From NCBI GenBank assembly GCA_963801165.1, contig CAWDDT010000005.1, forward strand, positions 256,001-320,000: a stretch of 64,000 nt of DNA, in the 5' to 3' direction. How positions within the stretch are numbered: the stretch's first letter is position 1; every line of letters starts with the position of its first letter. The translations under genes and the position numbers were made by a program. The notes below the pieces were generated by a model. The model made no database searches. It was not told the origin of the DNA and saw nothing but the letters and a program-made list of their open reading frames with translations. Shown here piece after piece: positions 1 through 64,000 of the stretch. The DNA is from an uncultured bacterium (GTDB taxonomy: Bacteria; Actinomycetota; Acidimicrobiia; Spongiisociales; UBA5794).

Positions 1-2
1 TC

Positions 3-1160
3 GGGGCGACCCAGGCGTCGATCAGCATCGTGTTTGCGACATTCACCCTGTTCCGGGCGCCGCTCACGTTCGGATACAACTTGATCGCCCGGGTATTGCC
101 GCCATTCACCGAGATGGCGGCGCGCCAGCAGCGTCAGGAACTGGCCGCCTGGGCTCGCGGCATCGCCGCGGCAGGGGCGGGCCTGTCAACACTCGGCTTC
201 TTGATGGGGTACTTCTTCGGCCCGTGGGTGGTTGCGGCGGCTTTCGGCTCGGATTTCCGACCCGAGCCGGGGCCGGCGGCGCTGATTGCAGGTGGCGTCG
301 TCCTTGCTGGTGCCGGTTTGTTCGTGGCCCAGGTATTGGTCGCGCAAGGAAAGCCGGCGGCGCTCGGGACGGCGTGGGTGGTCGGACTCGTTGCCTCGGC
401 TGCCGGCCTGCTCTTGTCCGGCGGCGACGCCGCGGCGCGGGTGGCGGTTGCGTTCGTGGCAGGCGAGGCGGTGGCGCTGGCATCGCTGGCTATTGGTGCC
501 ATGGTCAAACCGGTCGGTGTCCAGGACCCCGCGGGAACCGCGTACAACCTGGCCAAGCGCACCATCGACATTGCGGTATCGGCCGTGGCGTTGATACTCA
601 CGTTCCCGCTGCTGCTGGTCAGCATCGTCGCCATCAAACTCGATTCGAGAGGGCCTGCATTCTTCCGCCAGGAGCGAGTAGGGCGCAATAGGAAGCACTT
701 TGCCATGATGAAGTTGCGCACAATGCGCGCCGACGAAGGCGAGAAACTCTTCGCCGAGCATCTCGAGCAGATGGAGGCAGCACTCCGCAACAACGAAGCG
801 GCGGGCATCCGTATCGACGACGATCCCCGCATCACCAGAGTCGGCAAGTGGCTGCGCCGGCTCTCGCTCGACGAGCTTCCCAACCTGTGGGATGTACTGC
901 TGGGGAGGATGTCGCTCGTCGGCCCCCGTCCACTCGTTCCCGCCGAGGCCGAGCTGATCGGCTGGGAGAACCCGAGGTTCACGGTCAAACCGGGCGTCAC
1001 CGGCCTGGCTCAGGTATCGGGCCGTGACCAGATAACCGCGGATCAACGGACGGCGTACGACAGCGAGTACGTGCGAACACGATCGCTTGCCCTCGATATC
1101 CGCATCATGCTGAAGACGGTTGCGATCGTCCTGGTCCCCGGTCGTTTCCGCCTACGGTGA
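3..1160 (+). CDS. Sugar transferase (Bac_transf, WcaJ/WbaP-type phosphoglycosyl transferase) with an N-terminal multi-TM flippase-like region; 5'-truncated by the window edge
   Basis: C-terminal motifs KRTIDI, FFRQERVG, KLRTM, DDPRITRVGKWLRRLSLDELP, MSLVGPRP, KPGVTGLAQVSGR; hydrophobic N-terminal helices; frame is open to the window edge. Confidence 0.85.
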   Translation, partial: GATQASISIVFATFTLFRAPLTFGYNLIARVLPPFTEMAARQQRQELAAWARGIAAAGAGLSTLGFLMGYFFGPWVVAAAFGSDFRPEPGPAALIAGGVVLAGAGLFVAQVLVAQGKPAALGTAWVVGLVASAAGLLLSGGDAAARVAVAFVAGEAVALASLAIGAMVKPVGVQDPAGTAYNLAKRTIDIAVSAVALILTFPLLLVSIVAIKLDSRGPAFFRQERVGRNRKHFAMMKLRTMRADEGEKLFAEHLEQMEAALRNNEAAGIRIDDDPRITRVGKWLRRLSLDELPNLWDVLLGRMSLVGPRPLVPAEAELIGWENPRFTVKPGVTGLAQVSGRDQITADQRTAYDSEYVRTRSLALDIRIMLKTVAIVLVPGRFRLR

Positions 1161-1606
1161 GCCGGATGCACATCGAACCGGAGACACTCCTCAAGGCGCT
1201 GCGCTCCCAGGGGCTGCGTATCACCAGGGCGCGGCGTGCGGTTTGTGCCGTCATCGCTGAGCGACACGACGAGCATCTCACCGCGGCGTCGATCCTGGCC
1301 GCGGTGGCCGCCGGCGACAACGCCCGTGCCGATCAGTCGACTGTGTACCGCACCCTCGATGCGCTCGAGCAGGCCGACCTCCTGGTGCACAGCCATCTCG
1401 GCCACGGTCCCGCCGTATATCACCTTGCCGCTGAGGCCGAGCACCAGCACGTCGTCTGCAGAAGGTGCGGTGCCACCGCCTCGGTGCCGACGACTGGCAT
1501 CAGCGATTGGCTCGAGCAACTGGAAGTAGCCACCGGCTTCGTCGTCGACCCCACCCATTTCGCAGTCACCGGCCTGTGCCCGCGGTGCGCCGCCGAGTCG
1601 AGCTGA
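1157..1606 (+). CDS. nur: Fur-family regulator, Nur (nickel uptake regulator)-like
   Basis: STVYRTL HTH, HSHLGHG..YHL, HQHVVCRRC, HFAVTGLCPRC; HxHLGHG and the C-terminal HFA match Streptomyces Nur as recalled; GTGA overlap with the upstream gene. Confidence 0.75.
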   Translation: MSRMHIEPETLLKALRSQGLRITRARRAVCAVIAERHDEHLTAASILAAVAAGDNARADQSTVYRTLDALEQADLLVHSHLGHGPAVYHLAAEAEHQHVVCRRCGATASVPTTGISDWLEQLEVATGFVVDPTHFAVTGLCPRCAAESS

Positions 1607-1777
1607 TCCGCACGACAAGTTTTCGGTTAGCTGCACACAAGGTCAAACCGATAGCACTAATCAATGTCGAGTTGGATCAATCGCGTCGAGATCTGGACCG
1701 AAGTGGGGGCATTCCCGTTGGTCGCAACCGGCGGGCACTGGACGTTGCGCAGACGTTCATGGAAGAGGAGGTAGGAG

Positions 1778-2206
1778 ATGCATGTCGTTTGGGGGGCCGT
1801 GGTTGCGTTGCTGTCGTTGATCGCGTGGGGTGGCCAGACGGTGTCCTGGTTGGCACCGCGCCGGGCACACCCTCTTGCGGACACGAGCATTCGGAGCGAG
1901 CCTGCCTACTGGATCGGGATTCGAGGAGAAGCACCGCTCGACGCCGTCACCCTATGGACGATGGTGGTCGCGGGCGTTCTGTTGACCCTCGGCATCGGCG
2001 CGTGGGCTTACTTCGGGTTGGTCGGAGGCGGGATGTATGTCTACTTCGCCGGCCGCGGTCTGCTCGACCACGTCGTCGCCGAGCGTGGGGGCGTCCCCGC
2101 TAACCAGCGAAGAAACCACACGATCGGGTACCTCATGCTGGTGGCATGGGCCGCGATGGGTTTGGCCATGATCGTGGCCGCGATGGTTGCGCTCTCGACT
2201 ACCTAG
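1778..2206 (+). CDS. Hypothetical membrane protein (about 4 TM)
   Basis: GGAGG/AGGAG RBS upstream; hydrophobic segments. Confidence 0.65.
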   Translation: MHVVWGAVVALLSLIAWGGQTVSWLAPRRAHPLADTSIRSEPAYWIGIRGEAPLDAVTLWTMVVAGVLLTLGIGAWAYFGLVGGGMYVYFAGRGLLDHVVAERGGVPANQRRNHTIGYLMLVAWAAMGLAMIVAAMVALSTT

Positions 2207-2229
2207 ACCTCGGAGGATTTCCGTTCGCG

Positions 2230-3393
2230 CTACCACTCGTTGACGAGCGTGTCGACCAGATGTGGGGTGTACAGGGCGGGCTCGAGCAGGAAAGAGTCGT
2301 GCCCCTTGTCCGAGTGGACTGTGATCCGGCGGTGGGGAACGTCGGCGTCCTTGAGAAGAAGCGCCAGCTCGGCCTGCTCCTCGGGGTAGAAGCACACATC
2401 GGAATCGATCGAGAACAGCATGTAGCGCTGGTTCTTGCATCGGGTGAAGACCTCGGCGAGGTCCCCTGCCTCCGCCTCAGCGACGAGATCGAAGTGCTGC
2501 CAGGCTTCGGAGATCCGGACGTAGCTGTTGGCGTCGAAACGGGCGACGAACTTTCGCCCCTGGTGCCACATGTACGACTCCATCGGATCGGCGATGCGGT
2601 AGGTGCCGGGGCCTTCGGTACGGTCGATCATCTCGCCCCTGGCCCGTTCCTGCATCGCTTCCAGGGAGACAAACGACTTGTGTCCGATCATCCTAGCGAG
2701 CATCAACCCGGAGTTGGGTGACGGGCCGCCGTAGTAGTCACCGTCACGGAAATTCGGGTCGTTCTCAATGGCTGTGATCTGCTCGAAGTTGTGGAGCGTC
2801 TGCAAAGCCGTAACCCGTACCCCCGAGGCAATCGGGATGACGATGTCGACCATCTCGGGGAAGCGAGTGGCCAGGCTCATGGTCAGCAGCCCACCGGTCG
2901 AAGCCCCGGTCACGGCGTGGAGCTTCTCGATCCCGAGGTGCTCGAGCAGCCGGACCTGGGTGTCGGCTATGTCGGCGAATGTGACTCTCGGGAACCGGGA
3001 CCCATACGGTTTTCCGGTTGCAGGCTCGATCGAGGAGGGGCCGGTGGAGCCGTAGCAACCGCCCAGGTAGTTGGCGGCGATGACGAAGAACCGATCGGTG
3101 TCGAGCGCCTTCCCGGGGCCGATGAACCCGTCCCACCATCCCGACTGGCATTCCTCGGTCCAGCGCGACTCCACACCGGGGACGGCCGGGTTGAAGCCGG
3201 CGGCGTGCTGGCTCCCGGTAAGGGCGTGAAAGACGAGGACGGCATTGGAGTGGTCATCGTCGAGTTTGCCGTATGTCTCGTATGCGATCGTCACTTCATC
3301 GAGCGTGCCGCCGGATCGCATCGCATACGGCTCGTTTGCGCTGCCGAATGTGAAGAACTGCGTCTCGGTGGTCCCCACGCTGTAACGGGTCAT
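2230..3393 (-). CDS. metX: Homoserine O-acetyltransferase
   Basis: IAYETYG, HALTG, GWWDGFIGPGKALDT, NYLGGCYGSTGP, GASTGG nucleophile elbow, RFDANSY, GHDSFL. Confidence 0.93.
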   Translation of the reverse strand: MTRYSVGTTETQFFTFGSANEPYAMRSGGTLDEVTIAYETYGKLDDDHSNAVLVFHALTGSQHAAGFNPAVPGVESRWTEECQSGWWDGFIGPGKALDTDRFFVIAANYLGGCYGSTGPSSIEPATGKPYGSRFPRVTFADIADTQVRLLEHLGIEKLHAVTGASTGGLLTMSLATRFPEMVDIVIPIASGVRVTALQTLHNFEQITAIENDPNFRDGDYYGGPSPNSGLMLARMIGHKSFVSLEAMQERARGEMIDRTEGPGTYRIADPMESYMWHQGRKFVARFDANSYVRISEAWQHFDLVAEAEAGDLAEVFTRCKNQRYMLFSIDSDVCFYPEEQAELALLLKDADVPHRRITVHSDKGHDSFLLEPALYTPHLVDTLVNEW

Positions 3394-3458
3394 GGCATGC
3401 TCCGACGGTGAGCGCAAACCGTACTACGTCGGTAGTACCGGGTTTGTCGGCATCCTCC

Positions 3459-4664
3459 TCACAGCGACGGGGATGGAGCGATCGACACCGGGGGGCGGTC
3501 CATTCGCCGCCCGAGTATCGCCAGCAAGACGACGATGACGAAGAGGGCGGGCACCAGCCCGAAGGCGGCTCGGATTCCGGCTTGATCGGCGATCACGCCC
3601 AGGGTCAGCGGTGCCAGTAGCACGGCACCACCGGCTGAGATGTTCATGCGTGCCGCCGCGATGTCGGAACGTCCCCGCGCCGCGCCCATGGAGAGCGACA
3701 GGATCATGGGAAACTGCATCGAGATGCCGAGCCCGGCGCCGAGAAGACCGCAGACCACCGGTACGACCGAGCTGGAACCCCAGAACAGGAGGAAGCCTGC
3801 CAATCCGACCCCGGAGGTACCGAACAGCAGCGGGATCGGGCTCACGGTGCGGGCAACTCTCGAGCCCAGGAAACGGCCCATCACCATGGCTCCAAAGAAT
3901 GCCGTCATGAGGAAGGATGCGGTCCCCCGGGTGGTGCCTGCCACCTCTACCAGGTAGTCCGCCCCCCAGGCTCCGACCGACCACTCGGCGCCCACGGCCG
4001 GGATGAACGCCACCCACAATATCCAATAGGCGCCCGGGAGACGCCTGCGACGAGTCGTCGGCTCCTCGCGGGGAGCGGGCGGGAACGTCTCGCCGCGCAA
4101 CGCCAAACGGTGTCCGGCCACGATCAGAACCGGCACAAAGAACGCAGGCCGCCATCCGAGCCCGGCGGCGAGCGTTACCCCGATGAGCAAAGCCGGAATG
4201 ACGCTGCCGAGGCTCATGGCAGTGTTGACCTCGGTCAGAGCTATCGACCGGTGCGAGGGATGATGATCAGAGAGAGTGGCCTGGCTCACAGTCAGCATCG
4301 CCGCCCCGGAGATCCCGGCGAGCAGAGCTCCCATCAGCGTCACCGCCGGGTTGGGGCCGATGCCGATGAGCGCCGCTCCGGCGGCAACCCCGACACCGCC
4401 CAGCCAGAACACACGACGGCGCTCCCAGCGTCTGATGAGCCGTTCCACGACGAAGCCGGAAAGCACCGAGCCGGCAGCAAGTGCGGTGAAGTGGAGACCA
4501 CCCACCGTGCGGCTCATCCCCAGGTCCTCGCGCATCGAGGGCATTGCGGGCCCCATCGCGGCGACCGCAAAACCGAACGCCGTCGCCATCCCATACACGA
4601 GCAGGGTCAGTCGGTCCCGGGTGAAAGCCCCCGAGCCGTCGCGGTGGTGAGGGTGGCTGCTCAC
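3459..4664 (-). CDS. MFS transporter
   Basis: About 12 hydrophobic helices; GPAMPSMR..LG, GRFLG, GVIADQAG motifs; probable GTG start at 4664. Confidence 0.85.
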   Translation of the reverse strand: MSSHPHHRDGSGAFTRDRLTLLVYGMATAFGFAVAAMGPAMPSMREDLGMSRTVGGLHFTALAAGSVLSGFVVERLIRRWERRRVFWLGGVGVAAGAALIGIGPNPAVTLMGALLAGISGAAMLTVSQATLSDHHPSHRSIALTEVNTAMSLGSVIPALLIGVTLAAGLGWRPAFFVPVLIVAGHRLALRGETFPPAPREEPTTRRRRLPGAYWILWVAFIPAVGAEWSVGAWGADYLVEVAGTTRGTASFLMTAFFGAMVMGRFLGSRVARTVSPIPLLFGTSGVGLAGFLLFWGSSSVVPVVCGLLGAGLGISMQFPMILSLSMGAARGRSDIAAARMNISAGGAVLLAPLTLGVIADQAGIRAAFGLVPALFVIVVLLAILGRRMDRPPVSIAPSPSL

Positions 4665-4744
4665 TGCGTCCTCTGAGCCTAGTGACGGCGTCGGTGTGCG
4701 GCGGCCCGGCAGGTATCTTGGCCGTGCCGCCACAGAGGAGCGTG

Positions 4745-5140
4745 ATGACCCGGTTCGTCGTCGACACCAGTGCTGTTCTCCACATCGTGAGCAACGAGAT
4801 CGACATCTCGGAGTCGCACAGGCTGCTCGCACCCACCCTGCTTCGTTCGCAAATGCTGTCTCTGCTGCACGAGGCGGTTGACCGCGGCGCAATGACGGCG
4901 GAGACGGCCCTTGACTACCTGACCCGCTATCGCAAGATCAGGATGCGCCTTCTCGGCGATGCCGTGCTGCAACGACAAGCGTGGAAGATCGCCGACCAAC
5001 TCGGCTGGAACTCCACCTACGACGCCGAGTACATCGCCCTCACCAAACTCCAGGCCGATGCCTTTGTCACGCTGGACGAGACGCTGGCGAGACAGGTACA
5101 GGGGATTGTGGTGACGGCGTCTATCCATGAGCTCTCATAA
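4745..5140 (+). CDS. PIN-domain (VapC-like) protein with no adjacent antitoxin
   Basis: FVVDTS, LAPTLL, YDAEYIAL, FVTLD; GAGGAG RBS. Confidence 0.8.
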   Translation: MTRFVVDTSAVLHIVSNEIDISESHRLLAPTLLRSQMLSLLHEAVDRGAMTAETALDYLTRYRKIRMRLLGDAVLQRQAWKIADQLGWNSTYDAEYIALTKLQADAFVTLDETLARQVQGIVVTASIHELS

Positions 5141-5153
5141 CGGGGAAACGGCG

Positions 5154-5462
5154 CTACCGATGCGCCGCGAGCAGGGCGTCGAGCAGCTGCCGGCGAGTCG
5201 GGGAGCCGGCCAGGCCTCCCGGCGTCGCGTAGAGACGACAACTCAACCCGAGTGGCGCTTCGGGATCGGCGAACGGATCAACACCATCGATGAGGACCGT
5301 CGGCGAGCCACGGAACCCGAGCTCGATCGCACTCTCGGTCGTCTCGATGAGCTGGTAGCGACTTTCCGACGCCAGGTGATGCTCCTCGATCAGGTCACGG
5401 AGGTCAGCCGAGGTCGTCTCCCAATTCGGGCAGCCATCGAAGTACTGAAGTGTGATGTCCAT
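5154..5462 (-). CDS. Small thioredoxin-like protein (DF/alkylmercury-lyase-associated type, Cys form)
   Basis: YFDGCPNW, FRGSPTVLIDGVDPF, LSCRLY. Confidence 0.75.
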   Translation of the reverse strand: MDITLQYFDGCPNWETTSADLRDLIEEHHLASESRYQLIETTESAIELGFRGSPTVLIDGVDPFADPEAPLGLSCRLYATPGGLAGSPTRRQLLDALLAAHR

Positions 5463-5587
5463 CGACGTGGTCCTTATCCGCCGGATCCAAGGCTATCTCG
5501 GAAAGCCCGGCTTCGCCCGAAAGAGCGTCACAGGCGCCTCAGCGCCGCCGACCTTCCCGCGGTCTCAGGTCGGAAACCGCGCTATCC

Positions 5588-5610
5588 TTATTGCGAACTG
5601 TTTGCAATAA
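5588..5610. promoter_or_regulatory. Nur-box-like palindromic operator upstream of the nik/cbiMNQO operon
   Basis: TTATTGCGAACTGTTTGCAATAA (10-3-10 inverted repeat, 1 mismatch); core TTGCGA-N5-TTGCAA fits the Nur consensus tTGCaa-N5-ttGCAA. Confidence 0.75.
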
Positions 5611-5621
5611 GGAGCGGGCCG

Positions 5622-6296
5622 GTGCACATACCGGACGGATTCATCAACGGCACCACGTCTGCGGGGTTCGGCGTCGCCGCAGCCGGCGGTCTCGGTGCCG
5701 CAGTCAAACAGACGGGCAAATACCTGAGCGAGCGGCAGATCCCGCTGGCCGGGTTGGTCGCTGCCTTCGTGTTTGCTGCTCAGATGGTGAACTTCCCGGT
5801 TATGACCGGAGTCAGCGGCCATCTCCTCGGCGGCGTTCTCGCTGCGGTCCTGGTGGGACCGTGGGCAGGGTTCGTGGTGCTCTCGGTCGTCCTCATCGTC
5901 CAGGGGGTCTTCTTTGCCGATGGCGGGCTCAGCGCGCTCGGGCTCAACATCGTGAACATGGCCTTCATCGGGGCCGTCGCCGGCTATGCGATATACCGGC
6001 TGCTGCTCCACATTCTTCCCCGCGACGGGCGCGGCGTCACCATCGCCGCCGGGATCGCTGCCGGCATCTCGGTCCCGCTGGCGGCCCTGGGGTTCGTCGT
6101 CGAGTTCGCCATAGGCGGCACCGCCGGGGTATCTCTCGGCACCGTGCTGGCGGCGATGCTCGGCACCCACGTTCTCATCGGGATCGGCGAAGGCCTCATC
6201 ACTGCTCTCGTCGTCGGGACGGTGGTGCGGAGCAGAGCCGATCTCGTCTACGGCGCCCCGCAGTTCGTAGGACAGCGAACCGAGGCACTGAGATGA
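5622..6296 (+). CDS. cbiM: Ni/Co ECF transporter S component (CbiM/NikM)
   Basis: N-terminal MHIPDG, FAAQMVNFP, SGHLLGG, FADGGLSALGLN, HVLIGIGEG. Confidence 0.92.
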   Translation: MHIPDGFINGTTSAGFGVAAAGGLGAAVKQTGKYLSERQIPLAGLVAAFVFAAQMVNFPVMTGVSGHLLGGVLAAVLVGPWAGFVVLSVVLIVQGVFFADGGLSALGLNIVNMAFIGAVAGYAIYRLLLHILPRDGRGVTIAAGIAAGISVPLAALGFVVEFAIGGTAGVSLGTVLAAMLGTHVLIGIGEGLITALVVGTVVRSRADLVYGAPQFVGQRTEALR

Positions 6297-6607
6297 GCAC
6301 GAAGCGCATCTTTCTCATCGGCGCGCTGGTCACCCTCGTCGTCGCCGTCGTCATCTCCCAATTCGCTTCAGCTTCCCCGGACGGCCTCGAGTACGTAGCG
6401 AACAAGCAGGGCTTCGCCGGCGCGGCAGCCGACCACAGCCTCTCCGACTCTCCCCTCGCCGACTACGGGGAGAACCTCACCGACAACAGCGGCCTCAACA
6501 CGGCGATCGCCGGTGGCGTGGGGATCGTGATCACGTTTGCGCTCGGCTACGGCGTCTTCTGGCTGGCCAAGAAGACAAACAAGACGCCGCCGGAGTCCAC
6601 CGGATGA
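6293..6607 (+). CDS. PDGLE-domain component (NikN/CbiN-like)
   Basis: ASASPDGLE, PLADY, two TM segments; ATGA overlap. Confidence 0.88.
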   Translation: MSTKRIFLIGALVTLVVAVVISQFASASPDGLEYVANKQGFAGAAADHSLSDSPLADYGENLTDNSGLNTAIAGGVGIVITFALGYGVFWLAKKTNKTPPESTG

Positions 6608-7368
6608 GCGGCGGTCACGTTCACGCCCTCTACCGGCACGGCGACACGATCCTCCACCGGCTGCGGCCGCAGGTGAAAATCGCCGCCGCGTTCCTGTTCG
6701 TCTTCGCTGTAGTCGCCACGCCCCGGGAAGCCTGGTGGGCGTTTGCCCTCTACGCGGTTGTCCTGATCGCGCTGGCCACCACTTCCCGGCTTGGTGGTCG
6801 GTTCGTGGCGACCCGGATGCTCATCGAGCTCCCGTTCGTCGTCGCCGCACTGGCGTTCCCGTTCTTCACCGCCGGGGACAAGGTCACCGTGCTCGGTTTG
6901 GAGCTGTCCCGAACCGGGCTTTGGGACATGTGGAACGTCCTGGCCAAGGCGACTCTCGGCTTGTTCACCTCGATCGTCCTGGCGGGCACGACCGACATCC
7001 CTTCGATGCTCAGAGGCTTCGAGAAGCTGCACGTACCGCGGACTCTGACGGCAATCATGGGCTTCATGATCCGCTACCTCGACGTCGTCCTCGGTGAGTT
7101 CCGCCGGATGCGGGTCGCCATGCAGTCCCGCGGGCACGACCCGACCTGGATCGGCCAGGCTGGGCCGTATGCTCGATCTGCCGGCCTGATCTTCATCCGC
7201 TCCTATGAACGCGGGGAGCGTGTCTACCTGGCAATGGCGTCACGCGGCTACAGCGGCCAGATGCCGGCAACCCCCGGGGACGAGGCGACCGCCGGCCAGT
7301 GGACGGCGGGGCTGCTGGTCGCGGCCTTCGCCTGGGTGGTGGCCGGTTCGGCGTGGTGGCTGCGATGA
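6604..7368 (+). CDS. cbiQ: ECF transporter T component (CbiQ/NikQ)
   Basis: HRLRPQVK, RYLDV, AMQSRG, RSYERGERVYLAMASRG. Confidence 0.92.
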   Translation: MSGGHVHALYRHGDTILHRLRPQVKIAAAFLFVFAVVATPREAWWAFALYAVVLIALATTSRLGGRFVATRMLIELPFVVAALAFPFFTAGDKVTVLGLELSRTGLWDMWNVLAKATLGLFTSIVLAGTTDIPSMLRGFEKLHVPRTLTAIMGFMIRYLDVVLGEFRRMRVAMQSRGHDPTWIGQAGPYARSAGLIFIRSYERGERVYLAMASRGYSGQMPATPGDEATAGQWTAGLLVAAFAWVVAGSAWWLR

Positions 7369-8108
7369 GCGTCCCGACGATCGCCGTCACCGCCCTCAGT
7401 TTCCATTACCCCGATGGGACGCCCGCGCTGAAGGATGTCGACCTGCACATCCACCCGGGGGAGACGGTTGCACTGCTCGGTCCCAACGGCGCCGGCAAGA
7501 CCACCCTCATCCTGCACCTCAATGGGATCCATATGCCACAGCACGGGACGGTTGCGGTCTCCGGTCTCGAACTCACCAGCGACAATGTGATGGAGATTCG
7601 CAGACGTGTCGGCGTGGTCTTCCAGGATCCCGACGACCAACTGTTCATGCCCACCGTGCGGTCCGACGTCGAGTTCGGTCCGCGCAACCTAGGGCTTCAG
7701 GGAGCGGAACTGGACGACCGGGTCGATGCCGCGCTGAACGCGATGGAGGTCGCCGACCTGGCCGATCGTCCCCCGAACCACCTCTCATTCGGCCAGAAAC
7801 GGCGGGTGGCGATAGCCGGGGTATTGGCGATGGAGCCCTCGATCATCATTCTCGACGAGCCGACGTCAAACCTCGACCCGGCCAGCCGGCGCGAGTTGGC
7901 CGAGGCACTCAAGGCGCTCGACACCACGCAGCTCATCGTTACCCACGACCTACCGTTTGCCTACGAGATGTGTGAGCGGGCCATTGTCATCGACCGCGGC
8001 GAGATCGTCGCCGAGGGATCAACCCCGGAGATCCTCGCCGACGACGCCTTGCTGAGACAGCACCGTCTGGAGCTGCCATACGGATTCTCGGTCCGCGCAG
8101 AGAGCTGA
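7365..8108 (+). CDS. cbiO: ECF transporter ATPase (CbiO/NikO)
   Basis: GPNGAGKT, FQDPDDQLF, LSFGQKRR, LDEP, THD. Confidence 0.93.
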   Translation: MSVPTIAVTALSFHYPDGTPALKDVDLHIHPGETVALLGPNGAGKTTLILHLNGIHMPQHGTVAVSGLELTSDNVMEIRRRVGVVFQDPDDQLFMPTVRSDVEFGPRNLGLQGAELDDRVDAALNAMEVADLADRPPNHLSFGQKRRVAIAGVLAMEPSIIILDEPTSNLDPASRRELAEALKALDTTQLIVTHDLPFAYEMCERAIVIDRGEIVAEGSTPEILADDALLRQHRLELPYGFSVRAES

Positions 8109-8135
8109 GCGTGGCGTTCCACTAGATTCGGGGCC

Positions 8136-9092
8136 ATGTCTACCGGTGGCTCGTCCCGTGTCGTGATTGCCGCGTTCCTGGCGAACCTGGGTATCGCCAT
8201 CGCCAAGTTCATCGGGTTCATCTTCACCCGCTCCTCGTCGATGCTGGCCGAGTCAATCCACTCGGTCGCCGACACCGGGAATCAGGTACTGCTCCTGATC
8301 GGTGCCCGGCTCTCGAAGCGGCAGCCGGACGAGGAGTTCCAATTCGGATTTGCCAGGGAAAGCTACTTCTGGTCTTTCGTCGTTGCCATGATCTTGTTCT
8401 CGCTCGGCTCGCTGTTCGCTCTCTACGAGGGGATCGGGAAACTCAGGCATCCCCACGAGATAGACAACGTCGCCTGGGCGATCGTCATATTGATTTTGGG
8501 CGTAGTCCTCGAGGGGTCGTCGTTCCTGACAGCGGTGCGAACCTCGCAGCCGCTCAAGGGTGATCGCAGCTGGTGGCGGTTCATCCGCTCCTCACGTATT
8601 GCGGAGTTGACGGTGGTCCTGCTCGAGGATTTCGGCGCCTTGATCGGCCTCGGAATCGCGCTCACCGCGGTGACCGTGAGCACCGTAACCGGCGACCCGG
8701 TGTGGGACGCGATCGGCACCATCTGCATCGGTGTGTTGCTGGGCGCCATCGCCACGCTGCTTGCCGTCGAGATGCGGGGACTCCTGATCGGGGAGTCGGC
8801 TCAGCCGGGCGACTACGACAAGATCCGCACGGCCATGCTCGGGGCGCCTGACGTTGTAGACGTCATCCACCTCCGTACCCAGCATTTCGGGCCGGAACAG
8901 CTGCTGGTCGGCGCCAAGATCGCCTTCTCCCGCGACCTGTCGGTTCTCCAACTCGCCAACGCCATCAACGAGGTCGAGCGGCTGGTCCGGGAGGTGGTCC
9001 CGATCGCCCGTCCCATGTACATCGAGCCCGACATCATTCGTGACGTGGAGCCACAGCCCGGCGACTCCGGGGACTCGAACCCGGTATCTTGA
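8136..9092 (+). CDS. Cation diffusion facilitator (CDF) transporter
   Basis: ANLGIAIAKF, SMLAESIHSVADTGNQ, VLLED, LLIGESA, IHLRTQH. Confidence 0.9.
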   Translation: MSTGGSSRVVIAAFLANLGIAIAKFIGFIFTRSSSMLAESIHSVADTGNQVLLLIGARLSKRQPDEEFQFGFARESYFWSFVVAMILFSLGSLFALYEGIGKLRHPHEIDNVAWAIVILILGVVLEGSSFLTAVRTSQPLKGDRSWWRFIRSSRIAELTVVLLEDFGALIGLGIALTAVTVSTVTGDPVWDAIGTICIGVLLGAIATLLAVEMRGLLIGESAQPGDYDKIRTAMLGAPDVVDVIHLRTQHFGPEQLLVGAKIAFSRDLSVLQLANAINEVERLVREVVPIARPMYIEPDIIRDVEPQPGDSGDSNPVS

Positions 9093-9097
9093 GGGCG

Positions 9098-10249
9098 ATG
9101 CGATTCCGAACCAAACAGATCCACGCCGGGGTGACACCCGATCCGACGACCGGTGCGATCCTGACCCCGATCCACCAGTCGACCACCTTCGTGCAGCCGT
9201 CCGTCGATGAGTACATGGCCACCGGGTACTCGTATTCGCGGTCGGGCAACCCGACCGTGCGGGCCTTGGAGATGAAGGTTGCCGCCCTGGAAGACGGCGC
9301 CGATGCAGCAGCCTTCGCCACCGGGATGGCTGCCACCAACGCAGTGATGCTGGCGATGCTCAACGCCGGCGACCATGTGATCTTCTCCGACGTCGTCTAC
9401 GGCGGTACCTACCGGCTGGCCACCCAGGTGTATCGCCGATTCGGCGTCGAATGCGAGTTCGTCGACACCTCGCATGCGGAGAACGTGGCCGCCGCTCTCC
9501 GGGACAACACCCGGCTGGTGTTCACCGAGACGCCGGCAAACCCGACGCTGAAGCTGACCGACATCGCCGCCGTCTCGGAGATCACGTCGGCCCGCGGCAT
9601 CCCCCACTGTGTCGACAACACCTTCCTCACCCCCTACTACCAGCGACCCTTTGAGCTGGGAGCCGACCTCATCGTCCACTCGACGACGAAGTACTTCGAC
9701 GGCCACAACGCGACCGTCGGCGGCGCCGTCGTGTCGAGGAACGACGAGTTCCAGGAAAAGATCAAGTTCATCCAGAACGCCACGGGGACCACCATGTCGC
9801 CGCAGATCGCCTGGCTGACCCTGCAGGGAACCAAGACCCTGTCGGAGCGGCTCGATCGGCAATCTGATAACGCCATGCAGGTCGCCCGGTTCCTCGAGAG
9901 CCACCCCAAGGTCGTCGAGGTCGCCTACCCGGGGCTGGAGTCGTTCCCGCAGCACGACCTCGCGAAACGGCAGGCATCCGGCTTCGGGGCGATGGCGTGG
10001 TTCGAGGTCGAGGGCGGGGTCGAAGCCGGGAAGAAGCTGATGGGTCTCGTGCAGTTGTGGACGCTGGCAGAGAACCTCGGCTCGGTGGAGTCGCTGATCA
10101 CACACCCCGTGACCATGACCCACGCCGCGATCTCGCGTGAGGAGCGGCTCAAGGTGGGCATAACCGACGGTCTGGTACGGATCTCGGTAGGGATGGAAGA
10201 CGTCGAGGACCTGATCGAGGACCTCGCCCAGGCGCTCGATCGGGTATGA
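9098..10249 (+). CDS. metB: Cystathionine gamma-synthase/gamma-lyase family PLP enzyme
   Basis: PIHQSTTF, YSRSGNPT, YGGT, ETPANP, VDNTF, HSTTKYFDGH, LAENLGSVESL. Confidence 0.85.
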   Translation: MRFRTKQIHAGVTPDPTTGAILTPIHQSTTFVQPSVDEYMATGYSYSRSGNPTVRALEMKVAALEDGADAAAFATGMAATNAVMLAMLNAGDHVIFSDVVYGGTYRLATQVYRRFGVECEFVDTSHAENVAAALRDNTRLVFTETPANPTLKLTDIAAVSEITSARGIPHCVDNTFLTPYYQRPFELGADLIVHSTTKYFDGHNATVGGAVVSRNDEFQEKIKFIQNATGTTMSPQIAWLTLQGTKTLSERLDRQSDNAMQVARFLESHPKVVEVAYPGLESFPQHDLAKRQASGFGAMAWFEVEGGVEAGKKLMGLVQLWTLAENLGSVESLITHPVTMTHAAISREERLKVGITDGLVRISVGMEDVEDLIEDLAQALDRV

Positions 10250-10734
10250 GCGACCCGGTGCTCACCACGATCGACGGCCTCGGCGTCGACTACGAGGTCA
10301 TCCCGTGCGACCCTCAGCTCGCAGATACCGCCCAGTTCTGCGAGGCGTACGGGTACTCGCCCGAGGACTCGGCGAACACGATCGTGGTGGTCGGCAAGGC
10401 CGACCCGAGGGTCTACGTTGCCTGCGTCGTGCTGGCCAGCACCAAGCTCGATGTGAACGGCACCGTGAAAAAGAAGCTCGGCATCCGACGTACCTCTTTC
10501 GCATCGGGTGATGAGACCGTCGCCGTCACCGGGATGACCATCGGCGGGGTCACCCCTTTCGGTCTCCCCAAAGACCTCCCCATCTGGATCGACGAACGGG
10601 TGATGGCCCGGGAGACGATCATCCTCGGCGGTGGCTCGAGGGACCGCAAGATCTCCGCCCCACCGGCAATCCTGACCGCCCTGCCCGCCGCCGAGGTGGT
10701 CACAGAGCTCGCCAAGGAATTCGAGCCGAGGTAG
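10246..10734 (+). CDS. YbaK/EbsC-type aminoacyl-tRNA editing domain protein
   Basis: TGMTIGGVTPFG, GGGSR motifs. Confidence 0.85.
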   Translation: MSDPVLTTIDGLGVDYEVIPCDPQLADTAQFCEAYGYSPEDSANTIVVVGKADPRVYVACVVLASTKLDVNGTVKKKLGIRRTSFASGDETVAVTGMTIGGVTPFGLPKDLPIWIDERVMARETIILGGGSRDRKISAPPAILTALPAAEVVTELAKEFEPR

Positions 10735-10740
10735 CGAGCG

Positions 10741-10932
10741 ATGAAGACCATCCCCAACGAGCTCACCGCCGCGCTTGCAGCCAACCCCGAGGCGCAGCGC
10801 ATCTTCCTGGGCATGTCCCCGTCACATCAGCGCCAGTACGCGATGCACGTCGCCGAAGCAAAACGCCCGGAGACGCGGAGACGCCGGGCGGCACAGATGA
10901 TCCGCCTGATCCTCACCAAGGGCGACACGTAG
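10741..10932 (+). CDS. YdeI/OmpD-associated small protein
   Basis: IPNELTAAL, SPSHQRQY, EAKRPETRRRR. Confidence 0.8.
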   Translation: MKTIPNELTAALAANPEAQRIFLGMSPSHQRQYAMHVAEAKRPETRRRRAAQMIRLILTKGDT

Positions 10933-10961
10933 AGAGCTACGGCCGATACGTCAAAGGCGAC

Positions 10962-11125
10962 CACCGCTCGTCCTTCCCCCCTCGTCCGGCCCAAGAGGGC
11001 CGCCCGATCCCCCCGAAATGGGGGGATCACTACTTGCTTCCAGCTCACAGCGCACCGCTCGTCCTTCCCCCCTCGTCCGGGCTACGCCCGGCCGATCCCC
11101 CCGAAATGGGGGGATAGCTACTTGC
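10962..11125. repeat. Two direct copies (91-bp offset) of a ~75-bp REP-like element with a GATCCCCCC-GAAAT-GGGGGGAT hairpin
   Basis: 10962-11037 and 11053-11125 share CACCGCTCGTCCTTCCCCCCTCGTCCGG and CCGATCCCCCCGAAATGGGGGGAT..CTACTTGC and differ in an internal small hairpin. Confidence 0.9.
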
Positions 11126-11430
11126 CCCCAACAGCCGTTCTCGGGCCGCAAGAATTCAGACCGGTGTCATGTTGCCAACATCTCTGTATCAAGTGGGCCC
11201 TCTACCGTGTCTCTTGTTAGGGGGACAGGGCATGGGATCGGCCGCCAAGACCGGTCCCAACGCCCAAGAGCGCTCCGGTGCCGCAACGCCGGGGGCTCCA
11301 GGAGACGGGTGGGCGATACGCTCCTCGCCCGGCGGGTACCGCACGACCTGCCGGCATCGAGGATCGCCGACCCCGGGTGGTAGGGCCGGTGACAGCCTCA
11401 CGACGTGAGGAAGTCACCGGCCGCTCCGTT

Positions 11431-12516
11431 TCACACGTGGGTGATCGCCTGAACGTCACGCAGGGTCCGCCCATGGAACGCCGCGTACCGGGTGGCGACC
11501 TGCCGCAGCTCCCGGGTCTCGGCCACGGCGAGCGATCTGAGAAGATGTGCCTCGATGTCGATCTCGGAGCCGCCACGGCGCACTCGCCAACGACCGGCAA
11601 CCTCACCGTCGACGAGGATCATCCCCAACGGGAGGCCGCGGACATAACCGAGGGTCGATTCCCGACCCGTGGGATCGGAAATGTCCCGCGACTCCTGATA
11701 TCCCACGAGGTACTCGTCGTAGATCTCGACCAGATTCACGCGTGGCGAACGCATCGGTTGCGACGGGATCGGCTCGCCTGCCCAGTACGTCCGCCCGTCG
11801 TTTTCGATCTGGTGGAGCTGATCGCTCATCATGGCGATGCCCCGTCTGATGTCGGTGACCTTCAAGCCAGACCACCAGCGGAAGTCGTTGACTGTCGCCG
11901 GGCCGTGGCCGGTGAAGTAGCGCAGCGTCAGCTCGGCGAGTGCCTCGTCGGGGTCCGGTTGCGGTTGGGCCGGAAGGCGCTCGTCGAGGAGGGCGTATGT
12001 GGGCTGCTTGGCGCCAACGCCGCTGCACACGAGACCGGTCAATTCGGCGTGCATGACGATGTGAGCCAGCCGCAGACTGTCGGTGTCGATGCCGACGTTG
12101 GCGAGCTCCTCACCGATGGCGGCTCGGGAGAGCGATCGGCCCTGAAGTACGGTCGCGATTACGCGGTGACAACGCTCGAGTTCGTCGTTGTCGAGGTTGA
12201 CGTTGCGCATCTGCGACCCGGCCTGGATGAGAACCCTGGGCCCGGTGAGGGCAAGCCACGATCGCAGGTCTTCCGCGGCGACATAGTGCCAGGTGGGTCG
12301 GAGAACGTGGGTTCGGACCACAAGACCTCTGTCGAGCGACGCGGCGATATCGGTTGCGGTGGCGTCGGCGATGCGCTGCGCCATCGCCCAGGTCGCTGGC
12401 CCGATGTTCTGCGACTGGACCGCACCAAACCACGAGACTGCGTCATGGAAATCGGCGAATCGGGGGGCATCGAGACCGTGGACCGCCATTCGCAAGGCAG
12501 CGGGTTGAGGTTGCAT
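11431..12516 (-). CDS. AlkZ/YcaQ-family (HTH_42) winged-helix DNA glycosylase
   Basis: AVQSQ (QxQ, AlkZ-type), RTHVLRPTWH, RYFTGHGPAT..DF.WWSG, YDEYLVGY, DGEVAG.W. Confidence 0.85.
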   Translation of the reverse strand: MQPQPAALRMAVHGLDAPRFADFHDAVSWFGAVQSQNIGPATWAMAQRIADATATDIAASLDRGLVVRTHVLRPTWHYVAAEDLRSWLALTGPRVLIQAGSQMRNVNLDNDELERCHRVIATVLQGRSLSRAAIGEELANVGIDTDSLRLAHIVMHAELTGLVCSGVGAKQPTYALLDERLPAQPQPDPDEALAELTLRYFTGHGPATVNDFRWWSGLKVTDIRRGIAMMSDQLHQIENDGRTYWAGEPIPSQPMRSPRVNLVEIYDEYLVGYQESRDISDPTGRESTLGYVRGLPLGMILVDGEVAGRWRVRRGGSEIDIEAHLLRSLAVAETRELRQVATRYAAFHGRTLRDVQAITHV

Positions 12517-12604
12517 CGTCGCACACTACCGGGAGGGTATGACGCGGTTCGGCCGGTGGTCCCACCAACCGTGAGGGACCACCGGCCGCGCCGTTTCCGT
12601 ACCA

Positions 12605-13369
12605 TCACATCGGTCCTTGAATCCTTCCGCGAGTGAGCGAGAGAACACTCAGCGACGTACGGGCCGCCAACTCGACGACGCTGGCTGCCAGCTTCGTCTC
12701 TTGGGTGGGTTGAGTTGGCTCGGTTGCGACGGGCGCCGGCCCGCCGGTCTCCGCTGCTCCGCTCGCCACCTCGGGGCCAGCCGGGGAAGCGTAGGGAACG
12801 GGATCATGGGCTACTGCCGGAGGCGTGGTTGGTGCGCCGGCCAGCCACCTCGAGACAAGTGCGGTCGTCTCCTCGGTGACGGGGATGCCACCTTCACCTG
12901 CGCCATGGATGGTGACGGCCATGGCTTCGGCGAAGTGTTCCGCCGGTGTTGCCGACCAGCCGGTTGCGTAGTCGAACCAATCACGGTCCTCTGGCAGATC
13001 TTGGGCGGCGTAGAAAGCTGTGGTGAAGTCCCCGTCGGCAAAGGCGCCGCATGCGAGGAAGGTGTGGTGGCTGAGCTCATGGACCACGATCGCAGCCATA
13101 CCCGACGTTGTATCGGTTGGGTCAATGACCACCTGACCGGTCTTGGTGCGATACTCGCCGCGGCGACCGTCGAGCTGCTCATACGTGATGGTCACCGACG
13201 AGGAACAGGTCTGGCGGACACCAAGGGAATCGAACCACTCGTCGTACGCCGTCGCGACGATCGATGTGACCTCTGTGGGGACTGCTGGAGAATCAGCAGA
13301 AGCGGCGGCTGGGGCTACGACGAGACTCGAGATCATCCCTAGCACCAGCAACGTCATCCATGACCGCAT
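12605..13369 (-). CDS. Secreted HExxH metallopeptidase-like protein
   Basis: Signal peptide ending AASA; VVHELSH; downstream EHFAE third-ligand motif; Pro/Thr-rich tail. Confidence 0.65.
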   Translation of the reverse strand: MRSWMTLLVLGMISSLVVAPAAASADSPAVPTEVTSIVATAYDEWFDSLGVRQTCSSSVTITYEQLDGRRGEYRTKTGQVVIDPTDTTSGMAAIVVHELSHHTFLACGAFADGDFTTAFYAAQDLPEDRDWFDYATGWSATPAEHFAEAMAVTIHGAGEGGIPVTEETTALVSRWLAGAPTTPPAVAHDPVPYASPAGPEVASGAAETGGPAPVATEPTQPTQETKLAASVVELAARTSLSVLSLTRGRIQGPM

Positions 13370-13501
13370 ATCACCTCGCCTTCCGTGGCTATGGGTGGCA
13401 TGTCGGCAGCGGTGGACTATGGATAAGTAGTTACATCGAGGTTTTCTTCATTAGTTACCCACAACGGCTTAATCGAGCTGGGCGCCTGCCGGACGTGACC
13501 G

Positions 13502-13708
13502 CTATGCGGTCAGCTCGATGGAGACGATATCGGTACGCGGTATGGACTCGGTACCGAAACGGTTGCGTAGGAGGAGCGCATGCTCGCCGTGCACGGCCTC
13601 CATCCCCAGGTACTCGCCAAGCGTGACACCGGTCGCCGTGGTCACACGGTAGACACCGCCACGGCGGAGGTGGTTAATAGGCATGTCATTCATTTCCAGT
13701 GCCGACAT
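13502..13708 (-). CDS. Small hypothetical protein
   Basis: GAAAGGA RBS before ATG at 13708; plausible beta-rich sequence. Confidence 0.6.
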   Translation of the reverse strand: MSALEMNDMPINHLRRGGVYRVTTATGVTLGEYLGMEAVHGEHALLLRNRFGTESIPRTDIVSIELTA

Positions 13709-13930
13709 GTGGCGTCCTTTCTCCATTCGTCCCCGGAGTGCGAGGTGGGCACTACCGGTGCCGGGGCGAGCACGATGATGAATTGGCGTTTCGCCTCGGT
13801 GCGTCACCGTATCATCCATTCGGCAAAATGGGACGGGAATTTGAGCGGTATCGGCGGGTCACCCGGCTTCCCCTGCTCGCATGGGTAGAACGATCGATGA
13901 GTACGGCTGAACGCTGAAGAGATGTCGTCC

Positions 13931-16168
13931 CTAGAGGCCACGCAGACCGGGACGGCCCATGATCTTGGCCAGCGGCAACAGCGACAACCACGACTGGCTC
14001 TTGGGTCGCTGCGCATCATCCTCGATCAGGTCGGGGAACATGTCGAGCGGGGTGAACCGGATGTGGCCGTGTTGCAGGCCCATGAAGGCACTCTGGGGCT
14101 GGTCGCTCATCGCCTGCTCGATCAGGTAGTCGAGCGACTTGGATGCGAAACGGGTTGCCTGGATCCGGTCGAATGGGGACGGGTCACCGCCTTGCTGGAC
14201 GTGACCCAGGATGGCTTGACGGACGCTGAACAGCCCTTCGCTCTCTCGCTCGAAGAGGGCCTTGATGAAGCCACTGTCGTACACCGGATCGGCGCCCTCG
14301 CTGGTGATCACGAGCCCGAGCCGCTTGCCGTTCTTGAAGCCCTCTTTCAGGTTGCTCACATCCGACTCGAGGTCGTGCAGTGAGATCCCCTCCTCCGGCA
14401 AGTAGGTGCGCTCGGCACCAGTCGCCAGGCCGCTCATGAGAGCCAGATAGCCACAGTCGCGACCCATCACCTCGACGATGAAGCACCGGCCGGAAGCGAC
14501 GGCCGACTGCTTGATCTTGTCCACATCGGCAACGATGTTGTTGAGTGCTGTGTCCGCGCCGATCGCAACCTCGGAACCGGGTAGGTCGTTGTTGATGGCA
14601 GCCGGCAGGCAGACGATGGGGAGCCCGAGGGCGGGATGCTCGCCGGCATGTGTCCGCAACTGGTGAGCGACGACGTATCCGGCCCAGCCGCCGATGAGCA
14701 GCAGACCGTCGATCTGATACTTCTCGATGTTGGCGGCGATGTGCGCCAGCTGCTCACCACGCGGCTGGTGCCGGCTGATCCCCAGCTCGGCGCCGCCTCG
14801 CGATGCCCAGCCGTTGACACTCATCCAATCCATCTCTTCGATCTGCCCGGCCTCGAACCCGCGGAACCCGTTGCGGATGCCGTACATCATGTGGCCCTTG
14901 TCGATGCCGACCCGGACTGCCACCCGCACCGCCGGGTTCATTCCGGGTGCGGGACCGCCGGCGTGGATGATGCCGAGCCTGAGCCGCCGCTGTTCGGGGT
15001 CGGGTGCGTGCGGCTTGGCACGCACCATGGTCTTGATCATCTGGAACGAGTCGCGGAAGCTCCCACCCCTCATATCCATGGCGGTCCCATAGTCGCGCTC
15101 GGCGATCCGGTCCGCGACGGCCCGGGTCTGCTGGACGCATTCCATCAACGGGGAGCTGATGATCTGGTGCTCCCTCAGCCCGATGAGCTGCGCCTCGCCG
15201 CCGGGAGCCGTCACCACCTGTTCCACCGCGGCGTATCCGAGCACGGTGCTCAGGTAGCGGTCGAAGGCGCTGGGGGCGCCACCGCGTTGCACGTGGCCGA
15301 GACTGGTGACCCGGGTGTCCTCGCCGAGACGCTCCGACAGGACGTCCTTGACGTATTGGGCGGTGATCGGGTTGCCGTACTTGTCCTGGGCACCCTCGGC
15401 AACGATCACGATGTTGAGCCGGCGCCCGACCTCCCTGCCGGCGCGGAGGGCACCCATCATCGACTCTTCCCATTCGTCCTGCTCGGGCGGGCTCTCGGGG
15501 ATGAGCACCCAGTTGGCGCCGGCGGCGACCGCACTCATCAGTGCCAGATAGCCGCAGTTGCGACCCATCACCTCGATGACGAACGCACGTTGGTGGCTCG
15601 ATGCGGTGCTGTGAATGGCGTCGATCGCATCGGCTATCCGGTGCAGGGCGCTGTCGGCGCCGATGGTCATGTCTGTGCCGAACATGTCGTTGTCGATCGA
15701 CCCGACCATCCCGACCAGAGTGAGCCGTTGATGCGCCTCTGCCATCTCGGGCGTGATCTCCCCGGAGGAAGCCAGATCATCGATATGACCCCGCCATTCC
15801 TCCTTGAACAGGTTGGCACCGGTCAAGCTGCCATCGCCACCGATGACCACCAGGGCGTCGACGCCGAGCTCGACCAGGTTGCGGGCGGCGCGGCGGCGAC
15901 CTTCGGGAGACCGGAATTCCACCGAGCGGGCGGTGCCGAGCACCGTGCCGCCCTGGTGCAGGATGCCACCCACCGACTCCGAGGTCGCCCTCTTGATCTT
16001 GTTGCCGCCCTCTACGAGACCCTGGAAGCCCTCGTAGACGCTGTAAACGGCCAGGTCGGCGTCGAGCCCTGCCCGGACCACCGCCCTGACGGCGGCGTTC
16101 ATCCCGGCCGCGTCCCCGCCGCTGGTGAGCACCGCCAGACTGGTCGGGCGATGTGACATTTTCAGCAT
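13931..16168 (-). CDS. pfk: 6-phosphofructokinase, eukaryote-type tandem (two PFK halves)
   Basis: N half TSGGDAAGMN, GGDGSLTGA, SIDND, EVMGRNCG, LGHVQRGG; C half GGPAPGMN, PAAINND, LGHVQQGGDPSPFDR. Confidence 0.93.
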   Translation of the reverse strand: MLKMSHRPTSLAVLTSGGDAAGMNAAVRAVVRAGLDADLAVYSVYEGFQGLVEGGNKIKRATSESVGGILHQGGTVLGTARSVEFRSPEGRRRAARNLVELGVDALVVIGGDGSLTGANLFKEEWRGHIDDLASSGEITPEMAEAHQRLTLVGMVGSIDNDMFGTDMTIGADSALHRIADAIDAIHSTASSHQRAFVIEVMGRNCGYLALMSAVAAGANWVLIPESPPEQDEWEESMMGALRAGREVGRRLNIVIVAEGAQDKYGNPITAQYVKDVLSERLGEDTRVTSLGHVQRGGAPSAFDRYLSTVLGYAAVEQVVTAPGGEAQLIGLREHQIISSPLMECVQQTRAVADRIAERDYGTAMDMRGGSFRDSFQMIKTMVRAKPHAPDPEQRRLRLGIIHAGGPAPGMNPAVRVAVRVGIDKGHMMYGIRNGFRGFEAGQIEEMDWMSVNGWASRGGAELGISRHQPRGEQLAHIAANIEKYQIDGLLLIGGWAGYVVAHQLRTHAGEHPALGLPIVCLPAAINNDLPGSEVAIGADTALNNIVADVDKIKQSAVASGRCFIVEVMGRDCGYLALMSGLATGAERTYLPEEGISLHDLESDVSNLKEGFKNGKRLGLVITSEGADPVYDSGFIKALFERESEGLFSVRQAILGHVQQGGDPSPFDRIQATRFASKSLDYLIEQAMSDQPQSAFMGLQHGHIRFTPLDMFPDLIEDDAQRPKSQSWLSLLPLAKIMGRPGLRGL

Positions 16169-16222
16169 TTCAATCTCCTGGTGGAGGGAGACAAGTATCC
16201 CGCGAAACCCTATCCCATGCGA

Positions 16223-16278
16223 TGTCGTGTAATGAGTGTCGTGTAAGGAGTGTCATGTAATGAGTGTCGTGTAAGGAG
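16223..16278. repeat. Tandem repeat, 4 x 14 bp (TGTCRTGTAAKGAG)
   Basis: tgtcgtgtaatgag/tgtcgtgtaaggag/tgtcatgtaatgag/tgtcgtgtaaggag, read directly. Confidence 0.95.
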
Positions 16279-16341
16279 TTCTTGTCAATCGTCGGCCGTT
16301 GTGCCGGATTGCGCAAACCTTTCTCGAGAAAGGGTCTTTAC

Positions 16342-16359
16342 CCATACGGGACTGTATGG
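16342..16359. promoter_or_regulatory. Probable TetR autoregulatory operator
   Basis: Palindrome CCATACGggacTGTATGG just upstream of the tetR start. Confidence 0.6.
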
Positions 16360-16371
16360 TATGTTAAGACC

Positions 16372-16968
16372 ATGATGCAAGCAGAGACCACACGAAGGGG
16401 CAGGCCCCGGGACCCGTCTGTAGACCAGGCGATTCTCGACGCGGCCCGTTCCGTGGTCGCAGCGAAGGGCTTCACAGGCGCCTCGATGGACGAGATCGCC
16501 CGGCGTGCCCATGTCGGCAAAGACACCCTGTACCGCCGCTGGAAGTCGAAGGAGGACCTGGTACTGCACCTGCTCACGGTCATGTCAGAGCAGAACGTCC
16601 CACCCCCAAAACTGGAGGATCCCCGCTACGGGCTCTTTCTGTTTCTTCAGGACATTCGTAAGGTGAACCTCGGCACCGACCTCGGCCCGATCATCGCCGG
16701 CATCGTCGGTGAGTGCGCCCGCAACGAGCGACTCGCCGAAGGGTTCCACAAGTATTGGAGGGAACGCCGCCGTCTGGCAGGCCTCGCCGTCCAGGAAATC
16801 GTTCCCTCGAACACGACCGACGAAGAGATCGAGGTAATCCTCGACCACATTCTCGGCCCGTTCTACTACCGCCTACTGCTCACGGGCGACCCGGTCGACG
16901 ATGAGTACCTCTGGGAGCTCATCGGGACGATCCCGTGGTCTCCAGAAGAGCAACTGAACCAGAACTGA
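16372..16968 (+). CDS. TetR/AcrR-family regulator
   Basis: RGRPRD, SMDEIARRAHVGKDTLYRRWKSKEDL, GPFYYRLL. Confidence 0.92.
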   Translation: MMQAETTRRGRPRDPSVDQAILDAARSVVAAKGFTGASMDEIARRAHVGKDTLYRRWKSKEDLVLHLLTVMSEQNVPPPKLEDPRYGLFLFLQDIRKVNLGTDLGPIIAGIVGECARNERLAEGFHKYWRERRRLAGLAVQEIVPSNTTDEEIEVILDHILGPFYYRLLLTGDPVDDEYLWELIGTIPWSPEEQLNQN

Positions 16969-16993
16969 CATAGACAGAAAACTGAGGCCAGAA

Positions 16994-17407
16994 ATGAACA
17001 AAGAGCACACACTTACAGTCGTAGAACCAACGCTCGACGGCGACTCCGCCATCGACCTCGCCAAGGAGACCCGTGCCCGGGGCGGAGACACAACCATCGT
17101 GCTGCTGCTCGGTCGCGAGACAGTGGCCAACGTGGCGGCCTTCGCCAAGGCCGAGGACCTCGCCATAGCCGACGGACGGGAGATCTACTTCCAGCGTCTC
17201 ACCGAGACGTATGAGAACCTGTCCGGGGGCAAGGTCACCCTCGTCTTCGACGGCCCGACTGCCAACCGTTGGGTCTTCGATCAGGCCGCTCGCTCACACG
17301 CCACCTCCGTGGTGCTTCCGCAGCGTCTGGTCAATCGCCGCAACTGGAAAGCATCCGTATCCAAGTCACAGGTTCCGGTGCTGCTTGCTCCTCCCAAAGC
17401 CGCATAG
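16994..17407 (+). CDS. Universal-stress-protein-like hypothetical protein
   Basis: N-terminal beta strand and C-terminal SQVPVLL resemble the USP fold. Confidence 0.55.
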   Translation: MNKEHTLTVVEPTLDGDSAIDLAKETRARGGDTTIVLLLGRETVANVAAFAKAEDLAIADGREIYFQRLTETYENLSGGKVTLVFDGPTANRWVFDQAARSHATSVVLPQRLVNRRNWKASVSKSQVPVLLAPPKAA

Positions 17408-17449
17408 CACCGGATAGCTCGGCTCAATCCTCCTCCTGAGCCGTGAAAA

Positions 17450-17485
17450 GATGAAGCCGCCGGTTTCCCGCCTGGCGGCTTCATC
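17450..17485. terminator. Stem-loop downstream of the tetR-usp unit
   Basis: GATGAAGCCGCC ... GGCGGCTTCATC, perfect 12-bp stem. Confidence 0.65.
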
Positions 17486-17736
17486 GCGTCCTGCCCGAGT
17501 GTCGATGTCGCGCTCCCCGCGACGATCCTATGATGCGGTCTGCGCCGCCGGCAGGTCCCGGTCGCCGCAGTTGGTCGAGCAAGGAGGCTGCGGTCAGTGA
17601 CCGCTGATAGTCCTAGATCCAAGGGTGCTGTCGCCCCCTGCCGCTCGGCCGTCTCGTCGATGGTGTGAGCTCCGCCGGGGTGACCACAGCACCCCGGACA
17701 CCGTGAAGGAGTTCACATGTCACGTGCATTGCACGC

Positions 17737-19185
17737 GTGCCTTTCTCGGGAGGTCGTGTCGTGACCGGGCCCAAGCTTCCCGGCCGCATGGTGCGGCGTG
17801 CGGTTCGCACGCCACGAGAGCTGGCCCGCTGGCTCCGGGCATTGGCACGCCGGGAACCACGTCAGGCTCAGGAGTACATCAGCACCCACGCCGGTGATTG
17901 GTCACTGGTCGCCGACGCGAGCCCGGCCGACGCAGCCGACATTCTGGAGGCGGTAGGGGAAGAAGCCGCCGGGGAGCTGATCGCCGATCTCGACCCTGAT
18001 CAGGCCGCCGACCTGTTCGAGGAGGTACGCGATCAGCTAGCTGCTGCGATCCTCGAGGAGCTCCCGGAGACCGGCGCCGTGCAGATCCTCGCGGAGATGG
18101 CTCCCGACGAGGCCGCCGACATCCTCGCGGCCCTCGACCCCGAGGTGAGCGACCGTCTTCTCGACGCCTCTGCCGATGAGTTCTCCGACGAGGTGCGTCG
18201 CCTGCTCGGGCACCACCCCGAATCGGCGGGTGGTCTGATGACCACCGACATTGCCTCGCTCCCCGTCGGGCTGAGCGTCGGCGAGGCGATGGAGCGGATC
18301 AGGCACCTTCGGGAGGAGTACGAGGACCTCTCCTACATCTACGTGGTCGACGACACCGAGCACCTGCTCGGGGTCGTTTCGTTTCGTGATCTCGTGTTCC
18401 GCCGACCTGGCGACAGTCTCGACCAGGCAATGGTGCAGCATCCGGTGGCGGTGGAGGCAGCCACCGACCGCGCCGTGGTCGCCGAACTCGTACAGCGGTA
18501 CCACCTGTTCGGGATTCCCGTCATCGACGACGAGGGCCGCTTGCTCGGTATGGTCACCACAGACGCCGTCCTCGAGGTGGTCCAGGAGGAAGCATCTGAG
18601 GACTTCGCCATTGCGGTGGGTACCACGGCCGAGGACTCGGTACATGCACCGGTGCGCCGCTCCATCCGGCACCGACTCCCCTGGATCGCATTCGACGTCG
18701 TCGTGTCGTCGAGCGTTGTCTTCGCCATCTCGCAGTTCAACGACATCCTCACCGCCTTCGTTGTCCTCGCTGCCCTCATGCCGCTGGTCGCCCGCATCGG
18801 CGGCGACGCCGGGGCGCAGACGCTTGCGGTGGTCATCCGGGGTCTGGCCACCGACGACATCCAGAAGGGCGATCGTCGGCGTGTGCTGGCGAGGGAGACG
18901 ACGATCGGGTTGGTGAATGGTTTCGTCGTTGGTGTCCTCGCCGGTTTGCTCGGTTACGGGCTGCAGTCCCTCCACGCCGGCCCTGATCCGCTTCGGGTGG
19001 CCGCCGCGGTCATGTTCGCCTCATGGACCAATATCGTGCTGGCGGGTCTAGCCGGGGCAGCCATCCCGCTCGGCCTGAAGCGGCTCGGTTTCGACCCCGC
19101 TCTCGGATCAAACCTGTTCCTCACCACCGCCACCGACCTGGTCGGCTTCGCCGGCTTCCTGGCGGTGGCGACCCTGCTCCTCTGA
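17737..19185 (+). CDS. mgtE: Magnesium transporter MgtE (start uncertain)
   Basis: ESAGGLMTT, CBS pair (YIYVVD, IPVIDDEGRLLG), RLPW, GGDAGAQT, DPAL.S..F.TT.TD..G. Confidence 0.9.
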   Translation: MPFSGGRVVTGPKLPGRMVRRAVRTPRELARWLRALARREPRQAQEYISTHAGDWSLVADASPADAADILEAVGEEAAGELIADLDPDQAADLFEEVRDQLAAAILEELPETGAVQILAEMAPDEAADILAALDPEVSDRLLDASADEFSDEVRRLLGHHPESAGGLMTTDIASLPVGLSVGEAMERIRHLREEYEDLSYIYVVDDTEHLLGVVSFRDLVFRRPGDSLDQAMVQHPVAVEAATDRAVVAELVQRYHLFGIPVIDDEGRLLGMVTTDAVLEVVQEEASEDFAIAVGTTAEDSVHAPVRRSIRHRLPWIAFDVVVSSSVVFAISQFNDILTAFVVLAALMPLVARIGGDAGAQTLAVVIRGLATDDIQKGDRRRVLARETTIGLVNGFVVGVLAGLLGYGLQSLHAGPDPLRVAAAVMFASWTNIVLAGLAGAAIPLGLKRLGFDPALGSNLFLTTATDLVGFAGFLAVATLLL

Positions 19186-19257
19186 GGTAGCCCGATAGCC
19201 TGCGGCGCCGGTCCCACCGGTGTGGCATGATGCCTTGTCCTACCGGGAGGATTTGGC

Positions 19258-21588
19258 GTGAACGTGGTACGCAGCTTGATGAAAGCGCTCCTGGGGAAGC
19301 GGCTCCCCATCACGGAGGGGACCGTTCGAGTGCCAGGCATCACGGGGACCATTCGTATCGCTCGTGACGCACACGGCGTCGCCTACATCGACGCTGACAA
19401 CGACACAGATGCCTGGTTTGGCCACGGCTTCGTCCAGGGTCAGGACCGCGCCTTCCAGCTCGAATCGATCCTTCGTTTGGTGCGGGGCACGCTTTCCGAG
19501 CTGATCGGGCCGGACACCGTTCCGCTCGATCGTCTGTCACGTCGCATCGGCTTCCGGCGATCTGCGCTTGCCCAACTGGATGCGCTCGACGACGACATCC
19601 GCACCATGCTCGAGGCATTTGCGGCCGGTGTTACGCAGGGGGCAACGGTCGGCTCTTCAAAGGTTGCCCACGAGTTCACATTGCTGCGTAGCAAACCGAG
19701 CCGCTACGAGGTTGCCGACATCCTCGGTCTGATGAAGCTCATGCCCTTCCTGCTGGCATCGAACTGGGATGCCGAGCTGATGCGGTACAAGATGATCGCC
19801 GAGGACGGCGTGGAGGCGATGCTGGCGCTCGACCCCACCTACCCCGAGTGGCTGCCTGCAACGATCCCGGTGGGTAAGTCGGCGGGCCCCGCCATTGACC
19901 GGCTTTCCGCCGACCTCGAGTCGTTCACAGCGGTGACCGGGATGGGCGGCGGGTCGAACAACTGGGCGATAGCAGGGTCCCGCACTGCGTCGGGTCGTCC
20001 GATCGTGGCGAACGACCCCCACCTCGCCCCGTCTCATCCTTCTCATTGGCATCTCGCCCATGTGTCGACGCCGGATTGGCATCTTGCCGGAGCCGCCCTG
20101 GTCGGGGCACCGGCGTTCCCCGTCGGCTTCAACGGCAGATGCGCCTGGGGTGTCACCGCAGGGCTGATCGACAACACCGACCTGTTCCTCGAAGACATCG
20201 GCCCGGACGGCGCGAGCGTCCGCATCGGCGACGAGTTCGTTCGATGCACGGTGCACCGGGAGACGATCAATGTGAAGGGTGGCGAGCCCGTCGTCGAGGA
20301 GGTACTCGAGACACCACACGGCCCGATCATCAGCCCGGCGCTTGCCGAGAACGAGGCCGCCATCGCACTGCGTGCCACGTGGCTCGACCCGGTGCCCGGT
20401 CGCGGCATGCTCAGCCTGCAAACTGTCTCGACACCACAAGAGCTGAGCAACGCATACCGCCATTGGCCGAGCCTGCCGCTCAATATCGTTTCCGGCTACG
20501 ACAACGGGGATATCGCCTGGCAACTCGCAGGCGACACCCCGATCCGCAAGACCGGCAACGGCACCCTCCCTGTCGCCGGCTGGGATCCGGCCAATGGCTG
20601 GTCCGACGAACTCGTCGACATCACAGATCTGCCGCACGCCGTGAACCCTGAGACAGGCTACGTCGCGACGGCCAACAACAAGCCGCTTGCCGGGGACGGC
20701 GGCGCCTTCGTTGGTTACGACTTCATCGACGGCTACCGGGTGGCAAGGATCACCGAACAGCTTGCGGCACACGACAAATGGACCCTCGCCGACGTGGCTG
20801 CACTCCAGACCGATCGAACCACGATTCCCTGGCGAGAGATGCGCGACGTCGTCCTCGGTGTCACCACCGAAGACCCGGACGCGGCGATGGCGCAGGGGAT
20901 GCTCCGTGGGTGGGACGGGGTAGCTGGAATCGCTTCGATACCGGCAAGCGTGTACGAGCTATTCGTCGTCAACCTCGCCAAGCGGGTTGTTTATGCGAAG
21001 GCTCCGAAGACGGCAGAGTGGGCACTCGGGAAAGGGATGGATGCCCTGCATCCCGAGATGGGAGTCTTCACCCGCAGGACGGGTCATCTCTCCCGCCTCG
21101 TGCAGGAGCGTCCCGACGGTTGGTTCGACCAGGGATGGGATGCCGAGATTGCGAAGGCCCTCGCCGAGTCCGTCAAGCAGCTGATCGTGCTGCGAGGTCC
21201 GGACACGAAGCAATGGGGCTGGGGTGCAGTGCGGCCGCTGACCTTCAAACATCCGGTCGGCGAGAAGAAACCGATGGACAAGGTGTTCAACCTGGGTCCT
21301 TTCCCGTGGGGCGGCGACGCCAACACCGTCAGCCAGGCGGCCGTGTCGTTCCTGGACCCGACGGCCAACTCGGGATTCGTGGCATCAATGCGGATGTCGG
21401 TCGAGGTCGGACACTGGGACAGCAACCGGTTCGTGCTACCCGGCGGGCAATCGGGCAACCCGATGTCGCCGCACTATGCCGATCAGCTCGACCTCTACCG
21501 GACGGGTAAGTCGATTTCTATCGCCTGGTCACCCGAGCGGGTCGCGGCGGCGACGGTCGGCATGCTCGAGCTTCGACCCGGGACCTAG
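19258..21588 (+). CDS. Penicillin acylase family Ntn hydrolase
   Basis: RDAHGV, QDRAFQ, GSNNW nucleophile, ANDPHL, TANN, PGGQSG.P.SPHY.DQ. Confidence 0.92.
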   Translation: MNVVRSLMKALLGKRLPITEGTVRVPGITGTIRIARDAHGVAYIDADNDTDAWFGHGFVQGQDRAFQLESILRLVRGTLSELIGPDTVPLDRLSRRIGFRRSALAQLDALDDDIRTMLEAFAAGVTQGATVGSSKVAHEFTLLRSKPSRYEVADILGLMKLMPFLLASNWDAELMRYKMIAEDGVEAMLALDPTYPEWLPATIPVGKSAGPAIDRLSADLESFTAVTGMGGGSNNWAIAGSRTASGRPIVANDPHLAPSHPSHWHLAHVSTPDWHLAGAALVGAPAFPVGFNGRCAWGVTAGLIDNTDLFLEDIGPDGASVRIGDEFVRCTVHRETINVKGGEPVVEEVLETPHGPIISPALAENEAAIALRATWLDPVPGRGMLSLQTVSTPQELSNAYRHWPSLPLNIVSGYDNGDIAWQLAGDTPIRKTGNGTLPVAGWDPANGWSDELVDITDLPHAVNPETGYVATANNKPLAGDGGAFVGYDFIDGYRVARITEQLAAHDKWTLADVAALQTDRTTIPWREMRDVVLGVTTEDPDAAMAQGMLRGWDGVAGIASIPASVYELFVVNLAKRVVYAKAPKTAEWALGKGMDALHPEMGVFTRRTGHLSRLVQERPDGWFDQGWDAEIAKALAESVKQLIVLRGPDTKQWGWGAVRPLTFKHPVGEKKPMDKVFNLGPFPWGGDANTVSQAAVSFLDPTANSGFVASMRMSVEVGHWDSNRFVLPGGQSGNPMSPHYADQLDLYRTGKSISIAWSPERVAAATVGMLELRPGT

Positions 21589-21589
21589 G

Positions 21590-21652
21590 TCATGCTTCAT
21601 TGACGGGCACGACCGGCGGCAGGTCGAGCGCCTCCGCCCGGTACGCCAGCGT
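21590..21652 (-). pseudogene. Displaced 3'-end duplicate of the gene at 22693-23025
   Basis: 21595-21652 matches 22698-22755 with 1 mismatch in 58 bp; encodes TLAYRAEALDLPPVVPVNEA*. Confidence 0.85.
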
Positions 21653-21854
21653 ACGGCCGGAAACTATTCGCTCGGTCCGACCACCCACGGTGGTGTCACG
21701 CAACCGACGGGAACGCAGAAGTGCATCGTTCAGGGGTACTTCCCCCTCTGAGCGGTAAGCGTCGCGATCGAGCGTTCCGTTCGCCCTCCCTCATCCGGTG
21801 CAGATCCACCTCCTGCCGCAGTTATCGAGAAGCCCCACGCGCCGTCATGTGGGA

Positions 21855-22466
21855 TCAAAGAGAGCGATCCGCCAAGAGATGAGCACCGACAAGCACAATC
21901 CAGGTGAGGTACACGAAGAGAAGCCCCCGCTGCACGAGTCCGGTGTTGGCAGCATCTCTCTGGAAGGCCAGAGCCGTCCAGACGGTCATACCGACACCAG
22001 CTACCGCCGTTGCCAACGTGTACCAAGCCCAGAAGGCGTCCAGTTGAAGCGCCACAGCCAGGCACGCCCCAAGGGCTGCCAGGAAAAGGACCGGACCACT
22101 AACGTTGTGGATCCGAGCGCTCCAGGAAGGCTCGGCTCGAGGTTCGATGGGTGCTCCAGGCGGATATCCGCGTACTGGGTCGGGGGCAAATACGCCTGAG
22201 ACGAACAGCCCAAAACCAAAGATCGCCAGCAGCCCAGCTCCGATGAGAGTGTCCAGAGCTTGATATATCGCGGCAGCAAAGGCGAACATCCCTAGTCCCA
22301 CGACAAAGAAGTTGGCTCGCTGCACCCAACCTCGCTCACCAAGCTCCAACTCGCTCCCGGTGTGGTAAACGGGGTTATACCCAACTCGGATCGCACCTTC
22401 GATGAGCACTACGGCGAGGAACAATACAGCCGTTGCCATCCCGACAATGAGTAGGACATCTAGCAT
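21855..22466 (-). CDS. DUF998-family membrane protein
   Basis: GYNPVYH..SEL..GE.GW.Q..NF, GVF..DP..GYP.G, H, GL.QR. Confidence 0.8.
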   Translation of the reverse strand: MLDVLLIVGMATAVLFLAVVLIEGAIRVGYNPVYHTGSELELGERGWVQRANFFVVGLGMFAFAAAIYQALDTLIGAGLLAIFGFGLFVSGVFAPDPVRGYPPGAPIEPRAEPSWSARIHNVSGPVLFLAALGACLAVALQLDAFWAWYTLATAVAGVGMTVWTALAFQRDAANTGLVQRGLLFVYLTWIVLVGAHLLADRSL

Positions 22467-22692
22467 GACCTAATCCTTCCTGCCCCGACCATAAATGAGT
22501 TGCCCGCACTCCCAGTCGGTCGCATCAACCGATGCGTAGCCCTCTTGCCCAGCGCCCGAATGAGCCGATGTCGCTCGGGTACTGAATCGGATCTTCCTCG
22601 CTCCAGAAGGGTGGTTCCGAGCACCAGGCGCCCCAGAACCAAACACCCGGCAGGTTGCCATCTCGTCGCCGCCAACCCTTGAAACCGCCCCT

Positions 22693-23025
22693 TCACACTT
22701 CATTGACCGGCACGACCGGCGGCAGGTCGAGCGCCTCCGCCCGGTACGCCAGCGTGCGGACGAAGTCGTACATGTCCCGGCCTTCCTCTGTAGCCAGCGT
22801 GCCTTCGTAGTTGTTCCTCTGATAGCTCGTGAGACCACCGGGGCGGAACCGCGTTATGTGCAGGTCTCGCTCGCCGCGCAACTCGGCGATGACCTGTGTG
22901 AGCACATCGGACAGGCTCTCTATCGCGCTCGCCGGAAAGTCATCGGAGGGCGACATCGCGCCGAGCGCCTCGTGCAACGCCAGCGCCCACTCGATCAGCT
23001 CTGTATCGGGTGGGATGGGCTCCAT
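22693..23025 (-). CDS. Hypothetical protein
   Basis: AGGAGG RBS before ATG at 23025; 110 aa; its 3' end is duplicated downstream. Confidence 0.65.
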   Translation of the reverse strand: MEPIPPDTELIEWALALHEALGAMSPSDDFPASAIESLSDVLTQVIAELRGERDLHITRFRPGGLTSYQRNNYEGTLATEEGRDMYDFVRTLAYRAEALDLPPVVPVNEV

Positions 23026-23075
23026 CGCTTTCCTCCTGGACGCGCCCGGCCAATCATATCGAGTGAACCGCCACA

Positions 23076-23107
23076 TTGCACCCATATGTATGGGCCATAT
23101 GATATGG
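23076..23107 (+). promoter_or_regulatory. vapBC promoter with tandem palindromic operators
   Basis: TTGCAC (-35) and TATGAT (-10) overlapped by CCCATAtgTATGGG and CCATATgATATGG. Confidence 0.65.
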
Positions 23108-23115
23108 TTCACTGT

Positions 23116-23358
23116 ATGAAGACGACCGTTGAGATCACCGATGAACTCCTCAGAGCGGCAAAGCACACCGCCGCCTTCCGCGGCACGACACTCCGGGACC
23201 TGATCGAGCGTGGCCTCCGCCACGAGCTCGACGAGGAGCGCGGAGGTTCGTTCACCCTCGTCGATGCTTCCTTCACGGGGTCGGGCACCCAGCAAGGAGT
23301 CGCAGAAGGCGACTGGACGACCATCCGGGAGCTGATTTACGAGGGCCGCGGCGGATGA
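23116..23358 (+). CDS. vapB: VapB-type antitoxin (RHH)
   Basis: MKTTVEITDELLRAAK..A...GTTLRDLIE.GLR; overlaps the toxin start. Confidence 0.85.
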   Translation: MKTTVEITDELLRAAKHTAAFRGTTLRDLIERGLRHELDEERGGSFTLVDASFTGSGTQQGVAEGDWTTIRELIYEGRGG

Positions 23359-23786
23359 TCGCCGTCGACACCAACATCCTTGTGTACGCACACCGGGGTG
23401 ATTCGGCCTATCACCAGCCGGCGCAGGAGACGATCCGAGACCTTGCCGAGGGAAGAAGATCGTGGGCAATCTCATGGCCGTCTATCCACGAGTTCCTGGC
23501 GGTGGTCACTCACCCCCGTATCTACGATCCGCCTACGCCTGCCGACATGGCCGTCGCCCAGGTGGAGGCATGGCTCGACTCGCCATCACTCGTCGTGATC
23601 GCTGAGGGGAATGACCACTGGGATCAGTTGAAGCCGATGATGACCACGGGCGCCACCGGACCACGAGTCCACGACGCGAGGATCGCTGCTCTGTGCAACG
23701 GGGCGGGGGTAACCGAACTGTGGTCGGCGGACCGCGACTTCACCCGATTCCCGATAAGGACCCGGAACCCGTTGATCGCCGGGTAG
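23355..23786 (+). CDS. vapC: VapC PIN-domain toxin
   Basis: MIAVDTNILVYAH, HEFL..VTHPR, VHDARIAA, SADRDF.RF. Confidence 0.92.
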   Translation: MIAVDTNILVYAHRGDSAYHQPAQETIRDLAEGRRSWAISWPSIHEFLAVVTHPRIYDPPTPADMAVAQVEAWLDSPSLVVIAEGNDHWDQLKPMMTTGATGPRVHDARIAALCNGAGVTELWSADRDFTRFPIRTRNPLIAG

Positions 23787-23818
23787 CGCGCCACCGACTG
23801 CCAGGTGAATGGCATTTC

Positions 23819-24196
23819 TCAGGGCTGCTCGGCCACCGACTGGAACGCCCGGCGAACACGCTCAACAACCTGATCGATGCTCAGCCCTAGCTGGTGTCCC
23901 CTGATTGCGAGCGTCTCGACGGCGCGGTCCAGGTCGGTGTCGTTGTGCTCGCCGACGTGCGGCTCCGAGACGAAACTCCCGTGTCTCCCCCGGGTCTCCA
24001 GAACGCCATCGCGCTCCAATTCCTGATACGCACGCGCCACAGTGCCGGGAGCGATGCCAAGGTCTCGGGCGAGCTGACGTATCGTTGGTAGCCGGGTGCC
24101 CACATCGAGCACTCCTGACACGGCCATTGCGGTGATCTGGCTCCGGATCTGCTCGAAGGCGGGGATCGGCGAATCCGCGTCGATCCGGATGATCAT
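23819..24196 (-). CDS. GntR (YtrA-subfamily) regulator
   Basis: PAFEQI, RLPTIRQLARDLGIAPGTVARAYQELE, GRHGSFV. Confidence 0.92.
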   Translation of the reverse strand: MIIRIDADSPIPAFEQIRSQITAMAVSGVLDVGTRLPTIRQLARDLGIAPGTVARAYQELERDGVLETRGRHGSFVSEPHVGEHNDTDLDRAVETLAIRGHQLGLSIDQVVERVRRAFQSVAEQP

Positions 24197-25068
24197 GCTT
24201 CCCTCGCCCTCGGCACGATCCACTTGGTGTTGAGGCGCGGAAAGCCAAGCAGCATCCCCAAGCCGCCGAATAGAAGCAGGATGCCGAGCACACCGAAGAC
24301 CCAGGCAATCGGACTGTTCGTGGTCCTCGCCAGATCCCACGCCATCGCGGCAACCAGCCACATCGGACCGCCGTATCCCAGCCCGGCGAGGCCCTGGATC
24401 GACGCGCTGCGCATAGCGTCGTCTGCTTGTAGGTCATCGAGGTCGTCGAAGCTCTGGCGACGGCGTACGACAAACTCCTGAGCGATCCGCGTCGCAGCAA
24501 TGATGGAGAGCGCCGCCAGCGCTAGGCCTACGTACCAGATTGTGTCGTGACGTGTGGGGACGTGCTCGCCGGGAAGCCGAATGGTCCCGAGGGGAAGGAT
24601 GCTTCCGGCGCCGGCCATCAGAAGAGCGAGACCGGCGAGGATACAGTTGTCGATCCGCGTGAAGCCCGGCAGGTACTGACGCAGCTCTCGCGGCTCCACC
24701 GTCACCGAACCGCCGCTGGCGTGAGGACGGGTGACCTCAGCGAGAATGATGCCTGCGGCAAACCCAATCAGCCACCAGTAGGTGCCGAGATCGTCCATGC
24801 GATACGCGCTGCGCGTCACCCACATCCACACAAACGGGACGTTCCATCCAGCCAGGAATCCGATGGTGCGGATCCACCGGGTCCGCCTGAGATAGGCAGC
24901 AACACGGGGTCGGGTCTGTGCGCCTTTCCGTAGCCCGTGTCCGATCATCCACGAGTCGAGTGCCTTCTGGCTCGGATAAAGCACCGCACGGAGAATCCCG
25001 ACAACGGTGACCCCGCCGAAGAACATGAAGCTCACGATCAAGCTGTTGGTGTCATATCCATCTATCAT
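24193..25068 (-). CDS. Hypothetical multi-TM membrane protein
   Basis: Hydrophobic helices; ATGA coupling to the gntR gene. Confidence 0.75.
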   Translation of the reverse strand: MIDGYDTNSLIVSFMFFGGVTVVGILRAVLYPSQKALDSWMIGHGLRKGAQTRPRVAAYLRRTRWIRTIGFLAGWNVPFVWMWVTRSAYRMDDLGTYWWLIGFAAGIILAEVTRPHASGGSVTVEPRELRQYLPGFTRIDNCILAGLALLMAGAGSILPLGTIRLPGEHVPTRHDTIWYVGLALAALSIIAATRIAQEFVVRRRQSFDDLDDLQADDAMRSASIQGLAGLGYGGPMWLVAAMAWDLARTTNSPIAWVFGVLGILLLFGGLGMLLGFPRLNTKWIVPRAREA

Positions 25069-25074
25069 GTCACT

Positions 25075-25098
25075 ATTGTATCAATGTATCGATACAAT
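25075..25098. promoter_or_regulatory. YtrA/GntR-type operator
   Basis: Palindrome ATTGTATCaatgtatcGATACAAT directly upstream of the operon start. Confidence 0.75.
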
Positions 25099-25118
25099 GC
25101 AACAGAAATTTGTCCACC

Positions 25119-25175
25119 TCTGGCGTTGATTCTGGCCGTCTATGTGCGCGTATCAACGCCAGAACTGAGCGGCTA
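25119..25175. repeat. Solo copy of the TCTGGCGTYGAT...ATCRACGCCAGA palindromic element
   Basis: tctggcgttgattctg...cgtatcaacgccaga...gcggcta, similar to 31107-31164 and in the same orientation. Confidence 0.85.
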
Positions 25176-26552
25176 CACGCCGTCCCAGCCAGCGAGACGG
25201 GCTGACAACCACCAGAACGCCATGCCTTTGCGGCGACAGTTGAACGGATGGCTGTGGGCGCAGCTCGAACCGAGGTCGGCGCAATCGTCGGGATGGGTCG
25301 AGCACCAGGTGCTGCACCATTCGCAGGCGTCGCTGGCGTCTGGGTAGAAGTTGCCCGCCGGGTCGTATTGCTCGATGTCGGCGAAATCGAACAGCACTCC
25401 CCCGGTGTCGAGCACATGCTGACGAACCTTGTCGTTGTTGGCATCGAGCGATGCGCTGCCGCCGTCGAGATGCCCGGTCATGTAGACGAAGGTCACATCC
25501 GGGTATTCCGTCTCCAGGGTCGTCATCGCTTCGAGGTAGGCATCGACATCGGTGTAGTCGCCCGACATCTCACCGCACCACGACCAGGCGAAGGCGTTCG
25601 CTTCGGGCACGTCGGCGAGAACCGACCGGGCCTCGCCCAGGTAGGCGGAGGCGTTCCAGGACCACCCGGAGTCGTAGCCCATGCGTAGCTCCGCGGGGGT
25701 CGTCTGAGGACCGATCTCTCGATACCACTTCTCGAACGACAGCCCCAGCCAGTTGTCGAGGTCCTCGGCGCCGGTCCAGATCTGGGTGCCGTGCGATGTC
25801 GACCCGTATGCCCAGATCACATCATCGGCGGCGGCCTCGAGCCATATCTCGGGGATGGCGTCGATATCGGCGGCATTGTGGTCCACAACGATCGCATCCG
25901 GGGTCTCCGGCGGCGGTGGCGTGATCGGGTCGAGGTCGAGAGCTCGGGCGAAGAACGACGCCATCTGGTCACGCTTGACCGGCGCGGTGGGACAGAACTG
26001 ATCGTTGGCAGGTGGGTTGCAACCTGCAGTGACACCGGCCCCGGCGAGTGCGTTGATACTTGCCTGGAAGATCGACGTGTCATCATCTGTGAAGTAGCCG
26101 GTGGATGTTGCCGGGTAACTGAAAGCTCGAGTGAGGAAAGCTGCCATCTGTTCCCGGGTCACCGAGGCGTCGGGGCAGAAGAGATCATTGTCGGGCGGGT
26201 TGCATCCCTTGGTGATCCCAGCAGCCGCAACCGCGTTGATGTCCGCTTCGAATACCAGGCCGTCGTCGTCTGTGAAGTAGTCGGTCGAGACTGGAGCCAG
26301 GTCGAGGGCCCGCTTGAGGAACGCAGCCATCTGGCCACGGGTGACGTTGCCGCTCGGGCAGTAGCGATCGTTGACCGGCGGATTACAGCCCCTGGTGATC
26401 CCAACGTCGGCGATTGCCTCGATGTTGGCCTCGTGGACGTTCCCGTTGTCATCGGTGAACGTGCCGCCGGGCGGTAGGGCGGCCACTGCCACTCCCGCAA
26501 CCATCATGCTGGCCAGCACCAGGACGAGTGGGCTCAAGATCCTCGTACGCAT
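25173..26552 (-). CDS. Secreted protein with three SLH-like repeats and a C-terminal hydrolase-like domain
   Basis: Signal peptide; repeats FTDD...I.A...GIT.GCNPP.ND.(Y/F)CP...VTR.QMAAFL.RA; C-terminal GSTSHG motif. Confidence 0.8.
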
Positions 26553-26728
26553 CGGCTCTCCTCAATCGCGCCATGGGTAACCCTGGCATAATCGACAGTT
26601 AGCCGCGATAGGTTTAGCCCAATTCCTACCGGATGTGTGGGCGGGCGGCGCCAACGACGATATGGTCTCCGGACAATTCCTCAGCAGGAGCTGGGAATTC
26701 CACAGGATCGAGCGCCGGCGCCGGCCAC

Positions 26729-27328
26729 CTATACGCCCGCCGTGAGAGCGCTTGTTCTCACGTGGGTCGCCTGGTCACGCAACGACGATGTGTCGTCGTA
26801 TGTCACCACTGCCCTCGTCTCGAGCCCGGTCGTTGGCTCCAGCAGCACCGCCAGAGTGTCCCCGGCGACGGTGGCTCCGAAACCCGCACGGGCGCCGGCG
26901 CCAAAGGCTCCCTGCTCGGCGTGCCACAGGAGCATGATCACCCGACTCGACCTCGTATCGGCCCAGTCCCCGGCGGTGACCCCGAGGCTGCGGTGGAACC
27001 CGGCGACGGCGGCGGCGGGAACCGATCCGTACTCACAGGTACCCGTCACCGGCGCGGATGCGTCAGCCAGAAACAGACGGGCAGTCTGGGCCAAGTAGGC
27101 ACATCCCGACGCCGGGTCCACGACCTCCTCGTATCCGATTGTCGTGACCGCGGTTGGCTCAACACCCGCCATCACCGCCGCCACCGCGGCGTGTTGCGCT
27201 CGATCGAGGTCGATCGCCGCCTCGGCATTCCCCGTGCCCTTGATCAGGGCGACGAGCAGCATCGCCACCAGGGTCGCTGCCACCACCACGATGCGAATCA
27301 CCACAGCCCGCATTGTTGCCCGGTCCAT
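26729..27328 (-). CDS. Hypothetical membrane-anchored or secreted protein
   Basis: GAGGAG RBS; N-terminal hydrophobic helix. Confidence 0.55.
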   Translation of the reverse strand: MDRATMRAVVIRIVVVAATLVAMLLVALIKGTGNAEAAIDLDRAQHAAVAAVMAGVEPTAVTTIGYEEVVDPASGCAYLAQTARLFLADASAPVTGTCEYGSVPAAAVAGFHRSLGVTAGDWADTRSSRVIMLLWHAEQGAFGAGARAGFGATVAGDTLAVLLEPTTGLETRAVVTYDDTSSLRDQATHVRTSALTAGV

Positions 27329-27436
27329 TCGTCGCTCCTCACCTGCCCGAGCCTCTCACATACTGTTCTCCGATGCCGCCGCCGCGGTTCCGGCGACCTT
27401 TGGGATAGGTGGGTTGCGTGAACGCCCGTTTCGGAC

Positions 27437-29849
27437 CTACAGGTGGCCACCCGATGCCGGACCGGGATCGATGAACACGGTCCGCCCATCGTCGGACAGG
27501 GCGACGCCATCGATCTCTCCCCCGGACGGATCGACGACCACAATCACCTCTTCGAACTCCGGGCCGGCAAAGCCCCTGAGCCAGTCAAGGTCGATACGGA
27601 GGCGCCTGTCCTGCGGATGGGTCGCCGGTTCGGGCAGTTGGGGCTCTCTGGTCGGCGCGACTACGTGGCGGTCGGGCTTCGCCTCGGGTACAGCCGGCTT
27701 CGGCTTGGGCCCGTGGACGATGTCGACCCCGAGCAGCCGAGTCAGGTAGTCGATCCCCGTGTCGTTCTGCATCTCGGCTACCGCGGTATCCGACCTTCTC
27801 CGCCACTCGGTGATCGGGAAGTTGCCGCCGAAGGCGACGAGGTTCACCCAGTTGCGCAGACCGTGCATCGTCTCGAGGACACGGGTCCAGCCTTCCTCGG
27901 TCACCGAGAACATCACCAGCCTCTGCACGTGGTCCCAGCGGGAGCCGGATTTGATGCGCTGTTCCTCCCAGTGGGTGAGCGCTCCACCGTCGAGGGACCC
28001 TGTCTCCATCTGTGTCTCGAAGCAACTCCCGGCTCCACTGGTCGAAGCCCGGTCCCATCACTATGTCTTCACGAAAGCGGCAGAGCGCGGCGTACTGACC
28101 GTCGAGGATCTCGTCGTACTCGTGGCTGGTGGCACGTAGGTCGAGGTCCCTGACCTCGTTGTTTTGCTGTGCGACATCAACCGCACGATGTGGTCTCGCC
28201 TGACCGCCTCGGACCGGGCGCGGGTTGCTCGGACCTTGGGTGACGACGATGTCGTCCTCGAGTGAGGCGAAGAACATGCTCTCGCCGGGGTCTCCCTGCC
28301 TACCCGCCCTCCCCCTGAGCTGATCGTCGACCCTACGGCTGGCGTGTCGCTCAGTGCCGATCACACACAGCCCTCCGAGCCGCACCACCGCGTCGTGCTC
28401 GGACTGGTCCGCACCGCCGAGCTTGATGTCGACGCCGCGCCCGGCCATGTTGGTCGCCACGGTCACCGCGCCGATCCGACCCGCCTCGGCGACGATGGCC
28501 GCCTCCGCAGCGTGGTGCTTGGCGTTGAGCACCTGATGTTTGATGTCGATGCCCCGCAGCCGGGCGCTCAGATACTCGGAGTGCGCCACCGTGGTCGTCC
28601 CGATCAGCAGAGGCTGCCCGGTGGCGTGTCTGGCGACGATCTCCTGCACAACCGCGTCGTACTTCTCCTCGGCGGATGCATACACCCGGTCCTCCTGGTC
28701 GACCCGGATCACGGGCCGGTGCGGAGGAATGGCCACGACGTCGATGCCGTAGGTGTCGCGGAACTCTAGATGGGCAGGCTGTGCAGTTCCCGACATGCCG
28801 ACCAGCGTCTCGTAGCGGGAGAAGTAGCTGCGGACGGTGATCTGCGCCAATGGCCGCGAGTCCTCCCGTATCTCGACGCCCTCTTTCGCTTCGACCGCCT
28901 GATGCAGGCCATCGGTCCACCGCCTCCCCGGGAGGACACGTCCGGTGAACTCGTCGACGATGCGGACCCGGCCACCCGTGACGACATAGTCCCGGTCACG
29001 ACGGACCGAGCAGCGCGCCCGCAGCGCCATGTGAATGTTGGCGCCTGCCGCAGAGCTCGGATCGGACATCGCTCCGGTACCGATCGATCGCTCGACCCTT
29101 TCGATACCCCTCTCTGTCAGCCATGCGGTGCGCTGCGCATCGTCGACCGCGAAGTCCACGCGGCGTACGAGGCCTGACACGATCCGGGCCGCATCGGCCA
29201 GGCCGGCAGGATCAACGGGCTCCCGCTTGGTCAACACGAACGGTATCCGGGCCTCGTCGAGCAGTATGAAGTCGATCTCGTCGACGAGTGCCGTGGCGTG
29301 GCCCCGCTGCATACGCGAGCCGGCCGTCAGGGTGTCGCGCAGATAGTCGAAAGCAAGCTCCCGGGCAGTGGCGTAGGTCACGTCACAGGCATACGCCGCC
29401 TGCTTGTCCAGCCGGCTCTTGGTGGGGCTGGTGACCCCGACGGTGACGCCGAGGTACTCGTAGAGTGGGCGCATCCACTCGGTGTCACGCCCGGCCAGGT
29501 AGTCGTTGGCGGTGGCGATGTGGACCGGGCCTTCGGGGACCAGGGCATAGGCCGCCAGCGCGGCGGCGAGCGTCTTTCCCTCGCCCGTGAGCATCTCGAT
29601 GGCGTGCCCCGAGGCAAGCGCCGCCGCACCCAGCATCTGCTCGTCGTGTGGTCGTTCGCCGATGGTACGGACGGCGGCGACTCGGGCACGCGCCAGTCGC
29701 TCGGCGAGATCGTTGGTTGGTGGTAGCAGCTGCAACTGCTGGTCGGTGAGTTTGGTCAGCTCAGGGGCGAGCTCGTTGGCATCTTCGAGCGTTCGGTAGA
29801 GCCGGCGTGGCGGCGGCCCGTTCAAGGCACGCCGGAAGTCGATGGGCAC
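27437..29849 (-). pseudogene. secA: SecA paralogue (SecA2-like), interrupted by an apparent frameshift near 27960-28057
   Basis: MLTGEGKT, ANDYLA.RD, DEID..LLDEAR, GLHQAVEAKE, GMSGTA, VLNAK, ATNMAGRG.DI, RRVDDQLRGRAGRQGDPG; the wing/scaffold-like segment (W..VLETM..LR..V.L.AFG..FP..E) lies in another frame (27437-28009). Confidence 0.8.
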
Positions 29850-30115
29850 AATGGTCTCCTCAGGTCGAGGCCCCAGCGGGGCGTCAGGCTGTTGCCGATA
29901 GAGGAGTGCCCGGTGGCGACGACAATCGCCGTGCCAGCCAGCTGCGCATGTGCTGAGCTGATGGGGTCTCGGCGGATTCGTGATCGCCGGACGTGATCCC
30001 GGGCCCCAGGAGAGGACGGCAGGAGTACGCCGCCTCCACATCGACCAGCACAAAGGCAATGGTCCAAAGTGCCGCGGCGACAGTGCGCACAACGGTGTTC
30101 ATCACGATCGCGAAC

Positions 30116-30172
30116 CTAGCGCTTCTGGCGTTGATACGCGCGACGATCTCGGTCATTATCGACGCCAGAACG
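30116..30172. repeat. Left palindromic inverted repeat of the DUF559 cassette
   Basis: CTAGCGCTTCTGGCGTTGAT...ATCGACGCCAGAACG; close match to the reverse complement of 31107-31164. Confidence 0.9.
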
Positions 30173-30216
30173 GCAAGGGTATTCACTCTCTGTCGCCTCG
30201 ATGTCACTGTGGTGGA

Positions 30217-31164
30217 GTGTCGGGACGAGAAACATTGCTCAACGAGATTGCACGAGATCAACGAGGTATCTTCACCGTGGCGCAAGCGCGGGCTTGCGGG
30301 TTCGCTCGGCGTACCGTCGCTGCCAGGGCTGCTCACGGCCGGTACGAGCAAATACACCCCGGAGTGTACGGCCTCGCAGGATCGGAGGAGACCTGGCACC
30401 GGCAGGTTACTGCTGCGGTCCTGTCCGCAAAGGTGCCATCGGCGGCGTCACATCAGACAGCGGCCTTCCTGTGGGGCATGACCGACCGTTGCCCCGAGCA
30501 CATCGAGATTGTCACACGACGCCACGTGCGTTTGGCACGATCCGCATTCGTGGTCCACGAATCCAAGGACCTTGACGAAAGCGACATCCATCTCGTTGAC
30601 CGCATTCCCACAACATCTCCAGCACGAACTCTCGTTGACCTGGGCGCCTCCGCACGCCTGGGCGTGGTCGCCAGATGCTTCGACAGCGCGCTCCGTGCGA
30701 AGCTCGTGTCCGTTGCAGAGGTCGACCAGATGGTCCGACGGGTTGCCCGCAAGGGCCGCACAGGGGTTGGCACCATCCGCCCGCTCATCGAGGAGCGGCT
30801 CCGTTGGCAATCAATCACAGAGAGCAGCTTGGAGGATCGGTTCCGGGCACTGCTGGACGGTGCCGGCCTGCCGCTACCGACAAGCCAATACCAGCTCTTC
30901 GAAGCCGACGGCGATTTCGTGGGGCGGTACGACTTCGCCTACGAAGGGTGCGCGGCAATCATCGAGCTCGACAGCGAGCGCTTCCACATGGATCCCGGCT
31001 CATTCCAGCGGGACCGTGAGAAGCAAACCCGTGCCCAGATGCTCGGTTGGACCGTGTACCGCTTCACCTGGCAAGACCTCACCACCCGACCGGACATGGT
31101 CATCAGCGTTCTGGCGTCGATTCTGACCCGAAATGACGCTCGTATCAACGCCAGAAGCGGCTAG
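30217..31164 (+). CDS. AbiEi-like N-terminal wHTH plus DUF559/Vsr-like PD-(D/E)xK nuclease protein
   Basis: A.DQRGIFT..QA...G, HPGVY, SHQTAAFLWG, PTTSPARTLVDL, ESSLE, DFAY.....IELDSERFH, DR......GW.VYRFTW. Confidence 0.85.
   Translation: MSGRETLLNEIARDQRGIFTVAQARACGFARRTVAARAAHGRYEQIHPGVYGLAGSEETWHRQVTAAVLSAKVPSAASHQTAAFLWGMTDRCPEHIEIVTRRHVRLARSAFVVHESKDLDESDIHLVDRIPTTSPARTLVDLGASARLGVVARCFDSALRAKLVSVAEVDQMVRRVARKGRTGVGTIRPLIEERLRWQSITESSLEDRFRALLDGAGLPLPTSQYQLFEADGDFVGRYDFAYEGCAAIIELDSERFHMDPGSFQRDREKQTRAQMLGWTVYRFTWQDLTTRPDMVISVLASILTRNDARINARSG
31107..31164. repeat. Right palindromic inverted repeat of the DUF559 cassette
   Basis: CGTTCTGGCGTCGAT...ATCAACGCCAGAAGCGGCTAG; the terminal CTAG provides the stop codons on both strands. 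Confidence 0.9.
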
Positions 31165-31841
31165 ATCAGGTCCAGAAGCTCCTCCAGGGTCTTGATCTCG
31201 TGGGTGATCGCGGCGTCCGGACCGGGTTGCTTACCGTCGGGGTTGTACCAGCAGGTGGCGATGCCGTAGTTGGCGCCGCCCTTGATGTCGGAGGCGAGGC
31301 TGTCGCCGACCATGAGCGCCGTCTCCTTTGGCGGATTGCCCAGCATGTCAAAGGTGATATCGAAGACTTCGGGATGTGGCTTGGCGACACCTACCTCGGC
31401 GGAGATGACGATCGCGTCAAAGAACCGCTCAAAGCCGAACCGGGCGATCTGCGGGCGTTTCACCTCGCTGAGCCCGTTGCTGAGCAGCGCCAGCGTGGCC
31501 AACGGCTCGAGCTTCTCGAGCACCTCGATCGTCCCCGGGTATAGGTCACCGAAGGTGGCGAGACCGGCGATGTAATCCTCCGCCATCTGCGCCACATCGC
31601 CGTCGCACCCGAGCTGTCTCACAAGTAGCTCGAACCGGCGCTCGCGCACCGCATCGGGTGGGATCTCGCTCTGCTCGACCTGCTTCCACAGACCGCGATT
31701 GATCTGCTTGTAGATCGGAAAGTGCTCCATCGGGTTGGAGACCCCCTGGTTGCGCAGCGTCACCGCAAAGGCTTTGCGCTCGGAGGCGGCGAAGTCGAGC
31801 AGGGTTGAGTCGAAATCGAGCAGAATCGTGGTGTAGGCCAT
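31161..31841 (-). CDS. YjjG-family HAD nucleotidase
   Basis: LDFDSTLLDF, SNG, ISAEVGVAKPHP, MVGDSLASDI.GG. Confidence 0.88.
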   Translation of the reverse strand: MAYTTILLDFDSTLLDFAASERKAFAVTLRNQGVSNPMEHFPIYKQINRGLWKQVEQSEIPPDAVRERRFELLVRQLGCDGDVAQMAEDYIAGLATFGDLYPGTIEVLEKLEPLATLALLSNGLSEVKRPQIARFGFERFFDAIVISAEVGVAKPHPEVFDITFDMLGNPPKETALMVGDSLASDIKGGANYGIATCWYNPDGKQPGPDAAITHEIKTLEELLDLI

Positions 31842-32107
31842 CGGGTTGCCAGTGTGCCACAGCCCAGCGCGCTTCTAACCGGTGACAAGCTCGGCCGACG
31901 GATGACGCACGGCCACAGTGGCCGCCAGCAGAGTACAGAACCTATCCCGACCAGCACAGACAACCAGATCTCGCTCGATAGTGAGCACCTCGTCGTCCGC
32001 TCGAGAGCGGCACGGCTGCGCTCGGCAGGGCAAACACTCGCTGTGGCGCAGACGTGTATTCCAGATACTGCTAGGGGGGAACCCAGCTTGGGTTTGCATA
32101 CGTCACA

Positions 32108-33871
32108 ATGTGGATGATGAGGCGTCAGAGTCGGTGGTCGTTGCTTGCTGCTTTGCTGGCGCTTGCCGTGTCGGCTTGTGGCGTGTCGGATGGCGCGCCC
32201 TCTGTCACCGAGTCGGAGACCGGGCGGGTTGTCGGCCACGAGGTCGAAGTTGATGCGTTCCGCGTGGATGTAACCGAGCAGGCGACTGCTGTCTTCGTGG
32301 TGACGGGAACCGTTCCTTCTTCCTGTTACGAGGCAGTCTTTGGCTTCGAGGAGCCATCTAGCGACGGGGTCATGATCGGTTCTACGGAGTCTTTGTTCGA
32401 TCCGACGTGCCGCGACGAAGGCGCCGCGGAGTTCTCGGTGTCAATGGAACTCACCGACCTTGCCCCGGACGATTATGTGGCTCGCCTTGATGAAACGTTC
32501 GAGGCACGGTTCTCGATTCCTGATAAGGCGGCCGACGAAGCGGCACAGGATTCGGCAGCCGGCAACGTTCCCGGGGGTGCCCCGGTTGTCATGGCCGATT
32601 GGGCCGCGTCCCCGTTCGAGGGAATTGTCCAGAGCTCAGATGTGGTCATTGTCGGGACGATCCAGACTGTTGACCCAATCACCAAGTGGAGCACACCGGA
32701 CGGTGCACTCGAGCCAACCTACAGCAGCGGCGACATGCCGGGCGGTCTGCCCGAAGAGTGGCAGGAGCTCACAGTCTCAGTCGACCAGGTGATCGTGGAT
32801 ATCCGAGGTTCTGTATCCACCACACCCGTGCTTGTGCGCTACCAGGTAACCCAACCCGGCTACCAACCAATCAGCGTGTCACAGCTGGGAGCACAGATCC
32901 TGGTGTCGGCGTTCTTCTCTCGGGTGCCGTATACGGATGGTTCGATCGTGGAGCAACTGACCCTCGACCCGCAAGGCACCTACCTGGAAACCACCACCGG
33001 TGACATGGCGCAATTGTTTAGCGTCGTCGATGGTTCCTACTACAGCGCCCGGGGAAGAGGACAAAGCGATTGCAGCGAGGCCGATCTCGTCACTCTCGAC
33101 GAGCTCGTCACCAGAGCAACCGGTCCAAGCGCTGACAAAACCAAGTGGCTGGGCTATGGAGAAGAACCATCCCCCTGTCCCACTGCCGCCGTTCCGGCCA
33201 CGGGTGAGTTGGTGGTGCCTTCGTGCCAGGACAACGCCATGTGTCCCCTTGCGTTTGTTCTCAACGACGTGTCCTACACGGTGAGCTGTGCCGCCATCCA
33301 AGAGTCGGCGGTAACCGACGACATAGTCGGCAGCGGCGACTTCCACGGCGACAATGTCACGGTCCATCGCATCGACGGGGTCGACGATTCGGTGATGGTG
33401 GCGCTCAGTGTCCCGGGCGGCTTCTGTTCGGAGAACGACCCTGACGAACGGCACACTCCATGGAGCATGGCATTTGCCGACGGAGCCAACGACGAGCAAC
33501 TCTCGGACGCAGTCTGCCAAGTCGGTGAGCTCTCTGCCGCACAGCGACTCGCCAACGGATGTCATCTCGGGCAAGAACTCCTGACCTGCGGCTCAGGACC
33601 CGGGTTTCCCCCCGATGTACCCGACGATCTGACCGTTTACCCAGAACCAACCGACAGCTTCGGTGCCGATATCGCCGCTCTCCTCGGGACAGACGATCCA
33701 GACGAACTCGTCGGCTGGCACGTCATCGTCGAAGAACGACAAAGTGACGGGAGCTACATCCAACTCCTGCTTCGTGAAGACCCCAACAGCCGTGAGCTGC
33801 AGTACCTACTCGACGGCAGCGCCGAAACCTTTGACGCGCCGCGCCGCTGCGAGCCCGAAGCGCTCGACTAG
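32108..33871 (+). CDS. Multi-domain putative lipoprotein
   Basis: Lipobox LAVSAC after a basic and hydrophobic signal; acidic, Cys-paired extracellular sequence. Confidence 0.7.
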   Translation: MWMMRRQSRWSLLAALLALAVSACGVSDGAPSVTESETGRVVGHEVEVDAFRVDVTEQATAVFVVTGTVPSSCYEAVFGFEEPSSDGVMIGSTESLFDPTCRDEGAAEFSVSMELTDLAPDDYVARLDETFEARFSIPDKAADEAAQDSAAGNVPGGAPVVMADWAASPFEGIVQSSDVVIVGTIQTVDPITKWSTPDGALEPTYSSGDMPGGLPEEWQELTVSVDQVIVDIRGSVSTTPVLVRYQVTQPGYQPISVSQLGAQILVSAFFSRVPYTDGSIVEQLTLDPQGTYLETTTGDMAQLFSVVDGSYYSARGRGQSDCSEADLVTLDELVTRATGPSADKTKWLGYGEEPSPCPTAAVPATGELVVPSCQDNAMCPLAFVLNDVSYTVSCAAIQESAVTDDIVGSGDFHGDNVTVHRIDGVDDSVMVALSVPGGFCSENDPDERHTPWSMAFADGANDEQLSDAVCQVGELSAAQRLANGCHLGQELLTCGSGPGFPPDVPDDLTVYPEPTDSFGADIAALLGTDDPDELVGWHVIVEERQSDGSYIQLLLREDPNSRELQYLLDGSAETFDAPRRCEPEALD

Positions 33872-34033
33872 TCCGACGACGCGGCGCATCCGTTCACCGC
33901 CACAGGGCCAAGAGCGAGACCTCATTCAGCATCTCAGAGGCAGCAGATCCCGGCCCCACCCAGGATCGTCAGGTATCGGTCGAGCGCACATTTCGCCAAG
34001 TGTCCGAGATCGGCAGACTTCGATGGCTGTCAC

Positions 34034-34639
34034 TCAAACCAGCTCACGCGCCTCTTCGAGGTTCTCCTTTGCCTCGTTGAGGGCGGCGACGGATACGAGT
34101 AGGGCGGCAAGCGGGTCTGCCCACCACCATCCGAAGGCCGCGTTCGCGGCAAGACCGAGCAGCACACCGAGGGCAAGCGCCGCATCGAGAAGCGACATCC
34201 GGGCCTCCGCCGATAGTGGCTCGCTGTGGAGATGTGCGCCCGTCGCCCGTTTGGCCAACCCGAGCAGGAGCATGGCGAGGACGGTGATTGTCATATAGGC
34301 GATGCCCCACGGCGACTCGCCCGGCACCGCATGGGTTGCGAGCGCCCAGATCGCCCCGGCGGAGACGACCAGCGCCAACCCGGCAAAGGCAAACGCGACG
34401 AGACGCAAGGCAAGAGCAGTGACCCGGTCGCTGTCTCGCCCGGGGTGCCGCAGGTGCCAGACAACGACCCCCGAGGCGAACAGCTCCACCATCGTGTCCA
34501 GCCCGAATGCGACCAGGGCAAGAGAGGCAGCGGCGATACCCAGCGCGATCGTGATCGTCATCTCGACCACGTTCCAGCCGATCGTCAGGTACTCGAGTCG
34601 AACGGCACGTTTCTCGAGATCTTGCTTCTGGTCGGTCAT
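34034..34639 (-). CDS. Short CDF-type cation transporter (TM domain only)
   Basis: LEYLTIGWNVVE, SLALVAFGLD..VE, GWWWADPLAAL. Confidence 0.82.
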   Translation of the reverse strand: MTDQKQDLEKRAVRLEYLTIGWNVVEMTITIALGIAAASLALVAFGLDTMVELFASGVVVWHLRHPGRDSDRVTALALRLVAFAFAGLALVVSAGAIWALATHAVPGESPWGIAYMTITVLAMLLLGLAKRATGAHLHSEPLSAEARMSLLDAALALGVLLGLAANAAFGWWWADPLAALLVSVAALNEAKENLEEARELV

Positions 34640-35062
34640 AGCGGCCGCCAGTGTCGCAGATCGCGGCCCATTGGCGCTGCAACCGTCGAGTAGCGACAAA
34701 GCCCGCAAGCCCCCGACACCTGTTCGGTGCCGGGGGCTGCTGCGGGATAGCCCCTACCTCTGGTCGGATGCTTGGGTCTGTGCTGCCTACCCGCTCCCCC
34801 TACCGCGAGCCGACGGCACCGCCAAGACGAACCCCACGGCGACACACCCCCCGATAGCGCCGTGCTGTCCAGACCGGTCTGTCCATTCCCGATAACAAGA
34901 CCAACAAGGCGCGCTCGTGATACAGCGTTTTCGCTACAAGGCGAGATTGCGGAGACGAAGCGCCCAGCCACGCGGCGTGGCATCGACCAAGCAAGGGCTA
35001 TGCCACCCCCCGTCAACGCACCCGGCGAGATAGGGTGATGCCGACATGCAGGAGACCAACAA

Positions 35063-35587
35063 GTGATCAGGTCGATCAAGTCCTGGCTGTACAGAAAGCT
35101 CGCCGTGAAGAAGAACGTCGCTATCGGCGCTCGCTTTCACGTGGGCCCGTTCAGCAGGATCTGGGCGCCGAACCGGCTTGTATTCGGCGACGATTGCTAC
35201 GTCGGGAAGTACTGCACGATCGAGGTCGACGGCGAGATCGGCGATGGGGTGCTCATTGCCAACAACGTGGGCCTGGTAGGCAGAGTCGATCACGATATCC
35301 ACGAAGTCGGCATGCTGATCAGCCGGTCGCGTTGGATCGGCGACCCGGATTACAACCCGGAGCGGACGACCATCAGGGTCGAGGACGACGTGTGGATCGG
35401 TTTTGGGGCCGTCGTCCTGAGTGGGGTGACCATCGGCCGCGGCGCCATCGTGGCGTCCGGGTCCGTCGTCACCAAGGACATACCGCCGTACGCCATCGTC
35501 GGCGGCAACCCCGCCAAGGTTCTCGCCCAGCGGTTCGACGAGGAGACGGCCGCAGAGCACGAGCGGCTGCTGAAGAAGCGTCGCTAG
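35063..35587 (+). CDS. Hexapeptide-repeat O-acyltransferase
   Basis: [47 protein letters not shown]. Confidence 0.88.
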
Positions 35588-35649
35588 CAACGGCACACAC
35601 CGGTCCGACGGGCCGGAATGGACCTACTGGACCCGGTGTTGTTAGGCAC

Positions 35650-36459
35650 ATGGCCAGACCGCTCACCCTCCTCCTCACGCTCACGTTGTTGCTCGGCGCC
35701 TGCAGCTCGAGTGGAACGAACGACACGACCATCCACGCGTTCTCCGAGGTTCAGGCGTCCGACTTCGTCTTTATGGCCGACCCGACCAATCCGGCGCGGG
35801 GCCTCTTCCAGGTCACCACCACCGAGCCGATGATCTGCGCGATCGTCTGGGGCGAGACCACCGACTACGGCAACTTCAACAACTCGCTGAACATGGCCGG
35901 AACCGGGATCGTGCAGCACGACGTGTTCCTCCCCGGCGCCCAGCCCGGTGTCGAGTACCACTACATCGTTCAAGGATCGACCGCAGACGGCACCCTGTAC
36001 CAGTCGGATCCGGGTACCTTCACCATCCCGGCTACCGAGGCCACCAGCGACACAGTCGACCGGGGCCCGGACCTCGCCCTCGGAGCGACGATCACGGCGG
36101 TGAGCTCGGAGTTCAACGACGCCTTTGCGGCCAGCAAGGCCGTCGACGGCGATCTGACTACGGAGTGGTCGACGGCGGGCGACGGCGACAATGCCTCGAT
36201 CACCCTCGACCTCGGCCAGCCGACACACGTGGCCACGATCGAGTTTCTCACCCGTTCGATGACCGACGGCACCGCGATCACCAACACCTTCACGGTGTCG
36301 GTCGACGGCGGCCAACCGCTCGGTCCGTTCTCGGCAGGGAATCCCGCCGACCCGCAGCCGGCATCGGTCGACGTCACAGGCACCCAGTTCGCCTTCCAGG
36401 TGGTCTCCTCAACGGGTGGCAACACCGGCGCCGTAGAGATCCAGATGTTCGGGAGCTGA
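35650..36459 (+). CDS. Lipoprotein with an FN3-like domain and a discoidin (F5/8 type C) domain
   Basis: Lipobox LLGAC; AVDGDLTTEWS, ITLDLG and AVEIQMFG discoidin motifs. Confidence 0.75.
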   Translation: MARPLTLLLTLTLLLGACSSSGTNDTTIHAFSEVQASDFVFMADPTNPARGLFQVTTTEPMICAIVWGETTDYGNFNNSLNMAGTGIVQHDVFLPGAQPGVEYHYIVQGSTADGTLYQSDPGTFTIPATEATSDTVDRGPDLALGATITAVSSEFNDAFAASKAVDGDLTTEWSTAGDGDNASITLDLGQPTHVATIEFLTRSMTDGTAITNTFTVSVDGGQPLGPFSAGNPADPQPASVDVTGTQFAFQVVSSTGGNTGAVEIQMFGS

Positions 36460-36473
36460 CGTCGTACAGATCG

Positions 36474-36881
36474 TTACAGGAACGGGTTGCGAACGGCCAC
36501 CCCGGAGATGATCTGACGGTCGTTGAGGTCCTCGGTGAGAAGCTCATCGCACCCGGAGCGGGCGGCGGCCTGAACGATCTGAGCATCCCACAGAGACAGC
36601 GAGTCGCGGTCGGCGATCTCTGCGGCTCCCCGCACCAGTCGATCGTCGATCGCCACGATCGGGAGCTTGCTCAGATGCTCGAAAGCCCTCATCGCCTCGG
36701 CGTGGGTAACGGGCGGTGTCAGCTTGTGCGTCGTGACGACGTAGAACTCGCTGAGTACCTGAGCGCTGGTGACGTAATCGACACCCGGGTCCTCGAGAAG
36801 CGCCTGTGCGACCGCCCGCTTGGTCGGCTCAGACCGATCGAAAGCGTAGACAAGGATGTTCGTGTCCAGGAAGACGCGCAT
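36474..36881 (-). CDS. vapC: PIN-domain toxin (VapC)
   Basis: FLDTNILVYA, SAQVLSEFY, SLWDAQI, LLTEDL, VRNPF. Confidence 0.9.
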   Translation of the reverse strand: MRVFLDTNILVYAFDRSEPTKRAVAQALLEDPGVDYVTSAQVLSEFYVVTTHKLTPPVTHAEAMRAFEHLSKLPIVAIDDRLVRGAAEIADRDSLSLWDAQIVQAAARSGCDELLTEDLNDRQIISGVAVRNPFL

Positions 36882-37117
36882 CAACTCTCCTCGTAGAGCT
36901 CATCCCGCGTCCACGCCCGACCTGAACCGTCCGCGCCGCTTGCGACCGATTTCGCCAGATCGACCAGATCGCCGAGAACGCCACGGTGACGATCCACGCC
37001 GGCGTATACCTCCAGATAGTCGCGCACGACGGCATTCACCGAAGTCCCTTGTTCGAGCGCACGAATGCGCGCCCTCCTGAGCACATCGCTATCAATCGCT
37101 AGGGTCAGATTTGACAC
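36881..37117 (-). CDS. Antitoxin (RHH/DUF6364-like)
   Basis: NLTLAID..VLRRARIRALEQGTSVNAVVRDYL, WTRDELYE; TGATG coupling. Confidence 0.85.
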   Translation of the reverse strand: MSNLTLAIDSDVLRRARIRALEQGTSVNAVVRDYLEVYAGVDRHRGVLGDLVDLAKSVASGADGSGRAWTRDELYEES

Positions 37118-37320
37118 AGGACCAGTGTAGCACGGGGTATGTGAGATGCTCATAGGTCGACCGTATCAGACAACGAGCCCACCCTCCATCCCTGTGCGCG
37201 GACGGCTGCTGGCAGGAGACCACTCCGTGGTGGCCACCCGAGCTTTGACCGTCGGCGAGTTCGAGCCCGGTCTGGCTTCGTTCCGTACGCCGTACTCCGA
37301 CCGCAACCCGAGACGCTCGG

Positions 37321-37350
37321 AGCCCCCGGTCACCGAGGTGACCGGGGGCT
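37321..37350 (-). terminator. Terminator-like hairpin downstream of the giant gene
   Basis: AGCCCCCGGTCAC-CGAG-GTGACCGGGGGCT, perfect 13-bp stem. Confidence 0.75.
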
Positions 37351-37352
37351 TG

Positions 37353-37394
37353 TCGAGGCCGGAACTTCGTTCCTATCGAGGCCGGAACTTCGTT
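37353..37394. repeat. 19-bp direct repeat, two copies
   Basis: TCGAGGCCGGAACTTCGTT at 37353 and 37376. Confidence 0.85.
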
Positions 37395-37399
37395 GGGCG

Positions 37400-40300
37400 C
37401 TACATCTCGCGACGCTTTCGGGAGTAGAGGACCATGCCTGCGCCTGCGGAGAGCATCATCAGGGCGGCGATGAACAGATCGCCGAAGTTGCCGCCGGTGA
37501 ACGGGAGCGTGTCGGGCGGCGGCTCGTCGCCACCCGGGGGATCCTCGGGACCGGGCAACGTAACCGGGGTCACCGCAATGGTGTGGGTGTGCAAGATGCA
37601 GATCTGCGGGACGTCGTCGTCGCAGACCTGAACAACGATCTGGTAGGTGCCGATCTCCTCGGTGACACCGCTGAACGTACCGTCGGGGTTGAGCGTGATC
37701 CCGGGTGGCAGCTCACCGCTGACGTAGGTGACCGTCACCGGGCCACCGTCGGGATCCGAAACCGGGATCGGCGATAGCGGGTCGCCGACGACGACCGACT
37801 GGAACGAAGCTTCCGGCCCGGGTGGCTGGTTGACCTTGTTGACGGTGACGGTGACCGTCGCCGTGTCGCACAGACCAGTCGCCGGGACACCACCGACCGG
37901 ACCGCCCACCTCACAGATCGTGTAGGTGAACGTGTCGGTGCCGACAAACCCGGAATTCGGCGTGTAGGTGATGGTGCCGTCGGGGTTGACGACGACGGTG
38001 CCGTTGAGCGGAGGGGTCGTACTGTCGACCGCGAAGGCGTGGCCGTCCGGGTCGCTGTCGTTGCTGAGCACCGAGATGACCACCGGTGTGTCCTGGTCGG
38101 TGACAGCACTGTCGTCGACTGCAACCGGGGGACGGTTGCCCACCAGCGGGAAGTCGACATCGAGATCGGTCTCACCGGCACCGAGCGTCAGCGTGACCGG
38201 TGGGGCCGTGCCGAGATCAGCCGGGATGGTCGCATCGTCCATCTCGACCCGGTATCCGCCTGCCGGAAGACCATCGACCAGGTACCGACCGTCGGGGTCG
38301 GTGACTGTCGTGAACACGATGTCGTCGGCCGTACCGATGACGCCGTCGCCGCCTGCCCAGGTCACATTGACGGTGACACCCGCCACACCCGGCTCACCGG
38401 CGCCGAACACACCGTTCCGGTCGACATCCTCGAACACCTGATCGCCGATGCTGCCCGAACCGGCCAGCGGGAAGTCCGCATCGTCACGAGCCTCCGCCGC
38501 CACCAGCGTCACCATCTGGCTCGTGGCGCCGGTGAGACCCGCCGGAACATTACCGATGACGACACTGAAGTCACCGGCGGGGAGACCGTCGACCTCGTAC
38601 CGACCGTCAGATGTCGTGGTGGTGGTGAACACCAGATCGTCGCCGCCGCCGATGACGCCGTCCGGGCCGAACCAGGTGACGGTGACGTCCACACCACCGA
38701 TGCCCGGCTCACCCGGATCCTGGACGCCGTTGCCGTCGAGATCGAGGAACACCTGGTCGCCGATGGAGCCGGTGGCCGTGTAGGCGAAGTCGATGGTGTC
38801 TCCCGTCGAACCCGGCGGCAGGGTCAGCGTGGTAGCGCTGTCGAGGGTGCCGTCGGGGTCGACGGTCGGGAAGTCGACACCGGCGGGGAGGGCGCCCGTG
38901 TCGACCGTGATCTCGTAGAGCCCGGGCGGCACCAGGTCGAAGCCGTAGTTGCCGTTGCCGTCGGTGGTCGTGTTGAGCACCTCATCGTCTGCGGTGCCGA
39001 AGACCCCGTCGAGACCCGCCCAGGTGGCCGCCATCGGGATCCCGTCGAGACCGATGTCGCTCGGGTCGATGACGCCGTCGCCCGCCACGTCGTGGGCGAT
39101 GGTGCCGCTCAGATTGCCGCGAGCCAGCGCCACCACGTCGGCGTTGTCCTCGTCGGATAGTGCGTTCCCGAGCGGGTCGGTGGCGGTGACGGTGGCAGTG
39201 TTGGTGAAATCGTCGGTGGCTGTGACGACGCACGTGTAGGAAACCGGCGGTGAGCCGACGGGCAGGTCGCCGATGGCGTTGTCGCAGGCCGGGACCAGCG
39301 GGTCGGTGACGGCGACCTTGGTCAGGTCGGTCTGGCCGGTGTTGGTGACGATGATGGTGAAGGTGGCGTCGTCGCCCTCGACCACGGTCTGGATGTCGGG
39401 GGTCTTCTGGATGTCGATACCGGGCACGAGCACGGTGACGTCTGCAGTGTCGCTGTCGGTGACCTCGAGCCCGATCGGGTCGGTTCCGGAGACATCGGCC
39501 GTATTGGTGAAGCCGGCGGTGACATCACTCACAGTGCACGTGTATGAGGTGCTGGCTCCGGCCGCCAGGTCGCCGATGGTGCCGTCGCAGGCGGGCACCA
39601 GGGCGTCGGTGACGGTGACACCGGTCAGGTCGACGTCGCCGGTGTTGGCGACCTCGATGGTGAAGGTGGCAGCGTCGCCGGCGACCACGGTCTGGCCGTC
39701 GGGCGACTTCTGGATCGAGATGGCCGGAGCGATCACATCGACGTAGGCGCTGTCGCTGTCGGTGACCGGGTTGCCGATCGGGTCGTCACCGGTGACGTCT
39801 GCGGTGTTGGTGAAGTCCGCGGCGCCCGCGGTCATCGAGCACGTGTAGGAGGTTGTGTCACTGACGGCAAGGTCGCCGACGACGTTGTCACAGGCCGGGG
39901 CGGTGGCGTCGGTCACAGTGACGTTGCTGAGCGCCACGCCACCCGTGTTGGTGACGGTGATGGTGAAGTCGACCGTGTCGCCGGTGCGGGCCTGCTGCAG
40001 ATCCGGGGTCTTCTGGATCTCGATACCCGGCACGACCACGGTCACGTCCGCCGTGTCGCTGCCGGTGACCGTTGCCCCGATCGGGTCGGTGCCGGTGGCG
40101 GTCGCCGTGTTGGTGAAGTCCGCGGTGACGCCGGCGAGCGAGCAGGTGACGGTCGTGGTTGCTCCAACGGCCAAGTCGCCGACGGTCGTGTCACAGTCGG
40201 GCGCAAGCGGGTCACTCACCGTGACCCCGGTCAGATCGACATCGCCGGTGTTGGAGACGGTGATGGTGAACGTCGCCGTCCCGTTGACCACGATGGCCTG

Positions 40301-43300
40301 GTTGCCGGGGGTCTTCTCGATGGCGAGACCCGGAGCAATCACGTCGACGGCGGCATCGTCGGAGTCGGACACCGGGTTTCCGAGCACGTCGCTGCCGGCG
40401 ACCGAGGCGATGTTGGTGAAGTCGGCAATGACGCCCGCTGCGGTGCAGTCATATGACGTGCTCTCCCCGACCGCCAGGGCGGCGATGGTGTTGTCACACG
40501 CCGGAGTCAGCGCATCGGTGACGGTGAGGTCGACCAGCTCCTGGTCGCCGGTGTTGGTGACGGTAATGGTGAAAGTGACGTCTTCGCCGCTGTGGATCTG
40601 CTGGGTGTCGGGAGTCTTCTGGATCTCGACGCCGGGGGTCACTATCTCGACCGCGGCATCGTCGCTGTCGCTCACCTGGGTACCGATCGGGGTGTCGGCG
40701 GTTGCCGTGGCTACGTTGGTGAAGCTCGCCGGCACACCGGTGACGGTGCAGGTGACCGTTTCGCCAGCGCCGATGGTGAGTGAGGCGAACGTGGCGTCAC
40801 AGCCCGGGGCGAGCGGATCGCTGACCACGATGTTGGTGAGATCGGTGTCGCCGGTGTTGGTGACGGTGACCGTGAACGAGGCGTCCTCACCGGCCAGCAG
40901 CGTCTGCAGGTTCGGGGTCTTGCTGACCGTGATCGCCGGGTCGACGAAATCGACGTCTGCCGTGTCGCTGTCGGCGACGGGGTTGCCCAACGGGTCATCG
41001 GCGGTGACCGAAGCGGTGTTGGTGAAGTCGGCGGCTACCCCGGTGACGTCGCAGTCGTACGAGGTGCTCTCACCGATCGCCAGCGCGGCGATGGTGGCGT
41101 CACATGCCGGGGCGAGGGGGTCGCTGACCGTGATGTTGTTGAGCGGGGTGGCTCCGGCATTGGTGACGGTAATGGTGAACGTCGCCGTTCCGCCGGGGCC
41201 GACCAGCTGGGTATCGGGTGTCTTCTGGATGTCGATGCCGGGCAGCAGCACGGTGACATCTGCGGTGTCACTGTCGGAGACCGGGCCGACCGCGCTGTCT
41301 GCGGTGACCGAGGCGGTGTTAGTGAAGTCGGCGGCGGTGGCGGTGCCGTCGCAGGCATAGGTCTCGGTAGCGCCGACGGCCAGGGAGGCGAAGGTGGCAT
41401 CGCAGGCCGGGGCGAGGGCATCGGTGACGACGACGTTGCTGAGGTCGATGTCGCCGGTGTTGGTCACCCCGATGGTGAAGGTCGGCGTGCCGTTGAGCCC
41501 GACCGACTGAAGGTCAGGGGTCTTGGCGATGCTGACCGCCGGGTTGACCACATCGACGTCGGCGCTGTCACTGTCCGTCGCCGGGTTGCCCACCGTGTCG
41601 GTAGCGGTGACAGCGGCGACGTTGGTGAAGTCGTCGGTGACCACGTTGACCGTGCAGTCGTACGAGGTGCTCTCCCCGACCGCGAGGGCGGCGATGGTGG
41701 TGTCGCAGGCCGGGGCCAATGCGTCGGTGACGGCCACGTCGATGAGCGGCACGACACCGGCGTTGGTGACCGTGATGGTGAAGGTCACGTCGCTGCCCGG
41801 TGCGGCCAGCTGGGTGTCGGGGGTCTTCTGGATGTCGATCTGCGGCACCAGCACCACCACGTCTGCGCTGTCGGAAGCGGTCACCGTGCCGCCGGCGGGA
41901 TGGGTGGCCACCACCGATGCCGTATTGGTGAAATCGGCTGTGACATCGGCGACGGTGCAGTTGACGGTCTGGGAGGCGCCGATCCCGAGGTTCGGGATGA
42001 CGGCGTCGCAGCCGGGTGCCCGCGGATCGCTGATGGTGACATCGGTAAGCGGGCTGTCGCCGGTGTTGCTGACGGTGATGGTGAAGGAGGCGTCCTCACC
42101 GGCCAGGAGTTGCTGGAGCGCCGGGTCCTTGGCGAGGCTGATTGCCGGGTTGATCACCACAACGTCTGCGGTGTCCTCGTCGGTGACGGTGCCACCGGCG
42201 GGGTGGGTGCCGACCACCGAGGCAGTGTTGGTGAAGTCTGCACCGACCCCGGTCGCAACGCAGCTGTAGCTGGTGGAGGCGCCGGCCGCCAGGTCGCCGA
42301 CAGTCGCATCGCAGGCGGGCACCAGGGCGTCGGTCACGGCGACATCGGTCAGATCCACATCGCCGGTGTTAGTGACGGTGATGGTGAAGGTGGCGTCGCT
42401 GCCGCTGGTTACGAACTGGCTGTCGGGGGTCTTGTCGATAGTGATCGCCGGGTTGACCACGTCGACGGCAGCGTCGTCGGAATCGCTCACTGTGTTGCCC
42501 AGCGAGTCGTCGCCAACCACCGAGGCGGTGTTGGTGAAGTCTGCTGTAACGGCCGGGACGGTGCAGGTGTACGAGGTGTTGGCGCCGACGGCGAAGTCGC
42601 CGATGGTGGCGTCGCAGTCGGGGGCGGCCGGGTCGGTCACCTGGACGCCGGTGAGGTCGACGTCGCCGCTGTTGGTGACCGTGATGGTGAACGTCGCATT
42701 CTGACCAGCGAGCACCGGGGTGTTGTCGGCGGTCTTGGTAAGTGTGATCGCCGGGGCGATGACATTGACGTCGGCAGTGTCCTCGTCGGTGACGGTACCG
42801 CCGAGCGGGTGGGTGCCAACGACGGACGCCGTGTTAGTGACGTCGGCGGTGAGCGCCGGCATCGTGCACGAGTACGTGGTCGCCTCGCCGGAAGCCAGAT
42901 CGCCGATCGCGGCGTCACAGCCGGGCGCCAGAGCGTCGGTGACGGAGACATCGGTCAGCGGGTCGGTGCCAACATTGGTGACGGTGATAGTGAAGGTGGC
43001 GTCGACGCCGATGACGATGACGGGGGTATCTGCGGTCTTGACGATCTCGATCGCCGGGGCGCTGACGATGACGACGGCGTCGTCGCTGTCGCCGACCGGG
43101 TTGCCCAGCGGGTCGGTGGCCGTGACGTCGGCGACATTGGTGAACCCGGTGGTTACCCCGACCACTGTGCAGCCGTAGCTAGCGGTCTCGCCGGCGGCGA
43201 GGTTGCCGATGGTGCCGTCGCAGCCCGGCGCCTGGGCGTCGGTGACGGCGACATCGGTCAGATCGACATCACCGGTGTTGGTGACCGTGATCGTGAAGGT

Positions 43301-46300
43301 GGCGTCGTCGCCTGCGAGGACCGTCTGGGTGTCCGGGGTCTTGGCGACGGTTATCGCCGGGTCGATGACGTCGACGGCGGCGCTGTCGCTGTCGGTCACC
43401 GAACCGCCGGACGGGTCGTCGGCGGTCACATCGGCGACGTTGGTGAAATCAGCGGTGACTGCTGGCACCGTGCAGTCGTACGTCTCGGTGGCGCCGATAG
43501 GCAAGGCGGCGAAGGTAGCGTCGCAGGCCGGAGCCAGCACGTCGGTGACGACGACGTTGGAGAGTTGGGCATCGCCGCTGTTGGTGACGGCGATGGTGAA
43601 GGTCACGTCGGAACCGGTGAGCACGGTCTGGGTGACCGGGGTCTTGGTGATGCTGATCTCGGGGGCGATCACCTCGACGTCGGCCACGTCGGAATCCGTA
43701 ACCGGGGTCGGTGTCGCCGGGTGCTCGGCAACGACGACGGCGACGTTTGTGAGGTCGGCGGTGACGTTGTCGAGGGTGCAGCTGTAGGTGACGCTCTCCC
43801 CTGCCGCCAGTGACGGGTAAGTGGCGTCGCAGTTGGGGGCCTGGGCGTCGGTGACCACGACGTTGTCCAGGGAGACATCGCCGATGTTGGTGACGGTGAT
43901 GCCGAACGTTGCAGTCGTCCCACCGAGGATGGTCTGGGAGGGTGGGTTCTTGGCGATGTCGATCGTCGGGCTGACCACGTCGACATCGGCCGTGTCACCG
44001 TCGTTGACCGGGGCGCCGAGCGGGTCGTCACCGGTGACCAGGGCTGTGTTGGTGAAGTCGTCGGACCCGGCGGTCATCGTGCAGCTGTAGCTGGTGGAGG
44101 CGCCCGCCGCGAGTGCGCCGATGACGTTGTCGCAATCGGAGGCCAGAGCGTCGGAGACGGCAACGTTGGCGAGATCCACATCGCCGTTGTTGGTGACGGT
44201 GATGTCGAAGGTCACCGTGCTTCCGGCGACAGCCTGCTGGAGGTCCGGCGTCTTCTGGATGTCGATGCCGGGGTCGATGACGTCGACGGCGGCTGTGTCG
44301 CTATCGGTCACCGGGTTGGCGAGCGGGTCGTTGCCAGTGACCGTGGCGGTGTTGGTGAAGTCGGTACCGCCCGTGGTCATGGTGCACGAGTACGTCTCGG
44401 AGGCGCCCGTGGCGAGCGAGGCGAAGCTGCCGTTGCAGTTGGGGGCAAGCGGGTCGGAGACGGTCACGTCGGTGATGTCGACATCGCCGGTGTTGGTGAC
44501 GGTGATGTCGAAGGTCGCCGTTTCGCCTGCCACGATTTGCTGGCTGTCGGGGGTCTTGTCGATGGTGATCGCCGGGTTGACGACGGTGACGTCGGCGATG
44601 TCGGAATCGGTCACCGGGTTGCCGAGCGGGTCGTCGGCCGTGACCGTTGCGGTGTTGGTGAAGTCGTTCGTGCCGGCGGTCATCGTGCAGCTGTAGGTGG
44701 TGGAGGCGCCTGCCGCCAGGGTGCCGATCGTGGTGTCGCAGCCCGATGCCAGGGCATCGGTCACCGCAACGTTGCTAAGGCTCACGTCCCCGGTGTTGGT
44801 GACGGTGATGTCGAAAGTGACGGTGCCGCCGGCTGCGACGGTCTGCAGGTCCGGCGTCTTGTCGATCGTGATCGCCGGGCCGATGACATCGACAGCGGCC
44901 GTATCGGAGTCGGCGACCGGGTTGCCCAACGGGTCATCACCGGTAACCGAGGCGGTGTTGGTGAAATCGGCGGTGACTCCGGCGAGTGTGCACGAGTAAT
45001 CGGTGGAGACACCCGCGCCGAGCGTGCCGATGGTGGCGTCGCAGTCGGGCGCCAGAGCATCGGTGACCGTCACATTGTCGAGAGGAACGTCGCCGGTGTT
45101 GGCAACGGTGATGGTGAAGGTCGCATCGTCGCCACCGAGAATGGTCTGGAGGTCCGGGGTCTTGTCGATCGTGATCGCCGGGCCGATGACATCGACGTCG
45201 GCGGTGTCGCTGTCGGTGACCGCGTTGCCGAGCGGGTCGTCACCGGCCACAGAGGCGGTGTTGGTGAAGTCTGTGGAGCCCGCCGTCATGGTGCACGAGT
45301 ACGAGGTCGACGAACCAGCGGCGAGCGAGCCGACGTTGGCATCACAATCGGGCGCCAACACATCCGTCACCGCAACATCAGTCAGGTCGACGTCGCCGGT
45401 ATTCGCAACGGTGATATCGAAGGTCACCGTGTCCCCCGCCAGAGCCTGCTGTGTGTCGGGGGCCTTCTGGATGTCGATGGCCGGGTTGATGATGTCGACG
45501 TCGGCGGTGTCGGTGTCGCTGACCGGGTTGCCGAGCGGGTCGTCACCGGTGACTACGGCAGTATTGGTGAAGTCGACTGCCCCGGCCGTCATCGTGCACG
45601 AGTACGTGGTCGACGCGCCCGCAGCCAGCGGACCGATCGTGGCATCGCAGTTCGGCGCCACGGCGTCGGTAACCGCCACACCGTCGAGATCGACATCGCC
45701 TGCGTTGGTGACGGTGATGTCGAAGGGGACCGTGGCGCCTGCCAGAGCCTGCTGGAGGTTGGGGGTCTTGACAACGGTGATGGCCGGGTTGATCACGTCC
45801 ACGCCCGCGCTGTCGCTGTCGGTGACCGGGTTGCCGAGCGGGTCGTCACCGGTAACCGAGGCGGTGTTGGTGAAGTCTGTGGAGCCCGCCGTCATGGTGC
45901 ACGAGTACGTGGTCGAGGCACCCGCCGCCAGTGCGCCGACGGTTGTGTCGCAGTCCGGAGCGACGACATCGGCCACCGTCACGTCAGTCAGGTCCACGTC
46001 GCCGGTGTTGGTGACGGTGATATCGAACGTCACGGTGTCACCGGAAAGAGCCTGCTGTGTGCCGGGTGTCTTCTGAATGGCGATCGCCGGGTTGATGATG
46101 TCGACGTCGGCCGTGTCGGAGTCGGTCACCGGGTTGCCGAGCGGATCGTCACCTGTCACCACCGCGGTGTTGGTGAAATCGGATGCACCGGCGGTCATCG
46201 TGCAGGAGTAAGTCGCTCCGGCACCAACCACCAGGGTGACAAATGTTGCGTCACAGTCCGGAGCCAGCACGTCGGTCACGGCCACGTCGGTGAGGTTCAC

Positions 46301-49300
46301 ATCGCCTGTATTGGTGACCGTGATATCGAACGTCACCGTGTCACCGTCGTGAGCCTGCTGTGTGTCGGGCGTCTTTGCGACCGTGATCGCCGGGTTGATG
46401 ACGTCGACATCTGCCGTGTCCGTGTCGGTTACCGCGTTGCCCAACGGATCGTCACCGGTGACATCGGCAGTGTTGGTGAAGTCGGCGGTGACACCGGCGA
46501 CGGTGCAGCCGTAGGTCTCGATGGCGCCAACTGCGAGGGTGGCAAATGTCGCATCACAGTCCGGGGCCAGCGCATCGGTCACCGTCACGTCGGTCAGGTC
46601 CACATCGCCAGTGTTGGTGACCGTGATCGTGAACGTTGCATCGCCCCCGGCCACGACCTGTTGCAGGTCGGGGGTCTTCTGAATGGTGATCGCCGGGCCG
46701 ATGACGTCGACATCTGCGGTGTCGCCGTCGGTCACGGGGCTGCCCAGCGGATCGTCACCGGTGACATCGGCAGTGTTGGTGAAGTCGGCGATAACCCCAG
46801 CGACGGTGCAGCCGTAGGCCTCGGCGGCGCCAACTGCGAGGGTGGCGAATGCCGCATCACAGTCCGGGGCCAGCGCATCGGTCACCGTCACATCGGTCAA
46901 ATCCACGTCACCGGTGTTGGTCACCGTGATGGTGAACGTTGCGGTATCGCCGGCGAGGATGGTCTGCAAGTCGGGGGTCTTGTCGATGGTGATACCGGGG
47001 TTGATCACGTCCACAACGGCGGTGTCGGAGTCGGTCACCGGGCTGCCCAGCGGGTCATCGCCGGTCACCGTCACGTTGTTGGTGAAGTCGTCCGCGCCGG
47101 CGGTCATGATGCACGAGTAGCTGCTCGAGCCACCGGCAGCCAGCGAACCGATCGTGGCATCACAGTCCGGCGCAACCGCATCGCTCACGGTCACATTGGT
47201 CAGGTCCACATCGCCGGTGTTCGTCACCGTGATGTCAAACGTCACCGTGTCACCGTCGTGAGCCTGCTGGACATCCGGCGTCTTCTGAATGTCGATCGCC
47301 GGGTTGATCACATCCACATCGGCCGTGTCACTGTCGGTAACCGGGCTACCGAGCGGATCGTCACCGGTCACCGTCGCGGTGTTGGTGAAGTCATCCGCAC
47401 CGGCGATCACCGTGCACGAGTACGAGGTCGAGGCACCCGCAGCCAGCGTCCCAATGGCGGCGTCACAATCGGGAGCCACGGCATCGGTCACGGCAACGTC
47501 GGCCAGATCGACATCACCGGTGTTGGTCACTGTGACATCGAACGTCACCGTGTCGCCGACCAGCGCCTGCTGGACATCCGGCGTCTTCTGAATGTCGATC
47601 GCCGGGTTGATCACATCGACATCGGCCGTGTCGGAATCGGTAACCGGATTACCCAGCGGGTCATCGCCGGTCACCGTCACGTTGTTGGTGAAATCAACCG
47701 CACCGGCCGTCATGATGCACGAGTAGCTGCTCGAGGCACCCGCATCCAGAGCACCGACCGTGGCGTCACAGTCCGGAGCGACCGCATCGGTCACGGCCAC
47801 ATCGGTCAGGTCGACATCACCGGTGTTGGTCACCGTGATATCGAACGTGACAGTGTCACCGGCGTGGGCCTGCTGGGTGTCCGGGGTCTTCTGAATGTCG
47901 ATCGCCGGGTTGATCACGTCGACATCGGCAACATCGCTGTCGGAAACCCGGTTGCCGAGCGGATCGTTACCGGAGACCGAGGCGATGTTGGTGAAGTCGA
48001 GCGCACCGGCGTCCGTCGAGCAGTTGTAGGTGGTCGAGGCCCCGGCCGCCAGCGTGGCGAGCGAGGCATTGCAGGTCGGCGACATCAGGTCGGTGACCGC
48101 CACGTTGCTGAGATCTACGTCACCGGTGTTGGTCACCGTGATGCCGAAGGTCAACGTGCCGCCCGGCAGCGCCTGCTGGGTGTCCGGGGTCTTGGAGATC
48201 GTGATTGCCGGGTTGATCACATCGACATCGGCCGTGTCGCTGTCGGTCACCGGGTTGGCGAGCGGATCGTCACCCGTCACCGCAGCCGTGTTGGCGAAGT
48301 CATCCACACCGGCCGTCATGGTGCACGAATACGAGGTCGAGGCACCCGAAGCCAGCGAGCCGATCGTGGCGTCGCAGCCCGGCGCTACGGCATCGGTCAC
48401 GGCCACATCGGTCAAGTCGACGTCACCGGTGTTGGTCACCGTGATGTCAAACGTCACCGTGTCACCCGCCAGGGTCTGCTGCGTATCCGGAGTCTTGGAG
48501 ATCGCGATCGCCGGGTTGATCACATCGACATCGGCCGTGTCGCTGTCGGCCACCGGGTTGGCGAGCGGATCGTCACCCGTGACCGCAGCCGTGTTGGTGA
48601 AATCGGCGGTGACCCCGACGACCGTGCAGGTGTAGGTCTCGGTCGCACCTGCCGCCAGCGTGGCGAAGGTAGCGCCGCAATCCGGGGCGAGGACATCGCT
48701 GATCGTGACATCGGTCAGTGGCACGTCGCCCGTGTTGGTGACGGTGATCGTGAAGGTTGCATCGTCACCGGCAACGACGGTCTGGGTGTCGGGCGTCTTC
48801 TGAATGTCGAGGCCGGGGTTGATGGCGTCGACATCGGCGGTGTCGGAGTCGGACACCGGGTTGCCGAGCGGATCGTCACCGGCCACCGTTGCGGTGTTGG
48901 TGAAGTCCGTGGTGACTCCGGCGACGCTACAGGTGTATGTCTGAACGGCACCCACGGCCAACGCGGCAAACGTGGCGTCGCAATCCGGGACCAGAGCATC
49001 GGTGACCGACACGTCGGTCAGAGCGACGTCACCGCTGTTTGTCACCGTGATGGTGAAGGTCGCGTCGCCCCCGGCCAGCACCATCTGGTTGTCGGGAGTC
49101 TTTGCGATCGTGATTGCCGGGCCGATGACATCAACGTCGGCAGAGTCGCTGTCGGTGACCGTGTTGCCCACCTCGTCGTCGGCAGTAACGGTTGCGGTGT
49201 TGGTGAAGTCGGCGGTGACGCCAACCAATGTGCACGTGTAGGTGGTGGAGGCTCCGGCGGCGAGCGCCCCGATGGTGTTGTCACAGCCGGGGGCGCCGGG

Positions 49301-52300
49301 GTCGGTGACGACGACGCCGGTGAGGTCTTGCGGCCCCTGGTTGGTGACGGTGATCGTGAAGGCAGCGGTGCCGCCACCGACGACCTGCTGGTTCGCCGGG
49401 CCCTTGGCGATGGTGACCATGCCCGGATACGCATAGCCGAAGTCGACGTCGGCGACGGCGGCGTCGGCGACGGTGATCGCTTGGGGGTTGTTGCCGGTGG
49501 TCGAGGACATCCCGGCGGGCACGGTGGTCTCATCGACTGCAACCGTGTAGTCACCGTTGGGGACCGGCGGGAAGTTGTAGCTCCCGTCCACCGGGGTGGT
49601 GGCTGTGGCGACGACGGTGCCGGTGTCGTCACGTAGCTCGACCGTGATCCCGGCGAGCGGCGGCTCGACAGCATCGATGACAGTGTCGGCGTTCTCGTCG
49701 TTCCAGACGGTGCCGCTGATCGGGTAGGTGGGGAGGATGGCCCCGAAGTCGGCGGTGGCGAACGTGTCACCCGACTGGAGCGGGCTGGTTGCGACCGTTG
49801 TCGGTGTCGTCGGGACGTAGCCGGCGGGGAGGGAGGCCGTATCGACAACGGCGTCGTAGGCGCCCGGCGGCACGACGATGGAGTACGAGCCGTCGGCGGC
49901 AGTAACTGCAGATCCGATCGCGGTCCCGACTCCGTCGAAGACCGCGACGATGACACCACTGATGCCGGGCTCACCCGGATCCTGGACACCGTCGCCGTCG
50001 AGGTCGTTCCACACAAAGTCGCCGATGGTGACCGGAACATAGGCGCCTGCGTCGATGGTCGTGTCGGCGTCGCCGGAGATGACGGTGATCGGTGCCGTCT
50101 GCCCGGTTGCAGGGTCGGCGTCCGAGTCGGTGGCGTCGCTACCGACGTCGGCCGGGGAGAACTCGTAGGCGCCGGGGAGGACGAACTCCGCGACGTAGTT
50201 GCCCGGAGCCAGGGTGACGCTCCACAACCCGTTGCCGGCGGTGGTGTCGGTGGCGACCGGGGTGGCAGGATCGCCTGCGTCATAAACGTTGACGGTGGCT
50301 CCGACGATGCCGGGTTCGCCGGTGTCCTGGATGCCGTCGCCGTTGAGGTCGTCCCAGACCAGGTCGCCGACGGTGACCGGCTGGTAATAGCCGAAGTCGG
50401 CGTCGGTGTTGTCCTCGCCCTCGCCGAGGGTCACCGCATACGGCTCATTGCCGGTGGTGAGTACCGGGTTGCTGAACGGCAAGGTCGCCTCATTGACGTC
50501 GACGGTGTAGTCGCCGGGGGGCAGGTAGGTGAAGCTGTAAGCGCCGCCACCGGTGGTGACTGTGGTGGCCACTACCGCTCCGGTGCCGTCGAGCAGGTTG
50601 ACGGTGACACCGTCGAGACCCGGCTCACCGGGATCCGGGGTGCCGTCGCCGTTGAGGTCGTTCCACACGAAATCGCCGATCGAGGCCCTCTGGATGACAT
50701 CGGTGCTGTGGGTGTCGGTGTCGCTGGTCGGGTCGCCGTCGGTGTCGTCGCCGGTGACGGTAGCGGTGTTGACCAGCGGATCGGGATCTGTGGCCTGGAT
50801 GGTGTAGTCGGCGGTGAACACCCAGGTCTCGCCGGTTTCGAGCAGCCCGTCTCCGTCGTCTCCGCTGACGTAGGAGGCGGCGCCGGCGACATCGTCTGTG
50901 ACGGTGACGTTGGCAACCGGTGATCCGTCCGATGTCGAGTCATGGGACACGGTGAACCCGTAGGTGACGGTGTCTCCCACCAGCGCCGAGACCGGGCCGG
51001 TCTTGTTGATGACAAGCACCGGCAGGTGGTCGATGTCGGTCGAGTGGGTGTCGGTGGCCGCGGGCACGGAGTCGCCATCGAGATCGGTCCCCGTGACGGT
51101 GACGGTGTTGACCAACGGGTCGGCGTCGGTGCCGGCCACCGTGTAGCCAGCCTGGTACACCCAGGTCTCGGCGGCTTCGAGGAGCCCGTCGCCGTCGTCA
51201 CCGCTCACATAGGTGGCGCCGCCGGCGACATCGTCGCTCACCGCACCTACCGACACCGGCGAACCGTCCGAGCCGGGAGCGTGCGACACGGCAAAGGTGT
51301 AGGTCACGGTCTCGCCGATGGTCGCAGTCGCCGGCCCGGTCTTGTCCACCTGAAGGAGCGGAGCCCAATCGACGTCGACCGTCTCGGTGTCTGTGGCTTG
51401 CGGGATAGGGTCGCCGTCCGAGTCGGTGCCGTCGACGGTCACGTCGTTGGTGAGCGGGTCCGGGGTTGCTGCAGTGACGGTCTCGGTGGCGGTGTAGATC
51501 CAGGTCTCGTCGCTATCGAGGAGACCGTCGCCGTTGGTGTCGCCCGTCGGGCCGCTCAGCGTCAACCCGCGGGAGTCGACGACGGTGACCCCGGCGACCG
51601 GGGACATATCAGACGTCAGGGCATGGGCGACCGTGTACGTGTAGGTGACAGTGTCGCCGACCCCGGCCGGGGCAGGACCACCGACTTTGGTGACGGTGAG
51701 GGCAGGACGGAAGTCGACATCGACGCTGTGGCTGCCGGTGGCGTCGGTGATCGGGTCGCCGTTGCCGTCGGTGCCGGTGACGGTGGCCACGTTCACCAGC
51801 GGATCGGCGGTATCGAGCGGGACCGTGTAGTCGATCGTGTAGACCCAGGTCTCGCTGCCGTCGAGCAACCCGTCGCCGTCGGTGTCACCACTGAGTGTGG
51901 CCCCGGAGAGATCGACCACGTCGTCGCTGATCACCACGTCCACCGGGGAGCCGTCCGAGGCCGCGGTGTGGGTGACCGTGTATGTATAGGTGACGGTCTC
52001 GCCGACCGCAACCGGTCCGGCAGGGCCGTCCTTGACAACCTGGAGCTCTGGCTGGAAGTCGATCGGGTCGGTGACGTAGCCCGTGGTCGCGGGCAGGGTG
52101 TCGCTGAAGACCGTGGCCTCGTTCAGGATGTCCGTGACCGAGCCGTCGAATGTGTCGTCGACCTTGACCTGATAGGTGATCGTCATCGACTCGCCGACCG
52201 GGAGGTCGAAGCCGTCGGCGGCATCCACCAACACCGGCGGGACACCGTTGACGAGATCGGATTCGGCGCCGCCGGGGATGTTGTCCTCGACCAATGGGCT

Positions 52301-54583
52301 CGTGGTGGTCCCGGTACCCTCGATGAACAGGGTGGCCTGGTGGAAAATGCCGATGGTGAAGAAGGGGTTGGTGTCACAGACGTTGAGGGTCCAGGTCCCG
52401 GCTCCCGGCTGCCCGGCGAGCGACTCGAGTGCGGCAACGCCGACCGACCGCTCATAATCGGCAGGCGAGACGCTGTCCGCGCTGTTGTCGTCGAGTGGCC
52501 CTGTGGAATCCCCGTCGAAGAGCACGTCGTAGTTGTCGTCCCGGTCACCCGAGTTGCCCGAAGCCAGCACGACCTCGGTCCCGGCAGGCGAGGTCAGCGT
52601 CGCCCGGAGCTGGCCGCGGTCCGCATGGCTTGCGGTGAAGCCGAGATTGACATCCGAGATATCGGTCGCATCAGGTATGGAAAAGGTCACCCGGGTGGGC
52701 GCGCTGCAGTTCTGCGAGATGGTCAGATCCTGATCGACCAGCTGGCTCCACGACCCGGCCGTCGTGCCAACCGTCCATCCCGACACGAGCGTGGACTCGT
52801 CGACGTAGCTAGTCGCGGAAGGAAGCGGGTCGACTACAGAGATGTCGTCAATCGGGAACACGCCCGTGTTGTCCACGGTGACGGTGTAGGTGATGAGCTG
52901 GCCGGCGACTACAGGCCCGGTTGCGTCGGACGTCTTGGTGACCGTCACTTCCGGTTGGGCGACGGTGACGATCTCAGTCGCCGTGTCTGTGACCGTGGCA
53001 CCCGATGGCGCGGTACCGACGACAAATGCCGTGTTGGTGATGTGGCCGTTCTGCTCGTCTCCTGCGGTCACCGTGTAAGTGGCGGTGCACGTGAGGGTGT
53101 CGCCCGAGCTCAGCCCGGCGGGCATCGGCTCCGAACACGACAGGCTGCTCATACCGGGGAGCGGGTCAGTGATGGTGACGCCGGTGAGAGCGACGTTGCC
53201 GGTGTTGGTGGCGGCGAATTGGTATGTCAGGGTGTCACCGGTGGTCACCGTGGAAGAACCGTCCTCGTCGGCGTTGCCGATCAACGTCTTGCTGAGGTCG
53301 ATGTCGGCGAGCTCGGGCGGCACGCAGAACGAACCCGAGAGGTCGTAGAAGTTGATACCCGTGGAGTGACCCGTGTACGTCATCTGCCCCGTCGCCTGGT
53401 TCACCTGGTACAGGGCACCCGTGACAGTGGTTCCCCAGGTGTTGCCGTCGAGATCCGTTCCGAGCTGGACGTAATTTGGCGAGTTCTCGGTTGCGATATA
53501 CGTGAACACACCACTGTTGATGTTGTAGCTCCACCAATAGCCGGTGACCGCAGCGCTGTATCCGTCAACCACTGACCCGAACATGACAGGCTCCCCGTTG
53601 ACGGTGAGCACGGTGAGGTCGCCATAGTCGGGTCGCATGTCCCGGCCGAAAGCGGCTTCGAGGCCGTCCTCGGGTTGGTTGGGCGCCAACTGCTCCAGCG
53701 TGCCGGCCATGACCGCGGTTCCGTTGGTGGGATCGATGGCGATCCGGTAGATGCCGTTGGCGTCGCCGCCTATCTCGGTGGAGAAGTAGTAGTAGCCACC
53801 GTGATAGGTGGCCCCGGCAGACTCGAGGGTGCCGTTGATCTGGCCGGTGAGGTCGGCGAGTACACCTTCGGTGTCGTCGATGGGGTTCCACCAGTAGACA
53901 ACCGATCCGGATCCCCAGTAGACGAGACCGAGGTCGCTGTTGGATGCCAGGGCGTTCCGGTTCCCCGTGTTGAAGCTGGTCTGGAACTCGGCGGTGGCGA
54001 CACCGGTCCGGGTGTTGACGGAGTAGATGGTGTCGCCCGAGATGCCGATGATGTCGTTGGTGTCGCAGACGGCGGGAGGAACGGTGACGATGTTGACGGC
54101 GGCGCTGGCGCTGTTGTTGCCCGAATTGGGATCCGGCTGGTTGGAGGCGCTGATCCTTGCGGTGTTGGTTACGAAGGCGACGCTCGCCGCCTCGGCGGTG
54201 AGGTTCAGAGTATGGGTGGAACCGTTCGGCATGGACCCGACCGACCAGATGCCGGTAGCGCTGTCGTACGAACCCGTGGTCGCCGACGCAGACATGAAGG
54301 TGAACTCGGAAGGAAGAACGTCGCTCACGACGACGCCGGTTGTGTCACCGGGACCCGCGTTCGTAACAGTGACGGTGAACTCCACGGCGGTGCCGAGGAG
54401 GGCGGACCCGCTGTTGGCGACCTTGGTTATGGCGAGATCGGTAGCCCCGGGAGCAGCCGCGGCGGGCACCGCCCCGACCACCAATGACGTGATAGAAATG
54501 ACAAAAGCGGCAACTGCCGCCGCGCCCTTCTTGACACGAATCCCGAAGCGGGCATCACCGCTCGGGCTTGGGGAAGTACTCAT
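37400..54583 (-). CDS. Giant (5727 aa) sortase-anchored surface protein: DUF11-like Ig repeats, beta-propeller-like region, proprotein-convertase P-like domain, SdrD-B-like domains, Big_9/He_PIG-like domains
   Basis: Signal peptide; roughly 30 tandem ~106-aa repeats (I.KTPD.Q...TF.ITVTNTGDV.L..V.V.D...P.C...Y.C...FTNTA); IGD.VW.D.NGDG..D.GEPG domains; C-terminal LPFTG + TM helix + RKRR. Confidence 0.92.
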   Translation of the reverse strand: MSTSPSPSGDARFGIRVKKGAAAVAAFVISITSLVVGAVPAAAAPGATDLAITKVANSGSALLGTAVEFTVTVTNAGPGDTTGVVVSDVLPSEFTFMSASATTGSYDSATGIWSVGSMPNGSTHTLNLTAEAASVAFVTNTARISASNQPDPNSGNNSASAAVNIVTVPPAVCDTNDIIGISGDTIYSVNTRTGVATAEFQTSFNTGNRNALASNSDLGLVYWGSGSVVYWWNPIDDTEGVLADLTGQINGTLESAGATYHGGYYYFSTEIGGDANGIYRIAIDPTNGTAVMAGTLEQLAPNQPEDGLEAAFGRDMRPDYGDLTVLTVNGEPVMFGSVVDGYSAAVTGYWWSYNINSGVFTYIATENSPNYVQLGTDLDGNTWGTTVTGALYQVNQATGQMTYTGHSTGINFYDLSGSFCVPPELADIDLSKTLIGNADEDGSSTVTTGDTLTYQFAATNTGNVALTGVTITDPLPGMSSLSCSEPMPAGLSSGDTLTCTATYTVTAGDEQNGHITNTAFVVGTAPSGATVTDTATEIVTVAQPEVTVTKTSDATGPVVAGQLITYTVTVDNTGVFPIDDISVVDPLPSATSYVDESTLVSGWTVGTTAGSWSQLVDQDLTISQNCSAPTRVTFSIPDATDISDVNLGFTASHADRGQLRATLTSPAGTEVVLASGNSGDRDDNYDVLFDGDSTGPLDDNSADSVSPADYERSVGVAALESLAGQPGAGTWTLNVCDTNPFFTIGIFHQATLFIEGTGTTTSPLVEDNIPGGAESDLVNGVPPVLVDAADGFDLPVGESMTITYQVKVDDTFDGSVTDILNEATVFSDTLPATTGYVTDPIDFQPELQVVKDGPAGPVAVGETVTYTYTVTHTAASDGSPVDVVISDDVVDLSGATLSGDTDGDGLLDGSETWVYTIDYTVPLDTADPLVNVATVTGTDGNGDPITDATGSHSVDVDFRPALTVTKVGGPAPAGVGDTVTYTYTVAHALTSDMSPVAGVTVVDSRGLTLSGPTGDTNGDGLLDSDETWIYTATETVTAATPDPLTNDVTVDGTDSDGDPIPQATDTETVDVDWAPLLQVDKTGPATATIGETVTYTFAVSHAPGSDGSPVSVGAVSDDVAGGATYVSGDDGDGLLEAAETWVYQAGYTVAGTDADPLVNTVTVTGTDLDGDSVPAATDTHSTDIDHLPVLVINKTGPVSALVGDTVTYGFTVSHDSTSDGSPVANVTVTDDVAGAASYVSGDDGDGLLETGETWVFTADYTIQATDPDPLVNTATVTGDDTDGDPTSDTDTHSTDVIQRASIGDFVWNDLNGDGTPDPGEPGLDGVTVNLLDGTGAVVATTVTTGGGAYSFTYLPPGDYTVDVNEATLPFSNPVLTTGNEPYAVTLGEGEDNTDADFGYYQPVTVGDLVWDDLNGDGIQDTGEPGIVGATVNVYDAGDPATPVATDTTAGNGLWSVTLAPGNYVAEFVLPGAYEFSPADVGSDATDSDADPATGQTAPITVISGDADTTIDAGAYVPVTIGDFVWNDLDGDGVQDPGEPGISGVIVAVFDGVGTAIGSAVTAADGSYSIVVPPGAYDAVVDTASLPAGYVPTTPTTVATSPLQSGDTFATADFGAILPTYPISGTVWNDENADTVIDAVEPPLAGITVELRDDTGTVVATATTPVDGSYNFPPVPNGDYTVAVDETTVPAGMSSTTGNNPQAITVADAAVADVDFGYAYPGMVTIAKGPANQQVVGGGTAAFTITVTNQGPQDLTGVVVTDPGAPGCDNTIGALAAGASTTYTCTLVGVTADFTNTATVTADDEVGNTVTDSDSADVDVIGPAITIAKTPDNQMVLAGGDATFTITVTNSGDVALTDVSVTDALVPDCDATFAALAVGAVQTYTCSVAGVTTDFTNTATVAGDDPLGNPVSDSDTADVDAINPGLDIQKTPDTQTVVAGDDATFTITVTNTGDVPLTDVTISDVLAPDCGATFATLAAGATETYTCTVVGVTADFTNTAAVTGDDPLANPVADSDTADVDVINPAIAISKTPDTQQTLAGDTVTFDITVTNTGDVDLTDVAVTDAVAPGCDATIGSLASGASTSYSCTMTAGVDDFANTAAVTGDDPLANPVTDSDTADVDVINPAITISKTPDTQQALPGGTLTFGITVTNTGDVDLSNVAVTDLMSPTCNASLATLAAGASTTYNCSTDAGALDFTNIASVSGNDPLGNRVSDSDVADVDVINPAIDIQKTPDTQQAHAGDTVTFDITVTNTGDVDLTDVAVTDAVAPDCDATVGALDAGASSSYSCIMTAGAVDFTNNVTVTGDDPLGNPVTDSDTADVDVINPAIDIQKTPDVQQALVGDTVTFDVTVTNTGDVDLADVAVTDAVAPDCDAAIGTLAAGASTSYSCTVIAGADDFTNTATVTGDDPLGSPVTDSDTADVDVINPAIDIQKTPDVQQAHDGDTVTFDITVTNTGDVDLTNVTVSDAVAPDCDATIGSLAAGGSSSYSCIMTAGADDFTNNVTVTGDDPLGSPVTDSDTAVVDVINPGITIDKTPDLQTILAGDTATFTITVTNTGDVDLTDVTVTDALAPDCDAAFATLAVGAAEAYGCTVAGVIADFTNTADVTGDDPLGSPVTDGDTADVDVIGPAITIQKTPDLQQVVAGGDATFTITVTNTGDVDLTDVTVTDALAPDCDATFATLAVGAIETYGCTVAGVTADFTNTADVTGDDPLGNAVTDTDTADVDVINPAITVAKTPDTQQAHDGDTVTFDITVTNTGDVNLTDVAVTDVLAPDCDATFVTLVVGAGATYSCTMTAGASDFTNTAVVTGDDPLGNPVTDSDTADVDIINPAIAIQKTPGTQQALSGDTVTFDITVTNTGDVDLTDVTVADVVAPDCDTTVGALAAGASTTYSCTMTAGSTDFTNTASVTGDDPLGNPVTDSDSAGVDVINPAITVVKTPNLQQALAGATVPFDITVTNAGDVDLDGVAVTDAVAPNCDATIGPLAAGASTTYSCTMTAGAVDFTNTAVVTGDDPLGNPVSDTDTADVDIINPAIDIQKAPDTQQALAGDTVTFDITVANTGDVDLTDVAVTDVLAPDCDANVGSLAAGSSTSYSCTMTAGSTDFTNTASVAGDDPLGNAVTDSDTADVDVIGPAITIDKTPDLQTILGGDDATFTITVANTGDVPLDNVTVTDALAPDCDATIGTLGAGVSTDYSCTLAGVTADFTNTASVTGDDPLGNPVADSDTAAVDVIGPAITIDKTPDLQTVAAGGTVTFDITVTNTGDVSLSNVAVTDALASGCDTTIGTLAAGASTTYSCTMTAGTNDFTNTATVTADDPLGNPVTDSDIADVTVVNPAITIDKTPDSQQIVAGETATFDITVTNTGDVDITDVTVSDPLAPNCNGSFASLATGASETYSCTMTTGGTDFTNTATVTGNDPLANPVTDSDTAAVDVIDPGIDIQKTPDLQQAVAGSTVTFDITVTNNGDVDLANVAVSDALASDCDNVIGALAAGASTSYSCTMTAGSDDFTNTALVTGDDPLGAPVNDGDTADVDVVSPTIDIAKNPPSQTILGGTTATFGITVTNIGDVSLDNVVVTDAQAPNCDATYPSLAAGESVTYSCTLDNVTADLTNVAVVVAEHPATPTPVTDSDVADVEVIAPEISITKTPVTQTVLTGSDVTFTIAVTNSGDAQLSNVVVTDVLAPACDATFAALPIGATETYDCTVPAVTADFTNVADVTADDPSGGSVTDSDSAAVDVIDPAITVAKTPDTQTVLAGDDATFTITVTNTGDVDLTDVAVTDAQAPGCDGTIGNLAAGETASYGCTVVGVTTGFTNVADVTATDPLGNPVGDSDDAVVIVSAPAIEIVKTADTPVIVIGVDATFTITVTNVGTDPLTDVSVTDALAPGCDAAIGDLASGEATTYSCTMPALTADVTNTASVVGTHPLGGTVTDEDTADVNVIAPAITLTKTADNTPVLAGQNATFTITVTNSGDVDLTGVQVTDPAAPDCDATIGDFAVGANTSYTCTVPAVTADFTNTASVVGDDSLGNTVSDSDDAAVDVVNPAITIDKTPDSQFVTSGSDATFTITVTNTGDVDLTDVAVTDALVPACDATVGDLAAGASTSYSCVATGVGADFTNTASVVGTHPAGGTVTDEDTADVVVINPAISLAKDPALQQLLAGEDASFTITVSNTGDSPLTDVTISDPRAPGCDAVIPNLGIGASQTVNCTVADVTADFTNTASVVATHPAGGTVTASDSADVVVLVPQIDIQKTPDTQLAAPGSDVTFTITVTNAGVVPLIDVAVTDALAPACDTTIAALAVGESTSYDCTVNVVTDDFTNVAAVTATDTVGNPATDSDSADVDVVNPAVSIAKTPDLQSVGLNGTPTFTIGVTNTGDIDLSNVVVTDALAPACDATFASLAVGATETYACDGTATAADFTNTASVTADSAVGPVSDSDTADVTVLLPGIDIQKTPDTQLVGPGGTATFTITVTNAGATPLNNITVSDPLAPACDATIAALAIGESTSYDCDVTGVAADFTNTASVTADDPLGNPVADSDTADVDFVDPAITVSKTPNLQTLLAGEDASFTVTVTNTGDTDLTNIVVSDPLAPGCDATFASLTIGAGETVTCTVTGVPASFTNVATATADTPIGTQVSDSDDAAVEIVTPGVEIQKTPDTQQIHSGEDVTFTITVTNTGDQELVDLTVTDALTPACDNTIAALAVGESTSYDCTAAGVIADFTNIASVAGSDVLGNPVSDSDDAAVDVIAPGLAIEKTPGNQAIVVNGTATFTITVSNTGDVDLTGVTVSDPLAPDCDTTVGDLAVGATTTVTCSLAGVTADFTNTATATGTDPIGATVTGSDTADVTVVVPGIEIQKTPDLQQARTGDTVDFTITVTNTGGVALSNVTVTDATAPACDNVVGDLAVSDTTSYTCSMTAGAADFTNTADVTGDDPIGNPVTDSDSAYVDVIAPAISIQKSPDGQTVVAGDAATFTIEVANTGDVDLTGVTVTDALVPACDGTIGDLAAGASTSYTCTVSDVTAGFTNTADVSGTDPIGLEVTDSDTADVTVLVPGIDIQKTPDIQTVVEGDDATFTIIVTNTGQTDLTKVAVTDPLVPACDNAIGDLPVGSPPVSYTCVVTATDDFTNTATVTATDPLGNALSDEDNADVVALARGNLSGTIAHDVAGDGVIDPSDIGLDGIPMAATWAGLDGVFGTADDEVLNTTTDGNGNYGFDLVPPGLYEITVDTGALPAGVDFPTVDPDGTLDSATTLTLPPGSTGDTIDFAYTATGSIGDQVFLDLDGNGVQDPGEPGIGGVDVTVTWFGPDGVIGGGDDLVFTTTTTSDGRYEVDGLPAGDFSVVIGNVPAGLTGATSQMVTLVAAEARDDADFPLAGSGSIGDQVFEDVDRNGVFGAGEPGVAGVTVNVTWAGGDGVIGTADDIVFTTVTDPDGRYLVDGLPAGGYRVEMDDATIPADLGTAPPVTLTLGAGETDLDVDFPLVGNRPPVAVDDSAVTDQDTPVVISVLSNDSDPDGHAFAVDSTTPPLNGTVVVNPDGTITYTPNSGFVGTDTFTYTICEVGGPVGGVPATGLCDTATVTVTVNKVNQPPGPEASFQSVVVGDPLSPIPVSDPDGGPVTVTYVSGELPPGITLNPDGTFSGVTEEIGTYQIVVQVCDDDVPQICILHTHTIAVTPVTLPGPEDPPGGDEPPPDTLPFTGGNFGDLFIAALMMLSAGAGMVLYSRKRREM

Positions 54584-54853
54584 TTTGGGTTCCAGCTTCT
54601 CGTCATCCTTGACCCGCCTCGGTTCCGGCCTCGACAGATCCGAGCCTCGTATCGGCCCGCACTGTTCATGTATTTCGGCTAAATGTGAAGTAACTGGAGA
54701 CGGTTTTTTGTCGGTGCATGGTTAACTAGTCACCAGCCTTTCCCGGGTCGAATCGACACCTACCAGATCCTAGGACCCTCAACCTCGGCTTCATGGTTTA
54801 GACAGTGGGCAACCCCATCGGATAGCGTGAGATCAAGCAGCCTGGAGAGTGCA

Positions 54854-55756
54854 ATGACGACCGACTGGAAGTTCAACGGGACATGGCCCTATCAGCCGAG
54901 GTGGTTCAACGGTGACGGGGGCCGCATGCATTACGTCGACGAGGGGCCTGCGGACGGCAAACCCGTCGTGATGTTGCACGGCAACCCAACGTGGAGCTAT
55001 CTCTACCGAAACTTCATCGGCCCGGTCACGGCGGCCGGCTACCGGGCGATCGCTGTGGACCATCTCGGTTTTGGCCGTTCGGACAAACCGGATCAGCCGG
55101 AGCTGTACACCATCCGCCGTCACGCCGAGCGTCTCGATGCGCTCCTGGAGTCACTCGACCTCAGCGATGCAACTGTCGTCTGCCAGGACTGGGGCGGACC
55201 GATCGGTCTCTACTGGGCGACGAGGCACCCGGAGCGGGTCCGGTCGCTGTTCATCCTCAACACGTTCGCTCATCGGCCCCCCGGCCCGGTCAGGCTGCCG
55301 CTGCCGCTGCGTCTCATGCGGATGCGGGGAGTGGGCGAGATCATCGTCAAGGGTCTCAACGGCTTTGTCCGGGGAGCGGTGTTTCGCGCCGGTGTAGTCC
55401 ACCGCGACCGGTTCACTCCTGACATGAAGCGGGCGTACCTCTCCCCCCACCCGACCTGGTCCAGCCGCACCCCCGTCCTGGTGTTCCCCAGGGAGATTCC
55501 CGACGGGCCCCGGGGCGACGTGGCCGATCTGAACGCCGACATCGAGCAGGGTCTGGAGAGTCACTTCCGGGACAAGCCGGTCAAGATCATGTGGGCGATG
55601 AAAGACATCGCCTTCACCCCCGCCATGGTCGATCAGCTGTGGCTGCGCACCTTCCCGGACGCCGAGGTCATCCGTCTCAACGACGCCGGCCACTATCTCC
55701 AGGAGGACGCCTACGAGTTGATCGTTCCCGAGCTGGTCGAGTTCCTGAGCCGCTGA
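54854..55756 (+). CDS. Haloalkane dehalogenase/OleB-like alpha/beta hydrolase
   Basis: MHYVDEG, HGNPTWSYLYR, GFGRSDKP, QDWGG, AGHYLQED. Confidence 0.88.
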   Translation: MTTDWKFNGTWPYQPRWFNGDGGRMHYVDEGPADGKPVVMLHGNPTWSYLYRNFIGPVTAAGYRAIAVDHLGFGRSDKPDQPELYTIRRHAERLDALLESLDLSDATVVCQDWGGPIGLYWATRHPERVRSLFILNTFAHRPPGPVRLPLPLRLMRMRGVGEIIVKGLNGFVRGAVFRAGVVHRDRFTPDMKRAYLSPHPTWSSRTPVLVFPREIPDGPRGDVADLNADIEQGLESHFRDKPVKIMWAMKDIAFTPAMVDQLWLRTFPDAEVIRLNDAGHYLQEDAYELIVPELVEFLSR

Positions 55757-55845
55757 AGGTGTCTGGCCGCAATTGCGCCACCCGAGAAACCTGCACTTGC
55801 TGACTGCACTAATGTGGCGCTCTCGCTACCTCTGAGGGGACGAAG

Positions 55846-57768
55846 ATGCGAATAGCGCGCCTGGCAATCGCTCAGATACTGGTGATCGGGATTCTCGTTG
55901 GATCTGCACCAGCCGCGTCTGCAGGAATTGCAGCTGATGTGACCTGGACAATGGTTGATCTACACGCTGAGCAGGTCCTCTATGACCAGAGCAGCGGCAC
56001 CGTCGTCGCTGCCGTGCGTCCGAGCGATCCCGACCACGCAAACGAAGTACTCGCTTTCGACCCCGTGACGCTGAGTGTGCTGTGGTCCGTTCCCTTTCCC
56101 TCCCAGCCGGACTTGATCGCCATCTCGGATGATGGATCGAGCGTCTACGTCGGACTCGGCGATAGCAATAGCATCGCCCGGATCGGGACGGCATCGCATT
56201 CGGTTGTGGACACCATTCAGTTACCCGACGATCCACGCTGGGGTCCGGTCGAGGCCGAAGACATCGCGGTGGCCCCCGGGAACCCAGATCTGATCGCCGT
56301 CGCATTGGAGCGAGGGGGTATCACCAGCGCGGGCATCACAGTTTTCGATGATGGCGTCGCCCTACCCGATGTCGCGCACGCGTCTCCGTACCCAGACTCA
56401 ATTGCCTTTGGTGCGAACGCCGGAGTCCTATATGGGCTCAATACCAAAACATCGGGATTCGACTTCGTCCGAATGACAGTCTCTTCGAGCGGCGTGACCG
56501 TGGATGACTTCACACGCTCATTCGTGATTGGCTCCCACAACTCGATGGTTTACGCCGACGGAAGGCTCTACTTCGAGAACGCTTGGGTCGCGGATCCGTC
56601 AATCCCGGAGCTAGTGGACCGGTACACGACCGAGGAAACGGTCAACGTGTTGGTGCCGGTCCCATCCCTCGATCTGGCAATGGGGATATCGAGCACCACG
56701 GTCCCAACCATCGACACTCTCACGCTGTTCGACCTGGACGGGTTCAATGTCGTCGATGAGCTCAACTTCACCCACGGACAGGTCTACGGCGTGCACAACG
56801 CCACGACTATCGAAGGCCACGGCATCGTCGCCGCATATTCCGAGAAGGTTCTAATCGCTGGCTTCTTTCCCGGGGGCGACATCACGGGTCGAGTCACGGA
56901 CGCCTCCTCGGACGAACCGATCTCTGAGGTCTGCGTCTATGCGACCGATGACGAGACTTACATCGTGAGCCAGACCGAGACGCTCGACGACGGCAGCTAC
57001 AGCATGCGCGTTCCCCCCGGCACCTGGCGAATTGCGTTCGGCGATTGCCACTACGCCGACTACTTCTGGGAATGGCACAACAACCAGGTCTTCTACAACT
57101 TCGCCAAGGCGACACCGGTCACCGTGAACGACGGTGACACCGTGACGGTTAACGGCGCGCTCGAAAGAACATACACCGACTCGCTCGACAGCGTCTTCCG
57201 GGAGCAGATCTGGTGGATGCATGACACCGGCATCACTTCGGGCTGTGCACCCGAGGCATACTGCCCGGACGGGACCGTGACCCGGGGTCAGATGGCGGCG
57301 TTCCTGGTCCGTGCCCTCGGGCTGACCGCAACCTCCAGCATCGACTTCACCGACGACGACGGCAACATCTTCGAGCAGAACATCAACAAGCTCGCCACCG
57401 CAGACATCACCAAAGGCTGCAACCCACCAACCAACGACAAGTTCTGCCCCAACGACCCTGTCACCCGCGGACAGATGGCAGCGTTTCTGGTCCGGGCGCT
57501 CGGCTTGACCGCAACATCCGATGTCGACTTCGTCGACGACAACGGCAGCGTGTTCGAGGAGAACATCAACAAGCTCGCCACCGCCGGCATCACCAAAGGG
57601 TGCAACCCACCGACCAACGACAAGTTCTGCCCCAACGACCCTGTCACCCGCGGGCAAATGGCGGCGTTCCTATTCCGGGCGCTCGAGAGCGACTTTGCGC
57701 TATCGGCACCCGGCCGTTCGCTACGGGTCGAGGTACCGGCACCCGATCTGGATGCCCCCCTGCGCTGA
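55846..57768 (+). CDS. Secreted beta-propeller + carboxypeptidase-regulatory-like + SLH-like repeat protein
   Basis: Signal peptide; YncE-like blades; ITGRVTD..S..PI; three SLH-like repeats, the last two nearly identical at DNA level. Confidence 0.8.
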   Translation: MRIARLAIAQILVIGILVGSAPAASAGIAADVTWTMVDLHAEQVLYDQSSGTVVAAVRPSDPDHANEVLAFDPVTLSVLWSVPFPSQPDLIAISDDGSSVYVGLGDSNSIARIGTASHSVVDTIQLPDDPRWGPVEAEDIAVAPGNPDLIAVALERGGITSAGITVFDDGVALPDVAHASPYPDSIAFGANAGVLYGLNTKTSGFDFVRMTVSSSGVTVDDFTRSFVIGSHNSMVYADGRLYFENAWVADPSIPELVDRYTTEETVNVLVPVPSLDLAMGISSTTVPTIDTLTLFDLDGFNVVDELNFTHGQVYGVHNATTIEGHGIVAAYSEKVLIAGFFPGGDITGRVTDASSDEPISEVCVYATDDETYIVSQTETLDDGSYSMRVPPGTWRIAFGDCHYADYFWEWHNNQVFYNFAKATPVTVNDGDTVTVNGALERTYTDSLDSVFREQIWWMHDTGITSGCAPEAYCPDGTVTRGQMAAFLVRALGLTATSSIDFTDDDGNIFEQNINKLATADITKGCNPPTNDKFCPNDPVTRGQMAAFLVRALGLTATSDVDFVDDNGSVFEENINKLATAGITKGCNPPTNDKFCPNDPVTRGQMAAFLFRALESDFALSAPGRSLRVEVPAPDLDAPLR

Positions 57769-57837
57769 CAGACCGAGGGTTCTCCACGACCCGCACTTCA
57801 TCTCCCGGACGACGCCGTCCAGACACCGGTGGGGTGG

Positions 57838-57843
57838 TATCTT
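57838..57843 (+). promoter_or_regulatory. Extended -10 element (TGg-TATCTT) of a leaderless transcript
   Basis: TANNNT hexamer 7 nt upstream of ATG 57851. Confidence 0.55.
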
Positions 57844-57850
57844 CGCGTTG

Positions 57851-57916
57851 ATGAAGTCCGTGCAGTCGTTCGCCTGTTGCTGTTCGAATGGCTCACGCGT
57901 GGGCGAAATCTGCTAG
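57851..57916 (+). CDS. Cysteine-rich leader peptide MKSVQSFACCCSNGSRVGEIC
   Basis: 21-codon sORF with TGT-TGC-TGT plus a fourth Cys codon, directly upstream of cysK-cysE. Confidence 0.75.
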   Translation: MKSVQSFACCCSNGSRVGEIC

Positions 57917-57944
57917 CCACAAAACCCACAACGATTACGCAACC

Positions 57945-57972
57945 GGCCCGCACCAGCGGGCCATTTTCATTT
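57945..57972 (+). terminator. Putative attenuator hairpin before cysK
   Basis: GGCCCGC-ACCA-GCGGGCC followed by ATTTTCATTT. Confidence 0.7.
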
Positions 57973-57982
57973 GGAGGATCTC

Positions 57983-58918
57983 ATGGCACGTATCTACTCA
58001 GACATCACCGAAACCATCGGCAACACTCCCCTCGTTGCGCTCCGAAACATGCAGCCGGTCGGTGCCGCACGCATCGCCGTGAAGCTCGAGTCGTTCAACC
58101 CGCTGTCGAGTGTCAAGGACCGCATCGGCGTGAACATGATCAATGAGGCCGAGAAGGACGGGCGCATCACCCCGGGGGAGACCACGCTTGTGGAGCCCAC
58201 CTCCGGCAACACCGGGATCGGTCTCGCATTCGCCGCGGCCGCCAAGGGATACAAGCTCGTCCTCACCATGCCCGACACGATGAGCATCGAACGCCGCCGT
58301 CTCCTCGCCTTCCTCGGCGCCGAGCTCGTACTCACCGCGGGGACCGGAGGAATGAAGGGAGCAATCGACAAGGCAGAGGAATTGCGCGGGGAGATCCCCG
58401 GTGCGGTGGTCCTCCAGCAGTTCGCCAACCCGGCCAACCCCGACATCCACCGGCGTACAACGGCTGAGGAGATTTGGGCCGACACCGACGGCGAGGTCGA
58501 CATCGTCGTCGCCGGGGTGGGAACCGGCGGCACCGTAACCGGCGTGGGCGAGGTGCTGAAAGCTCGCAAGCCGTCAGTCCAAATCGTGGCAGTCGAACCG
58601 GATGACTCACCGGTGCTCTCAGGGGGCGCTCCCGGGCCGCACAAGATCCAGGGAATCGGCGCAGGGTTCGTGCCGGAGGTGCTCAACACCGCGGTGATCG
58701 ACGAGGTCGTACGGGTCTCCAACGACGACGCCATCGAGACATCCCGTGCACTCGCCCGTGGCGAGGGAATCCTGGCCGGGATCTCGGGCGGTGCCGCGTT
58801 GTGGGCGGCGCTCGAGGTGGCGGGACGACCCGGGAATGCCGACAAGCTGATCGTGGTCGTGCTCCCGGATGCCGCCGAGCGCTATCTGTCGACCGCCCTG
58901 TTCGAAGGCATCGCGTGA
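57983..58918 (+). CDS. cysK: Cysteine synthase A
   Basis: [61 protein letters not shown]. Confidence 0.96.
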
Positions 58919-59622
58919 TGAGCGCCTCCGGACCGGGGATGCGGGCTCGGATGCGCGAGGACATCGCCGCGGTATTCGAGCGTGACCCTGCCGCTCGCAG
59001 TGTCCCTGAGGTCGTGTTCAACTACCCGGGGATGCACGCCATCTGGATGCATCGGCTCGCCCACCGTCTCTGGAGGAGGAACCGGAGCTTCCTGGCCCGG
59101 CTGCTGAGCCACGTCAACCGCTTCATCACCGGGGTCGAGATCCATCCCGGAGCGACCATCGGCCGGCGCTTCGTCATCGACCACGGCATGGGTGTGGTGA
59201 TCGGCGAGACCACCGAGATCGGGGACGACGTGATGCTCTACCAGGGAGTGACCCTGGGCGGGACAAGCCGCAAGAAGGAGAAACGCCACCCGACTCTCGA
59301 AGATGGGGTTGTCGTCGGCGCCGGCGCCAAGGTCCTGGGCGCCGTCACGGTGGGAACCGGCGCCAGGATCGGCGCCGGCGCCATCGTGGTGCGCGACGTT
59401 CCGCCCGGCGCCACCGTCGTCGGTGTGGCCGGGCGGGTCATCGAACGCCGAAAGCACGACGAGCACCACGTGAACCTGACGGAGAGCAAGGGCGACCACG
59501 ACGTTCGGGTTCTCGAGGTGTTGGTCGACCGGGTCAGCGACCTCGAGATGATCGTCAACGACGCCGTGCTCGCCGTCCCCGGCAACGGCTCCGAGACCTA
59601 CTCGCAAGGCGCCGGGATCTAG
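58918..59622 (+). CDS. cysE: Serine O-acetyltransferase
   Basis: [24 protein letters not shown]...[23 protein letters not shown]; C-terminal Ile. Confidence 0.95.
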
Positions 59623-59788
59623 CAACCTACTGGAGCGGGAAACAGCTTTCCGCGGCCGCGCCACGACCTCGGCTCGATCTGCACGATCGGCGTCGGAGCG
59701 GTCTCGCTCGATGGCGAGGGCGAACAGGGTGCCCAGACCATCAGGCTGGCGGTACGACAGCGTCGCCTCGGCTGTTAGCTTCGCCATC

Positions 59789-60601
59789 ATGGATGATCGC
59801 CTTGCCGACAACCGCGCCAATTGGGATGATCGCGTCCCCATCCACTGGGGTGGATACGACGCCGAGGGATTCATCGACGATCCTGGGCGCATCAGCGATG
59901 TCGTCCGCTACGACTCCGCCGTGCTCGGTGATGTCTCCGGGCAGCGCCTCGTGCATCTGCAATGTCACTTCGGGATGGACACGCTGTCGTGGGCGAGGCT
60001 TGGCGCCGAGGTCACCGGCGTCGACTTCTCCGAGAGCGCTATTGCGGCGGCCAAGGAGCTGAGCGACCGCAGCACCACCCAGGGGCGGTTCGTGGTGGCG
60101 AATGTCTACGACGCCGCCGATGTCCTCGGCGAGCAGTACGACATCGTCTACACCGGCGTCGGCGCGATCTGCTGGATTCCGGATATCGCCACATGGGCGC
60201 GGGTAGTCGCCGCGCTGCTCGAGCCGGGCGGAACCTTCTACATGCGGGAAGCACACCCCGTGCTGTGGGCACTCGACTGGCGCGACGACGGGCAGCTTAT
60301 GTTGGTGTACCCGTACTTCGAGATACCAGACTCGGTACAGGAGGACTTGAATACGACCTACCTCGGCGAGGGAACCATCGAGCACACGACTACCCACTCG
60401 TGGAACCATGGCATCGCAGAAACCTTCGCCGCCCTGGTCGACGCCGGGTTGGTGATCACGACGCTACAGGAGCACAGGGAGTTGGAGTGGCAGGCCATGC
60501 CGACCATGACTCTGGGTGACGACGGGCGGTGGCGGCTCCCGGAGCATCAGCGAGAACTTGCGCCGTTGATGTGGACGATCATCGCCACCAAGCCGCGGTG
60601 A
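59789..60601 (+). CDS. Class I SAM-dependent methyltransferase
   Basis: HLQCHFGMDTLS, VTGVDFS, YDIVYTG.GA..W.PD, L.PGG. Confidence 0.88.
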   Translation: MDDRLADNRANWDDRVPIHWGGYDAEGFIDDPGRISDVVRYDSAVLGDVSGQRLVHLQCHFGMDTLSWARLGAEVTGVDFSESAIAAAKELSDRSTTQGRFVVANVYDAADVLGEQYDIVYTGVGAICWIPDIATWARVVAALLEPGGTFYMREAHPVLWALDWRDDGQLMLVYPYFEIPDSVQEDLNTTYLGEGTIEHTTTHSWNHGIAETFAALVDAGLVITTLQEHRELEWQAMPTMTLGDDGRWRLPEHQRELAPLMWTIIATKPR

Positions 60602-61042
60602 TCAAGCGCGCCATCGGCGGTGCTCGGGGAGCGTCACGTCACCGTAGCCGTTGCAGCGGGCCTCGCCGACAAGTAGCTCGAACAGGACGTAGCGGTCCGC
60701 AGGCGGGTAGGAACACGCGGCGACCACGAGGGCACGAACGTTCGGGTCGGTGATCTCACGGCCGTCGCCCCTGACGAAGAACTCGCCGCCCGAGCCGGCG
60801 TTGTCCGGCACACCGTTGTGGATGGCGTAGACCACGCGTTCGCGGAGGTCGATGCCCTTGGGCGAGGTCGGTTCCATGAACAGGAACAACCCGGTGTCGC
60901 TGATGATCGGGGTTACCGGGTGCACCCGCGGGCTGCCGTTCTTGCGCTGGGTCGCCAGATAGGCCGGTCGCTCGCGGAGCAGTTCCGCGCCAAACGCAGC
61001 GAGCTCGGGCTCGAGTATGGAGAAGTCGGCCCAGGTGATCAT
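60602..61042 (-). CDS. Pyridoxamine 5'-phosphate oxidase-like (flavin/F420-binding) protein
   Basis: AYLATQRKNGSPRVHPV, SPK..DL. Confidence 0.78.
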   Translation of the reverse strand: MITWADFSILEPELAAFGAELLRERPAYLATQRKNGSPRVHPVTPIISDTGLFLFMEPTSPKGIDLRERVVYAIHNGVPDNAGSGGEFFVRGDGREITDPNVRALVVAACSYPPADRYVLFELLVGEARCNGYGDVTLPEHRRWRA

Positions 61043-62001
61043 CCGGTGGTCTCCGTAAACCCGTTGTCCCGCATCCACTCGTCGTTGTAGATCTTCGAGA
61101 CGTAGTTGCGCCCGGAGTCGGGGAGCATGACGACCACCAGATCGTTGGGACGGCGCCGGGCCACGCGGAGCGCACCGGCGACTGCCAGGCCTCCGGAACC
61201 GCCGGCGAACACGCCTTCCACCCTGACCAGACGCCGGGTCATCTCAAACGTCTCGGCGTCGGTGACCATCTCGTACTCGTCGACAACGCTTGGATCGAAG
61301 GTCTCGGGCCAGAAGTCCTCCCCCACTCCCTCGGTCAGGTAGGTGGCGACGTCGTCCTCAGTGTCGGCGGTGTAGATCGATCCCTCGGGGTCGGCGCCGA
61401 CCACCACCAATCCCGGTTTGCGTTCCTTCAGGTATCGGCCGGTCCCGCAAATCGTTCCGCCGGTGCCGATGCCAACCACGAGCACACCGATCGCCCCGTC
61501 GGTCTGCTCCCAGATCTCAGGACCTGTCTGTGCGTAGTGTGCCTCCGGGTTCGCCGGGTTCGAGTACTGGTCGGGACGGTACGAGTTCGGTGTCTCCCGG
61601 GTCAGCCGGTCGGCGACCGAGTAATACGACCGCGGGTCGTCCGGCTCGACGTCGGTGGGGCACACCACTACTTCGGCGCCGTAGGCGCGCAGAAGCGCCC
61701 GCTTCTCTTCGGACTGCTTGTCTGCCATCACCGCGATCAACTTGTAGCCCCGTAGCGCCGCCACCATCGCCAGACCGACTCCGGTGTTGCCGCTGGTCGG
61801 CTCGATGATCGTGCCCCCGGGCTCCAGCCATCCGTTGCGCTCGGCCCGCTCGATCATGCCGAGAGCGATCCGGTCTTTGACCGACCCCCCGGGGTTCATG
61901 TACTCGAGCTTGGCCACCAGGTTCCCCGGTGGATGCAGCCGGCCGAGACGGACCAGAGGCGTCCCGCCGACCGCGTCGATGATGTCCTCACGGATGTCCA
62001 T
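61039..62001 (-). CDS. cbs: Cystathionine beta-synthase, short form without CBS domains
   Basis: [74 protein letters not shown]. Confidence 0.85.
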   Translation of the reverse strand: MDIREDIIDAVGGTPLVRLGRLHPPGNLVAKLEYMNPGGSVKDRIALGMIERAERNGWLEPGGTIIEPTSGNTGVGLAMVAALRGYKLIAVMADKQSEEKRALLRAYGAEVVVCPTDVEPDDPRSYYSVADRLTRETPNSYRPDQYSNPANPEAHYAQTGPEIWEQTDGAIGVLVVGIGTGGTICGTGRYLKERKPGLVVVGADPEGSIYTADTEDDVATYLTEGVGEDFWPETFDPSVVDEYEMVTDAETFEMTRRLVRVEGVFAGGSGGLAVAGALRVARRRPNDLVVVMLPDSGRNYVSKIYNDEWMRDNGFTETTG

Positions 62002-62222
62002 ACGGTCCGGGAGGCTAGTGGCGTGGACGACCATTGCCACCACCTTTGTCGCTCCGCTCCTCGTCCTCCTGAAGAGGGGGACATGACGTTGGCTGCCCCA
62101 CCCACCCCTTTACTTCTCCCTCTGGGACAAGTGGCCGAGCGACGCGAAGGTCGATGAGGGCCTCACCGAATACGGAAGCCGGCGCAGGGCCGGGCGGCCC
62201 TCCCACATGTGACAAACCTCCC

Positions 62223-62241
62223 ACCCCACCCGGGGTGGGGT
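62223..62241. promoter_or_regulatory. CsoR-type operator
   Basis: C/G-tract palindrome ACCCCACCCGGGGTGGGGT upstream of a TAGACT -10 and the leaderless csoR start. Confidence 0.7.
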
Positions 62242-62258
62242 CATGGTAGACTGCGGGT

Positions 62259-62537
62259 ATGAAACCGGAGCACAAGAAGTCAGCGCTCAATCGGCTCAAG
62301 ACCGTACGGGGTCACCTCGATGCCGTCATCTCGATGGTGGAAGAGGAGCGATACTGCCCGGATGTGATGAAGCAGGTCTCTGCGGTGCAGGGATCTCTGG
62401 AGAAGGTCAACCGGATCATTCTCCAGAACCACGTCGAGACGTGCGTGTTGCGTGCCGTGGAAGAAGGCCGCTCGGAGCAGATCGTCGACGAGTTGATGGA
62501 GTCTCTGCGCTACAGCTCCGGAGTAACCGGGCCGTAG
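62259..62537 (+). CDS. csoR: Copper-sensing repressor CsoR
   Basis: RLK...GH....MVEE.RYC.D...Q, H...C ligand pattern. Confidence 0.92.
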   Translation: MKPEHKKSALNRLKTVRGHLDAVISMVEEERYCPDVMKQVSAVQGSLEKVNRIILQNHVETCVLRAVEEGRSEQIVDELMESLRYSSGVTGP

Positions 62538-62572
62538 CCCACCCTCACCCCCAAAACTGAAAGGGAGCAGCC

Positions 62573-62785
62573 ATGACACAGATAACCCTCAACGTCCCCG
62601 ACATCTCGTGCAACCACTGCAAGATGTCTATAGAAGGCGCCGTCAACGCCCTGTCGGGCATCGAGTCGGCTGTTGTCGACATCGAAGGTCGATCGGTCGA
62701 TGTCTCTTTCGATGACACCACCCAGAGCCTCGACTCCATCGTCACCGCCATTGAAGAGCAGGGTTACGAAGTAGCCAACAGCTGA
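62573..62785 (+). CDS. copZ: Copper chaperone CopZ
   Basis: ISCNHC HMA motif; IEEQGYEV. Confidence 0.92.
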
Positions 62786-64000
62786 TGGCAACCGATACCG
62801 AGACAATCACCCTCGACGTCGAGGGCATGACCTGTGCCTCCTGTGCGCTGCGGATCGAGCGAGTCCTCGGCAAGCAGGAGGGCGTATCCAGCGCCGTCGT
62901 CAACTTCGCCGGGCAGGAGGCCAGAGTCACCGTTGCCCAGGGCGTCCACATCCAGGCGCTCTCGGATGCCGTGTCGAAGCTCGGCTACTCGGTCCACGAG
63001 ATAGCCGAGGGCGAAGAGCGCGAGTCCGTGATCGTGCGCTACTCCCGCGAGGTGGTCTACCAGCGGCGCAACTTCATCCTGGCGGCGTTGATCACTCTGC
63101 CACTGATGGTGCTCGCCATGTTCGGCAACGACGGCGACACCCAGCGCATCCTCCAGGGCGTGCTTGCGGTTCCTGTCGTATTTGTCTTCGGAGCACAGTT
63201 CCACAAGATCGCCTGGAAGCGGGCGCTGACGCTCGACGCCACCATGGACACGCTGGTGTCGGTCGGCACCCTCACGGCATTTATCTACTCGCTGTGGGCG
63301 CTGTTCAGCGACCGACCCGTCTTCTTCGACTCGGCGGCGATGATCATCACCCTCATCCTGCTCGGCCGGTTCTTCGAGGCACGTGCCAAAGGCCAGGCTT
63401 CGCAGGCGGTGACAAAGCTGCTCGAGCTGAGCGCCAGGGAAGCCCGCGTCATCCGCAACGGCGAGCAGGTCATGGTCGACCCACTCGACCTCCGGCCCGG
63501 CGAGACAATGGTGGTTCTCCCCGGCGAGAAGATACCGACCGACGGCGTGGTCACCACCGGGTCCTCGTCGATCGACGAGAGCATGCTGACCGGCGAATCG
63601 ATGCCGGTGAAGCGCGGTCCCGGTGACGACGTCTTCGGCGCCACCGTCAACCAGGAAGGGCGACTCGAGATCGAGGTGCGCCACGTCGGCCCCAACACCG
63701 CGCTCGCCCGGATCGTCAAGCTCGTCGAGGACGCCCAGGCCACCAAGGCGCCGGTGCAACACCTGGCAGACAAGATCGCCGGCGTGTTCGTCCCGACCGT
63801 CATCCTCATCGCCCTCGTCGTCTTCGTGGGCTGGATGATCGGATCGGGCGACATCTCGACGGCTCTTCGCAACAGCGTTGCCGTGATGATCATTGCCTGC
63901 CCGTGCGCCCTCGGGCTGGCCACCCCCACCGCGATCATGGTCGGGTCGGGCCGCGGGGCGGAGCTCGGCATCCTATTCAAGAACGCCGAGGTGTTCGAGC
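62785..64000 (+). CDS. copA: Cu(I) P1B-type ATPase, 3'-truncated by the window edge
   Basis: ATG overlaps the copZ stop; [45 protein letters not shown]. Confidence 0.93.

Follow-up and report, generated by a model that had tools for sequence, protein, structure and literature searches.

REP-type repeats of bacterial genomes have one well-described cause, the RAYT transposase-like genes. In the resulting REPtron a RAYT gene (encoding an HUH Y1 transposase-like protein), usually present in single copy, has copies of a short palindrome of its own on either side; the repeat type is specific to the gene lineage, solo copies lie outside genes and near gene ends, and the repeats outlast decay of the gene. 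The main known settings of homing endonucleases are introns, inteins and phages, and in classical homing the insertion destroys the target site.

The locus studied here is a nuclease gene enclosed by two palindromes in a 64,000-nucleotide stretch of DNA from an uncultured member of the Acidimicrobiia (the whole stretch is referred to as the window). It resembles a REPtron in that the gene is flanked by palindromes, the repeats are lineage-specific and outlast the gene, and a small number of solo copies is scattered between genes, close to their ends. It differs from a REPtron in the flanked gene, which encodes an AbiEi-like module joined to a Vsr-like hydrolytic nuclease rather than an HUH/Y1 protein, and in palindromes that are longer (45-65 bp), far fewer (1-25 per genome) and, around the gene, more often in direct than in inverted orientation. 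We propose, at roughly even odds, that the protein acts as a dimer that binds and cuts its own palindrome, and that repair between palindrome copies then copies, deletes and homogenises the cassettes. A search of the literature outside subscription journals found no paper in which REP-like palindromes are connected with DUF559, AbiEi-nuclease fusions or Vsr-like genes, and this partnership between a nuclease and a repeat family looks undescribed.

The palindromes at the window locus

The preliminary description had read the nuclease gene as enclosed by inverted, self-palindromic ends that both terminate in CTAG, and realignment of the locus bears this out. The left copy spans positions 30116-30172 (57 nt, with arms at 30123-30135 and 30158-30170) and the right copy positions 31107-31164 (58 nt, with arms at 31109-31121 and 31144-31156), neither being assigned to a strand. 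A repeat search returned inverted arms at 30120-30172 and 31107-31159 (53 nt, 83% complementary), and gapped alignment stretches the inverted match to 30116-30172 versus 31107-31164, CTAG included, with a score of 69 compared to at most 26 across 100 shuffles (z 23.5). The two copies are truly inverted relative to each other, since their score in direct orientation is only 28, and both the loop and a T/C asymmetry of the arms are consistent with this orientation. Folding as single-stranded DNA predicts a hairpin for each copy, with modest z-scores (-14.2 kcal/mol, z -2.1 on the left; -11.7 kcal/mol, z -1.3 on the right).

The AbiEi-nuclease fusion gene occupies positions 30217-31164 of the + strand and encodes a product of 315 residues. 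Its GTG start at 30217 is an inferred one (TTG at 30235 is a possible alternative) and lies 45 nt beyond the end of the left copy, whose own beginning is 14 nt from the start of a small ORF on the - strand. On the other side the + strand ORF reads through the right copy entirely, so that residues 297-315, the tail of the protein, are encoded by the palindrome and the stop codon TAG (31162-31164) falls at its very end. CTAG stands at both outer ends (30116-30119 and 31161-31164), the final one providing the stop codons of both the nuclease gene and the convergent gene for a HAD hydrolase (31161-31841, - strand, stop read as CTA at 31161-31163), as previously noted. We rejected CTAG as an element end or target duplication: the orthologous cassette of another genome (G005) has no CTAG at its HAD end, and the right CTAG of the window is therefore the HAD gene's own stop, a local feature rather than a general one. 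Besides the HAD gene on one side, the called neighbours are a small membrane ORF and then a SecA-like gene on the other. This SecA-like gene has no orthologue in the genus, which harbours just a 47%-identical housekeeping SecA, and it is useless as a synteny anchor. No Rfam match was obtained in 24800-31600 at E values up to 1.

A third copy of the window palindrome is found at 25118-25164, in the orientation of the right copy and again without strand assignment. This solo copy lies 8 nt from the stop of an ORF with an SLH domain (25173-26552, - strand), with no nuclease gene adjoining, and is predicted to fold into a hairpin of -12.8 kcal/mol (z -3.7). A search of the 4.55-Mb genome for the arm motif recovered these three copies and no others. 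Both gene-flanking and solo copies exist, but the notion that the window type is an abundant REP family had to be dropped.

An AbiEi-like module joined to a Vsr-like nuclease

The modelled fold supports the reading of the protein as a whole AbiEi-like DNA-binding module (residues 1-200 approximately) followed by a Vsr/EDxHD-like nuclease (residues 215-300 approximately). Pfam assigned AbiEi_4 (E 8e-11), AbiEi_1 and MTES_1575 as the only domains, the last at 25.7 bits compared to a cut-off of 38.2, and no transposase domain; PADLOC models of AbiEi matched residues 5-203 at E 6e-34, while no NCBIfam family matched the protein. DUF559 (PF04480) scores 19.4 bits alone and 20.9 bits together with neighbouring same-frame matches, at a curated cut-off of 20.6. 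For the nuclease, then, the sequence matches lie at or below cut-off and the assignment is backed by the fold. Foldseek searches with the AlphaFold2 model (pLDDT 91.3) matched the AbiEi structure 6y8q over ~200 columns (E 6e-7) as well as 1zel (Rv2827c), whereas the nuclease part matched I-Bth0305I (3r3p; target-normalised TM 0.78, rmsd 3.1 Å) and also 1cw0, 1vsr and the DUF559 structure 3hrl, for which profile and fold matches both support a relationship. Residues D239, E250, D252, H257 and D266 are invariant in 29 homologues and align with conserved residues of 3hrl, such that the Vsr-like fold comes with conserved acidic and histidine residues of a putative active site. Modelling as a homodimer gave an ipSAE of 0.46 (0.46, 0.46 and 0.41 in three runs) compared to 0.09 for the best control; at least 93% of the contacts agree between runs and the partner pLDDT is at least 80. 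Of the solved structures used as a reference, 20 of 30 homodimers attained this mark, as did 1 of 23 monomers.

Two described systems come close to this architecture. The first ~200 residues amount to the whole two-domain fold of AbiEi (6y8q, 1zel) from AbiE type IV toxin-antitoxin systems, and proteins of the AbiEi family bind inverted repeats upstream of their own gene (PMC7319586). Unlike AbiE, the window gene has no gene for an AbiEii (DUF1814) nucleotidyltransferase toxin among its called neighbours, the nuclease domain is fused in the same chain, and a second repeat copy lies downstream of the gene with more dispersed in the genome. The EDxHD homing endonuclease I-Bth0305I likewise carries a Vsr-like catalytic domain after an N-terminal DNA-binding region, and is a homodimer whose footprint on its pseudopalindromic target covers ~60 bp (PMC3239194), which is comparable to a modelled symmetric dimer and palindromes of 45-65 bp. 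The occupancy of a given site also differs between genomes, as it does for homing endonucleases. By contrast, the window gene is free-standing in intergenic DNA rather than housed within a phage gene as part of an intron or intein, and its DNA-binding part has the AbiEi fold. In addition, the presumed target, the palindrome, is complete on both sides of the gene instead of being destroyed by the insertion, and solo versions of it occur in several copies within one genome. With both flanking palindromes intact the cassette would remain cleavable, and pure homing cannot seed palindromes at new sites.

Palindromes that accompany the gene across Actinomycetota

The window locus is one of a large family of cassettes of ~1.0-1.1 kb in Actinomycetota that is densest in Acidimicrobiia. 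Of 301 genomes sampled from the phylum, 106 contain the gene family, often with at least seven matches each. Whether homologues carry flanking palindromes of their own was a check named in the preliminary description, and they do: a shared flanking repeat, counted at an alignment score of at least 40, was detected in 23 of 29 loci of relatives and in 50 of 58 Acidimicrobiia loci (the two sets overlap), compared with 2 of 203 displaced-window controls. Among 40 loci from other parts of the phylum, 15 have one. The repeat itself is palindromic in 51 of 85 repeat-flanked loci compared to 1 of 425 control segments, and is usually a palindrome of 45-65 bp that differs by gene lineage. At 56 of these 85 loci the flanking copies match best as direct repeats and at 29 as inverted ones. 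None of the three outcomes that the preliminary description named as refuting was observed, and its REPtron-like reading is supported in part, as far as gene-specific palindromes and dispersed solo copies are concerned, but not in the inverted orientation, which belongs to a minority. The predominance of direct repeats, along with the lack of a transposase domain and of a conserved target-site duplication at 12 aligned palindrome copies in one genome (G011), also sets the family apart from insertion sequences and MITEs.

The palindromes go with the genes in sequence as well. An exact palindrome, GCGTAACTGGCGGC-N4-12-GCCGCCAGTTACGC, occurs 12, 3, 3 and 2 times in the four genomes with the cognate gene and is absent from the remaining 37 of 41 genomes. 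More generally, palindrome similarity co-varies with protein identity (Spearman 0.45, with none of 500 permutations as high), a correlation that would arise from linkage alone. Conservation of 1-2 bits is found over the outer 8 nt of the arm, T[CT]T[GT]GCGT; its positions 9-20 hold just 0.15-0.8 bits and yet are paired through three to four types of Watson-Crick pair, in an analysis whose selection is biased towards pairing. The AT fraction is modestly raised at the palindrome centre (0.49 versus 0.42 in the arms). Within a locus the two copies can be nearly identical, matching at 55 of 56, 57 of 58, 51 of 52, 52 of 54 and 56 of 60 positions in five loci of the direct type, the asymmetric loop included, while proteins of different loci are just 30-70% identical. 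When orthologous cassettes are compared across species, the outer arm is common and the inner arm differs, with the flanking copies agreeing within each species.

Short, promoter-poor one-gene units bounded by imperfect palindromes, in which pairing is kept and sequence varied, are also reminiscent of integron attC cassettes, as is an array in genome G009 that reads palindrome, gene, palindrome, gene, palindrome. This array contains an SBP-family gene and a cassette and lies beside an SDR-like gene; what had been taken for a lone palindrome next to the SDR-like gene is one of its three. Unlike integron cassettes, the units of this family are single and scattered and always carry a gene of the same nuclease family instead of varied cargo, and the window locus showed neither an integrase nor an attI context.

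The genomic position of the gene varies. Contig C12 of the same assembly represents an alternative allele of the window that lacks exactly 30108-31169, homology breaking off at 30107 and resuming at 31170, and seven HAD-orthologue loci in other genomes are likewise without the nuclease gene. The closest full-length homologue (71% identical) lies in a different, non-orthologous context. G005 does have a nuclease cassette at the orthologous site and its HAD protein is only 60% identical to that of the window, which speaks for long vertical residence. A site downstream of the SDR-like gene is filled, degenerate or empty depending on the species. Filled and empty forms are both seen at allele C12, the HAD loci and the SDR site, and across genomes sites are found filled, with the palindrome only, with a remnant, or empty. 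In contigs of four metagenome runs, which can miss rare forms, the filled form was bridged and no empty allele or joint was found.

Solo copies and what could move them

In the window genome (G000), solo copies number 17-21 sites for the type of one paralogue (C9), ~7 for that of another (C11) and one for the window type. By our own reading of crude gene calls, ~13 of 19 sites of type C9 have a gene 3' end within 25 nt. Palindromes of this type also occur in two genomes in which no cognate gene was found (25 copies in G001, 77% complete, and 9 in G003, 66% complete), and the C9 gene of the window genome is itself frameshifted; an active gene is therefore not needed for the palindromes to endure. 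The paralogues of one genome are old, at ~45% identity, and no near-identical cassette pairs were seen; movement is therefore slow, if it occurs at all.

In the route that we favour, the protein would dimerise via its N-terminal winged-helix domains and bind its own palindrome, with the two half-sites formed by the conserved outer 8-10 bp of the arms, and a nick or cut would be made at the bound palindrome. Such breaks would be repaired by recombination among palindrome copies, which could copy the cassette into a solo palindrome in the style of a homing endonuclease, may delete the gene between its two copies to leave a solo palindrome, and would keep both flanking copies alike. At the upstream copy, the bound protein would probably also repress transcription of its own gene in the manner of AbiEi. 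The architecture, the fold, the gene-specific palindromes, the solo copies and the varying occupancy of sites between genomes are established here; recognition or spreading of the palindromes by the protein, which the preliminary description had put forward, is an inference, and the same applies to dimer binding, cleavage and recombination.

An alternative is a true analogue of the REPtron, in which the protein would by itself move solo palindromes by excision and reinsertion, or copy them, as has been proposed for RAYT transposases and REPs, with the gene as a single-copy, vertically kept host and the solo copies as products instead of scars of lost cassettes. Solo copies do exceed cassettes by at least ~10 to 1, a given genome has a single cognate gene for each palindrome type, and cassettes have long been resident at one site. 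Furthermore, a solo copy on another contig of the window genome (G000:C6:578749) is a clean indel of ~40 nt that is missing at the orthologous site in four genomes and has no cassette remnant, and in G011 five of the 12 copies, both gene-flanking ones among them, are identical over 36 nt. However, precise deletion between direct copies would give an identical clean solo, and one solo copy in G011 still has ~20-25 nt from the cassette interior attached, which is what the decay of a cassette would leave. Copy numbers of 1-25 are far under those of typical REP families, and strand-transfer chemistry is not known for hydrolytic nucleases of the Vsr type (PMC3239194). We regard this alternative as rather unlikely.

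Still less probable, in our estimate, is that the palindromes serve regulation only. The gene would then be an autoregulated, single-chain defence or addiction gene that combines an AbiEi-like repressor with a nuclease effector that moves no DNA; the upstream palindrome would be the operator, the downstream one a terminator or second operator, and solo copies relics or extra binding sites. The N-terminal two thirds of the protein do form a full AbiEi module, and repression of the own promoter through inverted repeats is reported for the AbiEi family (PMC7319586). Promoter-like hexamers (TTGATA and CATTAT, 17 nt apart; 30131-30159, + strand) lie within the left palindrome and are aimed into the nuclease gene, and the right copy has their mirror equivalent, aimed back into the gene (31148 to 31120, - strand); these are two sites versus a mean of 0.3 in 50 shuffles, identified by consensus match alone. 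Such a central promoter was dismissed as a general feature, as a -10-like TANNNT occurs in only 12 of 53 palindromes and without orientation bias (6 on the gene strand, 5 on the opposite strand, 1 on both). Moreover, the upstream palindrome usually ends 40-90 nt before the start codon, clear of the promoter instead of overlapping it. Use as a terminator is what the palindromes look like in G009 and on contig C6 of the window genome, where a palindrome comes after each of three consecutive genes, but no T-run terminator was found. Regulation alone also leaves unexplained why 17-25 nearly identical 46-bp palindromes stand at unrelated sites and why palindromes are gained and lost between species, and it has to do without an AbiEii partner among the called neighbours.

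That host palindromes of terminator or REP-like character are spread by other means, the cassette merely tending to adjoin them or inserting at safe sites with no specific recognition between protein and palindrome, would fit their position at gene 3' ends and their persistence where the cognate gene is broken or not found, but is highly improbable given that the same lineage-specific palindrome stands on both sides in most Acidimicrobiia loci and hardly ever in controls, that the exact palindrome type is confined to genomes holding the cognate gene, that flanking copies change together between species, and that the window genome (98% complete) has no RAYT to spread them (no PF01797, Y1_Tnp, match, whereas control genomes did match).

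Returning to cleavage and repair by the palindrome-binding dimer, a broader and more tentative proposal is that these cassettes form a new class of selfish element that pairs a Vsr-type nuclease with an AbiEi module. The palindrome would be recognition site, recombination homology and cassette boundary in one, and break repair would seed and maintain REP-like, terminator-positioned palindromes across Actinomycetota. If this is true, the class would constitute a second, HUH-independent origin of REP-type repeat families. Irrespective of this, a very common actinobacterial gene of unknown role now has a fixed partner sequence, and there is a testable hypothesis about what a protein that joins AbiEi_4 to a DUF559-like nuclease does, as well as a candidate source of the short palindromes that high-GC genomes carry at gene ends. 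The naturally diverged pairs of protein and 50-bp site could help to study or re-use the recognition of long DNA sites. Finally, contigs of G011 and G002 end in such palindromes, which account for some of the assembly breaks in these genomes.

The window locus and its protein

The nuclease ORF (plus strand, end at 31164; start taken as GTG 30217, giving 315 aa) lies between a small minus-strand ORF with a hydrophobic N-terminus (29884-30102, start at 30102), located just upstream of the SecA-like gene (27585-30092, minus strand, an accessory copy), and the convergent HAD hydrolase gene (31161-31841). A repeat search of the window identified 53-nt arms that are 83% complementary (30120-30172 and 31107-31159), both with an internal hairpin with 13-nt stems, and gapped alignment widened the repeat to 30116-30172 versus 31107-31164 with a score of 69, compared to at most 26 in 100 shuffles. 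The score of the same copies aligned in direct orientation is 28, so that the inversion of the window copies is genuine and extends to the loop, in agreement with the preliminary description of inverted, self-hairpin palindromes around the gene. Also as described there, CTAG forms the outer end of both copies, and the right CTAG holds the stop codons of both the nuclease ORF and the HAD gene. An inward-pointing promoter-like site is found inside both copies. A third copy (25118-25164) is found near an SLH-domain ORF, at a distance of 8 nt from its stop, and as no other copy of the window type was found in the whole 4.55-Mb genome (G000), the genome-wide count comes to two flanking copies and one solo. 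At position 30142, within the left palindrome's loop, one base of the window is absent from the contigs of all four metagenome runs.

Pfam analysis of the protein revealed AbiEi_4 (E 8e-11), with AbiEi_1 and MTES_1575 under the cut-off and DUF559 borderline, and PADLOC AbiEi models covered residues 5-203 (E 6e-34). When an AlphaFold2 model (29 homologues as input; pLDDT 91.3) was searched with Foldseek, the first ~200 residues matched the whole AbiEi antitoxin fold (6y8q, E 6e-7; Rv2827c, 1zel), and the last ~100 residues matched the homing endonuclease I-Bth0305I in its catalytic domain (3r3p; target-normalised TM 0.78, rmsd 3.1 A) and also Vsr (1cw0, 1vsr). Five residues that are invariant across 29 sequences (D239, E250, D252, H257 and D266) align with residues conserved in 3hrl, a DUF559 structure. 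Modelling of a homodimer gave an ipSAE of 0.46 (runs 0.46, 0.46 and 0.41) versus 0.09 for the best control, a mark that was attained for 20 of 30 homodimers of solved structure and for 1 of 23 monomers, with a contact agreement of at least 93% between runs, a partner pLDDT of at least 80 and a symmetric interface formed by residues 1-17, 39-42 and 53-58 of the N-terminal domain. These models support, short of showing, that the protein pairs as a homodimer.

Flanking repeats and solo copies in related genomes

Comparing 330 nt at the gene start (300 upstream plus 30 inside) with 350 nt at the gene end in both orientations, we counted a shared flanking repeat at an alignment score of at least 40. 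Such a repeat was detected at 23 of 29 loci from the 41 related genomes (30 retrieved; L015, whose flank was short, excluded), at 50 of 58 loci from named Acidimicrobiia assemblies (of 80 retrieved, 22 had short flanks or partial genes and were excluded; this set partly overlaps the first, e.g. L046 is L002 and L057 is L005) and at 15 of 40 loci from other families and classes of the phylum, versus 2 of 203 displaced-window controls at the same loci. The expectation that homologues are flanked by palindrome families of their own is thus borne out. The related-genome locus counts, like the homologue alignment behind the models, include one row from an unpublished genome (L012 of G027), and the family tally of 106 of 301 phylum genomes includes ten unpublished genomes. 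In G000, the two paralogues, one intact (C11:403459-404343) and one frameshifted (C9:40669-41495), are each adjoined by their own, different palindrome.

Pooling yielded 85 repeat-flanked loci (20 + 50 + 15; L003, L006, L015 and L027 skipped for short flanks). The repeat itself is strongly palindromic at 51 of them, versus 1 of 425 control segments from inside genes, and between the end of the upstream palindrome and the gene start there are usually 40-90 nt. The inverted arrangement noted at the outset holds for the window but not as a rule, the best-scoring orientation of the copy pair being direct at 56 loci and inverted at 29; at five direct loci the copies are near-identical including the asymmetric loop (55/56, 57/58, 51/52, 52/54 and 56/60 positions). 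Both the architecture and the association of the gene with the repeat are solid. In the 64 unique palindromes that share the most frequent outer arm, conservation amounts to 1-2 bits at positions 1-8, T[CT]T[GT]GCGT, and to 0.15-0.8 bits at positions 9-20, with pairing maintained via 3-4 Watson-Crick pair types; selection demanded 15 of 20 paired positions, which inflates pairing percentages and leaves information content unaffected. Palindrome similarity tracks protein identity (Spearman 0.45, reached by 0 of 500 permutations), for which linkage alone could suffice. A central -10-like motif was rejected as a family-wide feature, not being general.

Solo copies in G000 comprise the type of the frameshifted paralogue (type C9), with 17 sites by pattern and 21 by BLAST (1-2 of them doubtful), and that of the C11 paralogue, with ~7 solo sites. 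They are mostly intergenic, with a gene 3' end at most 25 nt away at ~13 of 19 type-C9 sites (our reading of crude gene calls), and three palindromes follow successive genes at C6:577409-578788. Over 41 genomes, with 0-1 matches to a reversed-pattern control, the type-C9 pattern was counted 25 times in G001, 17 in G000, 15 in G005, 9 in G003, 7 in G014, 4 in G006, once each in seven further genomes and not at all in 28. The exact palindrome GCGTAACTGGCGGC-N4-12-GCCGCCAGTTACGC occurs in G011 (12 copies), G001 (3), G012 (3) and G009 (2) and is absent from the other 37 of the 41 genomes; the cognate gene is present in all four, so that this repeat goes with its gene as had been proposed, these four genomes being possibly close kin and hence not four independent observations. 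In G011, 5 of the 12 copies, the gene-flanking pair among them, are identical over 36 nt, the repeated unit is ~50 bp, and the copies show no visible target duplication. At L216 (G011:C28:18288-18623), the match between a solo palindrome and the upstream copy of the cassette continues for ~20-25 bases beyond the repeat, on the side facing the gene, which is what decay of a cassette would leave. Contigs begin or end inside palindromes (C10, C11 and C30 of G011; C17 of G002), and the repeats therefore break short-read assemblies.

Presence and absence of cassettes at orthologous sites

The same assembly contains, as contig C12 (6463 bases), an alternative allele of window 26436-34051 that is 97-99% identical at the ends and 75-87% in the middle; this points to a second strain, or to a segment that has recombined, within the assembly (estimated contamination 5.6%). 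Its homology with the window breaks off at 30107 and restarts at 31170; the nuclease gene is absent, and the cassette site is occupied by 777 nt of an unrelated family, TCGGACGGCC..GGCCGTCCGA/CCCCCCGAAATGGGGGG. This separate compound repeat, a TCGGACGGCC..GGCCGTCCGA hairpin followed by CCCCCCGAAATGGGGGG, also lies at window 10952-11128 (C12:4355-4950 in the allele), and the genome holds at least 20 copies of the hairpin, frequently arranged as tandem units of ~88-170 nt. In G005, the orthologous cassette is bordered, as in the window, by the small ORF on one side and on the other by a HAD orthologue (60% identical); its outer arm equals that of the window, its inner arm is different and its nuclease gene is broken. 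Neither gene nor palindrome is present at seven further loci whose HAD protein is at least 55% identical. The search for empty sites proposed in the preliminary description thus returned the C12 allele and seven HAD loci without the cassette, G005 being filled. In four metagenome runs, contigs span the window site in its filled form, with no empty allele among them. The small ORF is kept in C12 and beside the G005 cassette. The only close relative of the SecA-like gene is in C12 (85%), other genomes of the genus holding only a housekeeping SecA, 44-48% identical to it.

The surroundings of the closest full-length homologue (G010, 71%) correspond to C11:207.8-210.2 kb of G000, a region in which no palindrome was found. 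Downstream of an SDR-like gene, a cassette is present in G001, G004, G006, G011, G012 and probably G008, the G002 contig ends in a palindrome, the palindrome of G000 is degenerate, G005, G007 and G014 have what we read as short arm-like remnants, and G010 and G013 have none. At this site G009 holds an array of palindrome, SBP-family gene, palindrome, nuclease gene and palindrome (L212, G009:C1:196900-201200); it is cassette-like, with SDR-like, 821-aa SBP_bac_5-domain and nuclease genes parted by three copies of the same palindrome. At the site orthologous to the solo copy G000:C6:578749-578788, the genomes G003, G005, G006 and G014 have no palindrome, the difference being a clean indel of ~40 nt. 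Beside this indel, in a divergent promoter region, a TCGAAC-N4-GTTCGA motif is conserved (G000:C6:578790-578830 and L206-L209), which is similar to actinobacterial LexA boxes.

The gene-palindrome relation and further repeats

Because a hydrolytic nuclease has no known means of transposing DNA alone, we favour a reading in which the nuclease would bind and cut its own palindrome as a dimer. This reading is also favoured because AbiEi proteins are described as binding inverted repeats (PMC7319586) and the nearest characterised nuclease as a homing enzyme that is dimeric and has a pseudopalindromic target of ~60 bp (PMC3239194). The dimeric protein would bind and then cut its palindrome, recombination among palindrome copies would lead to cassettes being copied, deleted and homogenised, and binding upstream would repress the gene. 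Weaknesses of this bind-and-cut reading are that the presumed targets are still intact, that cassettes reside for long at one site and that palindromes are retained in the absence of the gene; the position of the palindromes also fits a terminator role. A REPtron-like system, in which the protein itself would spread the solo copies, is a serious rival; a Y1 transposase was not found in G000. No published description of an association between AbiEi/DUF559-type nucleases and palindromes was found outside subscription journals, 22 of the 25 papers naming DUF559 included.

G000 also carries stand-alone short DUF559 genes with no AbiEi part (C11:233057-233377 and C7:209506-209826; Pfam 113-115 bits). 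In the same genome, a stretch of 5 kb (C13:291860-296614) contains a 44-nt sequence that can form a hairpin, CGGTCAGATGGCAGCG..., in five identical copies, which are probably a repeated coding module.
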